Source of the DNA: Yuukianura sp. NJ FZ-2021 | Lineage: Eukaryota | NCBI GenBank assembly: GCA_046563655.1 | Contig: CM102285.1 | Span: forward strand, 744,001 to 808,000 | Direction of reading: 5' to 3' | Length of the DNA stretch: 64,000 nt | Shown here: piece by piece, positions 1 through 64,000 of the stretch | Layout of the letters: the number at the start of each line of letters is the position of its first letter | How positions within the stretch are numbered: position 1 is the stretch's first letter | Program-made: the position numbers and the translations under genes | The notes under the pieces: model-generated | Database searches by the model: none | Seen by the model: the letters and a program-made list of their open reading frames with translations, nothing else | Told to the model about the DNA's origin: nothing

Positions 1-1047
1 ATGATGTTGAATGCCAGCGAGATTTGATTGCGCAGGCGTACCACGCAGTACACCGAAATGTAAATTGCGAACACTCCACTCAGCTTGAATACTGGAATAT
101 TGATGGTTCCGTAGACAATGTTATGCAGATCGGTCAGGAGTCGCATGACTCTGTATACGGCTGCGCAGTCTGTCAGATTCGGTCGATTCTGCGCAGGCCA
201 TTGCAAACTAAAGTAAAAAAAAATAATCAGTAGTGGGAGTTTTAATTTACGGCTCAAAATATGTTCAAAATTCTCTCACTTACACAAAATTTTCGAGAAC
301 AGAATGGAGAAAAATGCTGTTTTCACACAAATTCAAAAACTTTGAAAACATAAAGAGGCACGTACCAGCATTTGTTGAGCGAAAAAGTTATGACAAACAT
401 GGACGGAATGAAAGTAGCGAACAGAAGAATGACGTCATGCACAAGAACCAATGCCACAACAGTTGCATATGGCACGTAAGCAGTCAATTCCGCCAAATTT
501 AAAATTTCGTACGTCGGAGTTAAATTAACTGCAACGCCGATAAGCAAGGCTGCTGGGTATACTGCTGTAACAAAATGCGTGTAAAGGTACTCACGCAATT
601 TCATATTTTGGTTTTCTCCATACTCGTATTTTTCTATAAAAAATTTGAGCATTTCAAATCTTGGGTTTCAAAAAAGTTGTTAAATTTTATAAAATTGTGT
701 TAAATCTTACGCATGATTGTATTAATCTGAAGGATATTGGCAACAAGATGGACTAGTTGCCTTGAGTGCATAAGAAATCCAAATCGTAGCAAAATTGACA
801 CAATTGAGCCATACATTCCAAACAAAAGTAAAACTAATTTGTCCATTTCTAAATTTTGGATTTTGGACAAAAGAAATAGAATGTTTCCCATTTGAACACA
901 AAGTGCCAAAATATTAAAAATGACAACTTTTAAGTTGGATGTGATTTCTGCAACGAGTCCATTCTGATAAGAAATCGGTCCCAAGTTAAAAATTGTCAAA
1001 ATTTGAAGCGTCTTTTCGAAAAACCGGATTTCCATTAACGACAACAT
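1..1047 (-). CDS. Gustatory/odorant receptor-like multi-pass membrane protein, copy 1 (multi-exon, 3' end beyond window)
   Basis: Hydrophobic exons at ~715-1047, ~355-640 and 1-~205. The last reads ...VYRVMRLLTDLHNIVYGTINIPVFKLSG and is clearly paralogous to the gene at 2057-3934. Confidence 0.65.
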
Positions 1048-1501
1048 TTTGAAACTTTTGCACCTTTACAAAAAATTCAAAATATCCTCTGACATTCCCG
1101 CTCTACGTTTACCTGCAAACTGAAAAGAGAAATTTATTGAATTTTTCCGGAGTAACACATGAGAATGTTTTCTTAAAATTTAAAATTATAGGTTTTGAAT
1201 ATGTCATTTATTACTTAACATTTTTATCATTTTGTAGCACCAGTTTATAATTATATAGAGAGCGGGATGATGCAATTGTAGCCACCAAAATTATGTGGTG
1301 TATATTTAAATAGAATTTAATGTAATTAAAATTTGTTAATTACAAACTAAAAACTTTGGGTCTAGTAGTTAGAAAACGTAATAGGTACTTTACACCCGAT
1401 AACGTGTCAAAAACTGTCACTATCATTATTAGATGCCTCAACTTCGAACTTTAGAGTTCGGACATTAGAACTTGAACCGGGCTGTTTTCCTATGTTGGTT
1501 C

Positions 1502-1727
1502 CAAGGTTGCTATAACCACCAATCTACAACCAGTCTACAAGAGGTTATCCAGTACCTCAGCGTTTCCAAAATCTTACTTCAAACAAATTTCTGCACCAAT
1601 CCCATTTACATTACATGCACAAAGTTACCATAAAAAGTAAAATATTTTTTGTTCCAACAAATTTTAAAACTTCCAGTTACTGGACAACCTGGTGTAGAAA
1701 ATGTTTTTTTTTGGTTTACGAACCTTG
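1502..1727. mobile_element. P-superfamily-like MITE (CAAGG...CCTTG family)
   Basis: Termini CAAGGTT/AACCTTG with a perfect 8-bp direct repeat GTTGGTTC at 1494-1501 and 1728-1735. Confidence 0.8.
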
Positions 1728-2056
1728 GTTGGTTCGAAGTTGGAACTTGACCCAAAAGAGTTGGAACGTCAATATTGGCAAATATCGAGCAATGCAAGAA
1801 TTTCAACCAAAACTAAGGCATATTTGCCAAAACAAAATTTGTTTTAATCCGCTTTAAACCTATTTTTTCAGTTGAAAATGAAGTCAAATACTGGAGAAAA
1901 TGCACTGCAGATTTGAATTGTAATAGCCCGAGACTAATAACTAACGTTGAATTACAAGAGAATTACTAAGCATATTTTTTCTAATCCGTACTATATTGAC
2001 CTTGGGATTTTAAATTTTAACCCCCCGCCCAGATGAGCATGTTGGGCAACCGCTAA

Positions 2057-3934
2057 TTACTGTGTTCCCATAAGCACAAATGCAATTCCGCGTACAATGT
2101 TGTCCATCAAGGTCAACTTGGCTTCTGCTTCCATGTGATAAAATCCGCCAATCTGACATTTCAGAACTGGTTGACTCTTGACCACTCTACGCAGATATTC
2201 GCGTTTTTCGCGTAAGTAGAAGCGAGTCTCCAAGGCGACTGATGCATTTCGCCGGAAATTTACACTTGTGTTGTACACTGTGGACGTCATGATTGCTCCA
2301 GAAGGAACAACGATCAATGTAAAACCAAAGAACAAAATAAATACGATGTAAAAAAATGGTGCGATTCGATTGCGCAAACGTACAATACAGTACGTCGCAA
2401 TGGAAAATGAAGCAAACCCTCCCAACTTGACTGTTGGAATGAAAAGTGAACCGTAGACGATGTTGTGCAAGTCTGTCCACACACGCATGATGTTGTACAT
2501 TTTTATAGAGTCCAGAATCGCCAGTTGCTTCTGCGTAGAGTGAATTTGCAAATCCGCAGTCGCGTGTAAAAATTTTAACGGCCACTCCAAGCTTAACAAA
2601 AATTACACGTTGAGGTTAGATATAACAAATATACAATTTATATAATGTATAATTTATATTGCCTGAGTATATTCCAAGCATGTACCAGCACGTAAGCTAG
2701 CAATACTACTGTATTGTATTGCTTCAATTTCACACACAAAATGAAAAGTGTGAACTTTCAAAAGAAAGTTCAAACTTTCGAACTTTTTAACATGCAAAAG
2801 GCAATGTGCAGTAAAAAAAGTTGGTGAGGTGATCAATTTAGCGATGTACATATGAAATCCTTTCATTTAACACGTTAAACAATATGTCCTGTTTTCAAAA
2901 AATCTTGAGTCAAACAATTTTTTCTATCTTTTTTGTTTTCTACCTTTTAGTCTCTTTCTACTTTGAATTTACCAATTCAAAAGCCATGGCTCCAAATTTT
3001 TTAATTCCTTTTACCATATCCAACCGCGATCAAAACTAGGTAAATTCAGTATTTTTCAACTCACGTTATTGCCTAACCTGTTAAAGAAAAATTATTTCTT
3101 TGTCTATCCACCTTGCATTAACCAGCTTACATGCCAGAATAACCTTTTTATGATGAATACACATACCAGCATTTTTGGAGCCAGAACGTTATGACAAACA
3201 TGGACGGAACAAATGTTGCCATCAAAAGGGTTGTGTCATGGGCAAAGTACATTATGGCGAAGAGCACGCATGGTCCGTAGAAGCCAAGTTCTTTTGCATT
3301 CAAAATTTCGAAGCTTGGAACTAAATTTGCTGCCACGATTGCAAGCATAGTCGGTGGCAACATGGCAACAAAGGTGATAAATAAATATTCCCGTCCTTTG
3401 CTTTTTTGTTCCTCTCCAAATTTGTATTTTCCTTAAAAAAACATGATTGTGAAAATTCAAAAAAATGTGAGTAAGCATTGACTTACTCATGAACATGAGA
3501 TGTTTGAAAAACCCTGAGTTATTGGACAACCTGTTGTAGGAAATACAATTCGGTTGTCAAGGAACCTTGGACTTACTCATGAACATGTTGACTTGAAGAA
3601 GGTTGTTCGTCAGACTAACAAGGTCCGTGGAGTAGCGAAGTACAGCAATTCGCAACATAATTCCAGCAAATCCCGCAAATAGTGGAAATGAAAGAATAAT
3701 GCGTTTTTGGATTTCGGAATTTTTAATTTGTTGCAAGAAAAACAAAGTGTTAGAAATTTGTATTGAAAATACCAACACGTTGCACATCAAATTCTTCATG
3801 TTTGGTACAACCTTCATTACTTTGTTGTCACGATATTCAATTGGGCCAATATTAAAAGCGCTAACAATTTGAAGCACTTTTTTCAAAATACTGACCTCAA
3901 TTGACGAAAGCATGGTTTTAAATTTTTGAAACAA
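2057..3934 (-). CDS. Gustatory/odorant receptor-like multi-pass membrane protein, copy 2
   Basis: Exons at ~3578-3934, ~3165-3430 and 2057-~2595 encode multiple TM segments. The C-terminus PVLKCQIGGFYHMEAEAKLTLMDNIVRGIAFVLM resembles the GR/OR TM7 region. Confidence 0.65.
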
Positions 3935-5229
3935 AGATTTTAGTTTTTGTTATTTTCAAATGCTTCGTGAGGCAATCCGAACACTTCTGTCAAATTCAAA
4001 ATCATCGTCGTCTTTTTCTCGTTCAAAAAAGAACAAAAACATGTTTTTTTGAACATGTTCTTCTTTTTCTAAATTTTTTCCAATTCCATAATTTCCATGT
4101 TGAATGCCAGAAATAAGTTTTATAACGCACACTTAAATTTTAAATTACACAAAATTAGGAGGAAATTTAATTGGGAAGGTGAGAAACTCTGAATTAAACA
4201 TTCAAAAAATTCAGAATATGGTAAGAAACCGCCAATTTTGTAATCTGAGGAAGGTGTTTTTTTCGAAATAATGTTTGAAGTTGTTTTTTTTAATGTGTTA
4301 CTACTACAATCAAGAACTTTCAGCCGAGGTCACTAGTCTAGTCGGGTTTTAGAACTCCTTTTTTCAAAATTTTCCAAAAGTTCTTTCTTTTTTTCTTTTT
4401 CTTTTTTTTTAGTTAGCTAAATCTGAGTTATGGGATAACCTGTTACGGCATTTGTACAAAAAGCTGTAGCAACCTTGCTCTAGGCGGACTCAAAGGTTTT
4501 TCAAAAAACGAATTTGAAAACAACTAGTCCAAAGTTTTAGTTTCCAAAAGGATACTCTTTATCATATTAATATAAGGATACTAAATATAAGGATAATGAT
4601 ACTCTTTTGAATTTGGAAATTTCCGTTTTTTTCAGAAAACGAATTTCGAGTGATGACAACTTTATTTAAAAAATTTGACTTTTCTTTTTCAAAAGAAAAC
4701 TGAAAACTTTATTTTTCAAAGAAAATTCTAATTTGCATAATAATTAAGATTTGTTTTTTCTACGAACTGCTGCAGGCTGTTGCAATGAAAAGTGCTTTTA
4801 GGACTTGACCGAGCTTTTTGTTGTGAATTTTTTTTTCTACAAAGTTTAAATTCTCGGTTCCACACTTTTCTTGTTGTAAATCACAATTAATTTCACACCT
4901 AGAACCAAATTATTCTCCGATTGCATATTTCTGGAAAAGAACCCAGTTATTCAAAAAATGTATTCGTATACAATCCTACTACAATTTTTGAAATTCCCAA
5001 ACAGGAAAAAGAAACTTTGCTTACAGAAACCTCCAATTAAATAAATTATTTTATGGTTATGGTCCTCAGAATCAATACATTTTTTTCTCCAATCCTGTTT
5101 TTGCTGGTCCGCTAAAGTTGTGGACGTCATTAGATTGTCGTAGCCAACCTAATGAAAAACGTTTTCGACTATTGATTGCTTGCGTTAATCGATTAATCGT
5201 TACTAGACTACAAACAGAATATGTTCCCC

Positions 5230-6498
5230 TTACGCTTCAATTTCATTGAAAATGTTTTCGTTTTCTGCAGTGGGTTTGTAGGTTCGAAGATACTGCCAAA
5301 GTGAACCTATGGCCAGAGGACGTTCCTTTACGACACGGCAAAGTTTTTCAAGGTCGTCGGAGAATCGTATGTCACTGAAGGTGTAGAATGATAGACGAAC
5401 ATTGCAGATACTGCTGGCAAGTATTTGTAAAAGTGCTTTCAAGTACTTGTTTCCACAGAATGCTCCGCAGCCCCAATTGCCAGTATCCAGGATTGAACCA
5501 GTTGGAAGTGCTGAGAATCCACAGATTAGTTTGCAAAGGTCCCTTGAAAGATGATTTTCATGAAATTGGATTCGAGTGGGATCTGGATAAGAGCTGTAGT
5601 CCGTTGCATCCAGAGCTACCAGGATTCGGTCATTCCTGGACGGATCTTCTGGAAGTAATCGCTGGAACTTCAAGGTCGATCCATATCCATCGAATTGGCC
5701 AACTTTACGAGCTCCTTTGATTAGAATTGCATCGTTGTCCAACATCGTATCACAAAATAGCATGGCAATACAAAGTTCCGGACTTGATCCAAAGACTATC
5801 TCTTCCTGTGTCCCATACGTTCCGAATCCAATGTCCTTATTAGCAAAGTCCATTTCAATCGTCGAAGTGTCACCAATCTTTCCTTGAGGATAGACCATCG
5901 GAGTAGATATGCTATCAGTGGAATGCTGGATCTTAGCCAGAGCCTCTCCAGTGTCAATTTGAACTCTGCGAAACGTTACTGTTTCGTTCCAGAATTCTGT
6001 CGCAGTTTCACCATTTCCGAGTTCCATTGCTTGCTGAAAGTAGCCGACGAGACATCGAAGGTATGTAGCAGCACATCTTCTTCCGTCAGTCAACCAATTT
6101 TCGAATGTGACCCAGTATTTTGACCATGACCCAGTACGTTGACTTGAGTTGTGGAATGTACACAAGAACATGTGGGACAAAAGAACCAGTATGTCTCGTC
6201 TGCTGAAGATGGCAACCGGAGTGTTACTATTGAGACGCTTGATGACACCGGAAGGAAAGCAGTGACGGAGTTCAAGGGCCTGTTGACAGATGCAATTGAA
6301 AATGGCCAGAAGTTGTGTCGTGGACATTACTGTACGAAGTTCTTCAATCGTCCGGAACTCAGCGGAAGCAGGTAGATTCGAATTGATGAAATCGTAGAAT
6401 TGTTCAAGCGTTTCGAATGGTCCATTTTCCAGTTTGGACTTCAAAGACATCCAACCATCTCCGTCGTAGTCAAACAGCTGATACTCAGTCATCGTCAA
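5230..6498 (-). CDS. PARG: Poly(ADP-ribose) glycohydrolase catalytic-domain protein
   Basis: 422-aa uninterrupted ORF with PARG motifs DFAN, TQEEI.F...PEL, GA.....GY and TGNWGCGAF.G. Confidence 0.9.
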   Translation of the reverse strand: MTMTEYQLFDYDGDGWMSLKSKLENGPFETLEQFYDFINSNLPASAEFRTIEELRTVMSTTQLLAIFNCICQQALELRHCFPSGVIKRLNSNTPVAIFSRRDILVLLSHMFLCTFHNSSQRTGSWSKYWVTFENWLTDGRRCAATYLRCLVGYFQQAMELGNGETATEFWNETVTFRRVQIDTGEALAKIQHSTDSISTPMVYPQGKIGDTSTIEMDFANKDIGFGTYGTQEEIVFGSSPELCIAMLFCDTMLDNDAILIKGARKVGQFDGYGSTLKFQRLLPEDPSRNDRILVALDATDYSSYPDPTRIQFHENHLSRDLCKLICGFSALPTGSILDTGNWGCGAFCGNKYLKALLQILASSICNVRLSFYTFSDIRFSDDLEKLCRVVKERPLAIGSLWQYLRTYKPTAENENIFNEIEA

Positions 6499-7159
6499 TT
6501 CGCAAAGGAAACGTCAGAGGATCGATCACCTTATTTATCTAAAACAGAGAAAACATTTACATTAATCGATTTATCACCGCTTAAGTTTACTAAATGAAAT
6601 GAGAATGACAAACCCTGCTTTTGTTTTGGTACCGGCTCGCTCTGACATCCAAAACAATCCAACCGCCGTCTAGCCTTCAAAAACATTCACGTGTTTTACA
6701 CATTGTAATTTGGTATCCAGCTCTGGTTGAAGTACACTTTTGCTATACCGATTTTAACCCAAACGACGTAAACCGGGTGAAATCAATTTATTTCACCGAT
6801 TACATAAATGGAATTAACATGCAACTCGTACAATTTTGGGATTTGACATGTGAAATACAAAAGTTGTACGAGTTCCAAGCGTAACGTTAGAGTAACAGTA
6901 GTTTATTTATTTAGAAATTTAGGTACTAATAGAATTAACTTATTTGAAGTTACATGCTGGAAAACATCTAATACTTTAACACATTTAAGCTTTGACCTTC
7001 GACTGCTGGGCTGGAGACTCTGGATTTATAAATTCTGGGGCTAAAATAAATTGGATTTAGAGTAAACGAAGCACTGCTTTTAAGATGAAGTTAGAAACTA
7101 TAAATACACTGATTAGATGAAATATACAGATTTTTTTTTTCATTGTGAGAAATACATTT

Positions 7160-7939
7160 TTAGACGACCCGACGAACTTCAAAGAATCTCTTCAAGTAGT
7201 ACACTTGTCCTACGGTCATTGCTACGAGCACAACGGCTTCAAAGAAGGACCACATGACAACACGAGAGTTTGTGGACTCGTTGATTTTCCGATGAATTTT
7301 GTCTCTGACTTCCATGTACTCTTGTTCATGCTTCACACCCACCAAGGCCGACGACAGCTCCTTTATCATTTCCGTAAGCTTATTGGAGTGACCTGGGTAA
7401 AAAACAGAAGCACTCCTAGTTAATTTCCATGTGAATTGACTTGTTTTAAGCGAAACAATTTGTGATGGGTCAATTTCATACCATCTTCATCTTTAGTTGG
7501 TTCATGGACTTCGCCAATTTCCATAGTGAACATGACTCCTTTGGGTGTCATCGTTGACATCTTATTACTAAAGCAGTAAGTGTAGGTTCCGGTCCTTGCA
7601 GCAGCAAAAGTAACTTTACCGTTACTCTCCCGCTCTCGTTTGATAATTTCTTCATTGTCCGGGCCATGGACACGCACATCAATATCCAGAAATCCGCCTT
7701 CGATGACCTCGAACGTCAATCCTAGGAAGATTATCTGGTCAATCAGTAATTAATCACGACTAAATAAAGCTTAAAAACTTACCTATAAGGGCTAACTTAC
7801 CCATCTTGGTTCCATTCTGAACCTTATCGAAGAAACACTCCTCGGCATGAGCATCTACGTTAATAAAATACGGAAGGCATTGATGAATGGTGACAAACAA
7901 GACGAAAAGTCCAAGTGCTACGCAGTTCCTAAAAGCCAT
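7160..7939 (-). CDS. TMED2: p24/emp24 family transmembrane trafficking protein (TMED2-like)
   Basis: Signal peptide followed by [14 protein letters not shown], a GOLD domain ([23 protein letters not shown]) and C-terminal [13 protein letters not shown]. Three exons. Confidence 0.93.
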
Positions 7940-8366
7940 TTCGGTCTAAGTACTTCAGTATCCCTGGATCGTGACGGGTCAAAGGGTCAAACACGGTCGG
8001 TCGGTCCGTTCTCCTAGAAATAAAACAAAAATACATATCTTTCAAAAATCAACTCCAATCTTTCTGCGTTAATACTTTCGAATTCAATGAAGTTAATTAA
8101 CTTTAACTGATTACAAATTTAGATTAAAAGCACTACCGGCAGACGTGTATCGATCGAGTGATAAGTGTAAAAAGATTAAACTAAAGCAGCTGATCTCCTT
8201 TGCTTAGCCGGTGACACGGCAGATTCAAGTAAATTGAAACACTATTACCAGTGACTTTTGAATACACTATAACTAATTAATCAATTAACTATATTTAGTT
8301 GACTTTACCTTATTGAAATGTTGTGTCTGACGTGGACTTTACAATCTGTCATCTGTTTTTACATTA

Positions 8367-9697
8367 AGCCCGGTTTACAGGACAGAGTTTTGCCTAGGCA
8401 ATACACGCATGCTAGCAAAATCGGTCATTTTGCCATGCGCGTGTTTGAGATTTTGCCACGCAGTTTACACCTTACACGCTTTTGGTAGCCAAAACCTTTG
8501 CCTACGCAAAAAAACACTTCTTTTTGCTAGCAAAATCGAGAAACTACCCGGACATTATTTTTGGCTAGGCAAAGCAAAATCACCCTGCAAAATTTGTAAA
8601 TTTTAAAATTGAGCCAATAATTAAAGTGTTGTTTTTGCTGATTAAATAATAAGATAGAAGTGAACTACTATATAGAACAGAAAGAAGTGAACTATTGAAG
8701 AATAGAAAGAAGTGAACTACTGTAGAATAGAAGTTTGGACAGTTTCTGAAGTTCGTCGATTATTATTCCTTCATTATTCCTGTGCAGTGGTTCTCAACAA
8801 TTGGCCTTGGAATCAGTGGCAAGGATATCCAAATCGGGTGAGTAAGCACAAAAGCATAGCTCTAGTCTTTTAACCGAAGATACTTATAGCATACAATAGG
8901 TTAGTAGTTACTTATCACCGACTAATCCAGGTGCATATTATGTACCGAGACCTCATTTGTTGATTTATGTTCTTATTTTCTAACCTATAATTGTTTTGCA
9001 GAACCTGATTGCAAGCGTGCCTGGATGCGTCAATGCCGGTGATATCGGAACAAGTCCAAGAAGAAGAAGGAGGGTAAATTCAGTGAACCGGCCGAACTGG
9101 ACGACTAGACTTAAGGAACGGATGACAATGACGATACTACTTACTTATATGAGCAAGAACTTTTCCAGAATTTTTTTTTTAAACTTTGGCATCTGCATCT
9201 GATCCTGGACTATCCACACAACAGAACGCTCCAATTCTACTTCTAGTCCAGTTTCCGCTTTTGTAAGTGAACACAGCGTGCTAGTATTACATAGGTTAGA
9301 TAATTAAAGTTGTTTGTAACTTTAATTAGGCATCAATGTAATCTAAATTCTATTTTTAGTAAACGTAATCTAACCTACACTTAATCTAAATACGTAATTA
9401 ACAAAAGTAATTAAAGGATTATGATTCTCGACTCAGCATTATGTTTTTATGGTACTTTTAAACTCATTCCGGTTATTTCTCGTTAAGAATCCAATTGTAC
9501 AGTACTTTCACAATCTCATTTTGCCATCCAGAACCATATGTTGGCAAACTCCTGTAAACTGGATAGCAAAGACCCTGGCAAAACGGGCTAGCATTTTCGG
9601 TTTTGCACACCGTTTTGCCAGCGTGTGTTTGGCTAGGCAAAATGAATTTTTTTTTGCCAGGTCTATTTTTTTGCTAGGCTGTCCTGTAACCGGGGCT
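8367..9697. mobile_element. Non-autonomous PIF/Harbinger-like element
   Basis: 19-bp TIRs (AGCCCGGTTTACAGGACAG vs AGCCCCGGTTACAGGACAG, 2 mismatches), TTA on both flanks, subterminal GCTAGGCAAA-like repeats and no transposase. Confidence 0.8.
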
Positions 9698-11733
9698 TTA
9701 GAAAAGAGCTGCATGTAGCATGTGTGAACTCTAACTTTTTTCATCTTTCTCGCTTGAAGTGGACAAGCGTTGTCCACAATGTACCCATCATAAATAACAC
9801 GTTACTTTTGCTAAGGAGATTGTTTAGTTTAGTCACCGGTGTTTTGTTATCTTAACAATTCAAATACTTATATGCTATTTGTTTAAATTAAGTTTAACTT
9901 AAATGCTATAGCTTTGTGCATTAATTACAGTTTTATTTTAGCTCGGAAAAGGTTTTTTTTTATTATTAAATTAAGTTGTCGTCACCGGACACTATTGCAC
10001 GGACAATACCGCACACATTATATTCCACAATTCCCTATATCGTTAAGAGTTACTAATTCCATGTATTGGTGTTGATAATCAAGCAATTTAGCCATCGTAC
10101 GGTCCATAAGTATCCGTACATGACATGCCGGAATTGAATTTTGTGTAGATTTCATGAAATGTCTATTTTCGTTTTTGATTTGTTAATATTCTCAAAAACA
10201 TAAAAAAAAGTCATGCATCGCCTTTTATGTTGATTAATATGACATTTCTGGATAAAGATTTTTCGAAAGTGAAAAGATGCGATGAAGTAATCTCTTATTT
10301 CCTTAAAATCTATTCAAAACTTTCCCTTTTTAAAAAATTCGAGAGGCACATCATCTCGGAGAGCAAAATTCAGTAAATGAAAATTCAAAATTGTTTTCTC
10401 CTTTGTTCCATTTTTTAGAACTCTGAAGAGGCAGAATTAATCAAGTCCATGAAATGTGTTTGTGTTTTAAAATGTTGAAAAGTGATTTCCAAACAATAGG
10501 AAGTTGAAATGGAATTGAACAACCTCATCTGTCTCATATTCTAACAATGGGATGATGATGATGATGGGAAATGAATGAGATTGACTCTGGAAAAGGAAGA
10601 TGAACACAACAGTTATTTCAAAACATTCAATTTTCGGAGAGCGGGAACATTTGTTTTTCTGTACAAATCATGAAGAACAAAAAATAGAAAGCGCTTTCCC
10701 CGCGTATTTCGCTCTTTTGTTCTCTCCGTCCGCAGCTTTCCCTCTTAATCTCACTGATTAATTTGAACCTCTCTTTTCTTTCTAAACTTTCAAAAAAAAG
10801 TTCAACCTAACACAAACCTAATGTAAATGTAGCCCCAACCTAACAAAAACCGATGAAACAAAGAAAAAGGACTAATTTGAGTATGTTTTGTTTTATTTAG
10901 TGTAGATTACGTTATGTATACAACAGTTATGCACACAAACACAATTACATAAACAAAATTTGTAATTGCAAAATAAAAGTGTCTATGAAATTCGGTGTTT
11001 ATGTAATGGTCTCCACGGTTTTGGTGTAATTTGTTTGAAGTTTTTGGTGTTGATGTAACATGCTGCTGAACTAATTTAGTTTACTTGAGTGGTTGAATGT
11101 TTTTTTTTTTTAGTGAGCGGGGTTGGTTTTAATTAGAGCGAAAGTTAATTTCTTAAGACATCCAAGAAATGCTTGTGTGGTTTTTGGTTCTTGATGTAAT
11201 TTTCTCTTTCGTTTTCTTTTCAGGTTGCTCAAAGATGAAAAACCCGCTAAATTCAGTATTCGTTTGAAGTTTGTTCAACCTGAAAAGAGGAAAAGAAAAG
11301 CGGTTGGGCCTTCTTGATTCTTATTTTATCAATTCAATTCATCAATTTTCGGTTCAAAAGATGCTGTTTTGGCAGCACAACCATCAAAGGAACACAAACT
11401 CTATTTGAATTTTCCCGCTTTCATTCAATTCAAAGTAAAAGTAATTTTCCAAATGCGTTCTGCATCTTCTGCAGAGTGCGGCGTACAACTTGAAATTTCT
11501 TTTCGTCTGTCTCTTTAATCCAATTTTGCTCAGCAACAACAAAAAAAGACAAAAAGAAACCAGAATTTCCAAAATCCTTCGATTGAATTTTTTTTTCAAA
11601 ATTTTAATTTTCATCTATACTATTTTTGGGTTACTTTAGAACAGGTTAGCACATAAGTACGACTGCAAAACTTACACTAAAAACAACACAAAAACGTAAG
11701 AGATTTTTTTTCAGTTTTTTAACAAAACTTTCA

Positions 11734-12886
<1,153 letters not shown>

Positions 12887-14356
12887 GACTTTTTTCCGCT
12901 CTTTTTCAAAACCTTGTTTTTCTTTAAAGTTTTTATTTTATAAAATTTTGGCGCTGTTTGAAGTCACTTTTCAAAATGATCTTAGCAGACCATTGCTGCT
13001 GCTGCTGCTTTTAAACAAGTTGATGTTCTAAAAAAAAACCTTTTTTTGAACCGAAAGCGGGTAGTTGGCATGCGGGTATTTTCGGAAGAGGAGGCGGGAA
13101 GAGGGGTGGCTTCATTCATAGTAATCGGATCCCATTGGTTCATTTGTTCAAATAAACCAAAGTTCTATCAAAAAACATCAGAATAAAAAAAAATTGAAAT
13201 TGAAAAATAATTTCACCAAAAACAAAAAAAAATTAAAAAATTCATTGCGTTCGGGGTCAACATTTTTGGATTTGACGCTCATTGTTTCCTTCTCTGTGCA
13301 ATGTCACGTTTCCCAAGAACAATGCACTTTAGCTGTGATTGGCAGCGGAACTATGGTGCTAGTCTAAAATTTCCTCCCATGTACATGCTACGCCACGTTA
13401 ATTTTAGAACACTCATGAACGGAATTTACCGAACACGGATTTCCATATGAGCTCAACACATAGCCTAGGAAACATTTATCACTAAAGAATCTAAAAAAGA
13501 AACTTTCCAGAGTTCTAAACGTACGTAAACTGCCGTCCAAGGACGTCATAAGACACAAGAATCCGTCCATAACTGTACGATCAGGGTAGTAACTGCATAG
13601 ATTTAGTTATTCGCAACTTAGCATCAGTTTTAACAAAAGCAGTTGATCAAACACAGCATGAAATTTTAGCCACCAAATACAAGTCGTCTGTTTTACAATT
13701 TTTTGCTTTTAGTTGTAGTTTCAAATTTCACTTCATTTGATTTTATTTTGTTGGACGAAAAATATGAGCAAATTTTAACAAAATTTAAAAAAAAATTACT
13801 TTTTAACAAATCTTGTTTTTCCAATTGCTGTAGACATTTAAAAAAAAAATAATTTATAGTATTATTATATTACAGTTGAACCTGTCTGACTTTCAAAACG
13901 AGAGGGTTTACTGTAAATTGACAAAAATTATTTTCAAAAGTTCAAAAAACATAAGTGGCAGTTCTTGTTGTTTTTTTTTGTGTGTGACAATTTCATGCTT
14001 GTGAATAATCATGACAAGTCGTCGTCATGTACTGTACTTGTGTTTCATAGGGGCCGGTGTACTTACAATCTCAGTTCATTTGTATTACACTTCAGGTATT
14101 TTGAGCTTACAATTCAAAATTTTGAAACTAAAAAAGTTGCTAACTTTCGTTTTTGAAATATACAAAAAAAATAGGTTTTGAAGTGGTCAAGGTCATAAGA
14201 GGGTTGTCACTTCCGTTCTTGCAGTCACTAGAGTCAGAAGTTATTGACCTCAAAATGTACACTGAATTGCCCCAAGCCCTCAACTTCGTAAGTTTTTTGC
14301 ACGTTGGTTCAAATTTTCAGTTTCAAAATTTCAAAATTGTACAAATCCTTGTTAGA

Positions 14357-16106
14357 TTCCGTCGAGAGCGAAGGTCAAAACTGTGCGTAGATTTGACCTT
14401 GACACTCCCCTTAACACTACCCCTCCCCCGGATACCGACGGCTACAAATTAATTGTGATTCATACAAGAGCTTACGGCGGAGATTTTCTGCACGCAGACG
14501 CAGAGTGGTTTGAAAATGGAGCCTTTTTCTACAGCAATGCAACTTTCGAGTGTCCTAGGAAATGCAAGTACAGTTTGAACAGAACACTGGCAGAAGAGGC
14601 GCATGCTCTTATCTTTTCTATCCTAGATGACATGTACCACACAGAGTATGCCCCACTTTTTTATATTTACATATGAGTCCTATATATACATGTATTATTC
14701 GTTAATTTACATGTATGATTGAATTAGTTTAAATATTCAATGTGTTTTATATCATATATGCAATAGCATTCATAGTATATAGTTTATAGTGTATAGCATA
14801 TAGTATAACCGTATGCTATATAGCTTCTAATATGCTATGTATATTCTATATATTTAGACCAGGAGAGTCCAGGTATCCAATCAGGAGGCGGCCTGACCAA
14901 ATGTGGATTGCAAATACAATAGAAGCTCCTCTGTACCACAATGCAAATGCCTTGGGCGATCTTGGACGGTACTTTAACTGGACGTGGACATATCGTCTCG
15001 ATTCGGATATCTACGTACCGTATGGATATTTTTACAAGTTGGCCATTCCAAGGTCATTGGCCGATATCAAATTACCCGCAAGAGAGCATTTGAAGTATGT
15101 CTTTTTAGCTTAATATCTTACAATATGCATGCATATCCCATATACATGTAAATGGTATACGATACTAATCCAAATATGTCATTCATATCCAAATATGCCA
15201 TGCATATCCAAATATGCCATGCTTATCCAAATATGTTTAAATATGCCGCATATGCCCAAATATGTCAAAATATGCCATGTATGCTCAGATATGCAAGTAC
15301 GTCTAAATATTCCTTCTTATGTGCAAGGATATAACGTTACATATTCGCATATTTGGATATAAATCTACATCGTGTATAAATATCCCAAATTAAGGTCTGA
15401 TCGTGATACTTTTAATTATTCAAAAATTCATGTTTTTAAAAATTTTATTAGGTCAAAGAAGCTCGCGGTGACGCTGATTTCAAATTGTGGCGCACTGAGT
15501 CAGCGAGACACCGTCGTTGAGGCGATGGAGCGCCACATCCCGATTGATCACTTCGGTAAATGTGGCAAAGAGTGCCCTCCAGACAAAGCAGACTGTCGTC
15601 AATATTTGGCGGAAAACTACAAATTCTTGCTGTCTTTTGAAAATTCCCTTTGTCAAGACTACATTACCGAAAAGTTTTTTGCTGCTCTGGCCGTGGGAAT
15701 CGTACCCGTGGCCTACGGTCTCGGTGATTACTCGGAAGTGGCGCCTCCTGGATCGTACATCAATGCTCTTGACTTTCCTAATCTCACTACCTTAACGAAC
15801 TACCTCAAGTATTTAGACCAGAATGATGACAAGTATCTGGAGTACTTTCACTGGAAACAGTTTTATGGCCAAGCTCCAAGGTCACTTGCCAATGACTTTT
15901 GTGCTGTCTGTGTCAAACTGTGGGACGCACCTAAGAACTTTACACAGCAAATCACAAATTTCAATACTTGGTGGAACCATAAACGCCCGATGCCTCTACT
16001 AAAAAAATCATTGAAAAATCTGACGCTTGGAGATCAGCTACTGCGCGAAACTAAGAAAAACTGCATTTCTCCTTCGGATATCTTCGATCGTGAATTTTTG
16101 AACTAA
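14357..16106 (+). CDS. Alpha-1,3-fucosyltransferase (GT10); 5' end uncertain
   Basis: FNWTWTYRLDSDIYVPYG, ISNC and the FucT motif YKFLLSFENSLCQDYITEKF; at least three exons. Confidence 0.92.
15125..15310. repeat. Degenerate ~19-bp minisatellite in a FucT intron
   Basis: Repeating unit CCAAATATGCCATGCATAT and variants, about 8-9 copies. Confidence 0.8.
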
Positions 16107-16579
16107 AGTTTTCAACTTTTTTTTCTCGAAATTTGAAAACTCATTTTTCTTGAATTTTTCTCTTCTGGATTTCTGCTTTACCCAAAGTGAAAGTTTACAG
16201 AAACTTGTTACCGTAGTTATTCAGAACAAATCAAGAGACCGGTAAATTGCAGAAAATAAAAGACTGAGAGTTCAGAGGTTTTAGCGAGTCGTAAATTAAC
16301 TTTAACTTTAATTTAATTTTAACTTTAGTTGAAAATCAACTAAGTAAATTACAAATTATCAGCGCTTTATAAACTTGTTGTAGTTTGAGGCTAAGGAATC
16401 AAAAACTTCTGTTACTTTCGATTTTGTTTCGCCGAAGAAATTGAGTTTTTGTTATCCCGTATGCTGAAACTGGATGTCAGTCGGCTGTTTTCTGCTGCTC
16501 TAACTCTAATAAATTATTCTTGTAATGCCACAATATTATGAAGGTTAAGCATAACTTTCAAAACTATACCAATTTTAAC

Positions 16580-19563
16580 TTAAGTACATACACAAATATC
16601 TTTAATTCTTGTTTTATCTAATACTACTTTTTCATCGTCATCCACAGTAATCCACCAGTGGACTTTGCAGTACTGTTGAAGTTGTTGAACGTTTTCCATT
16701 TCACGTTTCTAAATTCAAATTTACATGTAGAGGGTAAAACTCGATTTAAACAACTTAGGTTAAACGTTGAAAACTTTTATATAAAATATTTGAAATAATA
16801 AACTCACCTTTAACTTCTTTCGAAATTCTTCACCCTTTTGCTGTGAAGCTAAATGCATAGAAAACATATGTATAATATACATACTCGCTAATGCAGTACC
16901 CTCTTCCGCTACTTATGTACAACGGTTTCCTATCGTTGTTTATCTTATGTGTATTTTATAATGTCTTTTCATTATTACGTGTATTAATATATGTAATAAT
17001 ATATTAATAATAATATACTCGCTTACTAATGAAAACAAAGTCTCTAAGTATCACGTGCCATAAGTAAACGTCCTTCAAACTTGTCAACGCCGACGCTTTC
17101 GCGCTGGAAACCAATTTAGAAATGACTTCTTCCCTTCCATTCAGGTTGTTGTATTCGAGGCGCTCCAACTCTACAATAGAAGGCATTCAATGTGTAATGT
17201 CAATCATAATATAATATATTGATAATTGATATATGATGTATATATATATATTATAATATTTATTATATAATATATACTACACTATCAAACGTCACATGTA
17301 AACGAACTTACTCTGGAATGATGCGACGTGCGGCTTAGCTCCACACTCTAGCTCAAAGTCATGCTGTTCCATATTGTAGTTTCTATACGAACGTGGGTAG
17401 GAAATTACGAGACAACGAACATGGTCGAAGTGGTTGAGCAAACCAGTGAGATTGCGCGTAATTTCGTTGTCCAACCGTAGTTTAGTGACATTTGGGAAGA
17501 GTTTGTAGTAGGGCAGAGGTGTGTATGTCCGTACAGGGTCGGTTACTCCGAGGCGGAATTCTACAACATTTGGGTAAACATAGGAAAGCTCAACTGGAAA
17601 ATCCAGCTCAGTTAATTCATCTACAGTTAAGTCTATCCGGTCATCTATAACGACCCGTTTGAGTTGCGGGAGCTGCGTTGGACTTAAAACTTTCAACGGA
17701 TTTTTCAACCACGTGACTGAGGTAGTCTCCAGGGCTTGAACGCGCGGAAAGACGCCGAACAAATCCAATGCATCGTGCGGTGGTGAGTCGATGGCTACTA
17801 TATTTTTGATCTGATCCTTCCATACGCGGTGACGTACACTGGTAGTATCTAATAACACAACATAACATATACCATGGCAACAGAGCATGGCAACATGACA
17901 TGGCATGGCAACATTGTTTCACAAAATAGCAAAATCCCGTTCGTTACCATCTCTCATGATGTTCCTGTTCCAAGCGTCCAGCTGAAGTTTGAGCCTCCTT
18001 GCGTTTGCTTCAAACCACTTTTTGGAATATTCTTGAATTTTGCCCATCTCTGGATCGTAATCAAGGTCTTGGAGAATCCTTCCAAAATCACGCAGCATGT
18101 CGTGTTCATAGAAGAAAAGAAAATATTTTGGTGTAAAAAATTCCAAAACTGGAGCATTCCTCACAATGCGCTTAACCCAGTGGTAGAGCCTGAAAATATT
18201 GGTAAATAACAGTGTTGCTGGATGGATAAAATATTTGTTCCACCTAAACTGTCTGGTAGAATCCAAATTACAGTAGGTATAGGTTCCCCTCAACCGACTA
18301 ATAATGATATGCGATAATGCAAAAGTTGGCTTACAGCAGTGTCCCGGAGGTGTTTTAAAGCAGATGCTGTTTTTGCTTGCCTTTTTTTTAAAAGCAAAAG
18401 AAGCAAGCAGCGATTTTAAGACTTGCTTTTTTAAGAAGTTGCTGTTTTTGAAAGATCATTTAATTAACTTTTGTAAGTCAAATTCTATCTTTTCCAAAGT
18501 AAAACTAATCAAATCATAAACCAACTTTAGTTTCGCTATTTAAAAAGTATACGGTGATTTTGATCTGCAATACGTTATATCAAAGTTAGTCGATTTTGAC
18601 CGCATTCCTTGCAGCAGCATTTACAGCAACTTTTTGCTTTTAAAACATAAAAAGCAAAACCAGCAAAAAAAAAGCTATTTAAGTAAAAAAGCAAAGCATC
18701 CACTTTAAAAAGTCTTTTTTCGGAACTCTGACTGACAGTAGTGTTACGCGAAAATCTTTCATCTTACATGCAACACTCAATGTGCAGAATAGACAGCCTC
18801 GGCAGGAACGGCACTGAAATGTCAGCCAACTCCTGTTCAATTCTACATAAGTTAACTCTATTTCCTACAATAAAAATTGAAAAACCCGAGTTATTATATA
18901 ACCTGGTGCAGAAAAAGTTTTTTTTTTGTTTACGAACCGTGCGCCAGTTGTTCAGACCAGAAGCTCTTTATGGGAATTTGAAGTACTTCGAGTGATTGGC
19001 TCACTTTGTGTAGAAGAGCGTTGATTCGTTTCAGTCCTTCCTTAGTTAATTCTAAACGATCAAAGTCTATTACATGGGCCATAAGGTCGTCAGTACAATA
19101 GTCGGTGACACACAATTCCACGATGCAGTTAGCGTATAGAGTTCCAAAGGCATTGAGCTGTGCATCAGTTCCAACATGGACATTCCACAGAAATCGTTGG
19201 AATGGAATTGGAGTTTCAGCTCTACTGAATGTGGACAGGAACAGTTCCATTTGCTCGTCTGTTTCAAGATGAACATAATAGAGGGACTTTATGAAATTTG
19301 AATTTGAAAATTCGAGGAACATTTGGTTCCATTGGCAGCAAACGAGTCGGGTGGAACACAGGTCTTGAACGTTGAGCTGTTTGAAAATATGTTCTAAAAC
19401 CTGCATTATCAAAATTATAAGAAAATTAAACAAACATTGTTTACCGTTAATAACTTCAAGTTGAAAATATTTTATATATTTATTATCTAAGCTTTGTTAA
19501 TTTTTATTGTAGTTACTCAAGACTAAGGTAAGATCAAATTACCAATTGTGGAAGACGGTTCAT
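16580..19563 (-). CDS. F-box/LRR-like protein, copy A (multi-exon)
   Basis: MNRLPQL|VLEHIFKQLNVQDLCSTRLVCCQW is an F-box, followed by LRR-like segments (FPNVTKLRL, LTSLKDVYL). Ends ...KDICVCT*. Confidence 0.8.
18337..18730. mobile_element. hAT-like MITE in an F-box A intron
   Basis: Ends CAGTGTCCCG / CGGAACTCTG, degenerate 8-bp flanks GCTTACAG / ACTGACAG, and AAAAGC/GCTTTT subterminal repeats. Confidence 0.55.
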
Positions 19564-20204
19564 GTCGCTACAGAGTGCAACGGATTTTGAAATGAAGAAT
19601 TTGAGGTGCAGTAGCACCTTGTCTTCGCAATACAATTTGGAAACTGTTTTTTCGGAAGCTGAAAATGGAATTTTAAAACGGAGAGCTTTCTGACCCAAAA
19701 GTATTGTCGGTGATTTTTATTTTAAGAACCGCCGGCAGGAAAAATACAAAATGAAAAAGGAAATCGCGAGCTGAGTTTCTTCAAAGAAACCTTTCAAGAC
19801 GGTTTGAAAAGCAAACGTTTATTTCAAAAATTTAATTTTACGAGAAAAAAAATGAATTTTCCGCAGCGTTTGTGAAAGGAAGTAATTGAAACAAGCTGCG
19901 TTTTTGGCAAAAGTTGTCAAAAATTTGTTCGACATACTTAGCAAAGTTTTTCACAATTTATGATAACCTTGCCGCAACTTAAATTGAAAAAAAATTGTAG
20001 TTTAGAGAAAGTGACAAACTAAAATTTGTCAAAGTTTGTAAAAATTGAGTTAACTGAAAATTCCTAGTTTCAAAAGTCCAACTGAATGTTTGTATGAATT
20101 TTCGAAATGTTTGAAAATCAGTCAGTCTAGGATTAGTAAAACGATAACTTCTAAAACTACTTTTAACTTACTATGTACACAACTATTTATAACTCTTGTT
20201 TTAA

Positions 20205-23200
20205 CTATACTACTTTTTCGTCGTCAGCCACGCTAATCCACCAGTGGACTTTGTAGTACTGCTGAAGTTGTTCAACGTTTTCCATTTCGCGTTTCTAAAT
20301 TCAAATTTTCATGTGGAAACAAAAACTCAGTACAAAATTTAAATTAAATGTTGAAGGTTTTATATAAAATATTTAATATAATGAGCTCACCTTTAACTCG
20401 TTCCGAAATTTTTCGGCCTTAGGCAGTGCATCATCTAAGTGAATAGAAAACATCGCACGTAATAATATATCTCGCTGTATATTATGTAATAGTATCCATT
20501 ATTATATAATATTTTATAATATATTCGCTTACCAAAGGGGACAAATTCTGGACGAGGTATCACGTGCCAAAAGTAAACGTCCTTCAAACTTGTCAACACA
20601 AACGTTTTTGCAATGGAAACCAATTTGGAAAAAACGTCTTCACTTCCGTTCAGATAGATGTATTCGAGTCTCTCCAACTCTACAAAGAAAGTTATTCAAT
20701 GTGTTTATATATAATATCACATTATAATATATGTATTATAATACCACGCTTTCACACGGAACATGTAATCCAACTCACTCTGGAATGATGCGACTTGAGG
20801 TTTAGCTCCACACTCTAGGTCAACGTCATGGTGTTCGATATTGTAGCTGTCCCAGGAACGTGCATAAGAAATTACGAGACAACGGACATGCTCAAAGTGG
20901 TTGAACAGACCAATGAGATTGCGCGTAACTTCGTTGTCCAACTGGAGTTTAGTGACATTTGGGAAGAGTTTGTAGTAGGGCAGAGGTGTGTATGCCCGTT
21001 CAGGGTTTGTTGTAACTCCAAGGCGGAATTCTACAACATTTGGGTAGACATTGGAAAGCTCAACTGGAAAATCCAGCTTAGTGAATTCAGTTCGATTTTC
21101 ATCCACAACGACCCGTTTGAGTTGCGGAAGTTTCGTTGGACTTAAAACCTTCAACGGATTTTCCAACCACGTGGCTGAAGTAGTCTTCAGTGAGTGAACG
21201 CGCGGAAAGACGCCCAACAAATCCAATGCATCGTGCGGTGGTGAGTTTATGGCTACTATATTTTTAATTTGATCCTTCCATACGCGGTGACGTACGTTGA
21301 TATCTAAAGGCAACATGATAAACTAACATGCCAAAATGATACAAACACCATGGCAACACTATTTAACAAAATAGCAAAATCCCGTTACCGATTCCCAGGA
21401 TATCCTCAGCGTTCATCTGAAGTTTAAGCTTTCGCGCGTTAGCTTCAAACCACTCTTTGGAATATTCATGAATTTCCATCTTTTTTGTTTTGTAGTTAAG
21501 GACATGTAGATTCCTTCCAAATGTTCGTTCCAAGATGTAACTCCACTTTCGTCTCCGCCCCGAAAAAAATCCTTGTGATGTTCCAAGGAATTCCAATTCA
21601 GGAGCATTTGTCACAACAGCCTTAACCCAGTGCTCAATGCTGAAAATTTTAGTAACTAGTTAGTCTTTTTTGTAAAATTTAACAAATTTTATGGATGAAT
21701 TCAATAGAACACCCGGTGAATGAAATTGGGTAGAGCCTGTGTACAGTGTTATGTTGAAAGTTCTACCCCCAAACTTGATCCCTTTCTGTGTATACTGGAG
21801 TAGACATCAGTTGCAAAATCTTCCACTTCCGAAAAATGCTACTGCATGTCTAGTCGGATAGACACTGCAACAAAAACACAATACTTTCTCTAGAACTCTC
21901 TGTGTCTATTATTTTAGACACTCCATTAAAAAAAGAAAAAAAAAACACCTGACATGAGATTCGAACACACCGCCTAGTCCTTTGTAACTTTACTCATTAA
22001 CCACACTAACCACTTGACCACACCCTTGTTTTTAGTAAACTTATGTGAAACTCGAACTATTTCATAACCCAAGTAGCATTATGATATATAGAATATTTCG
22101 ACTCCCTTCCTAAAATCGATCAATCAGTGGTAGTGTTGAGCAGTGCTTCTGTTTCTTGTGCGTTTTTGTTCATTTCCAGCATCAGCGAAGCCAGACTTTT
22201 CTTTAAATTTTGCTTTTCGAGATGGTACTGCTTAGTGCCAGGCTCAGCTCCATACTGTCGAATAGTGTAATCTAAATACAAAAATATTCGTCTAAGCAAA
22301 ACACTTAATCAGTTAAGGAATAGCTTCAAAATATAAATATCTACAAGAAATGTGTAAAACCGGTTACCAATCAATGCATCTCTCTTCCTCGGATCAATTG
22401 ACGGAAGTTTTTCTGTTTTGTTAGCAGCACATCCTTTACCCATCAAAGAGTAGCCAACAACTTCATGACAGTCAAATAGCTTTTTGAATAAGCATCTTCC
22501 AAAGATGTTTGTGCTGCCGGATGTTGCTTTAACTGTGAGCAAGAATTCCTTTTTCAGCATTACTCCATTTCCAATGTCCGTTTCGTCATTGTGATTTTCT
22601 TGTATTTTCAACACAGACGGAGTGCCACTTTTTAAATCATCTAAATTTTCAATTTGGCCAATTCTACTTGCTCTTATTGAAGTTGACTATGCAACACGCC
22701 GGAAGCACATAATCCCTGCAGCATTGTGGTTCGGATCTCAGAAACCAAACTTCGACACTTTTTTTGGACCATTTATTCGTATCGCAAAATTACTGGGTTC
22801 GGAAAACTATGTACGATGGAATTTCCAAAACACAGCAATTAGGAGCAGAGTGTATTTTCCGATTTGTGTTGCCGACTCACCAGCTCGCTGCCAATGCCAA
22901 GGAACTAAGCAGTTTAATGGCGAATATGGATGCAGTTGGTGCTTGACCCAAGGTCAAAGTTACACTTCAGATGATGGACGTTTCAAGAAATGGGTTTATC
23001 CAGCTTCCGGTTGCAATATTTTGAGAACAAAAGAAAACTTCATGGAACAGTTAAAGGAACTACGGAAGAAAATTGATGCAAAGGAGAACGTAACCTCAGT
23101 TTATGGTATAAAAAAAGCCTCTCAACTAATTTTGCTTCCAAAATTCAACATCGTCAGCGGTTTTGTTTTCGATGCCATGCACGGAATGTATCTCGGAGTC

Positions 23201-26125
23201 GCCAGAGCATTTTTGAATTTTTGGTTAGATTCAAAGTATCATGCATCTGAGTTTTATGTGGGAAACTCCAAGAAAGCTATCAATCAACGATTGAAAACTA
23301 TTTCGGTTCCGGGAAAGTTTAGCAGGAGAGTAAGAACGTTAGACGAAATGAAGTTTTGGAAAGCATCAGAGTGGTCTACATGGATTTCGGTTAGTGCTGT
23401 AGTGCTGGAGGGAATTCTTCGGCCAAAGTACTTGAAGCATTTTGAATTATTCGTGGAATCCGTTTATTTACTCAGCTCTGATAGCATTGAAAAGCTTACA
23501 ATTGACTCTGCGCATGCGATGTTAGTCAAATTCGTGGATCAAGTGCCAGTAATTTACGGATTGGAGTTTTGTTCGTTTAACTGCCACTCTTTGTCACATG
23601 CAGCCTCCTCTGTTCAAAATTGGGGGCCCTTACACCACTATTCCGCGTTTCAGTTTGAAAACTATAACGGAATTTTGGGAAATTCCTTCAATGGAACAAA
23701 TCGGGTTTGCAGGGAAATTTCAAATCGGATGAACGAAATGCACGCAATTCAAGTATTTGCAAATACTCAGCCGAACTCACCCGCATTGACATATTTTGAC
23801 TCAATAGTTAATAATACGAAATACAAAACCAACGCCGAAACTGTCGGGAACGTTTTATTTTTGGGTAATTCTAAAACTAGATTCCTTACAACCGCCCAAA
23901 AACAATCGCTACAAAGTGTAGGAATTATAGCCAAAACAGTACATTGTTATAGATCATGTTATGTAAACGGCAACAAATACACTACGGAAAAAATCAGTGA
24001 ACAGAAGCATTGCGATTTTGTTGTAGAAGTTAACGGAGATATCTTTATTATTAAGGATCTGTTTATAGTTAATTCACTACCAGTTGCATTTGTCAGTAAA
24101 TTGAATGTTGTTAATTTTAACACCTCATGTTTAGTTTACAAAGTTTTAAGAACCTCAAAAGATGTAATTCCTCTTAAAATTGATAATTTTATTTCCAAAT
24201 TTATTGTTAAGCGTGGGTCCGGTGGAATAATAGAAAACATTGTAAAACTTCCAAATAATTCGCTGTTGATGGATTAAGTAAATACACAAGTTCTGATTCG
24301 ACACAATGTCGTTCATATTATGTATATATAACTGTTCACAAGCTGCAGTGTCCATTCGTTTGTGACGAATTCATGTCTAGTGAACCCGCACATAAAGTAC
24401 ACGACACGAATTATGTCGAGATGTTTAGACACAGGTCAGTCGGGAGGAGCTACTGTACACTCGCTGTGTCTAGTTTTGAGGAAATTTTAGGAGAGAGCGT
24501 TCATTAGACATGAATTAGGCATAAAATAAAAAGCCGGGCAGCAAGGTTCATATAAGGAAATAGTTTTTTCTTTAACAGCTTAGGCAATAAGTCGCCTTTT
24601 TATTTTATTCTCTTCGAAATTCCAAAAATTAAAAGACATATCAGCAACTCTCGTTTCCTTGGAAATTTTGCCTCCGAACTTTTCTTATTTTCTTCATTTC
24701 GAGCGTTCCGGTTGGTGCAAACTTTTAAATTCTTAAACAAAAAGAGCGATAAACAAGTTCAGGGGAGAAATATTTGAACAAGGATTTTGGGAACGGGGAC
24801 TTATTGCCTAACCTGTTAAAGAAAAATTATATTCGTTGCTATAGGAACCTTGATCAGACCCTGTAGTCCAAGGTTTGTTGACGTTAGATTTCCTTTAATA
24901 GGTTGGGTAATACTTCATGTATTCTCGATTTTGCAAAAAAAAAAAGTATCTTTTCATCTCGGGCATCGTAATCATAACAATAATTGCAGCTAATTTTTTT
25001 TAAATTTTGAAACGTATTGATACCAAGTTTTTGGATTGGTACTAAATTGGTACTATTTTCTTCCCGTTTTTTTTTGTCAACACGCTAGGTAGTATCTAAC
25101 CTGTTAAAGAAAATTAACTTTTCGTTGTCAAAGAACCTTGCTGTACTCAAAATATAACATTCTTATAAGTTTTCCTCTTACCAGGTACATTCAAAGTCTA
25201 ATACAGACAGCCTCGGGAGCAATGGCGGCGCTGAAAATCCACCCGGCCTAAGTTCATCTACAAACCAGAAGTCCTCTATGGCAATTTGAAGTACTTCGAG
25301 TGACTCGCTCACTTTGTGTAGAAGAGGGCTGATTCGCTCCAGTCCTTCCTTAGTAAATAGTGGATCATCAAAGCCAATTCTATCGGCCATTAAGTCATCG
25401 CTATTGAAATCGTTGATGCACAACTCCTTGATGCAGTTTTCGTATAGAGTTCCAAAGGCATTGAGCTGGGCATCAGTTCCAACATGGACATTCCACAGAA
25501 ATCGCTGGAATGGAATTGGAGTTTCAGCTCTGCCGAATGTGGACAGGAACAGTTCCAGTTGCTCCTTTGTTTCAAGATGAACATAATAGAGGGACTTTAT
25601 GAAATTTGAATTTGAAAATTCGAGAAACATTTGGTTCCATTGGTAGCAAACCAGTCGAGTGGAACACAAGTCTCGAACGTTGAGCTCTTTGAAAATACGT
25701 TCTAAAACCTGTATTATGAAAATTGTAAAAATTAAACACAAATAGTTTACCGTAATGACATATAACTTTAAGTTGAAAATTATTTTATATCTTTATCATT
25801 TAATCCAACGTTTGCAAACAAAAAAAAAATTTCCTCTACACCAGGTTGCCCAATAACTCGACGTTTTTAATTTTGTTAAATAATTGGCAAAAGTTCCTTC
25901 GCAGTTCCTTTTTAATATGGTAACGATTTGTGTATGTAATGTAGTAATAGGAATAGGTTTCAAGTAATATTTTTGGAAACTCTGAGTTATTTGACAACCT
26001 ATTGTAGAGAATACACTTTGGTTGTGAAGGAACCTTGATTTAATCCTTGTTACTTTTTATTATAGCAGCTATTTTTACTTTAATACAAGTCAAGATCAAA
26101 TTACCAATTGCGGAAGCCGGTTCAT
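20205..26125 (-). CDS. F-box/LRR-like protein, copy B (tandem paralogue with a TE-expanded intron)
   Basis: Exon-by-exon similarity to copy A (MNRLPQL|VLERIFKELNVRDLCSTRLVC; RHRVWKDQIKNIVAI). Confidence 0.75.
22140..22600 (-). pseudogene. BEN-domain-like accessory ORF fragment of the CACTA element
   Basis: FGRCLFKKLF..HEVVGYSLMGK...KLPSIDPRKRDALI resembles a BEN domain. It appears to continue after a short intron (DYTIRQY...KKSLASL) and lacks a start codon. Confidence 0.6.
22622..24277 (+). CDS. EnSpm/CACTA-type (Tnp2-like) transposase, N-terminally truncated
   Basis: Motifs (NTD)GVPLFKSS..SIWPI, ADSPAR...GTKQFNGEYGCSWC, D.MH...LGV, WKASEW and N.H.L.H....V..WGPL..YSAF.FE. Confidence 0.88.
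   Translation: MPLFKSSKFSIWPILLALIEVDYATRRKHIIPAALWFGSQKPNFDTFFGPFIRIAKLLGSENYVRWNFQNTAIRSRVYFPICVADSPARCQCQGTKQFNGEYGCSWCLTQGQSYTSDDGRFKKWVYPASGCNILRTKENFMEQLKELRKKIDAKENVTSVYGIKKASQLILLPKFNIVSGFVFDAMHGMYLGVARAFLNFWLDSKYHASEFYVGNSKKAINQRLKTISVPGKFSRRVRTLDEMKFWKASEWSTWISVSAVVLEGILRPKYLKHFELFVESVYLLSSDSIEKLTIDSAHAMLVKFVDQVPVIYGLEFCSFNCHSLSHAASSVQNWGPLHHYSAFQFENYNGILGNSFNGTNRVCREISNRMNEMHAIQVFANTQPNSPALTYFDSIVNNTKYKTNAETVGNVLFLGNSKTRFLTTAQKQSLQSVGIIAKTVHCYRSCYVNGNKYTTEKISEQKHCDFVVEVNGDIFIIKDLFIVNSLPVAFVSKLNVVNFNTSCLVYKVLRTSKDVIPLKIDNFISKFIVKRGSGGIIENIVKLPNNSLLMD
24542..24852. mobile_element. CAAGG-family MITE
   Basis: CAAGGTTC...GAACCTTG ends with inverted TTATTGCCTAACCTGTTAAAGAAAA subterminal motifs. 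Confidence 0.7.
24869..25140. mobile_element. CAAGG-family MITE
   Basis: CAAGGTT...AACCTTG ends; 8-bp flanks CTGTAGTC / CTGTACTC (7/8 match). Confidence 0.75.
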
Positions 26126-26947
26126 GGAGGTGCAGGGTTCAACGAATTTTGAAATCAAGTGTTTGAGGTGCAGTAGTAGCCCTGTGTCACCGCAGTACAA
26201 TTTGAAAACTGCTTTTTCTGAAGTTGAAAATGGAATTTTGAAACGGAGAGCTTTGTGTCCCAAAACTATTGTGGCTGATTTTTATTTTAAGAATCGCCTG
26301 AAGGAAAAATGCAAAATGGGAAACCGAAATAGGGAGCTAAATAGTGGTTTCTTATGAAAACCATACAATCCGATTTCAAAAATTTGAATTTCTCAAAATC
26401 TCTTACAAATCACAAACAATTAAGTTTGCTTTGAAATAATAAAGTTTAAAAATGTATTTCGTGAAGCTTGAATTTCCAATTTATAATAATATTTTCCAAA
26501 AGACAATAAATATTGCTTTAAAACTAATTTGAATTCGGCATAAAATTTCATCAAAAAAGACAAACTCTCATTATAAAATTATTTTCTGAACTGTTTTTTG
26601 ACTAGCCTGGCTTTTATTAACAATACCGCAGAACCTCAGAAAAGATAAATCAGAAAACAGAAATCGGAACTCAAGAAAAAAGAAATCACAAATTACAGAA
26701 CATCAGAAGTGAGAAATCAGAAATCAGAACATCAGAAAAGAAACGAGAAAGATGAGAGTTTTCCCCTCACTTTCACTTTTCTCTTTCGCTCCCTCTCCCG
26801 CCGAGAAAAATGACTTTTTCTCCTCCCGGCCCGGGTATTGAAACTGGATGTCAGTCAGCTGTTTTGTATTGTATCTACTGTCAAAACTTTTAATCCGAAA
26901 AACAACTTCGGGAGTTTCGAAAGAGGTCAAGGTCAAATTTTAGCAAA

Positions 26948-29508
26948 ATGGACAACGTGGAACTTCGCGGAAGTGGACTCGGGAAAACTGTACTCTTCAC
27001 ATCTGAGTCAGTAGGTGAAGGTCATCCGGACAAGATGTGTGACCAAATCAGCGATGCCATTCTGGACGCTCATCTCAAACAGGACAAAGATGCTAAAGTG
27101 GCATGTGGTAACATCGTCGTAAAATTGTCGTGTCTTATTAATCTAATTAATCTGGTAGCTGTCATCATCTGTCATCGTTTTTTTTGTATTTATAGAGGCT
27201 GCAACGAAGACCGGCATGGTTTTTGTCTTCGGAGAAGTGTCATCTAAAGCCGTCGTGGACACTCAGCAAGTCATCCGTGAAACGGTCAAGAGGATCGGTT
27301 ACGATCACTCATCCAAAGGTTAACTTACTGAACGGATAGTGACATGTCAAGTTGTTCACACCGTTATGTCACCAATGCTGCTGCTGCTAAAATCTGCTTT
27401 ATTTTTCTGGCTACAGGATTTGACTACAAAACATGTAACGTCCTTGTGGCTTTGGAAGAGCAGTCACCGAATATCGCCGCCGGAGTATTTGTGGACAAAC
27501 CGCCAGAGATGATTGGTGCGGGTGACCAGGTATTTGAACGACATTGAACAAAATCTTCTGCAAATTCATCATAATTCTGTGATGATTTCAGGGTCTGATG
27601 TTTGGTTATGCGACGAACGAAACTCCCGAACTCATGCCTCTGACAACCGTACTTGCCCATAAACTCAACGAGAAGTTGGCCCTGTTCCGTCGCAATGGCA
27701 CTTTCCCATGGGCTGGTCCTGACACCAAGACTCAAGTGACTTGTGAATATCGTCTGGACAATGGAGAGGCCATTCCCGTCCGTGTACATACCGTTGTCGT
27801 CTCTGTCCAACATACAGATAAGGTCACTCTGGAAGAGATCCGACGAGAGGTGGAGGACAAGGTGATTCGAGCTACAATTCCAACGATCTACTTGGATGAT
27901 GACTTGATCTGTCACATTAACCCATGCGGGGACTTTCTCATTGGTGGACCACAGGTAGATACCATTTTGGTCACTAACTACAACTTGACAGTTTATGTTT
28001 AACGAGTGCCGTCATGTTACAGGGTGACGCAGGGCTCACTGGACGCAAGATTATCGTCGACACCTATGGTGGGTGGGGAGCTCATGGCGGGGGAGCCTTT
28101 TCGGGCAAGGATCCTACAAAAGTGGACCGATCAGCTGCTTATGCTGCTCGATGGGTGGCCAAGTCCCTCGTGGCTTCTGGTACAGAGGGTGGGGCAGCTT
28201 TATTTGGACACTTTTCGAATTAGTATTTAACTAAGTAATTGTCACCGATGGATTTGGGATGTAGCCTCTACATATAGCCCATTGACCTTAGTAACCAACC
28301 GCAACCTCATTTTCCCCTCAACAAACATCCTTGTGACCTTTCCCGGGGTCACACGATTCCACCCCTCATTTAAAAGTTTCCAGACCCCTTCGATGGTCTG
28401 CTCCCGACGTCGGAATAGGCGCTGTTTAAGTGTCCCAAACCCGTAAAAGTCCATGGGGCTGATGTCTGGGCCTTTGACATGGATGAGGGCCTTTGGCAAA
28501 ACACTTTCGCGGAATGTGACCTTGAGGTCAGCTGCATAGCCTTGACCTTTCCTTGATGTGTGTGATGAAGCTTTATCATGGTGAATAATGACCTTGTTGA
28601 CCTCGTTTCCGTAATTTCCAGGCACGTACACTTCCACCAAAGCCTTCAGAACGTGCTCAATGGAGAATTCAGCGTTGACCTTGACCTTTGGGGGGACTTT
28701 GATGAGGGGTACTACGCCCTTCCCGCACATTGCTCAAACTTTTTCACAAAACTTTTTTTCTCTGTGAAATCCAGGTCTGAGGACTCTTGCTTTTTTTTGG
28801 CAAAATTGGGGTTTGTGACGAATGACACACGTGTTTTTGCCAGTTTTTCGAATTTTACCATTTCAATTAGCTATATTAACGATTGGAGACGCGTTGACAC
28901 TGTGACCTTTGACCCTGAGCCTTTTTTGAACTACTTTGAGCCTTAAACCTTCACTGGAAACTGTTTTTTGATAGTGTTAATTTCGAAACTCAATATCTTT
29001 GGCATTTTTCTGCCGATTTGTATGAAATTCGCGCCACATATTCCCAACAACATTATGAATAAGTGGTTAAAATTTTAAGACTCTAGAAATTACAGGACAA
29101 TAGCAATCAGACTTCAAAGTTGTCCAAATAAAGCTGCCCCACCCTCTGTATTTGCAAGCGCGTTCTGGTTCAAGTATCCTATGCCATTGGTGTTCCTGAA
29201 CCCCTGTCCATTAGTGTATTTGACTACGGCACTTCCAGCAAGGACTCGGATGAACTTCTGGAAATTGTCAAAACCAACTTTGATCTCCGACCTGGTGTCA
29301 TAATTGAGTAAGTTTTGACATGATTATTCCCAGTTTCCACTCCCTGATGAAATCGTGGTCGGCTGAAGCTGATGAGATTGTGCTTTTGTCTGTTCACAGG
29401 GACTTGGACTTGAAGCGACCAATTTATCACAAAACTTCTGTCTACGGTCACTTCGGCCGAAATGATCCGGAATTCACTTGGGAACAGCCCAAGAAACTGA
29501 TCTTCTAG
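26948..29508 (+). CDS. SamS: S-adenosylmethionine synthetase, with one exon interrupted by a transposon
   Basis: [19 protein letters not shown] and GGGAFSGKD signatures; C-terminus YGHFGR..FTWEQPK. Confidence 0.95.
28183..29148 (-). mobile_element. Tc1/mariner-superfamily element (D41D-spaced transposase remnant), internally deleted
   Basis: Perfect 28-bp TIRs CAGAGGGTGGGGCAGCTTTATTTGGACA and a TA TSD. ORF 28242-28730 has HHDKASSH...PDISPMDF. Confidence 0.95.
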
Positions 29509-31130
29509 AAATCAGCATTCCTTAAGTCGTATCTTCAAGTTCATTTCTCAAAACCTCTTCTACAATACTTGAAAATCTGGTTTTCTTCAATAACATTCCT
29601 GGTGATTTTGTTTTGATTTTGAATTTATTTGTTACATTTTGTTTCTAATAACTTATGTTAATTCAGGTAGCGTTTAGTGAAACACTTATTTTATATAAGG
29701 AATAACAATAAATTATTTAATGAATAATGATGAACAGAAACAGCGATTGTTGTGTGCTTCATTGTTGCTGATTATTGAAGGCTTTGAGAAAAGGGGGGAA
29801 TTTCAAATCGTGCGAAGAACAGCTGACGATTGTTTCTGTTTTCCATTCATATCATCATATTTCAGTCTCATCCTCATCTTCTTCAGTAATCAGTAAATTG
29901 CGAAACTAATTAATTTGGTACGACAATTAGGCAGTACTCATCAATACTGCCGCAGTTCATTGTGGACAATATTATTAAAAACAAGTAAGAAGTGAGTGAT
30001 TAATTTTAATAACCACATTAAAGTTTTACAAAATTTAATTACTTGATACTTATCAAGTTGATAGTGGTTTGGTTACTGCGTATATTTTTAGAGTAGAAAA
30101 GTACTAACCCCATGTTTTTTTTCATTTGTGCAGTAATCCAAATAGCCTTGATTCGATAAGCCTTATGTTACTTTCGGGTTCCCGTCGTTTAATATTCAAC
30201 ACTCAAGAGTTCTAATCCTCCTAGTCCTAATAGTCAATATGCGTAATGCATCGATTATCCGTTAAGCTACTACTCAGCGCACCGGTAACTGCTATATCTT
30301 TGTGAATTTATGATTTTTGTAATTTTGATTATGGATGGCGGATGGTGTACAGTGTGCTAATTGTTTCTGTCTTGATTTTTTAGGAGTTTGACGGCTAATT
30401 TGAAGTTTTCCCTACCATCTGGCTACCCACTGTGGCATCGAGAAGCTCAATTTAAGATTGAAAGGCGTGACTACTCAAGTAATCTGTCTGCAAATTCTTT
30501 TGCTCTCAAGTTCATCTTATTGAAGTAGGAATCTTGGATTGACTGGTTGAGGAGCCCAAGCTATTGTCTATTTCTTCTCCTGTTCCATCTTCATACTCTA
30601 TTTTTGGAATCAGTTGTCTTAAGACAGATAACATAAGCACTCCCATGTTCCAGACGAAGACAATGGTGGATTCAATTTCAATATCAGCGAATTAGGCTCC
30701 CTTGCCCTCGTGTCTGCCTATCTTTCACGCGCAGAGGAAGTTACACGTTTTGACATCATCGGTATTACATACTACCGATTCGGTAGTCGATCGTGTCCAG
30801 TCTTATTGTAAGTTTTTAGTTGATCTAATTCTAATCTGTGTCGAACCAGAGTTTTTTCAAGCTCAATGAATTTTGTAACCTAGGTCCTGGGACAAGCACA
30901 CTAGACTGAGGTGTGAGATACGCAAGAGTTGAAGTAAGGTGATAAGCGAATTAGATTTAGATTAGAGGCGTAGTACTAGTTAAATCAAAAAGTAAACTTG
31001 ACATTTCCATTAGCAGTGGAAACTGACTATGATATCCGTCATTTGTTATTATATTTCTGCATTACATTTCCAGAAAAACTTTTCATCTTCCACACCGAAT
31101 GCAGAGATTCGGTCTACAAAGAACAAGAAA

Positions 31131-33640
31131 ATGGGCAATCCAGAAGAAAAATCTGTCACGAAAGAAGATACTGCAGAGGATACTGACACCGATGCCATCA
31201 AACTCAAACGAAAAATCGGATTACTCGAAGGAACAGCTATAACAATCGGAGCAATCGTTGGTTCAGGTGAGTTGAAACAAAGTCACATGATTAATTTAAA
31301 CTAAGACGTCCTTTAACTTAGTTGAACCAAAACGAGTTAATCACGATTTTGTGTGCCTTGGTTAGGAATCTTCATCTCTCCAGAAGGAATCGTGTCAGCC
31401 GTTGGATCCGTGGGCTTGTCACTAATCATATGGGTAGCTTCAGGTCTCGTCTCACTCATCGGCAGTGTTTGTTACGCCGAATTGGGAACGTCCCTTCAAG
31501 GGTCCGGTGGAGACTACCATTATCTGTATGAAGCCTTCGGCCCTATTCCGGCTTTTCTGTTCGTCTGGACTTCCGCGGCAGTGTTGATGTAAAGTCTCTA
31601 CAATTTTTTGAAACAAGTTTTTGAAAAAAAAATTGAAAAGTTTTATTTCATTGTTGGTTTTTGACAATTCCAGTCCCTGCAACATTGCTATCCTTGCCTT
31701 ATCGTTTGCTCAGTACTTGATTCAACCGATGTTTGCTGACAATACTCCACTGCCAGATGCTTCCGTGAAACTACTGGCAGCAGTTGCAATTTGTTTCCTG
31801 GTGGCAGTCAACTGTTGGGACGTTGGTACTTCTACGAAGATCCAAAATGGTTTTACTTTTGTGAAGTTGCTGGCTCTCTTACTCATTATAGTCATCGGAG
31901 TTATTCAAATAGTCAAACGTAAAAGTTGGATTTTCGTTTTCAAAGTTTTCAAAAAAAAAAATGTCAGTTTCATCGTTTTTGATATTTTAGAAGGGGGAAA
32001 GCAGTTTGAAGATCCGTTTAAAAATTCCAAATGGCACGTTGGCAATATCACACTCGCTTTCTTTTCTGGAATTTATGCCTACGGAGGAGCCAATACTCTC
32101 AATTTCATGACAGAAGAAGTTCGGAATCCAACAAAGTAAGCTAATGAACTTAAAATTTTAGCATTTTTTTTTTTGAGAAATTTTTGAATCCTGATTCTGG
32201 ATTTAAAAAAAAAACAGTAACATAAATCCTGTTTTTTTTTTTTTTTTTTGCAGGACTCTGCCGAGAGCCATTTTCTTGTCAATGTTCACCGTGATCATAG
32301 CTTATGTATTGGCAAACATGGCCTACTTTTCGGTAATGACACCTCAAGAAATTGTGGACTCCGATGCTGTTGCAGTGGTGAGGAAGCGTTTATTATACAC
32401 TGAATACGCTGATCGCTGAAGCGGATCGCTGATTTCGCTGATCTTCTGAAATTTTCTAGTCGTTTGGAATCAAAACGTTGGGAGATGGTGCCTGGATTAT
32501 CTCAGCTTTTGTTGTCATTTCAACTTTTGGTGGCCTTGGAGTTGTCATTCTGCAAATGTCAAGGTAAAGTTAAACAAAATTTCGTTTTTTTTTTTTTCGA
32601 AATTTCAAAATGAAATGGATGTGATAATTTCAAGATTTTTTTTTAAAGGTTGCTCTTTGTCGGAGCTAGAAATGGTCACATGCCGCATCTTCTCTGTTAC
32701 ATTCAAATCCAGCGATTAACTCCAGCCCCTGCTCTAATTTTCATGGTAAGGATAAAAACATGATATTTTGGAACATTTTTCTCACAATTTTTTTTTTTTT
32801 TTTTGTTCAAAATTTATGATTTTTTGTTTTTGATTTTTAGGGACTCGTTTCACTTTGTTACTTGACGACCTCCAGCGTTCACGATCTTATCAACTACGGA
32901 GGTTTCATATACAATCTAACGGCAGTTGGAATCGCTGGAGTCATTTTATACCTCCGAAGAGTCCGTCCTGAACTTGTGCGCCCAGTCAAAGTAAGTTGAC
33001 ATTCTTAAATCGATTTCGATATTACTAGAAAGAGAGAAGAAAAATACATGGCTGAGATGGGATTCGAACCCTCATCGCTGGGTTCCAGCGTAATCGCTCT
33101 CACCATTGATCTAGCCCTACCTTCCTGCTGTCAAATGCTGCCTGAACCGATCCATTTTACCTGGATGAAATGAAAGCTAAAATCCTAAGTTAGGTGTTGA
33201 TTGTTTTCAATTTACGTTAACTATTTAATTGATTTTGTGCGTAGGTGCCTTTGATATATCCAATTTTGTATCTGATCATCTCCTTGTGCCTCTTCATGTT
33301 GCCAATACTCACGGCTCCAGTGGAAGCTGCTGTTGGATGTGGCATTATGCTCACAGGGCTTCCAATCTACTACTTACTTGTCTTTCCGTCCAAGGTCACG
33401 GCTCGACTCCAGACGAACGTACAACGTACAATGGGTATGCGCTCAACTCAAAACAATATATGATTTAAAAAAAAGTTCTACAATTTGAAAAAATAATGAA
33501 GAAACGATGTGAATTTGTGTTTTTTTTTCAGCTTCTGTGACAAAAGTTTTTCAGAAACTGTTGGTGTCTGTTCCAGAAGAAAAGGGGAATGACGAAGACC
33601 TCTTGGCACCACACAACTCTGAAACTGATTCTACTAAATG
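31131..33640 (+). CDS. SLC7 L-type/b(0,+) amino acid transporter light chain
   Basis: [10 protein letters not shown]...[25 protein letters not shown]...[11 protein letters not shown]; about 10 exons with GT-AG introns. Confidence 0.92.
33050..33118 (-). repeat. tRNA-derived module in an intron
   Basis: Minus strand TAGATCAATGGTGAGAGC...GATGAGGGTTCGAATCCCA has A/B boxes followed by a T-run; the cloverleaf is imperfect. Confidence 0.6.
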
Positions 33641-34089
33641 AAGATTTTATGATTTTATTAAGGTTAACCTGTTAACCCGGGGGCTAACACGGGTTAACAG
33701 GTTCGTTTTGCCAATTTATGTGACTTTTGCCAACTATATATGCTCATCGATAGATTTATGGATTAGTAATTTGTTCAACTGATGGTGTTATTTACATGCT
33801 CAAGTTGCAAAATCAATCGAATTAAGTTAGTCAAACAGAGTTTTTATATTATTCAACTTTTACTAAAAAAAATCTTAATATAAAAGACAATTTTTTTTTA
33901 AATTCGTTTTTTTTTTAAACTTGTCATGCCGATTTTTTGAAAATTATCTGTTGCTGAATGTCAACAACTTCAAAACTAGCAAAACAAGTAAGTTGCGATA
34001 CATTCTACTATAATTTTTTTTATTTTGTACTTTATGAAATATTTTTGTAATTTTAAGTTTTTAGTACTGAAATCGCTGAAATCCTGGGC

Positions 34090-36101
34090 ATGGATACTCT
34101 TGAAGGCCAAGCTAAATTGGACGCTGGAGCTGGAACCAATCAAAATCCTCCTAGAAATCCGGCGCCAATTTCCCGCTACTACGGAGTTCCAAGTGACTTT
34201 CGATCGCTGGATCGCTTCGGACGAAGAATCAACTGGGAACCGCTGAAATCGCTCGGGCAAGACCAACTTCCAGAAGATGTGCAAGTATATATTGGCAACT
34301 TGCCACCCCCTACGAGTCAAGCACCGCTGCAGCCTTTGACCTTGACATTCAAAAATCCTGCAAGAGTCAAGGGAATTCACTTCGACGGAGTGCTGTCGCA
34401 GTTGCAGTTTGAAATCCTAGCCGTTCCGCTCGTGAATCTCAAGACGCTGGAGCTGCATCTTTCAGCGCTGGCTGGATTGACGCTGAAACACACTTTGATT
34501 CGACTTGACCTCTTGACCAACCTCAAAATTTCGTCGCTGAACTTTGGGCTGAAAGATGTTCAGCACTGTGACATGGACCTGATCTTCACCAATGCAATTT
34601 TTCTCATCAACATTCATTTTCCATCGCTCAAATACTTGGCCCTGTCCGTCCCCACGCTGATTTCAAAAGAAGCTGTCTGGACTGAAGGAGTTGTCCAATC
34701 GCTGCTGAGGAACAAGCGATCCCTCCAATCGCTGAATCTGGAGTCGCCGTTTCCCATACTAGAGGCTGATCATCCACCAGCAGAGGCGGTGCCATTTGAA
34801 TTCCCGCGCAGATTTGAACGGGAAGCGAAGGAAATTAAGTTAACAACATTCCACTACTTCGTCACGGTACCCACGGCCAGTTTAAATTTTTGGCGCAAGT
34901 TCAGTTTGACCCAGACGTCGCTGGAATATTTTCATTTCTGGGTCGAATGTCCCCAAAAAACGAAGTTTCCAGTGCCATCACTGGAGGACATTTTGAAAAA
35001 CAACCGCGCCACAATTCAAACCGTGGCGGTGAGTCAGTTGGCAGTGGCGGAAGACAGGAGTGGAGCTGGACCTGTTTTGAACGGAAGCGCTTTTCAGCAC
35101 TGTTTGAATCTGAAAACGCTGTACATCGTCGGAGATGCTCAACCTGAGTCACGAATAGGTAAGTCAGTGAAGAAAAAAGTTGAATCCAAGGTAGATTCGA
35201 ACCCGTGGTCTCAAAAATTTTCGAAAACAATATGGCGGTTGGGAACATTCGCTGGAATATCCGCTTTCCATTATTCCAATTGCTCCATCCTTCGATACTT
35301 TATAGACTGGAGCCGGATAGCTCAAGGGTTAGAGTGCTTCCCGGAGAGAAGCGATGTGTGTTCGAATCCCACTCGGTGACTTATTTTTTTCTACACTCTC
35401 GTTCTTTGTCTCTCATGTCTTGTCACAACTGAACGTCACAACTACTTCCATTTTTGTATTCGTCAGGTCAAAGGTAATCTATTTTTGTATTTTTAGGTCA
35501 AATGTCAAGTCCTTCGTTCAAATACTTCAATCTGCTGCCGTACTCGATCGAAACTTTGCGGATTCACAACATGATGCTGTCTCTGTCCGACACGAAGTTC
35601 ATCACCAACAATTTACAGAATTTGAAACACCTGCAACTTGTCAACATCGGGGAAGACGAAGTACTTGGCATGAGCGTCGACTGCCTCAGTACTGTCATGT
35701 CCAAGAAAACGCTGGAACGAGTCGAGATCATCGCTGGAGTGAACCAGCCCAGTCTGGAACCAACTACAGACGATCGTGGTTGGAAGAACATTGCAAAAAT
35801 TTTATTTCAAAATCAGCATCATTCTTGGTTCAGAGCAGGAAGGAACTTGAAAACAAAAGTGTTCGAGATCATTGAAAGTGAAGACGAGTCGAGTGAGGAT
35901 GATGACAGTGACGATGGACACTCTGACACATCGGGGTCAGAGGTCACTGACCTCGTGGACATGGACAGGTCAACTGCCAAACACCAAATCCATGAATCAG
36001 ATGATGTTTCGCGTCTCCTCAACTCAAATGCACGAAAACTATATGGAAATGTCAAATTCAGTTTGACCACAAGTAGCGGCCACTTCAATCAAAATGACTA
36101 A
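34090..36101 (+). CDS. LRR/RNI-like protein with an acidic C-terminal patch
   Basis: LRR-like repeats (LVNLKTLEL, FPSLKYLAL, CLNLKTLYI, LQNLKHLQL); intron at ~35159-35497 (GTAAGT...TTTAG). Confidence 0.7.
35312..35377 (+). repeat. tRNA-derived module in an intron
   Basis: GCCGGATAGCTCAAGGGTTAGAG...GTTCGAATCCCACTCGGT followed by a T-run; related to the copy at 60002-60066. Confidence 0.65.
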
Positions 36102-37228
36102 CTGGGCAATTCGAGGTTTTCAAAAAAAAAAAAATTAAGTCAACAAAAAAATTTTTTTATACCACCCGGAATGAAAATTGAGAAAATTTGGACAATTTCA
36201 TATTCAAACTTTTGAAAAATGTAAAAAGAGGTGACGCAGCAGAAGAGTCGAACTTTTAGATTTCACGAACTAAAATGAGTCAGGCAGAAATAAAAGAAAG
36301 TAAATTTAACTTTTATGAATTGAAAAACAAAAATTTTGTTTTTGACTTTTTTTTTATTTGAGTTGAATTTAAACGTAGAGTTAACTTATATGTATTTACG
36401 TATTCGTAGCTTTTAACATAAGGCGACGACGTTGCAGTTTCTGTTGAAATTCTCTTTTCCTCCCTGCCTATCTTGAATGGACTTTTCCCATGAAAAATGA
36501 ACTTGCATCTCAGGACATGCTAATACTTCCCACCAGTAAACTACGCTTAAGCCACGCCCTAAAATTTTGAAAATTTCACACTCTGTTCAGAATTTGATCA
36601 GAAATGGAGCGGTGGTTTCCAAATTTGTGTGGGTTGCTTAGCAGCGGAGTAATTCGAGGTCAAAGTTGAGCATAGGCAGTTTCTGTCTTGAGCAAATCGT
36701 GTCTTCTGCCTCCACTCAAATCAAAATTACGAAACAACGGATGGACGGAATTTCATGAAATCAAAACCAAAATGAAGGGCAAGGACACCGCTATGTCCAG
36801 TCAAAAAATCAAACTCCAAAGTTTGTCCAAAATTTTTAGAAATAAGAAGAAATTGCCAAAAATTTTGGAAATCGGGGGATAGGCTCCTCGCAAATCACGT
36901 CTAACTTTTTATCGGAAGGGCGGATTTCGATGGCACAAAAATCAGTTGATAGCTAAGTGTATGAGCTATCATGTGGCTCCAAAAATTTTCCAAAAAACGT
37001 TTTCCAAAATGGAGAAAATTTTAAAAAAGTGTGAAAAGAAAACACAAAGAGGATGAGGGAGAGTGGGATTTTGGTGTTCGGAAGAGTGAAATTTTGAAGT
37101 GGCTGCTCCGACGGTCGCACCTTGGATCAACACCAAAGCAGCCTCGGCTCAACCACTTATTCAAACGCCATTTTGCAAAATCGAAATTCTGCTTCACAAA
37201 TTCAATTTTGAAATTTAAAATTTCGAAA

Positions 37229-37996
37229 ATGTCCGACTCAGAAACTGCCGTTGAAGCTGAGGCTGCCCCAGCCCCAGCCGCTGCTGCTGCGAAGGGCAAA
37301 GGTCGAGGTCGTCCTGCAGCCACAAAACCGAAAACGCCCAAGGCCAAACCAGCCCCGAAGGAGAAGAAGCCGCCCTTACCGAAGAAAGCAGTGAAGAAGT
37401 CTTCCGACCATCCGAGTACTGCCATCATGGTGACTGAGGCTGTCAAGGGCCTGGGTGAGCGTGGTGGTTCGTCCCTTAAGGCCATCAAGAAGTACATTTC
37501 TGACCATCACAAGGTGGATGCTGAGAAATTGGCTCCCTTCATCCGGAAGTTCCTCAAGTCCGCCGTGGCTGCTGGTACTCTTGTGCAGGTCAAAGGTAAA
37601 GGTGCCAACGGTTCCTTCAAACTTCCTGGAGCTGGTGGGGCGTCCAAGCCAAAGGCTGCTGCCACCAAGAAAGCTGCTTCTCCAAAGAAAACCGCCGTTG
37701 CTAAGAAACCTGCAGCAAAGAAAGCAGCATCTCCCGCGAAGGCTGCTTCCCCACCAAAGAAGTCTCCCCCTAAGAAGGCTCCTGCAGCAGCGAAGAAAGC
37801 CCCACCAAAGGTCTCTCCGAAGAAAGCTGCCCCACCGAAAAAGGCCCCCGCACCGAAGAAGGCTGCTTCCCCACCAAAAGCCGCCTCTCCTGCCCCACCA
37901 AAGGCTGAGGCTAAACCCACCAAGGCTCCTGCTAAATCCAAGAAAGCTCCCGCCAAAAAGCCAGCCGCAAAGAAGGCCCCTGCCAAAAAGAAGTAA
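37229..37996 (+). CDS. His1: Histone H1
   Basis: H15 globular domain (DHPST...GERGGSSLKAIKKYI...KGKGANGSFKL), a K/A/P-rich tail with SPxK motifs, and a 3' stem-loop. Confidence 0.97.
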   Translation: MSDSETAVEAEAAPAPAAAAAKGKGRGRPAATKPKTPKAKPAPKEKKPPLPKKAVKKSSDHPSTAIMVTEAVKGLGERGGSSLKAIKKYISDHHKVDAEKLAPFIRKFLKSAVAAGTLVQVKGKGANGSFKLPGAGGASKPKAAATKKAASPKKTAVAKKPAAKKAASPAKAASPPKKSPPKKAPAAAKKAPPKVSPKKAAPPKKAPAPKKAASPPKAASPAPPKAEAKPTKAPAKSKKAPAKKPAAKKAPAKKK

Positions 37997-38034
37997 ATTA
38001 TTTCCCTCGCATCTCTAGCCATATTTAAACCAAA

Positions 38035-38050
38035 GGCCCTTTTAAGGGCC
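38035..38050 (+). terminator. Histone 3' stem-loop (H1)
   Basis: GGCCCTTTTAAGGGCC followed by ACC and a downstream AAAGAG (HDE-like). Confidence 0.95.
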
Positions 38051-38297
38051 ACCAAAATTTACAAAGAGCGAAAAAAAAGTTTTGGCGGCTTCGGAAGTCC
38101 CTTTGAAAATGAGGGGAGAGAAGAGGGGCGGAGAGGGAGAACACCAATACAAAGCAGTGAGTGAGTCATGCATTCTTCGTTTGTAGACCACCGAGAGGAT
38201 TTTTGTACACTCTTCGGTCCGCACTCCTTGTTAAAAACCATGTACACAAGGGGAAGCAGCCATTCTACGACTCATTTCTCCACTGTTTGTTCTCTGA

Positions 38298-38642
<345 letters not shown>

Positions 38643-38679
38643 ACATCAAAGTCCTCTCCAACATCAACATCCAACCAAC

Positions 38680-38695
38680 GGCCCTTTTAAGGGCC
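38680..38695 (+). terminator. Histone 3' stem-loop (H4)
   Basis: GGCCCTTTTAAGGGCC followed by AAAGAG. Confidence 0.95.
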
Positions 38696-39261
38696 ACCAC
38701 AATTTACAAAGAGCAAAAATCATTATGTTCGTATAATTAAGTTCGAAATTGCATTTTTACTTGACGCTTGCATTGAAGGTGTGTTGTCCCATTGGATTTT
38801 GGTCTGTTAATTTCAAAATCTTGAACAAACTACGATGTGGTTTTGTTACTTTCAAGTTTCAGTTCAATGAAGTAAAAAGTTAAATGAATTACATACAAGA
38901 AATGATGTGCTGAATGATGTTAAAAGTTATTTAATTGATATGAAGTTAAAGCAAATGAAAGGAATTGTTGAAATCTAGGGAGAATTCAGTTTGTTTCGAA
39001 AGTTCTGGGTTGTTTTAACAGCATAATTGCAACCGTGTCAGTAAAGAATTGACGAGTCGATGAAGAAAACGCAGTTTAGTTAGTATTTAGTTTAATCATG
39101 ATTAAAACTTGAACGTAATTAACGTCATTCAGTTTTTGTTTCGATTGTTCCCGTCGTCTTCTTTATTTTGCCTTTCGGTCCGCACCAGAAGTTTGAAAGT
39201 TTGAATTTCCCGCAGCTGCTGTTTTTTTGTCGCTCCTCCTACCCAAAATTCCCCTTCGTGT

Positions 39262-39775
<514 letters not shown>

Positions 39776-39815
39776 AAATCTACACAATTCAACTTTACTT
39801 CTATTTATGACCAAA

Positions 39816-39831
39816 GGCCCTTTTAAGGGCC
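39816..39831 (+). terminator. Histone 3' stem-loop (H2A)
   Basis: GGCCCTTTTAAGGGCC followed by AAAGAG. Confidence 0.95.
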
Positions 39832-40438
39832 ACCAAAATTTACAAAGAGCAAAAACCTAACCAGAATCAAATACAATTCACAACTTTGCAATTAATTTTT
39901 TAAACATTCCGTCGTCCGGGTGTTCACTTTGATTTTTACACAGTTCGAATTCCATTTAAATCTCAATGACGAAATAAATAAAACTTTGACCTCCACTCAA
40001 AATGTCAATTGAATTTGAACGATAAACTCCGCTCACCTCGATCTGTTCAAAAGCAAATCATGAACTCTGAGCTTAATTTCATGCCGAAATTAAACTCAAC
40101 GTCAACTCATTAACGGAATTTAAAGATGTGCTGATTCTATCTTGTCATCAGTCATCATAAAAAGCTCTGTTTTTAATTTTTAGCTTTAGCTAGGCACCAT
40201 TTTCTGCTTTTTCGTTTTTCGACGTGTTTTTTCAATAGTTTTTGGCAATTCTCCGCTTCATCTGGCAAGAACGGAGAAGCATTTGAATTTGGAGAAAGAG
40301 GGGGAGAAAAATCAGAAGCCGATGATGACGACGCTCTTTTGTTTTTTGTTTGTGTTTTTGGCACGGGGGTTTGGTGGAGTTGGGATGGTCCCTCCATGCA
40401 TTTTGTGCATTGCCACCCCATCCATTTCACCACCCTCC

Positions 40439-40493
40439 AACTCCAAAAGAGTAAAATCATCTCGAATTCTACTCCTCTCGGGTCCATATAAAA
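40439..40493 (+). promoter_or_regulatory. Original H2B promoter, now separated from the ORF
   Basis: AACTCCAAAAGAGTAAAA plus TATAAAA at 40487, followed by a leader and ATGCCAC at 40575. Confidence 0.75.
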
Positions 40494-40581
40494 GGGGAGA
40501 CACAACAGAGTCCTCTCATTCACTCCACAAAAGTCTCTCGATTCTCTCTCTCGACAACCGAAAACCAAGTCAAGATGCCAC

Positions 40582-41916
40582 CATCGTCCGAAACTATCCT
40601 GTACTAATTTCTCAAATTTACAGTGCGGTATCAATAACGTTAGAGCGGAAAATGCATCAAAATTACACAATTAATTTTTTGAACTTAAAAAATTAAAAAA
40701 TAATTAAAAAATTTTTTTCTTCAAATTTTTTAATTTCCGGTTGAGAAATGTTGTTTAACTCGTAAAGTATAACTACCGCTCGAAAGCAAAATGGCGGCCA
40801 CTGCACATGCAATATGCAAATACAATGCTACAACGTTGAAAAATTTAGTGGAACCGATTACCATAAACGTATTATAACGTTACATGTAGGTAATACATTT
40901 AATAAGAGCTGGTTGTAACGACCGCTAGGTGTACCGCTTGCTAGCTACGCTCCGACCATCCATTACTACTAAACCCCATTTTCGCAATTAACAACCTATT
41001 TAACAGTAATAAAAAGTGAATATACTCATTTTGAGCTGTTTTCACGACCGCTAGGTGTACCGCTTGCTAGCTACGCTCCGACCATCAATTACAACTAAAC
41101 CACATTTTCACAATTAACAACCTATTTACTTGCAACACAAAGCGAACATATTCATTCTGAGCTCTTTTAACAACCGCTAGGTGTACCGCTTGCTAGCTAC
41201 GCTCCGACTATCAATTACAACTAAACCCCAGATATATTACAATTTAAATGTCGAAGCGTACCTAGCAAGCGTTGCATTTAGCGGTCACTAAACTTAGGTT
41301 AGAATACATTCATAAGCTTAAGGCAACATGTACAACATTTTTTAGTGTTAAAGCCGTATTAATATTAATTTTAATGTCGAAGCGTAGCTAGCAAGCGGGG
41401 CATTTAGCGGTCACTAAACGAAGGTTAGAATACATGCATAAGCTTTAGGCAACATGGATAACATTTTTTAGTTGTGGAACCGTATTAATATTAATGTTGA
41501 TGTTAAAGCGTAGCTAGTAAGCGGTGCATCTAGCGGTCACAAAAAATGGCTTACAGCACATGTATTAACTTCCTGTTACAGGTTCTTACGATTGTTATAC
41601 GACAAGCGTGAATGTGTATCGTTAATCGTGAAGTTTTGATTGGGTGTTACAACATCCGCCATTTTGCTTTCGAGCGGTACTTAGGGTAATTAACGGTACT
41701 TTGGAAATCCAAAAGAAAAAAAAATTTTTTAATTTAAAAAAATTTTTTTTTTAATTAAAAATTAATTATTTTTTAAATTTTAATAATGTTATTTAATTTA
41801 TGTTAATCTGTTTTTCATCAATAAACTGTTAATGCAACACACTGTAAATTCGAGAAATTGAGTATAGCCTCGACAGGGAGGATATATAGAGTCGTACAGG
41901 ATAGTTTCGGACGATG
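40582..41916. mobile_element. Foldback-type non-autonomous TIR element (P/hAT-like, 8-bp TSD)
   Basis: Perfect 23-bp TIR CATCGTCCGAAACTATCCTGTAC, TSD GATGCCAC (40574-40581 and 41917-41924), and mirrored internal 126-bp repeats. Confidence 0.93.
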
Positions 41917-41917
41917 G

Positions 41918-42292
41918 ATGCCACCAAAGGTGAGCGGAAAAGCGGCGAAGAAGGCAGGGAAGGCGCAGAAGAACATCTCGAAGGGCGACAAGAAGAAGAA
42001 GAAGATGAAGCGGAAGGAGTCCTACGCCATCTACATCTACAAGGTCCTCAAGCAAGTCCATCCAGACACTGGCGTCTCCTCCAAAGCCATGTCCATCATG
42101 AACTCTTTCGTCAACGACATCTTCGAAAGGATCGCAGCAGAGGCCTCACGACTCTCGCACTACAACAAGCGCACCACCATCACTTCCCGCGAAATTCAAA
42201 CTGCAGTGCGACTCCTGCTGCCTGGAGAACTGGCTAAACACGCAGTGTCTGAAGGGACGAAGGCTGTGACCAAGTACACTTCTTCCAAGTAA
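41918..42292 (+). CDS. His2B: Histone H2B
   Basis: [18 protein letters not shown]...AVTKYTSSK; intact ORF. Confidence 0.97.
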
Positions 42293-42323
42293 ATCTCAAC
42301 ATCACCAGTCCAGTTAAACCAAA

Positions 42324-42339
42324 GGCCCTTTTAAGGGCC
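42324..42339 (+). terminator. Histone 3' stem-loop (H2B)
   Basis: GGCCCTTTTAAGGGCC followed by AAAGAG. Confidence 0.95.
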
Positions 42340-42637
42340 ACCACAATCTACAAAGAGCAAAAAAAAAGTTTAAAAAAAGTCTGTAAAGAGAGGGAAGGGA
42401 AAGAAATCGATTTTCGAGTAAAGTCTTGTTTAATTTAGAGCCGGGAGTTTCACCAGGTTCGGCTTGTGGAGTTGCAGAGGCCACCTCTTAATTTCTTGAG
42501 TCAATTGCAGTTGTTTTAATTGAGTTTAGTGTATCGAGATTTGTAAAAGACTTGCAAAAAAGTTAGAATATCATTAAAAAGTTTGCGGTTTGATTGAATT
42601 TGTTGTTTCATCTCTGTGTTATTTCCCTTCTCCTCTT

Positions 42638-42757
42638 GCCAAGGTCCATACCACGTTGAAAGCACCAGTTCTCGTCCGATCACTGAAGTTAAGCAACGTC
42701 GGGCCCGGTTAGTACTTGGATGGGTGACCGCCTGGGAACCCCGGGTGCTCTTGGCAT
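42638..42757 (+). rRNA. 5S rRNA: 5S rRNA, copy 1
   Basis: GCCAAGGTCCATACCACGTTGAA...GTTAGTACTTGGATGGGTGACCGCCTGGGAA...TTGGC with an oligo-T Pol III terminator. Confidence 0.97.
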
Positions 42758-43215
42758 TCTTTTTTTTTGGTACTAAATTCATTTTTTTTTTCTACGTGGT
42801 TGAAGACTGTTTTCTAATGACGTCACCAAAAAAAAATTTTGAGGAATAAAAATAAATAAGCCTAATAACAATGAAAGGATATTAACATTTGCTTTATGTG
42901 ACGTAGGAACCAACAACCATACCTACTAATTTAACATCTCTGAAAGCTAAAATTCAGTTGAATTTTTCACAATTCAAATATCAATAAAAGTTGAAATTCA
43001 GTTGAATTTTTCATAATTGAACTGCTTCTCGAAGATAGAATTTAGTTAAAATTTTCACAATTCAAATACCCCTAAAGTCTAAAAAAAACTCTTAAGAAGC
43101 AGGTTTTATTGTTATGTTAATTAAGTAGCGTAGTTATCCAAACTCCATCTCACATTACATGACCGAACAAATACTTTATTAGATGTGCAAAAATTTAGAA
43201 CATTTTTTGTCGTAA

Positions 43216-43941
43216 TTAGGTGTTGCAATTTTTCCATGAGAATGTAGCGGTTTTGGTTGTATCAAAACCTAAGCTTTTTAAAACCATTAGTACTGCCCTT
43301 TTCGTTTTCCTTTTAAGACGCTTCCTGGGGGACTCGACAAAGTAAACAGTCATTCCAGAGTAACACATAGTGTCAATTACAGTTGATCCATCTGTCCACA
43401 CAATTGCACGCATAACGCTTCCATCACCTACCAAATTCTCGTATATTTTTGTATTCTTTTTGCTCATCTTTTCCAAAATTGCGTGACGAAAGGCACAGTT
43501 TTCGTGAACGGAAGGTTTGTTTCCAACGTAGACCGTTTCGACGCACCGTATTGCCTCGGTTGGAGATTGGCCCATTTGATATGTCCATCCAACTCTAACG
43601 TTTCCATGACTAAAGGTATGGGAGAATCGTCCACCGGACATCACAACCTGATTGGATATGAAGCAGATCGAGTCCAAGTCGGCATCACTAGAAATTGGTA
43701 CTCCGCGCATGTACAGGCTGTCGCCATATGCTCCAAGTTGACTACTCATGACTACGTAATTGGCTTTGCTCAGAGCCCTTTGAAGTGCACTGTGATTGTG
43801 CGGTAAAGATTGACCGAGGCAGCGACAATCGTCACATTGCGGCTCCAGAATGTCTTCCATTCCCCACGATTTTCCTTCTACACGTTCTGTAAATAACGTA
43901 ACTAAAACAAGAAGTAGATACTTCCAACTGTGTAAAAACAT
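43216..43941 (-). CDS. Secreted protein, possibly lipocalin-like
   Basis: Uninterrupted 241-aa ORF with a signal peptide. The C-terminal part (VWTDG....C; ESP..L......LKSLGFDT......NC) resembles lipocalin SCR2/SCR3 and the terminal helix. Confidence 0.6.
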   Translation of the reverse strand: MFLHSWKYLLLVLVTLFTERVEGKSWGMEDILEPQCDDCRCLGQSLPHNHSALQRALSKANYVVMSSQLGAYGDSLYMRGVPISSDADLDSICFISNQVVMSGGRFSHTFSHGNVRVGWTYQMGQSPTEAIRCVETVYVGNKPSVHENCAFRHAILEKMSKKNTKIYENLVGDGSVMRAIVWTDGSTVIDTMCYSGMTVYFVESPRKRLKRKTKRAVLMVLKSLGFDTTKTATFSWKNCNT

Positions 43942-45128
43942 GACTTTAAATTGTGGCCGTGTGACCTTTTGACCTGAGTGACGAGAGATTGGGACGAAGA
44001 TGAACCTTCTGGTGTGAGAAGAGTGGATGAAGCCAATACAAACTGAAGTTGAGGCAAATAGTGCTTTCTTGCAACTGGAAACTAAACAGCCTATCTCTTA
44101 GCGTTTATATAATACAATTTTATTACGGAAAGCTACTTTATGTATAGACTCTGTCTGTTTGTCTGTCTGACCGGACATAGACGGCGATTATCTCGAAAAC
44201 GGCTCAACATTTCCGGGATCTGTTTAACCTTATGAACACATTACACATCTTCATATTCATATTTCAACTCTTGTTGAAATCTTGTCAACTCTTGGTATTC
44301 ACTCTCTTGAATGCCATCACGGTGGGTCAACTTTTTTCGAGTCAACCAGTATTATCTCTTGTAACGTAGAAAATGACCTCTACAAAAGTTTTTTTTGTCT
44401 CATCGAGACAGACAGCTTGCGTTTACATCATGTCGATCTTAAAGTGCACTCGTTCCCAGTCAAAGGTAATCGTTTTTGATTTGTTCATAGGCACTAACTT
44501 CACCATTAAATTCCGACTTGCGGCCGGCTTATTTTCCACTCTGTTCTTACTTATCGCCGAATCCGTTCCAAAATTTGCAATTCAGTAGTACGTGGCAAAA
44601 TTAGATGCGGTAAGCATATATAAGTATGATAAAGGCAAAGGGGTAACAGATTTTCCGACGAAAGCCTGTGCTGGCGATAAAAAAAATGCGCGTGTGAGCC
44701 TTCTTTTGCAAAAATACTATAATACATATGAATATTAATAAGCCAAAAATTAACTGCTGTATTAAGTAGGTTTTATTTTAATTGGTATAGATTCACAGTA
44801 TGATTAATACCACTCCCTAAATACTAATATAGTTAAGGGTTTAAACACGAAGTAAGTAGGCTTTAAAAATCGTTTTTCTCAACACAAACAAAAGTTGGTG
44901 AATGCAACAATTCATATAAAGGTCTGCAAAAAATAATTTTGTTGGCACAACTTGCACCAAATATTAATTACTTTTTATATGAATTTTACCAATTTTTCCT
45001 GGAGTAACGATGAGTGAGTTAATTCTAAAAATGGAGTTGAGTTTAGTGTAGCAAGATTTGGGAACATGTTTGTCATAACGTCGACTGAATTCGTTGTTTC
45101 ATGTATGCGTTATTTCCCATGTTCTGTC

Positions 45129-45248
45129 GCCAAGGTCCATACCACGTTGAAAGCACCAGTTCTCGTCCGATCACTGAAGTTAAGCAACGTCGGGCCCGGT
45201 TAGTACTTGGATGGGTGACCGCCTGGGAACCCCGGGTGCTCTTGGCTT
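45129..45248 (+). rRNA. 5S rRNA: 5S rRNA, copy 2
   Basis: Essentially identical to copy 1, with an oligo-T terminator. Confidence 0.97.
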
Positions 45249-45401
45249 TCTTTTTTTTGACAAGTTTATATAAAATCTATTTTTTTATATTCCATGTATT
45301 TAACTATCATATTACTACCTAAAATGAAATCTAGGTTTGAAGTGTGTCATGGTTTGATTTTGCGAATAGAGTGTTGCCATGCGGTGATTGATTTCTCGCT
45401 T

Positions 45402-45529
45402 TTGCAGGAATTTCAAATCAACAATTTTTTTGGCATTGAATTGTTTGTTTGTTTTAGGCATGGGTAAACATGCCTAAAACAAACAAACAATTCAATGCCA
45501 AAAAAATTGTTGATTTGAAATTCCTGCAA
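45402..45529. repeat. Perfect inverted repeat with 61-bp arms and a 6-nt loop
   Basis: 45402-45462 is the exact reverse complement of 45469-45529; loop GGTAAA. Confidence 0.95.
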
Positions 45530-46399
45530 TATTCCTGCAATATTTGAAATTCCTATAATATTAAGTTCGTAAATATTTCGAGCTTTTTCAGTAAATATTA
45601 TATTTATTTAAATATGGCACTCAATCGTAAAGAGTTCAAATATTTATTATTTTTAATTAATAAAAAATAATTTATATTTGGAGGCATCCATGCCCCTCCG
45701 TATATTTCGCCGGTTTTTAATAAATATTTTTGGCACGTCTGAGATATGTCAACAATTTTACATATTCAAATTCAATACCAGCACCTAATAAAATAGAAAT
45801 TTAGAATTTATTTAGAATTAAGGCGATGTTTCAAAAAAAAAAGTCATCCCTGTAGGAATATTACGATATCGTTATCGGAATAATATGTTATAAGAGCCAC
45901 TTAGCTTTTTATAAAGTTTTGTTTGGGAAATTGTTGTTTAAAGTTGCTACCATCTTATTCATTTAAGGTTGCTTTTACATTGATTATTTATAGCACCATG
46001 GGACTTACGTTCCTACTCCCAAATTTATTATGCTATTTGGAGCACACAAATGTTGACTTGAATTGAAAATTTTTACTACAACATTGAGTAAAAATTAATG
46101 TCAGAAATGCCCTGAATGCCAGAAATGCATTCAAGAACTATGCCCTATTTTTGCAGAAAAAATTTCTGCAGTTTAGGTGATTTTTGTGTTATGTGAATGT
46201 GAAAATTAGAGTCTTTTCCTGAAGTTAGTAGATATATTTTAAAACATTCCTGATTATAAAAATGCAGTTAAACAATTCGAATGAAATCACGTGGGTCTGA
46301 AAATATAATGTTGTAATTCATGAAAAAACTTTACTCTTCCTTCCTGCTTTAGTGGATTAACTTGACGGGGTAGTAATTTTACAATTGACAATTCCAAAT

Positions 46400-48900
46400 A
46401 CCAAGGAAACTTAGGTCGCAGGTCGCGTTTGTGGATAGTAGTACGGAGAGGAAGGAGTGAACGGCCCGTGCGACTCTGGAATTAAAAAACAACAGTTTGA
46501 ACCAATTCCTATTCCAAGTCCAACCCCCTCCAATTCCAGCAATACTACAGCCAACATTACCTGTTGAATTTGGAGTGGGCGTTACCGAAGGGATGATGCG
46601 TAGCATTTCACACTGCTCACAGATGTTGAGATCAGGGTGATTTCGAAAGGTACATTTACTACATTCCCATTGAACTGCATTCAATCTCAGTGAATTGGGA
46701 GGAGGAGGCCTTGGTGGTGGGACTTTTCGGGTGGGACCTGTAGGGAGTTGGTGGGATCCGGTGGGTAGCCTCCCCACTGGACTACGACTTGAGGACTGGA
46801 TTACACCACTGGTTGAAGCCAACGGTGACATTGGAACGATGGGATTCGCATCTTGTCTTGGACTTCTTTCTCGGTAAAACTCGGCACTCGTTTCACCCAG
46901 AGGAACTAAATTTTCAAAACACACGTTTACTTCCCAACATCATTCTAGATGAAGGTTAAGTTTTTTAAGTTAAGAACTTACTGGAACCATCCGTGTAGGA
47001 ATCAACTTCGGAAGTCAGGATATTGCATTGGTGTTGAAGGCGCTCATTGTCTTTCTTTAGTTTCTCAATCTAAAAGAAAAGATGATAAAATCAAATGATT
47101 TCTGTACGATGTTAGAAACTCTTTCTTGTAATGCAGAATTTGGCACAGAAGGAAAAAAAATTTCAGGAAATCCCGATTCCTGAGTGAGATGGCAATGGAA
47201 ACGGGAAAGCTTGCCAAAATGTAACATTAGAAACCTCATTCTAGAAAAGTTCTCTGAACACTGATTCTCGCAAGATATTCTTTTCGGTGGGGTTTACGGT
47301 TAGTTCCGTGTCATACTCCTAGCCGTGACATTACAAAAACCGGAAGAAAACAAAGCCGAGGTTGAGACATGTACCGATCCATGTTGAAAACAAATTCATT
47401 TTAAAGTTAATCGGTTAGTTGTGGTTGTGGTATGAAATTCCTAAATCCTAAAAGATTGTCCTTAACCAGGTTAACAGTTAAGCTTGATTACGAATGTTAT
47501 TGCAGATAAGATACATTACCCGCAAAATTGGCTCTAACTGTTTCTGGAGAAATTGTACGTCTCGTCTGAGGCTGGTAAGCTCCGCCTGTTTTGTCTGAAC
47601 AACAAGTCTCAACTTCTCTTTCTTCGCGAACTGCGATGCCAGGAGTTCTAAAAAATGAATCAAGTTAGTAATTAACAATATACTGCCAGTGAATACTATA
47701 AAAATGTACCGTACCTGTATCAAACTCCGACAGAGAGGATTTACGACTTTGATGAGGTCCACCGATGGAATTCCCAACGTAAAATCCTCCACCCGGAGGC
47801 GGTGCAGATTGAAACTCCAAACTCTCCTTGGATAAACTGCAAGATCGAAAATTAGATAAATTACGATTTCTTGGTGGAGCAATCGGTGTTCTCCGTGGAA
47901 TCGGAGGAGGACTGGGCTCGGGCTGTCTTGTTCGCAAAGAAATGGGTTCGTTGTGACGATCTGACAAGTGCAATTCCGGCGGAATTGAGGCTGCTTTTAC
48001 TCGACGCCTTAAATTTTCAACATTGTTTTGAATTGGTTCCAAAGTTAAATTGAGAACAGACGCAGCGCGATTATTTTTGAGCAAGTTGAGTCCACGGTTG
48101 AGCAATCCTTTAAGGCGACGTTTCCCTTCCCTTAGTCCAGAGGCTGACGTGCGTCGTGGGGGCAGGTTTTCATCGTACAATTGGATATTGTGAATGATTT
48201 GCCGTGGTTTATGCTTTAAGGCAACGGTGCTGATGATTGGGCTTGCACTGTTCCAATAAAATTGATTTTCACTTGCATAATTCAAATCCATATGTTTCGG
48301 ATTGCGACAAAAGGAGGTGACTGTGTAGTATTGACAAGGCACAGGCTCCGCATCTTCCAAATGATCACGGACAATAGTATTGTCAACCACCGGTACCAAA
48401 ATGGCGTTGGTCATTGTAAGCCTCGGTAACGTTGGGTCATCGTCAATGTACATTGTGAGTGAAGTCGTAGTTGAACCAGGAACTTGGGCCATTGGTTGAA
48501 GTTGGCACGTAGAAATGGTCATTTGGGTTGGAGGTCAGCTAATTTTGATGTCTTATTCTGCCGATGATACTGAAACTGATCAAATTGTAGTTGGAGTCTC
48601 TGGAGAACGAAAGTGTTAGCGAACTGTGTATTCAAGTTTTGCAAATTTTTTCGCAAAAAAAAAACTGAGAAGGGAGAACAAGACAACCACGACCCAGAGT
48701 TGCTAAAATACTAACCAAAAGAACTAACCTGTGGTGTATAGGATTTGGACTATTTTTAACTTCCACTAGTTTTACTCGGCCATGGGACTCTCCATCCTCT
48801 TGTGGGCCAACTCTGCTCGTCTCATCGTCACCAAAAATTCGGGGATTTGAAGATTTTGGACTGAATCCCGATTCAGACCCACCCATCATAGTGTCGTTCA
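46400..48900 (-). CDS. Tab2: TAB2/TAB3-like adaptor (coiled coil plus C-terminal NZF zinc finger); ends uncertain
   Basis: WECSKCTFRNHPDLNICEQCEM (RanBP2/NZF) preceded by a Pro-rich region and coiled coil (LLASQFAKKEKL...LRRDV). Confidence 0.7.
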
Positions 48901-50052
48901 AAAAACGAGTAGTTGAGCCAGGGTTTCTTTCGATTTCTGATTCTTGGTTAGGACGTCCGTCAGTAATAGCCTTCGAGCAGCTGTTATGGTTATAACATAG
49001 TGAGGGTTAGGCGCTGTAGCTTGAAAAATCGTTCCCAATACAAATTGTGTTACACTCGTACATTAGAATGATACTTCACCAGGGTCGAAACTCGGAATGG
49101 GACAACTTGCATTCGGCCGATTAGTACTTCCGGTTTAGTATGTGGCGCTGGCGATCAACACATTCCAGGAAAGTCGTTCCTGTAAAAAAAAATAACGGAG
49201 AATGTTGTGATGTACATGTTGTAATTAATCGCGAAATTTTAGAACATGATAGATTCTTGACTAAATTAAACATGATCAGCTGTTTACCGTCTATTAAAAC
49301 GATCTTTCATTATCTCCAGCAATAAGCCAGCTAGACACTTTTAGTAGGAGTAAGTACACTACGTTTTTCACAAGTTGTAAAAGATGGTTACCTTGTGTGC
49401 TTCTTTTTGGACTTGGATAATTAATTGTTTTGTATGCAGTCCAATTAAGATGAAAAATTACTGCTGTATTTGTAGTTTCATCACAGATTTTACTTCCACT
49501 TGTGATCTCGTGATGTGATGAACAGACGACGAGATTACATAAACATAGGCGCAAGGTGCAGGGTTTTAGAGAAAGTGAACTCACACCAAACTTATCAATT
49601 ATAGCAACTACAAACTCAAAATTAATCGTACCATGTTGAACGTTCAAATTACAAACAGTTTTAAAACAAGTCGTTCCCAAAAAGTATATGGGATGGGAAT
49701 AGAGTACAAGAATAACACAACGATAAATGATGGTTACATCGCGAAGCCATACACCTTACGTCAACCAGAAGTTTTAAATTTTATAAAGTCAGCTGTTAAC
49801 GTAAGCGAAAGCGAAAGTGAAAATCAATTCTGGAATTAGATTTTTCCGTTTCATTTAACGTTTTAGTTTTTGATTACGATTCGGATTGGGTAAGACAGAT
49901 CAGAAACGGGTAAGTCGTGTCATTTTACCTCCATCAAGATCGTATTGAAATGATTTAGTCAACTTGAAATAATCTGGCAACAATTGATAAAATGTTTCGT
50001 TTTCACAGATCGGCATCACTTCTTTGCTATCGATCACCACCATCCAAACACA

Positions 50053-51056
50053 ATGCAAGCAATCTGGAAGTATTCTTGCAGAACGGGGTTTCGAAATCTG
50101 AGATCCCGGGATGAATTTCACTATACTTTGACGTGGACTGCAACTTCACGATACATTCATTCGTCTACGGTTGCTTCCCAACCAGCAGCATCAGAAGACG
50201 TTGCTACCACTGCCAAAACGGAAGATTTTTTAGAGCCCGAGACTAAGCCTAAGGAGCTGAGCGAAGAAGAAGTGTTGAAAATACGAAACAAGTCGCGCTT
50301 GAAGCCCCATCAATTCGAATTAATCAATTCCGAGAAACCTTTCCCTGACGAAGGACTTTGGTACCGCAACACAACCAAATTCAGAAGAAGACTTTACGCC
50401 AAGATGGGAGAAGCTAGCGGTGTTAATCCAGGGATTCAATGGCCAACCCACGACGAGTTGAAGAGAAGGCTGGAATATGAAAGTGTTGCTTATCCCCTTA
50501 CACTACAAGAGATGATGGACAGAGTCAAAGAAAAACGTCGAATCGAAAAGGAATATATTGACAACCGGTAAGATTACCGCGTTAGTGTAAGTTAAGAAAG
50601 TAAGGAAACTGAATTTGATATTTGTTATTTAGGACGAAGGAGATCGAAGCAAAAGTGGCACTCATTGATAAAGTAATCAAAGAAGTTCATGACAAACGAG
50701 CTCAAAAGGAGAGAGAAGTACTCAAGGCCCAGGTTAGTAAAATTAGAAATAAAGAATCTCAATTAGTATGCATTGCGTGTTACCCACGTTAATTCTATGT
50801 CTGTTTTGTTTAGGAAAAGAAGGCTAAGATGATGGAGGAGGTCAGAAGGCATTTTGGCTACACGATGGATCCAAGAGACGAGCGCTTCCAGGAACTTCTG
50901 GAGAAAAAAGAGAAGGAAGAGAAAAAACGTTCAAAGGATGCCAAAAAGATGGAAAGAGAGAGACAAATGATTGAGCGTTTACAACAAAAGTCAGCGGCAG
51001 CGATGCAAGGAAAATCGAAACCGAAGCCCAAGGATACTGAAATGGAAGAAGATTAA
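50053..51056 (+). CDS. CRIF1: CRIF1/GADD45GIP1 (mitoribosomal mL64)
   Basis: Mitochondrial-like leader, RRLYAKMGEASGVNPGIQWPT and EEVRRHFGYTMDPRDERFQELL; three exons. Confidence 0.88.
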
Positions 51057-52451
51057 GCCATCGACGTTTTCAGTATTTTTAAGTCTCCCAGACACCTCGA
51101 CCTCATGTCATCTTAGCGTATAGCGTTGATGTAATTAGGCTTTGTAAATTATGAAATTGGGTTGAAGTAATTTAATAAAACTTGGTTTGTATTCATAGCC
51201 GGCTTCACATCGTGGATTTGTTTTCAGCCTAACCAATATCCAAGACAGTTTAAAATATCTTAAGTATTATAAAAATAATTTAGTAACAAATATAACAACA
51301 AATACTAACTTTTATAACTTTTTTTATATAGTAGTAACAGTAACAGCATCCGAATCTGCAAATTAGAGGAAAAGCGCGAAAAACTTTTTGAAAAACAGTT
51401 CTGTTGAGAGGAGAGCGAGAGACGAGTTTTTGCACACATCATGTGTCAGACATGTGAGCAGAATAGCACTGTCTAATTAGCTGACAAGGCAGAAATCTCA
51501 GGAAAATTTTACTCATCTATTTCTTTGATCTTTTATCTTTCTTTCGTAAGTTTATGGCGTGTTTTTGCATATTCTATATTTTATACATCTTCTTATGATA
51601 ATTTTTTTCAAATACTAAGTAATTATAATTAATTAGACACCAGTATTTGGAAAATACGGCTTTTAAATATAGATTCGTGAGTCGGAATTTACTTTTTGCG
51701 TTTCCGACGATTCTGAGAATTAGAAGCAAGTAAAAAAAGTGGAACAGAAAGTTGACTGACGTAGATTGAATAACTGCTAATTCAGTGCTCATTTCATTTG
51801 TCAAGGTGGAAACTGCAATACATCGTTACATGGCCTCGTCGCCTGTCGCAAGACTTCTTCTGCCAATATCACGTTGTGACAAACGTTGGCCATGTCTCGC
51901 TTTAACGGTAATTAAATTCATTCTTGATTTAACTTTTAACATTTTCAATTCAGGTTTTTCGAAAGGTTGAGCTGAGCCTAGTTTTTTCCGCATATTATCT
52001 TTTTCCTATATCAAGTTGATATGTGACACAGAAACCAGTTTTCGCGTGATTTCTTAACAATGTTATATGGGAATCTCAGGCATGACGCATGAGATGGACA
52101 TGAGACATGACGGAGACGGTTATGTAGATACATCAAGGTGTTGTCTCAGTTTTTGACCTTGTGAAAATTTCCGACTCCTTTTCCTTGTTGATGCTACGCT
52201 ACTTCTTATGACAAAATGCCAAAACGGTGCGAAGCTGTCGTAAATAATGTCTTATCGGACATCTTTGTGCGTCATTCATTTCATTATATAATCACAAAAC
52301 AACGACAGTTTGATGTTTGCGAGGTACTTAAAGGTAAACTTTGTGCCGACTTAAATCCAAAACCAATAGCATAGGGGTTCTTCATCCTTCCTGCCTAAAA
52401 AACGTTTCCTCATTTGACTTATAAAACGATTTTTTGTCGTTTTTGTTGCAG

Positions 52452-53861
52452 GACATCTTGAAGCGACGTCAAACGTCTTCTTGCGGTTTACTCCGTGGCA
52501 CGATGGAAGCCAGCCATATTCCTGCAGTTCCTCCTCATTTGTCGCCAGTGTCACAAGAACGTATAAGTCCATCCGTTCATTCATCTGAACCCAGTGTAGA
52601 TCCTCACCGTATATGCGAATCTGACTTTCGCGACATCGTGAAGGAAATCAAACAGGTCAATTTACACTTAATTCGGAAGTTAGATTTGATATACAGTTTG
52701 ACATGACAATTGACCCTCATTTCTGCATGTTTTTAGGAACTGGCTGGTCGAAGTCAAGAACTTTTTGATGTCGCTAGTTACTACTTCGATGGCCAGGGGA
52801 AGGCTATACGTCCGTTGATCTCAGTACTCATGGCGCGTGCCATTAATTCGCATTTGCATGGGAATAGGTAAGTTAGTTTTAAAATCAATCGAAACGTTGT
52901 GTTAACCTTAAATTGAAAACGAATCTTTTGATTTTCAGCTTTATACTTCCATCTCAGAAGCAAATAGCCCTCGTTTCTGAAATGATTCACACCGCGACTT
53001 TAGTTCATGACGATGTCGTTGACACTTCTCCAACGCGTAGAGGGAAACCCAGTGTCAACGCTCTGTTTGGCCAGAAGAAGGCCATTATTGCCGGAGACTA
53101 CATTTTGGCCAAGGCAGGATCCATGGTCGCTCGTCTCGACAACGATCAAGTCACACATTTCCTGGCTCAAGTACTATCGGACTTGGTGCAAGGAGAATTT
53201 ATGCAAATGGGTGCTAACGAAGACTCGACAGACCGATTCGCCCACTACATTGCCAAAACGTTTAACAAAACTGCTTCACTCATGGCCTACACTTGTAAAG
53301 GAGTGGCTGTGTTAGGAGGCTGTGACGAATCCCTGGCAGAAATGGCTTTTCAATATGGAAAACACGTAGGAATTGCCTTTCAACTCATCGATGACCTGCT
53401 CGATTTTGTGTCTTCGACGGCCACAATGGGCAAACCTACTGCGGCTGACCTTCAGTTAGGATTGGCTACCGCCCCGGTGCTATTTGCTGCACAGACGGTG
53501 AGTTTTTAAAGAAAACGTTTTCTAACCGTAACCCCGATTTCAAATGACATTTTTCGATTATTTTTCAGCATCCAGAGCTAGAAGAATTGATTGAGCGACG
53601 GTTTAGTAGCGACGGTGACGTACAAAAAGCTCTCGATTTCGTCCATAACTCAGATGGGTTGGAACAGACAAAGTTCTTAGCTCAAAAGTATTGTATAGAG
53701 GCTGTTAGATACGTCAGCACACTTCGAGACTCGTCTTACCAGAAAGGTCTCATAAGCATCACAGAAAAGGTTAGTTTGGCTAAGGAATTGATTTAACTTT
53801 GGACAAACATGAATAAATATTTGCCAATTTGACGTTTTAGGTGCTGAATCGGTCCAAGTAG
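52452..53861 (+). CDS. PDSS1: Decaprenyl diphosphate synthase subunit 1 (first exon probably near 51830)
   Basis: YYFDGQGKAIRP, FARM (LVHDDVVD), SARM (FQLIDDLLD) and GKPTAADL.LGLATAPVLFA. Confidence 0.92.
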
Positions 53862-54651
53862 AATCTAGTGTTTTCCAAATAAACGAGAAATATTTACGCT
53901 TCAACTGTTCAACGGTGTCCCGCTACGAATACAGTTCAAATCACTGAGCGGACTTGTAGTAAATTAGTTATAATTTTGTGCGCATGAATCAGTCAAATTA
54001 TTAGTTTTTCCAGTGTCAGTGATACCTAAATAGTAATTTGATTAAAATTAGTCAACCCCGATTTTTTTTTGTGTATTCAGAAGTATATTAAAGAACAAAT
54101 CAAATATAAATAAAAACATGCTATTAAAAAACAGTCGTTACTGATGTTTACCGAATCGTAGAAGGTCATTAGCGCGAAAACAATAAGCGGGAATTCAGCA
54201 AACTGGCAACTGTGGAACTGACTTTATTGAAGGATGAAGTTGGGTTTCATTGTAATATGTAGAGGCAGTGTTGCCTAGTTGTGGAATTCGCGCTTATTGT
54301 TTTCGTCAAATTGACCTGGAACGTACTAAATTTTTCATTTCGCACGAATTACTCTCTCAAAGTTCAAATCGATCGCACCATTAAAATTTTCCTGTATCGA
54401 GCAAATACCAAAGAAAGTGGTGATATCATATACACAAAATGTTGGACAAACAACAATTTGTACTTTCACCTGCCTCCTTTCGGTAAATTTCATGATTCAT
54501 GGATGGCGGGAAAGTTTGAAAAATTTAGTATGTACGATTAGGATATGTTAAGGTTAGTTAGGTTGCGATAAGATTACACTATTGTAATACCTTAACATCA
54601 GTTTATGTTTTCATGTTAGTTCCATTTTAGCTGTAGTACACTCTGGACGTA

Positions 54652-57600
54652 ATGGCGGTAACATTATTGCACAAATTTCTTACTATGAGCCTAACTTTGA
54701 CGTTTTCCTTTGAAATTGCCTGCGGGAACTGGACGTTAGGCGATGCCATTGAAGTTGTTAAACTTTGGGAAGTTCCCACCCAATTTGAAATTTTGGTGTA
54801 CTCAGACTCATTTGCAATGTCGGGGCAAATTGAGACACTCGACAGAGCCATATTAACGATTTCACTAAAAACGATAAACACCACTGGTGAAGTGAGAGAG
54901 TTGCTTAGAAGAAATCGGTTTGTTATTGTATTCCACATTTTGGATGAGGCAACTACGGCTCATTTAGAGGAGGGATTTAACGAGGTACCAGAATTTATAC
55001 ATATAAATACAATATTATATATAATACAATAAAATAAATTAGTTCTCAATTTATTTAGATCAAAGCTGAGTTGGATTATTATTCAAGAGGTAGACGAGGA
55101 TCCAGCAGTACGCGATACCACTTTTTCTTGTGGCCCGATACCACACCGCCACCAACAAAATATGAAATTTGTGCAAACGTAGAGACGTTCTTACGTTCGA
55201 TTCCACTTCAGAGCAATATTTATATTCTCACAAAGTCCGGCGTATTGTTTGAATTGTTTTCAGTCAAAGGAAATGTGCATTGCCACAATTATATGAACTC
55301 TGCCTATAATTTTGTGGACATTACAGCTCGCGTACGGCGAAGACAAAATTTTAAGAAAGTTCATATCATCGCTACAGCTGCCGTCGTAGGTCCATTATAT
55401 ATGTAAATATAAGGTTAGGTAAAAGACACGTAAAAGTAGACGCCCTAAAAACTACTCCCTAAACTTTATCTTCCTCTTATTGATGAAAATTTGAAAAATT
55501 CCAAAATATTGTGCGTCTTTTTTTTTTGGAAACACCATCACACCTTACAAGTTTCCACAGTAATACTTGTGGAAAAAAAATTGTATCTTCCTAATTTATG
55601 GGAAATTGAAATATTCTGAAATATTTTTTTTTTTGAAAACACCATCATACATTCTAACTTTCTACAGGAGGACTTTTGGAGAAAGTCAGGATTAGGCTAA
55701 CAAATTCACTAAAGTGCATTTTCCTCATTAATGGAAATTTAAGAAATTCCAAAATAGTGATTTTTAAAAACTGCGTCAAACCTTCTAACTTTCCACAGAA
55801 GGACTTTTGGAAAAAGTCAGGATTAGGCTAACAAATTCTCTAAACTTTTTATTTGCTATAGTTTCCCCTCATAATTCCTCAAACAAAGAAATTATTTTTT
55901 CAGCGTCTACTTTTACGTGCCACGCCCTGTATGATGCAAATATACATATATTTGCATTATATATATCATAATGAATAGTATTATATACAGGAAGGCTCAA
56001 CCGAATTTGAAGTTCGTCTTGAAGAAAAAAATGGCAAAGTGGTATCAGCTACTGGACTGGCTGTTAACATTTTCAAAGATTTGGAGTATTCGCTGAACTT
56101 TACGTACAATTTGAAATCATATAAATAAATGTATAAATAAAATATAATTATTAATACATATTATTCTATTCAGAGGCGAATACTTGCGTGGTGACTGGGT
56201 TATGAGAAACAAGATAACAGGTCTTCCAGAAGGCATTACCGTCGATCAACTACACAGTGGACAAGCGGACATTTACATTACACAAACTACTTTAGCTACT
56301 TACAGGGCTATTGGGTTCTCCTACATTCAACCAACATTCCAAGACAGGTAGAACTAAATAGGGTCGGTGGTTATTTGCCCCGTCTTGGTTTTTAATCACA
56401 TGGGTTCGAATCTCACCAAGGGAAATTATAGTTATTGTTTTTTTTTTAAAGTATTTTTGCGTTTGTGCATCAACCGAAGTCGTCTTCTGTACGTGATGTA
56501 CATATTTCTCCATTTCAACCAAAATTGTGGTTGGTACTTTTCGGGATCTGGATTCTCCTTGCGCTTGCCTTGTACTTCAACTTCTACTTGAAATATTTCA
56601 TGAATCGACACAATTTCAGAGCTCCTCTGTTTAACAAATTTGATCAACTACAGGAAGCCATACTATGGTCAATAGCTGCTGCTTGCAATAAAGGTATGGT
56701 ACAAGGTTCCTTGACAACCGAATTGTATTTCCTACAACAGGTTGTCCAATAACTCGGGGTTTCCAAATTTTGCTTCAAATAATTTTTCCCCCAATTTTCT
56801 CACAATTCCAATTGCTTTACATGAAAATACTTACCACAGGAGGAAAGAAAATTTTCGAAATTTTTTAACAAAATGAAAAACATCGAGTTATTGGACATCC
56901 TGGTGGAGAAAATTTTTTTTTTTATTCACGAACCTTGGAATGGTAAATTCTAAGTTTCATGACTAATAAGACGTAGAATTTTGCATGCTGTGTTGCCAAT
57001 TTTCTTCCTCCTGTGCTGTTTTATCATCATAACTTTTTTTTCAGGATGGTACTGTTTTCCCAAATTTAACTGCGCAAGAATAATTATTTTTACGGGGTCA
57101 TTGACCGGAGCGCTCGTGCTGTTCATGTATTCCGGATCAATCATCTCTTCTTTAACATCCGAAACAACACCAATCCGAAACTTTCGTGATTTACTACACA
57201 GTTCACTGGATATCTACGTAGACAATTCGAGCAGCACGATACAGCGCATGGTAGACAACTTGAAGAAAAAAGCAGCGAAGAAGCGGAATTTCATCATATC
57301 ATATGAAGCTGTAAGTATCAACTACACGCTGAACCGTCCAGCAGCCGTACTAGGGTTTGCTCGAAACATTTACCGAACGGCACGAAACGAAAGTATTGTC
57401 AACATCACGAACAATCAACTCTGTTCCACTTTTTCGAAAATCCCGGTTACGAAATTACCGTTACTCAACGGTATGCTGCTCCCAGCTACTTCTCCATTCC
57501 GTGAAGCATTCAACTACAAGTATGTAAATACATAAGAACAAAATGTTCAACATAATTATGATCAGCATTGCAAAAAGGTCAACATTTAATTTTAATGCAT

Positions 57601-57859
57601 CCATATTGTTTTTAGTGTAATGAAAATCAGAGAAGGCGGATTGGTTGATCGCTACGTGCATCATTATACATGGAAATCCATTCCGTCTTGCGCAGAGAAG
57701 AAAGTCGCATACAGTGAAAATTTGGGAATTCAAGACGTCGTTACGGCCTACGCGCTGCTTGGTTGCGGCAGCGTACTGTCGCTAGTTATATTTGTTTTTG
57801 AACGCTGCCGGCACCGGCCGCGAAAAAGTAAACTCACAGCAACAAAATTTCAAAATTAG
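54652..57859 (+). CDS. Divergent ionotropic receptor (IR / iGluR-like)
   Basis: M1 after SPFQPKLW, pore region AILWSIAAACNKG, M3 LFMYSGSIISSLT, SPFREAFNY...REGGL, and M4 LGIQDVVTAY. Confidence 0.85.
56702..56937. mobile_element. CAAGG-family MITE in an IR intron
   Basis: CAAGGTTC...GAACCTTG ends; 8-bp flanks GTATGGTA / GAATGGTA (7/8 match). Confidence 0.78.
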
Positions 57860-58584
57860 GCAAAAGTTACCAACAACAGAAATTTTATTTGCATTATTTG
57901 GTACAAGTCCACATTTTTATCAGAATTGAGATCAACTTTACCGTTCAATTCGTAATATACTCCGACTACGATGTTTTCCTTTACCAATTCTCTCTTTTCG
58001 CTTAAGGAGTTGTGACAACAGAAAACTTTTTTCTAACAGGTTAGGCAATAAGTCAATCCTTTAAAAAAAATCAAGAAAAAAAAAACAAAGCTTAAAACCA
58101 ATTCTGTATACGAGTTAAAAAAAAACAGTTTCGCTTTTTTTTCACAGATTTTTGGAATTTTCTTAAGCGTTTTGATTTTCTGGGCCTTTTTTAAATTCAA
58201 ATTGCCATAACAACAAAAAATGAACCTGGGTAAATTCATTTTCAAAAATTTTTCTTAAAAAATTTAAAAGTGGAAGTTATTGCCTAACCTGTTAAAGAAA
58301 AAGTATTTCTTTGTTTATTAACCTTGCTGTCTCCAGTTATATTTGTTTTTGAACGCTGCCGTTGTACTCAAAAGGTAAACTCACAGCGACAAAAATTCAA
58401 AACTAGTCAAAATTTACCTACGACATTGCGAAAATATTTGCATTTTCTAGTAAAAGTTTACATTTGTATTACTAGAATTTACATCAACTACACCGTCCAC
58501 TCCATAGTGTACGGCTACTACAATATGTTCCTTTATAGTCAGCCAATTGTCTCGTTTTCTGTATATGTTATCAACACAGTTATA

Positions 58585-60536
58585 CTAGAACAGTTCTGCA
58601 ACATCTCCCGATTCATTGGCAAGGAGCAACGAAATGACTGTAGATATGACAATTTCCCAGGCCGAAAGGACATATCTTTCGTCAACGAAAAATTCGCCTC
58701 CAACATTGACTTTGAGCGGCTGTAGACCCCGTAGAAAACTTCTGTTCCATCGCAGCTCTTCCTTTGCCTTGTCAGGATCGATTTGTTGGACGCGGGTTCG
58801 ATTCCTGCCCTCCCCATTAACATTTTCCTTCCATGCTACCAACATGTTAAGACTCTCAGAATAAATTTGTCCGCAACGAAATACGAGAAATGAGAAAACA
58901 AGTCCGGTATAGAAGAGACCCATGGTGTAAAGGAGCTTTTGGTACAACGGAGCATCCGTTCCTATGGCAATGTACATTAAGATCACCATGACAACGATAC
59001 CGGAATTGACGACGACACGCAGAAACGGAGCAATGAAGGGCATAATAATTTTATACATTAGCATGAGAAACTTGTAGGTATAAAGTCCAACATGTAGTTC
59101 CATAGTGCGCAGGCGTCCTTCTCTGAAAAAAAAAACAATTAAAACGTATTACACGCAATGTCTCACAACGCACAAATGCTACTCGGAAATATTAATTTCA
59201 ACGCATTTTGTGGATTGTACGAACGCGCTTACTTTCAAATTAGATTACACATTCAAAATTTTGTAATCAATTACAGGGATGGATTTCGATTACTCAGTTC
59301 TGTAATCGAAATCGAGTTTTAATCTGTAATTGTAAACTAGGTGTATTCTGTTTTAAAACTTTTTTTTGCAAAAAGACTTAAAACTGGAGTTATTGCTTAA
59401 CTTGTTAAAGAAAAAGTATTTCTTTGTATATCCATCTTACTTAGTTACAATGGTGTATTGGTGCATTCGGGGTTTAAAGTGTGTTTCGTATAATCGGAAA
59501 CTTGTAGAAAACTTGATAAGTGGGATTACAATTACGATTACCAGGCCAAGATTTTTGTAATCGATTGCAACCCTAGATTCAACGCTAGGACAAAAGTGAT
59601 TTGTTTATCTTACTCGAGCAGTTTGAGTATTTCGGCTACGTAGAACGCATACGTTAGAGCCAATGTGCAGAGAACTGTTCCGAGTGACCCCATCAGGATG
59701 GCAAAATAGGTCAATAGTAAGCCAACAGCGAGAGTGAACATATTGCTTGCTTCGACTCCAAGTTCAAATACGTTTTGAATTGGAGAATGTTTGACCGTGA
59801 GTAGAGTTGAGTCCCAGAACGTAACGTAGAGCGCAAAGTATCCAGCAGGAACCAGCATGTCAAGTGCAACGTACAGAAGGGTCAAGAATTCCACCAATTT
59901 CTTCCGCCGTTGCTTTACCAGCACTCGAAATTCTGGCGACATATGTCGTTTCTGCCGTTCTACAATTAGAAAACTGTCATACAGTGCAGAAAAAATATAG
60001 AACCGAGTGGGACTCGAACCCTCATCTCTTGACTTTGGGAAAACCTCTAACCATTAAGCTATCCTGAGAAAACGTACAACTAAGCCGCGAAGCTTTTAAA
60101 AAATTTCCATAAAATGAAACTAAATGAAGAAATTGGTGACAAATTTTTCACCTTGCAGTTGATCCATCATGCTGAGCAAGCCGTTCCACATCAAAGCAGT
60201 TGGCGACCTCTGGGTGTTAATGTACACGTCCGAGGATACGTGTACAACAGCAAACAACAGATTGAGCACGATGGAGCTGATGTAGATCATCGGCACCAGC
60301 TCATTTCCATTTAACATTAGCGAGACGTCCAGAGCTATCCCCAGTAGTACAATGCTAATCAGCCCCAAAACGTAATTCACGCCGCGACGAGCTGCATACA
60401 TACGGCCTCTTCGCGCGTAAATTTCTGCTGCTTTGGGGTCCACCGTGAATGGAGAAGTTCCAAAGCGGGTTGCGATTCCCATTAAACGACGCCAAACTGA
60501 AATTATAGGTCGACTGTAAGGTTGAAGCGGAGCCAT
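58585..60536 (-). CDS. Odorant/gustatory receptor-like 7TM protein
   Basis: Three hydrophobic exons. The C-terminus RSFLRGLQPLKVNVGGEFFVDERYVLSAWEIVISTVISLLL resembles OR/GR TM7. Confidence 0.7.
60002..60066 (-). repeat. tRNA-derived module in an intron
   Basis: Minus strand GGATAGCTTAATGGTTAGAG...GATGAGGGTTCGAGTCCCACTCGGT followed by a T-run. Confidence 0.65.
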
Positions 60537-60999
60537 GTTAGGTTAATAGCATAACCTAACCTGTGCAGAGCAAACTACAGAATGCTCAAGATGCACCTAA
60601 CCTTGGAAAAGCTTCTAGAAAAAGATGAATTATTATAAATAACAAAACTGTTCATTTCCTGAGTAAAATTTCAACCAACCTTCCTTATATTTTTTTTGAA
60701 TACTCTACATATCAGTTATACCTTTGATACTCATTGCAAAACAGAAAGTCAATTTTGAAAAAAACTAATTTAGATAAACTTGACCTTGTGCTCGCCAAAA
60801 AAGTAAGTCAGGATCCGTACCGGCTTAGTTTCAAAAGCTACTTTATGATTTGGGGTGGTCAGGCTGTCAGATCGTACCTCAAGTAAATGCGTTTTTATTG
60901 CTTTTGAATTAGAAATATATTTTTAGCAGACATTTGTGGCAAATTCTGATGCCTAATTCCACAATATTACGTTGGGCTATTGAGTCCCTCATGAAGAGC

Positions 61000-63612
61000 T
61001 GCCACTTCATTATCGCCTAGTCCTTCCTCCTTCCCTTCTTCCTTGAAGTCGAACACTTCGCATTCACGACCGTACTCGTCGTCCTAAACAATTTAATTGT
61101 AACATTAAATCATTTTACAATACAGCTACGGGCAAATTAATTTGTGTTAGTACATAAATTGCCGTTAGAAGAGAGAGAGAGCTTGCAGAATTAGATTTAG
61201 AATAACGTTTTAGTTTCATGAGAAATTTAACCCTGCATATGTTAGTGCGAATGTATAAAAATAAATATTGTCTACCAAATTTAAGTTGCTTAGCTTATGG
61301 CAGGGATCACATGCAAGATCCGGTGCGGAAATCCTAAAGACCCCTGGAAATTGTTTCCTGTATCTTGTAACGAAAATAAAATTTGCTAAGCATGCGAGAA
61401 GCAGAAATATATTGTATTTGTGCGTACGCTTCTAAGCTGCATGCAATACTAACCATAGAGCTAAGCGATCATCACTAAAGCTTTTCATGCCAAATTTCCC
61501 CTTAATAGAGTTAAAATAGTAATTAAAGTAATTAGACGTGTCGGTTACTCACCAGAGTGGGAAACTTCAGCCGTTTGATTAAGGCATCCAGAGTGTCCAT
61601 AAATTCCGGCAAATCTGGAAATAAATAAAAGTTTCTCATTACAATTAAGTTAATTAATTAGTATTACATTGTAATTAAGTTAAATTGACGCTCAAAATGC
61701 TCTCTCAAGCGAGAACAATTTATGGTGACTATATGATTTGTTGTTGGCTGTGATTAATTTTAAACAATTTAAATTTTTTTAGATTTTTAGAACATTCGGA
61801 TGAGACGGAGCAGGTGAAATGGTCGAAAGCAATTGGATCAAAACGTGAAATGGTCAAAAAGTGAAAAGATCAACCTTTTCAAATAGTAAGTTATGCTTGA
61901 CTAGGTCAAGCTTTCTAGTGTTAGATCTTTTCACATTTGACATAATTGCTTTCGACCATTCTACATGGAACCGTGTGAAAACGTATATTTTTTATAAGGA
62001 TGACTACTAACATTTTAAGAATGAATGTTAACTGTTAATTAAGTTAAGTAGTTAATTAAGGTATAGTTAATTTGCATGTTTAGTCAAACTTAAAACTTAT
62101 GTTTTAAAAAACTTGGAAAAATGAATCATGAATGATGGAATTCAGCAATTTGGTGCTAAAAATGACAATTCGTTTTACAAGTAGCGAAATTCTGGGATGA
62201 AGTTTTTCAAAAAAAATATTTTTGCGGAAATTGAAATTTAGTAGTCAATAAGAAAAAAAAATTCTATTTTGTTGTTTCAGCACAGGAAATATTTTATTTT
62301 AAATCAGAAGATGTGATATATGGAGATATATTAAAATCATTAACCTAACCTTCTTGTTCAAAATTTTCCAAGTTCAAAATTCTGGGTGTTCAAAATTTTG
62401 AAAATCCTCATACATTAGGATGGTCAAAGTTCAAAGTTGTTTGGAACTTGACAGACTTTAACACTTTGCAAAAATTCAGTTTTTGTGGTGCACTTGAACT
62501 CGCGAGTGACCTCTAATTCTGCAACTCCCTTAAATTGCAAATATGGCTTGCATTTTTACAAACTATTTAGTGTGACATGCTTAACCTTAATGTTTTGGAA
62601 TTTATGATTTTGAAGATAAGCAGCTTATTCCACTCTGGCTATAGAATTTGAACTGAAAAGTTCAGTTGACAAGAGACCTATGAGCCTATGACCCCTTGCA
62701 GAACAATCGACTAAGGTTTACATTCAACGGTCATCAGTTTTTGAAAACCAATGGTTTTGTAGAAGCATGTTGACCGTTAAGACACTTTTGGATGTGAGAT
62801 ATTAGGGAGTTTGCGTTATAAATAATTTATAGAATTTATAGAAAGTATAGAATCTATGACGTCACTTTTCAAACTTTTGGGTTTTACAAAATTTATAAAC
62901 ACGGAACATAAATTCCATAAATGAGAAAAGTTTGGAAAGTGACCTCACGTATTTGAAATAAACCAATCACGGGAGCCGTAACAAAGCGGGTTCCTGGGGG
63001 CGGGGCTTACTAAATTCTATAATTTCTATAAATTCTATAAATGATTTGCAACGCAAAAACTCCCTATTCTGGTCCAATTTCTTAGGCATAGATTAACGTA
63101 ACTTTTGTTCCAGAATTGGACACCTTAGTTTCTTGTTATGGAAAATGCACGTAAACGTTACCGTGGTTCGAAATTGCAAATTGAAGTTCCCCTCCGACGT
63201 AATCGTAATCTCCCGTTTCTTCATTTCTTTGATAAAATTCGCCGGACAAATTGAATAAAACGTCGGTAATACGTTTCAGAGTACTAGGAGATCCCACGAA
63301 TGTTAAGTTTCCGTTGAACAACGGCTCATGATCTAAAACATCAACAAAACAACATAGAAAACAATTAGTTTAATACACATAAATACGTACAAATTCGCAC
63401 ATCATTTTTATGCGGGATGTAAATTTACAAACATACGACTCCGTAGTGATGGTTTTTTCCTTACATGAATCTTCTTCGATCAAACGGAAATCAGTCCCGT
63501 CACCGGATTTTGTGTCTTCCAAAACAATCTCAAGGTTCTCCTGCTCATGGACTTTGTCATTGCCATCCAGGTTTGATACCAGAGAATCAACAGAAAAGAA
63601 ATGCTTCCCCAT
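61000..63612 (-). CDS. Hypothetical multi-exon protein
   Basis: Short exon-like, GC-richer segments at 63400-63612, 63140-63330, ~61555-61615 and ~61000-61085 with plausible splice sites; no recognised domain. Confidence 0.4.
61810..61972. mobile_element. Small inverted-repeat element (MITE-like)
   Basis: AATGGTCGAAAGCAATT and AATTGCTTTCGACCATT form inverted subterminal arms. Confidence 0.5.
62804..63065. mobile_element. MITE with ~50-bp imperfect TIRs
   Basis: AGGGAGTTTGCGTT...TTTATAGAATTTATAGAAA and its inverted counterpart ending AACGCAAAAACTCCCT; ATT on both flanks. Confidence 0.6.
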
Positions 63613-64000
63613 TTCTATAAATAATTTCAGTTCACTTTAGTAGAGTTAGTACAGTTAATTGTTGTAACTTGAAGGTGTCTGCACGACTGGACGGTCGAAG
63701 TTCAAATGATCGAAAATTGACTTGTGACGTGGATGGATGCGTTGACTTGGGAGAATAAAAGATTTCTGATTGGTCCAAAAAATTTACCCTTGAACTTAAC
63801 GAACTTTAGCTGCTGGAAAAAAACTGAAATTTATTTAGTAAACCGTGTGGATGTCACTGACGTGACTTTTTAGGAATGTCTGATTTGCCGTAAAATGAAA
63901 AACTTTTTCAGAGAACTGCTACAATCTTCGTAAACAACTCATTCATAGATGCAAGTGACTTTTGGAAATTTTATCAAAAAATGCTAATTCCCTATTTCAC

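What the first reader, a model, noticed from the sequence alone, without database searches (positions are those of the whole stretch)
40574..41924. Transposon TSD duplicates the H2B start codon and separates the gene from its promoter
Seen: the 8-bp TSD GATGCCAC contains the ATG. The native promoter and leader (40439-40574) now run into ATG-CCA-C and then the 1335-bp element, while a complete H2B ORF with its stem-loop remains downstream. The right arm has ~33 extra bp absent from the left arm, including TATATA at 41883-41888, about 30 bp before the new ATG. Inference: this H2B copy is either silenced or driven from a TE-supplied TATA. Perfect TIRs and TSD suggest a recent insertion.
Basis: partly seen in the sequence, partly recalled or inferred. 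Interest (0 to 1): 0.72.

Follow-up and report, generated by a model that had tools for sequence, protein, structure and literature searches.

The report
Foldback transposon interrupting one histone gene
A non-coding cut-and-paste transposon has landed in the start codon of one of seven equivalent histone H2B genes and most likely switched that copy off; the TATA-like box at its end is a standard part of the transposon family, not a new promoter made for the gene.

Summary
A 1335-bp element (40582-41916) has 23-bp perfect terminal inverted repeats and an 8-bp target duplication that contains the H2B ATG. Its right arm carries 33 extra bp with TATATA at 41883. It belongs to a small non-autonomous foldback-type family: 7 copies with both ends, each with a different 8-bp TSD. 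All 7 have the longer right end, so the asymmetry is a family trait, not an adaptation to H2B. The substitute-promoter idea fits poorly. At native spacing the start site would fall at about 41914, with no initiator motif and a leader of at most 6 nt. The element's own end adds an out-of-frame ATG in better context 4 nt upstream, and the duplicated ATG loses its -3 A. No convincing splice rescue was found. Six uninterrupted copies encode the identical protein, so losing this copy is probably tolerated. Silencing is inferred; no RNA was laid on the locus. No transposase partner was found, so hAT versus P stays open. Foldback elements in histone genes are in print (Chironomus TFB1). The scan's index held no look-alike of this element.

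The parts
40366..40518 (+). Native H2B upstream region: conserved box at 40441, TATA at 40487, Inr-like TCATTC with A at 40518 (31 nt after TATA)
   Evidence: same layout in four paralogs shown; function inferred
40518..40574 (+). Native 57-nt leader (predicted)
   Evidence: start site inferred from motif spacing
40574..40581 (+). Left copy of 8-bp TSD with the original ATG (40575); reads into the element as a 10-codon ORF ending at a TAA
40582..41916 (.). 1335-bp non-autonomous foldback-type TIR element; no ORF over 50 codons lies wholly inside
40582..40604 (+). Left 23-bp perfect TIR
40606..40625 (+). Left subterminal inverted repeat (partner 41840-41859)
40912..41289 (+). Three 126-bp tandem repeats, left arm
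41241..41618 (-). Three 126-bp tandem repeats, right arm, sharing an inverted core motif with the left set
41861..41893 (.). 33-bp right-arm-only spacer: imperfect hairpin containing TATATA (41883-41888); family feature
41894..41916 (-). Right 23-bp perfect TIR; its last three bases form an ATG at 41914, out of frame with H2B (107-codon ORF, no Pfam match)
41917..41924 (+). Right TSD copy with duplicated ATG (41918); -3 base is now T instead of A
41918..42292 (+). Intact H2B ORF, protein identical to six other copies
42319..42364 (+). Histone 3' stem-loop
37229..37996 (+). H1 gene of the same cluster
38331..38642 (+). H4 gene of the same cluster
   Evidence: (named from its sequence), stem-loop
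39401..39775 (+). H2A gene of the same cluster
   Evidence: (named from its sequence), stem-loop
42638..42756 (+). 5S rRNA gene linked to the cluster

Best explanation
A non-autonomous cut-and-paste element of a small foldback-type family (CA..TG ends, 8-bp TSD; transposase supplied in trans, hAT- or P-type, not identified) inserted into a staggered cut spanning the H2B start codon, and repair duplicated GATGCCAC. The insertion is shown. The rest is inferred: the native promoter now yields a transcript with a 10-codon ORF that runs into AT-rich element DNA with five AATAAA/ATTAAA hexamers, so this copy makes little or no H2B and is a young pseudogene buffered by six intact copies. The extra 33 bp is a structural part of one element end (asymmetric spacer or hairpin between TIR and subterminal repeat), probably serving transposase recognition or the parent element's own inward promoter.
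For: Junction reconstitutes the paralog sequence. Seven two-ended copies have seven different 8-bp TSDs, six perfect and one 7/8. The subterminal ATTTCT motif lies at 26-28 from the left end and 51-60 from the right end in 7 of 7. The spacer is a perfect 13-bp hairpin in 3 copies. Outward TATAWA is present in 4 of 7 copies; the window copy has no Inr motif 21-39 nt downstream of it. The TIR ATG at 41914 has A at -3 and G at +4 and is out of frame, while the H2B ATG has T at -3. In-frame splice combinations need donors matching only 4 of 9 consensus positions and acceptors with at most 7 of 14 pyrimidines. Seven loci encode the identical 124-aa H2B, and six are contiguous with their promoter. 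An inward TATA with a loose Inr-like motif at 29-31 nt occurs in 4 of 7 copies.
Against: No RNA was laid on the locus, so silencing is not shown. The ORF has no amino-acid change and only 1 private, synonymous change; that fits a recent insertion (under about 1% neutral divergence) but equally fits continued selection or gene conversion. In another sample the deepest element contigs differ from the window copy at 13 of 202 and 8 of 148 positions, so the window copy is not from that sample's commonest subfamily and could be older than assumed. No listed contig bridged either junction. No autonomous partner was found. The inward Inr motif is loose and can match by chance.
Confidence: 0.8

Rival explanations
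1. The element's right end works as a substitute promoter: TATATA at 41883 fires near 41914 and some H2B is made from a nearly leaderless mRNA or by leaky scanning past the TIR ATG.
For: TATATA is present and outward-readable. Only about 1.3% of window positions have a TATAWA 28-40 nt upstream. ORF and stem-loop are intact. The native upstream elements remain 1.4 kb away. A start at 41915-41917 would skip the out-of-frame ATG.
Against: The position is fixed by family structure, so the 1.3% figure is no sign of selection. No Inr. Leader of at most 6 nt against 57 nt natively; competing out-of-frame ATG in stronger context; -3 A lost. The closest relative has TATACA there.
Confidence: 0.08
2. 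The native promoter still drives the gene and most of the element is spliced out, introner-like, giving an N-terminally altered H2B or a new leader.
For: Ten GT-AG pairs from donors 40586 or 40601 restore the frame; for example 40586 to 41904 adds 8 residues. Earlier AI notes report introner-like MITEs of other families in this genome (not checked).
Against: Those donors match 4 of 9 consensus positions, the acceptors lack a pyrimidine tract, and a nearer AG at 41899 gives no in-frame product. Five polyA-like hexamers lie in the element. Stem-loop histone genes are usually intronless (established knowledge).
Confidence: 0.05
3. The insertion is a segregating or strain-private allele, and most individuals carry the empty site.
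For: Other samples show element ends joined to a flank not among the assembly's copies (X2, loose end at 40580), and element depth well above flank depth (X1: 853 against 25), which suggests recent mobility. This is compatible with the best explanation.
Against: One low-depth contig in X1 matches the window copy at 163 of 163 bases, so this copy or a twin is present there. No exact empty-site joint (skip of 1343) was listed, though the tables were truncated.
Confidence: 0.45
4. Assembly artefact.
For: No listed public contig spans a junction.
Against: An exact 8-bp duplication that restores the paralog sequence, family-typical ends, no gaps, and flanks identical in independent runs.
Confidence: 0.02

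Closest known systems
Foldback elements in histone genes: TFB1 of Chironomus thummi (Hankeln and Schmidt 1990; title only, seen in the reference lists of PMC4079207 and PMC7144091)
   Same: A foldback transposon sitting in a histone gene cluster of an arthropod.
   Different: I saw only the title, so insertion point, TSD and sequence could not be compared.
Sea urchin TU elements (Liebermann et al. 1983, cited as a foldback in a passage of PMC4079207). That TU1 lay in an H2B orphon with an 8-bp duplication is recalled, not read.
   Same: Long modular inverted arms with internal repeats and no ORF; by recall, an insertion into an H2B gene.
   Different: No sequence comparison was made. This H2B sits in an H1-H4-H2A-H2B-5S cluster, not alone.
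Tetris (Drosophila virilis, PMC4079207, passages) and Tm1 (Meloidogyne, PMC3169594, passages): non-autonomous foldback elements assigned to Mutator
   Same: Long composite inverted arms with internal tandem repeats, no ORF, 8-10-bp TSDs, few complete copies; Tm1 also has asymmetric ends.
   Different: The TSD here is 8 bp in 7 of 7 copies with an nTnnnnAn bias and CA..TG ends; Tm1 is mostly 9 bp with no target preference.
hAT and P superfamily non-autonomous elements, including the P-type foldback Galileo (PMC3169594 passage for Galileo; end and target rules recalled)
   Same: 8-bp TSD, CA..TG termini, T at position 2 and A at position 7 of the TSD, and unequal TIR-to-subterminal spacing at the two ends.
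   Different: No transposase gene with these TIRs was found. The P, hAT and MULE elements resolved in this genome have other ends.

Membership tests
Non-autonomous TIR DNA transposon | Terminal inverted repeats | tested here: met
   23-bp perfect TIR
Non-autonomous TIR DNA transposon | Fixed-length TSD that differs between copies | tested here: met
   7 of 7 two-ended copies have an 8-bp TSD, all different; one has 1 mismatch
Non-autonomous TIR DNA transposon | No transposase ORF | tested here: met
   No internal ORF over 50 codons
Foldback-type structure | Long imperfect inverted arms with internal tandem repeats | tested here: met
   Arms invertedly alike over most of the length; 3+3 repeats of 126 bp
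hAT superfamily | 8-bp TSD, nTnnnnAn preference, YA..TR ends (rules recalled) | tested here: met
   11 of 14 half-sites fit; binomial P 3.5e-4, or 0.006 after a x16 correction; small, post hoc sample
hAT superfamily | hAT transposase with the same TIRs | tested here: inconclusive
   9 PF05699 matches. None had this TIR within the short loci. 4 of 9 were extended to 10 kb and showed other TIRs.
P superfamily | 7-8-bp TSD and CA..TG ends (recalled) | tested here: met
P superfamily | P-type transposase with the same TIRs | tested here: inconclusive
   5 PF21787 matches. 3 had resolvable, different TIRs; none of the 5 had this TIR pair. A partner may be absent from this assembly.
Mutator/MULE | Mostly 9-bp TSD, G-starting ends, MULE transposase | tested here: not met
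   TSD is always 8 bp and ends are CA..TG. 3 PF10551 matches, 2 extended, none with this TIR.
Histone-targeted (site-specific) transposon | Repeated insertion at the same gene family | tested here: not met
   1 of 7 H2B copies is hit. The 5 other compact copies lack the histone promoter motif nearby.
Introner | Splice sites at the element ends that restore the frame | tested here: inconclusive
   Only weak donor and acceptor pairs; no RNA
TE-derived alternative promoter | Start site mapped in the element and transcript covering the gene | not testable with these tools

The most novel reading that the evidence does not exclude
Because the TSD rebuilt the start codon and every copy of this family carries a TATA-bearing hairpin about 30 nt inside one end, the insertion swapped the H2B promoter in one step. 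This copy would be expressed as a nearly leaderless, stem-loop-ended mRNA outside normal histone control, and its unchanged protein would reflect continued selection.
Probability: 0.08. Interest if true: 0.6.

Novelty: new member of a known kind. Interest (0 to 1): 0.24.

Why it matters
As read here it is a tidy example of birth-and-death in a small histone family: one of seven H2B copies is knocked out by a recently mobile element. It also describes a small foldback family with a conserved asymmetric hairpin end. It would matter more if copy-specific RNA showed a canonical histone gene running on a transposon promoter with almost no leader, since that would test how much of the histone promoter and 5' UTR is needed.

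Tried and rejected
Search for an autonomous partner. 10 kb beside four unpaired ends held no transposase ORF tied to these ends. Further 13-mer and 2-mismatch TIR hits were truncated copies, parts of other repeats or chance. The P, hAT and MULE loci examined have other TIRs; only one Pfam family per superfamily was searched. A 40-kb two-ended copy at C3:5.22-5.26 Mb holds nested retroelement and other ORFs, none of which I recognised as a TIR transposase (by eye).

Metagenome scans. The gapped pattern found 0. The 17-mer found 54 single matches, none with a paired end and TSD, read as chance.

Reads. 6 runs were listed, none holding half the words. Four DNA runs, kept as contigs only, were laid; no listed piece bridged a junction and the tables were truncated, so presence or absence in other samples is undecided.

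Histone targeting was rejected (1 of 7). Splice rescue found only weak sites.

Literature. Nine searches listed no paper on this family or locus; two searches returned nothing, so the superfamily end rules are from recall. Subscription papers (TU1, TFB1) are not in the library. No supplements were opened.

Full report
Setting. The window is G000:C3:744001-808000 of a 98.7-Mb, 22-contig animal genome. An arthropod, probably a springtail, is my impression and the wording of earlier AI notes; I did not test it. The finding lies in a same-strand cluster H1 (37229), H4 (38331), H2A (39401), H2B (41918) and 5S rRNA (42638), with four histone stem-loops. H3 is absent from the window. Histone-5S linkage is described for Artemia and Mytilus (PMC13525598, passages).

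Observation. All stated coordinates hold: TSD GATGCCAC at 40574-40581 and 41917-41924, element 40582-41916 (1335 bp), 23-bp perfect TIR, 33 extra bases in the right arm, and TATATA at 41883. Deleting the element and one TSD gives the leader-ATG junction of the uninterrupted paralog at C3:664 kb. The arms remain imperfectly inverted, with a 20-bp subterminal repeat and three 126-bp repeats on each side in opposed orientation. No ORF over 50 codons lies within it. This is a non-autonomous element of foldback structure.

The family. DNA and pattern searches gave seven copies with both ends. They are the window copy; C8:6.013 Mb (1379 bp, 83% by BLAST); C8:6.771, C4:3.880 and C4:3.217 Mb (1067-1141 bp, a second subfamily); C6:6.400 Mb (266 bp); and C3:5.22-5.26 Mb (40 kb with nested insertions). 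At least four one-ended remnants also exist. These counts are lower bounds. Each copy has a different 8-bp TSD, and 11 of 14 half-sites fit nTnnnnAn. In 7 of 7 the subterminal motif lies at 26-28 from the left end and 51-60 from the right. The extra stretch is a perfect 13-bp hairpin in three copies, imperfect in the window copy and its closest relative, and a hairpin of different sequence in the 266-bp copy. The asymmetry is therefore a family trait. The superfamily is unresolved: ends and TSD suit hAT or P by recalled rules, but the P, hAT and MULE transposase loci examined have other TIRs. PMC3169594 (passages) notes that foldback structure arises under different transposases.

Effect on H2B. 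The native promoter has TATA at 40487 and an Inr-like A 31 nt later, giving a 57-nt leader. Its ATG now opens a 10-codon ORF, followed by five polyA-like hexamers in the element. For the substitute promoter, the same spacing from 41883 points to 41912-41916, where no Inr motif lies, which would leave a leader of at most 6 nt. The TIR ends in ATG (41914) with A at -3 and G at +4, out of frame, while the duplicated H2B ATG has lost its -3 A. Outward TATAWA occurs in 4 of 7 copies, and the closest relative has TATACA. Read inward, the same TATA has a loose Inr-like motif 29-31 nt on in those 4 copies; this could be the parent element's own promoter, but the motif is weak evidence. Splice enumeration over 7 donors and 19 acceptors gave in-frame products with the N-terminus only from two donors matching 4 of 9 consensus positions; two leader donors gave only a truncated 95-aa product.

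Redundancy and age. Seven loci encode the identical 124-aa H2B (20 candidates scored), and the other six are contiguous with their promoters. The window ORF differs from its nearest paralog by 5 synonymous changes, against 11 for the neighbouring H2A and 2 for H4, and it has one private synonymous change. Zero replacements in about 286 non-synonymous sites cap neutral decay at about 1% if the gene is dead. This cannot tell a young pseudogene from a conserved gene. Four public DNA runs (contigs only; at most 2 samples) show identical flanks, element depth above flank depth, one element end on a flank not among the assembly copies, and a deep subfamily about 6% different from the window copy. 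One shallow contig is identical to the window copy over 163 bases. None of the listed pieces bridges a junction. The family thus looks recently mobile, and the age and frequency of this insertion are not fixed.

Comparison with what is known. A foldback element in histone genes is in print for Chironomus (title only). Sea urchin TU elements are cited as foldbacks, and their H2B insertion is my recall. Tetris and Tm1 are structural analogues. Nine literature searches listed nothing on this family, and the scan's index held no look-alike of the element. There is no sign of histone targeting.

Verdict. The feature is real and correctly described. Most likely it is an ordinary insertional knock-out of one redundant H2B copy (0.8), with a small chance of TE-driven (0.08) or splice-rescued (0.05) expression. 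It is a new member of a known kind; interest 0.24. A side observation may deserve its own look: the H2A/H2B promoter module recurs at about 50 non-histone sites, many near contig ends.

Noticed in passing
window 40365-40525; L036-L040, L194-L197 (e.g. G000:C4:42392-42882, C8:65101-70800, C5:991463-993159): The H2A/H2B promoter module (upstream boxes, TATA, Inr-like TCATTC) matches about 50 further sites at 76-88% identity (60 matches listed), many within 0.3 Mb of contig ends. In the four 10-kb stretches checked it sits at the end of repeats of about 1.2 kb with no histone ORF, in front of short related non-coding sequences. No Rfam family reached its cut-off, and the consensus fold of 9 copies was weak, with little covariation. 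It may be an unannotated small-RNA gene family or a repeat that captured a histone promoter.
   Followed up: partly
window 37229-42756: The cluster is H1-H4-H2A-H2B-5S, all on one strand, with no H3 in the window; the related cluster at C3:664 kb has H3 between H1 and H4. At least 6 of the 7 H2B copies have a 5S gene just downstream.
   Followed up: partly
window 45129-45246: Second, identical 5S rRNA gene copy.
   Followed up: no
H2B/H2A/H4 paralogs on C3 versus C1: Two sequence groups: about 5-11 differences within a contig and 30-46 between contigs for H2B and H2A, nearly all synonymous, which suggests local homogenisation.
   Followed up: partly
L058 (G000:C7:9857639 onward): A truncated copy of the family is embedded in a long tandem array with a unit of about 56 bp.
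   Followed up: no
G000:C3:5217533-5257825 (L070, L083-L086): An older family copy stretched to 40 kb by nested insertions, including retroelement ORFs and polymerase-like ORFs in pieces; TSD 7 of 8.
   Followed up: partly
L004 443-1578, L005 1501-2567, L006 438-1578: Open frames of 80-109 codons cross the empty sites of three other copies, so these may also interrupt exons; not verified.
   Followed up: no
window 43216-43941 (-): Intact 241-aa ORF with a signal-peptide-like start and many cysteines, no Pfam match; a similar ORF lies in L067.
   Followed up: partly
window 23042-24277 (+) and 28242-28730 (-): Transposon-like ORFs by eye; the second lies within what looks like a SAM synthetase gene. 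No Pfam match for either.
   Followed up: partly
L064 2704-7926, L066 2693-6301, L068 3635-7030, L136, L137, L138, L139, L134: P-type, hAT and MULE elements with intact TIRs and TSDs are present in this genome.
   Followed up: partly
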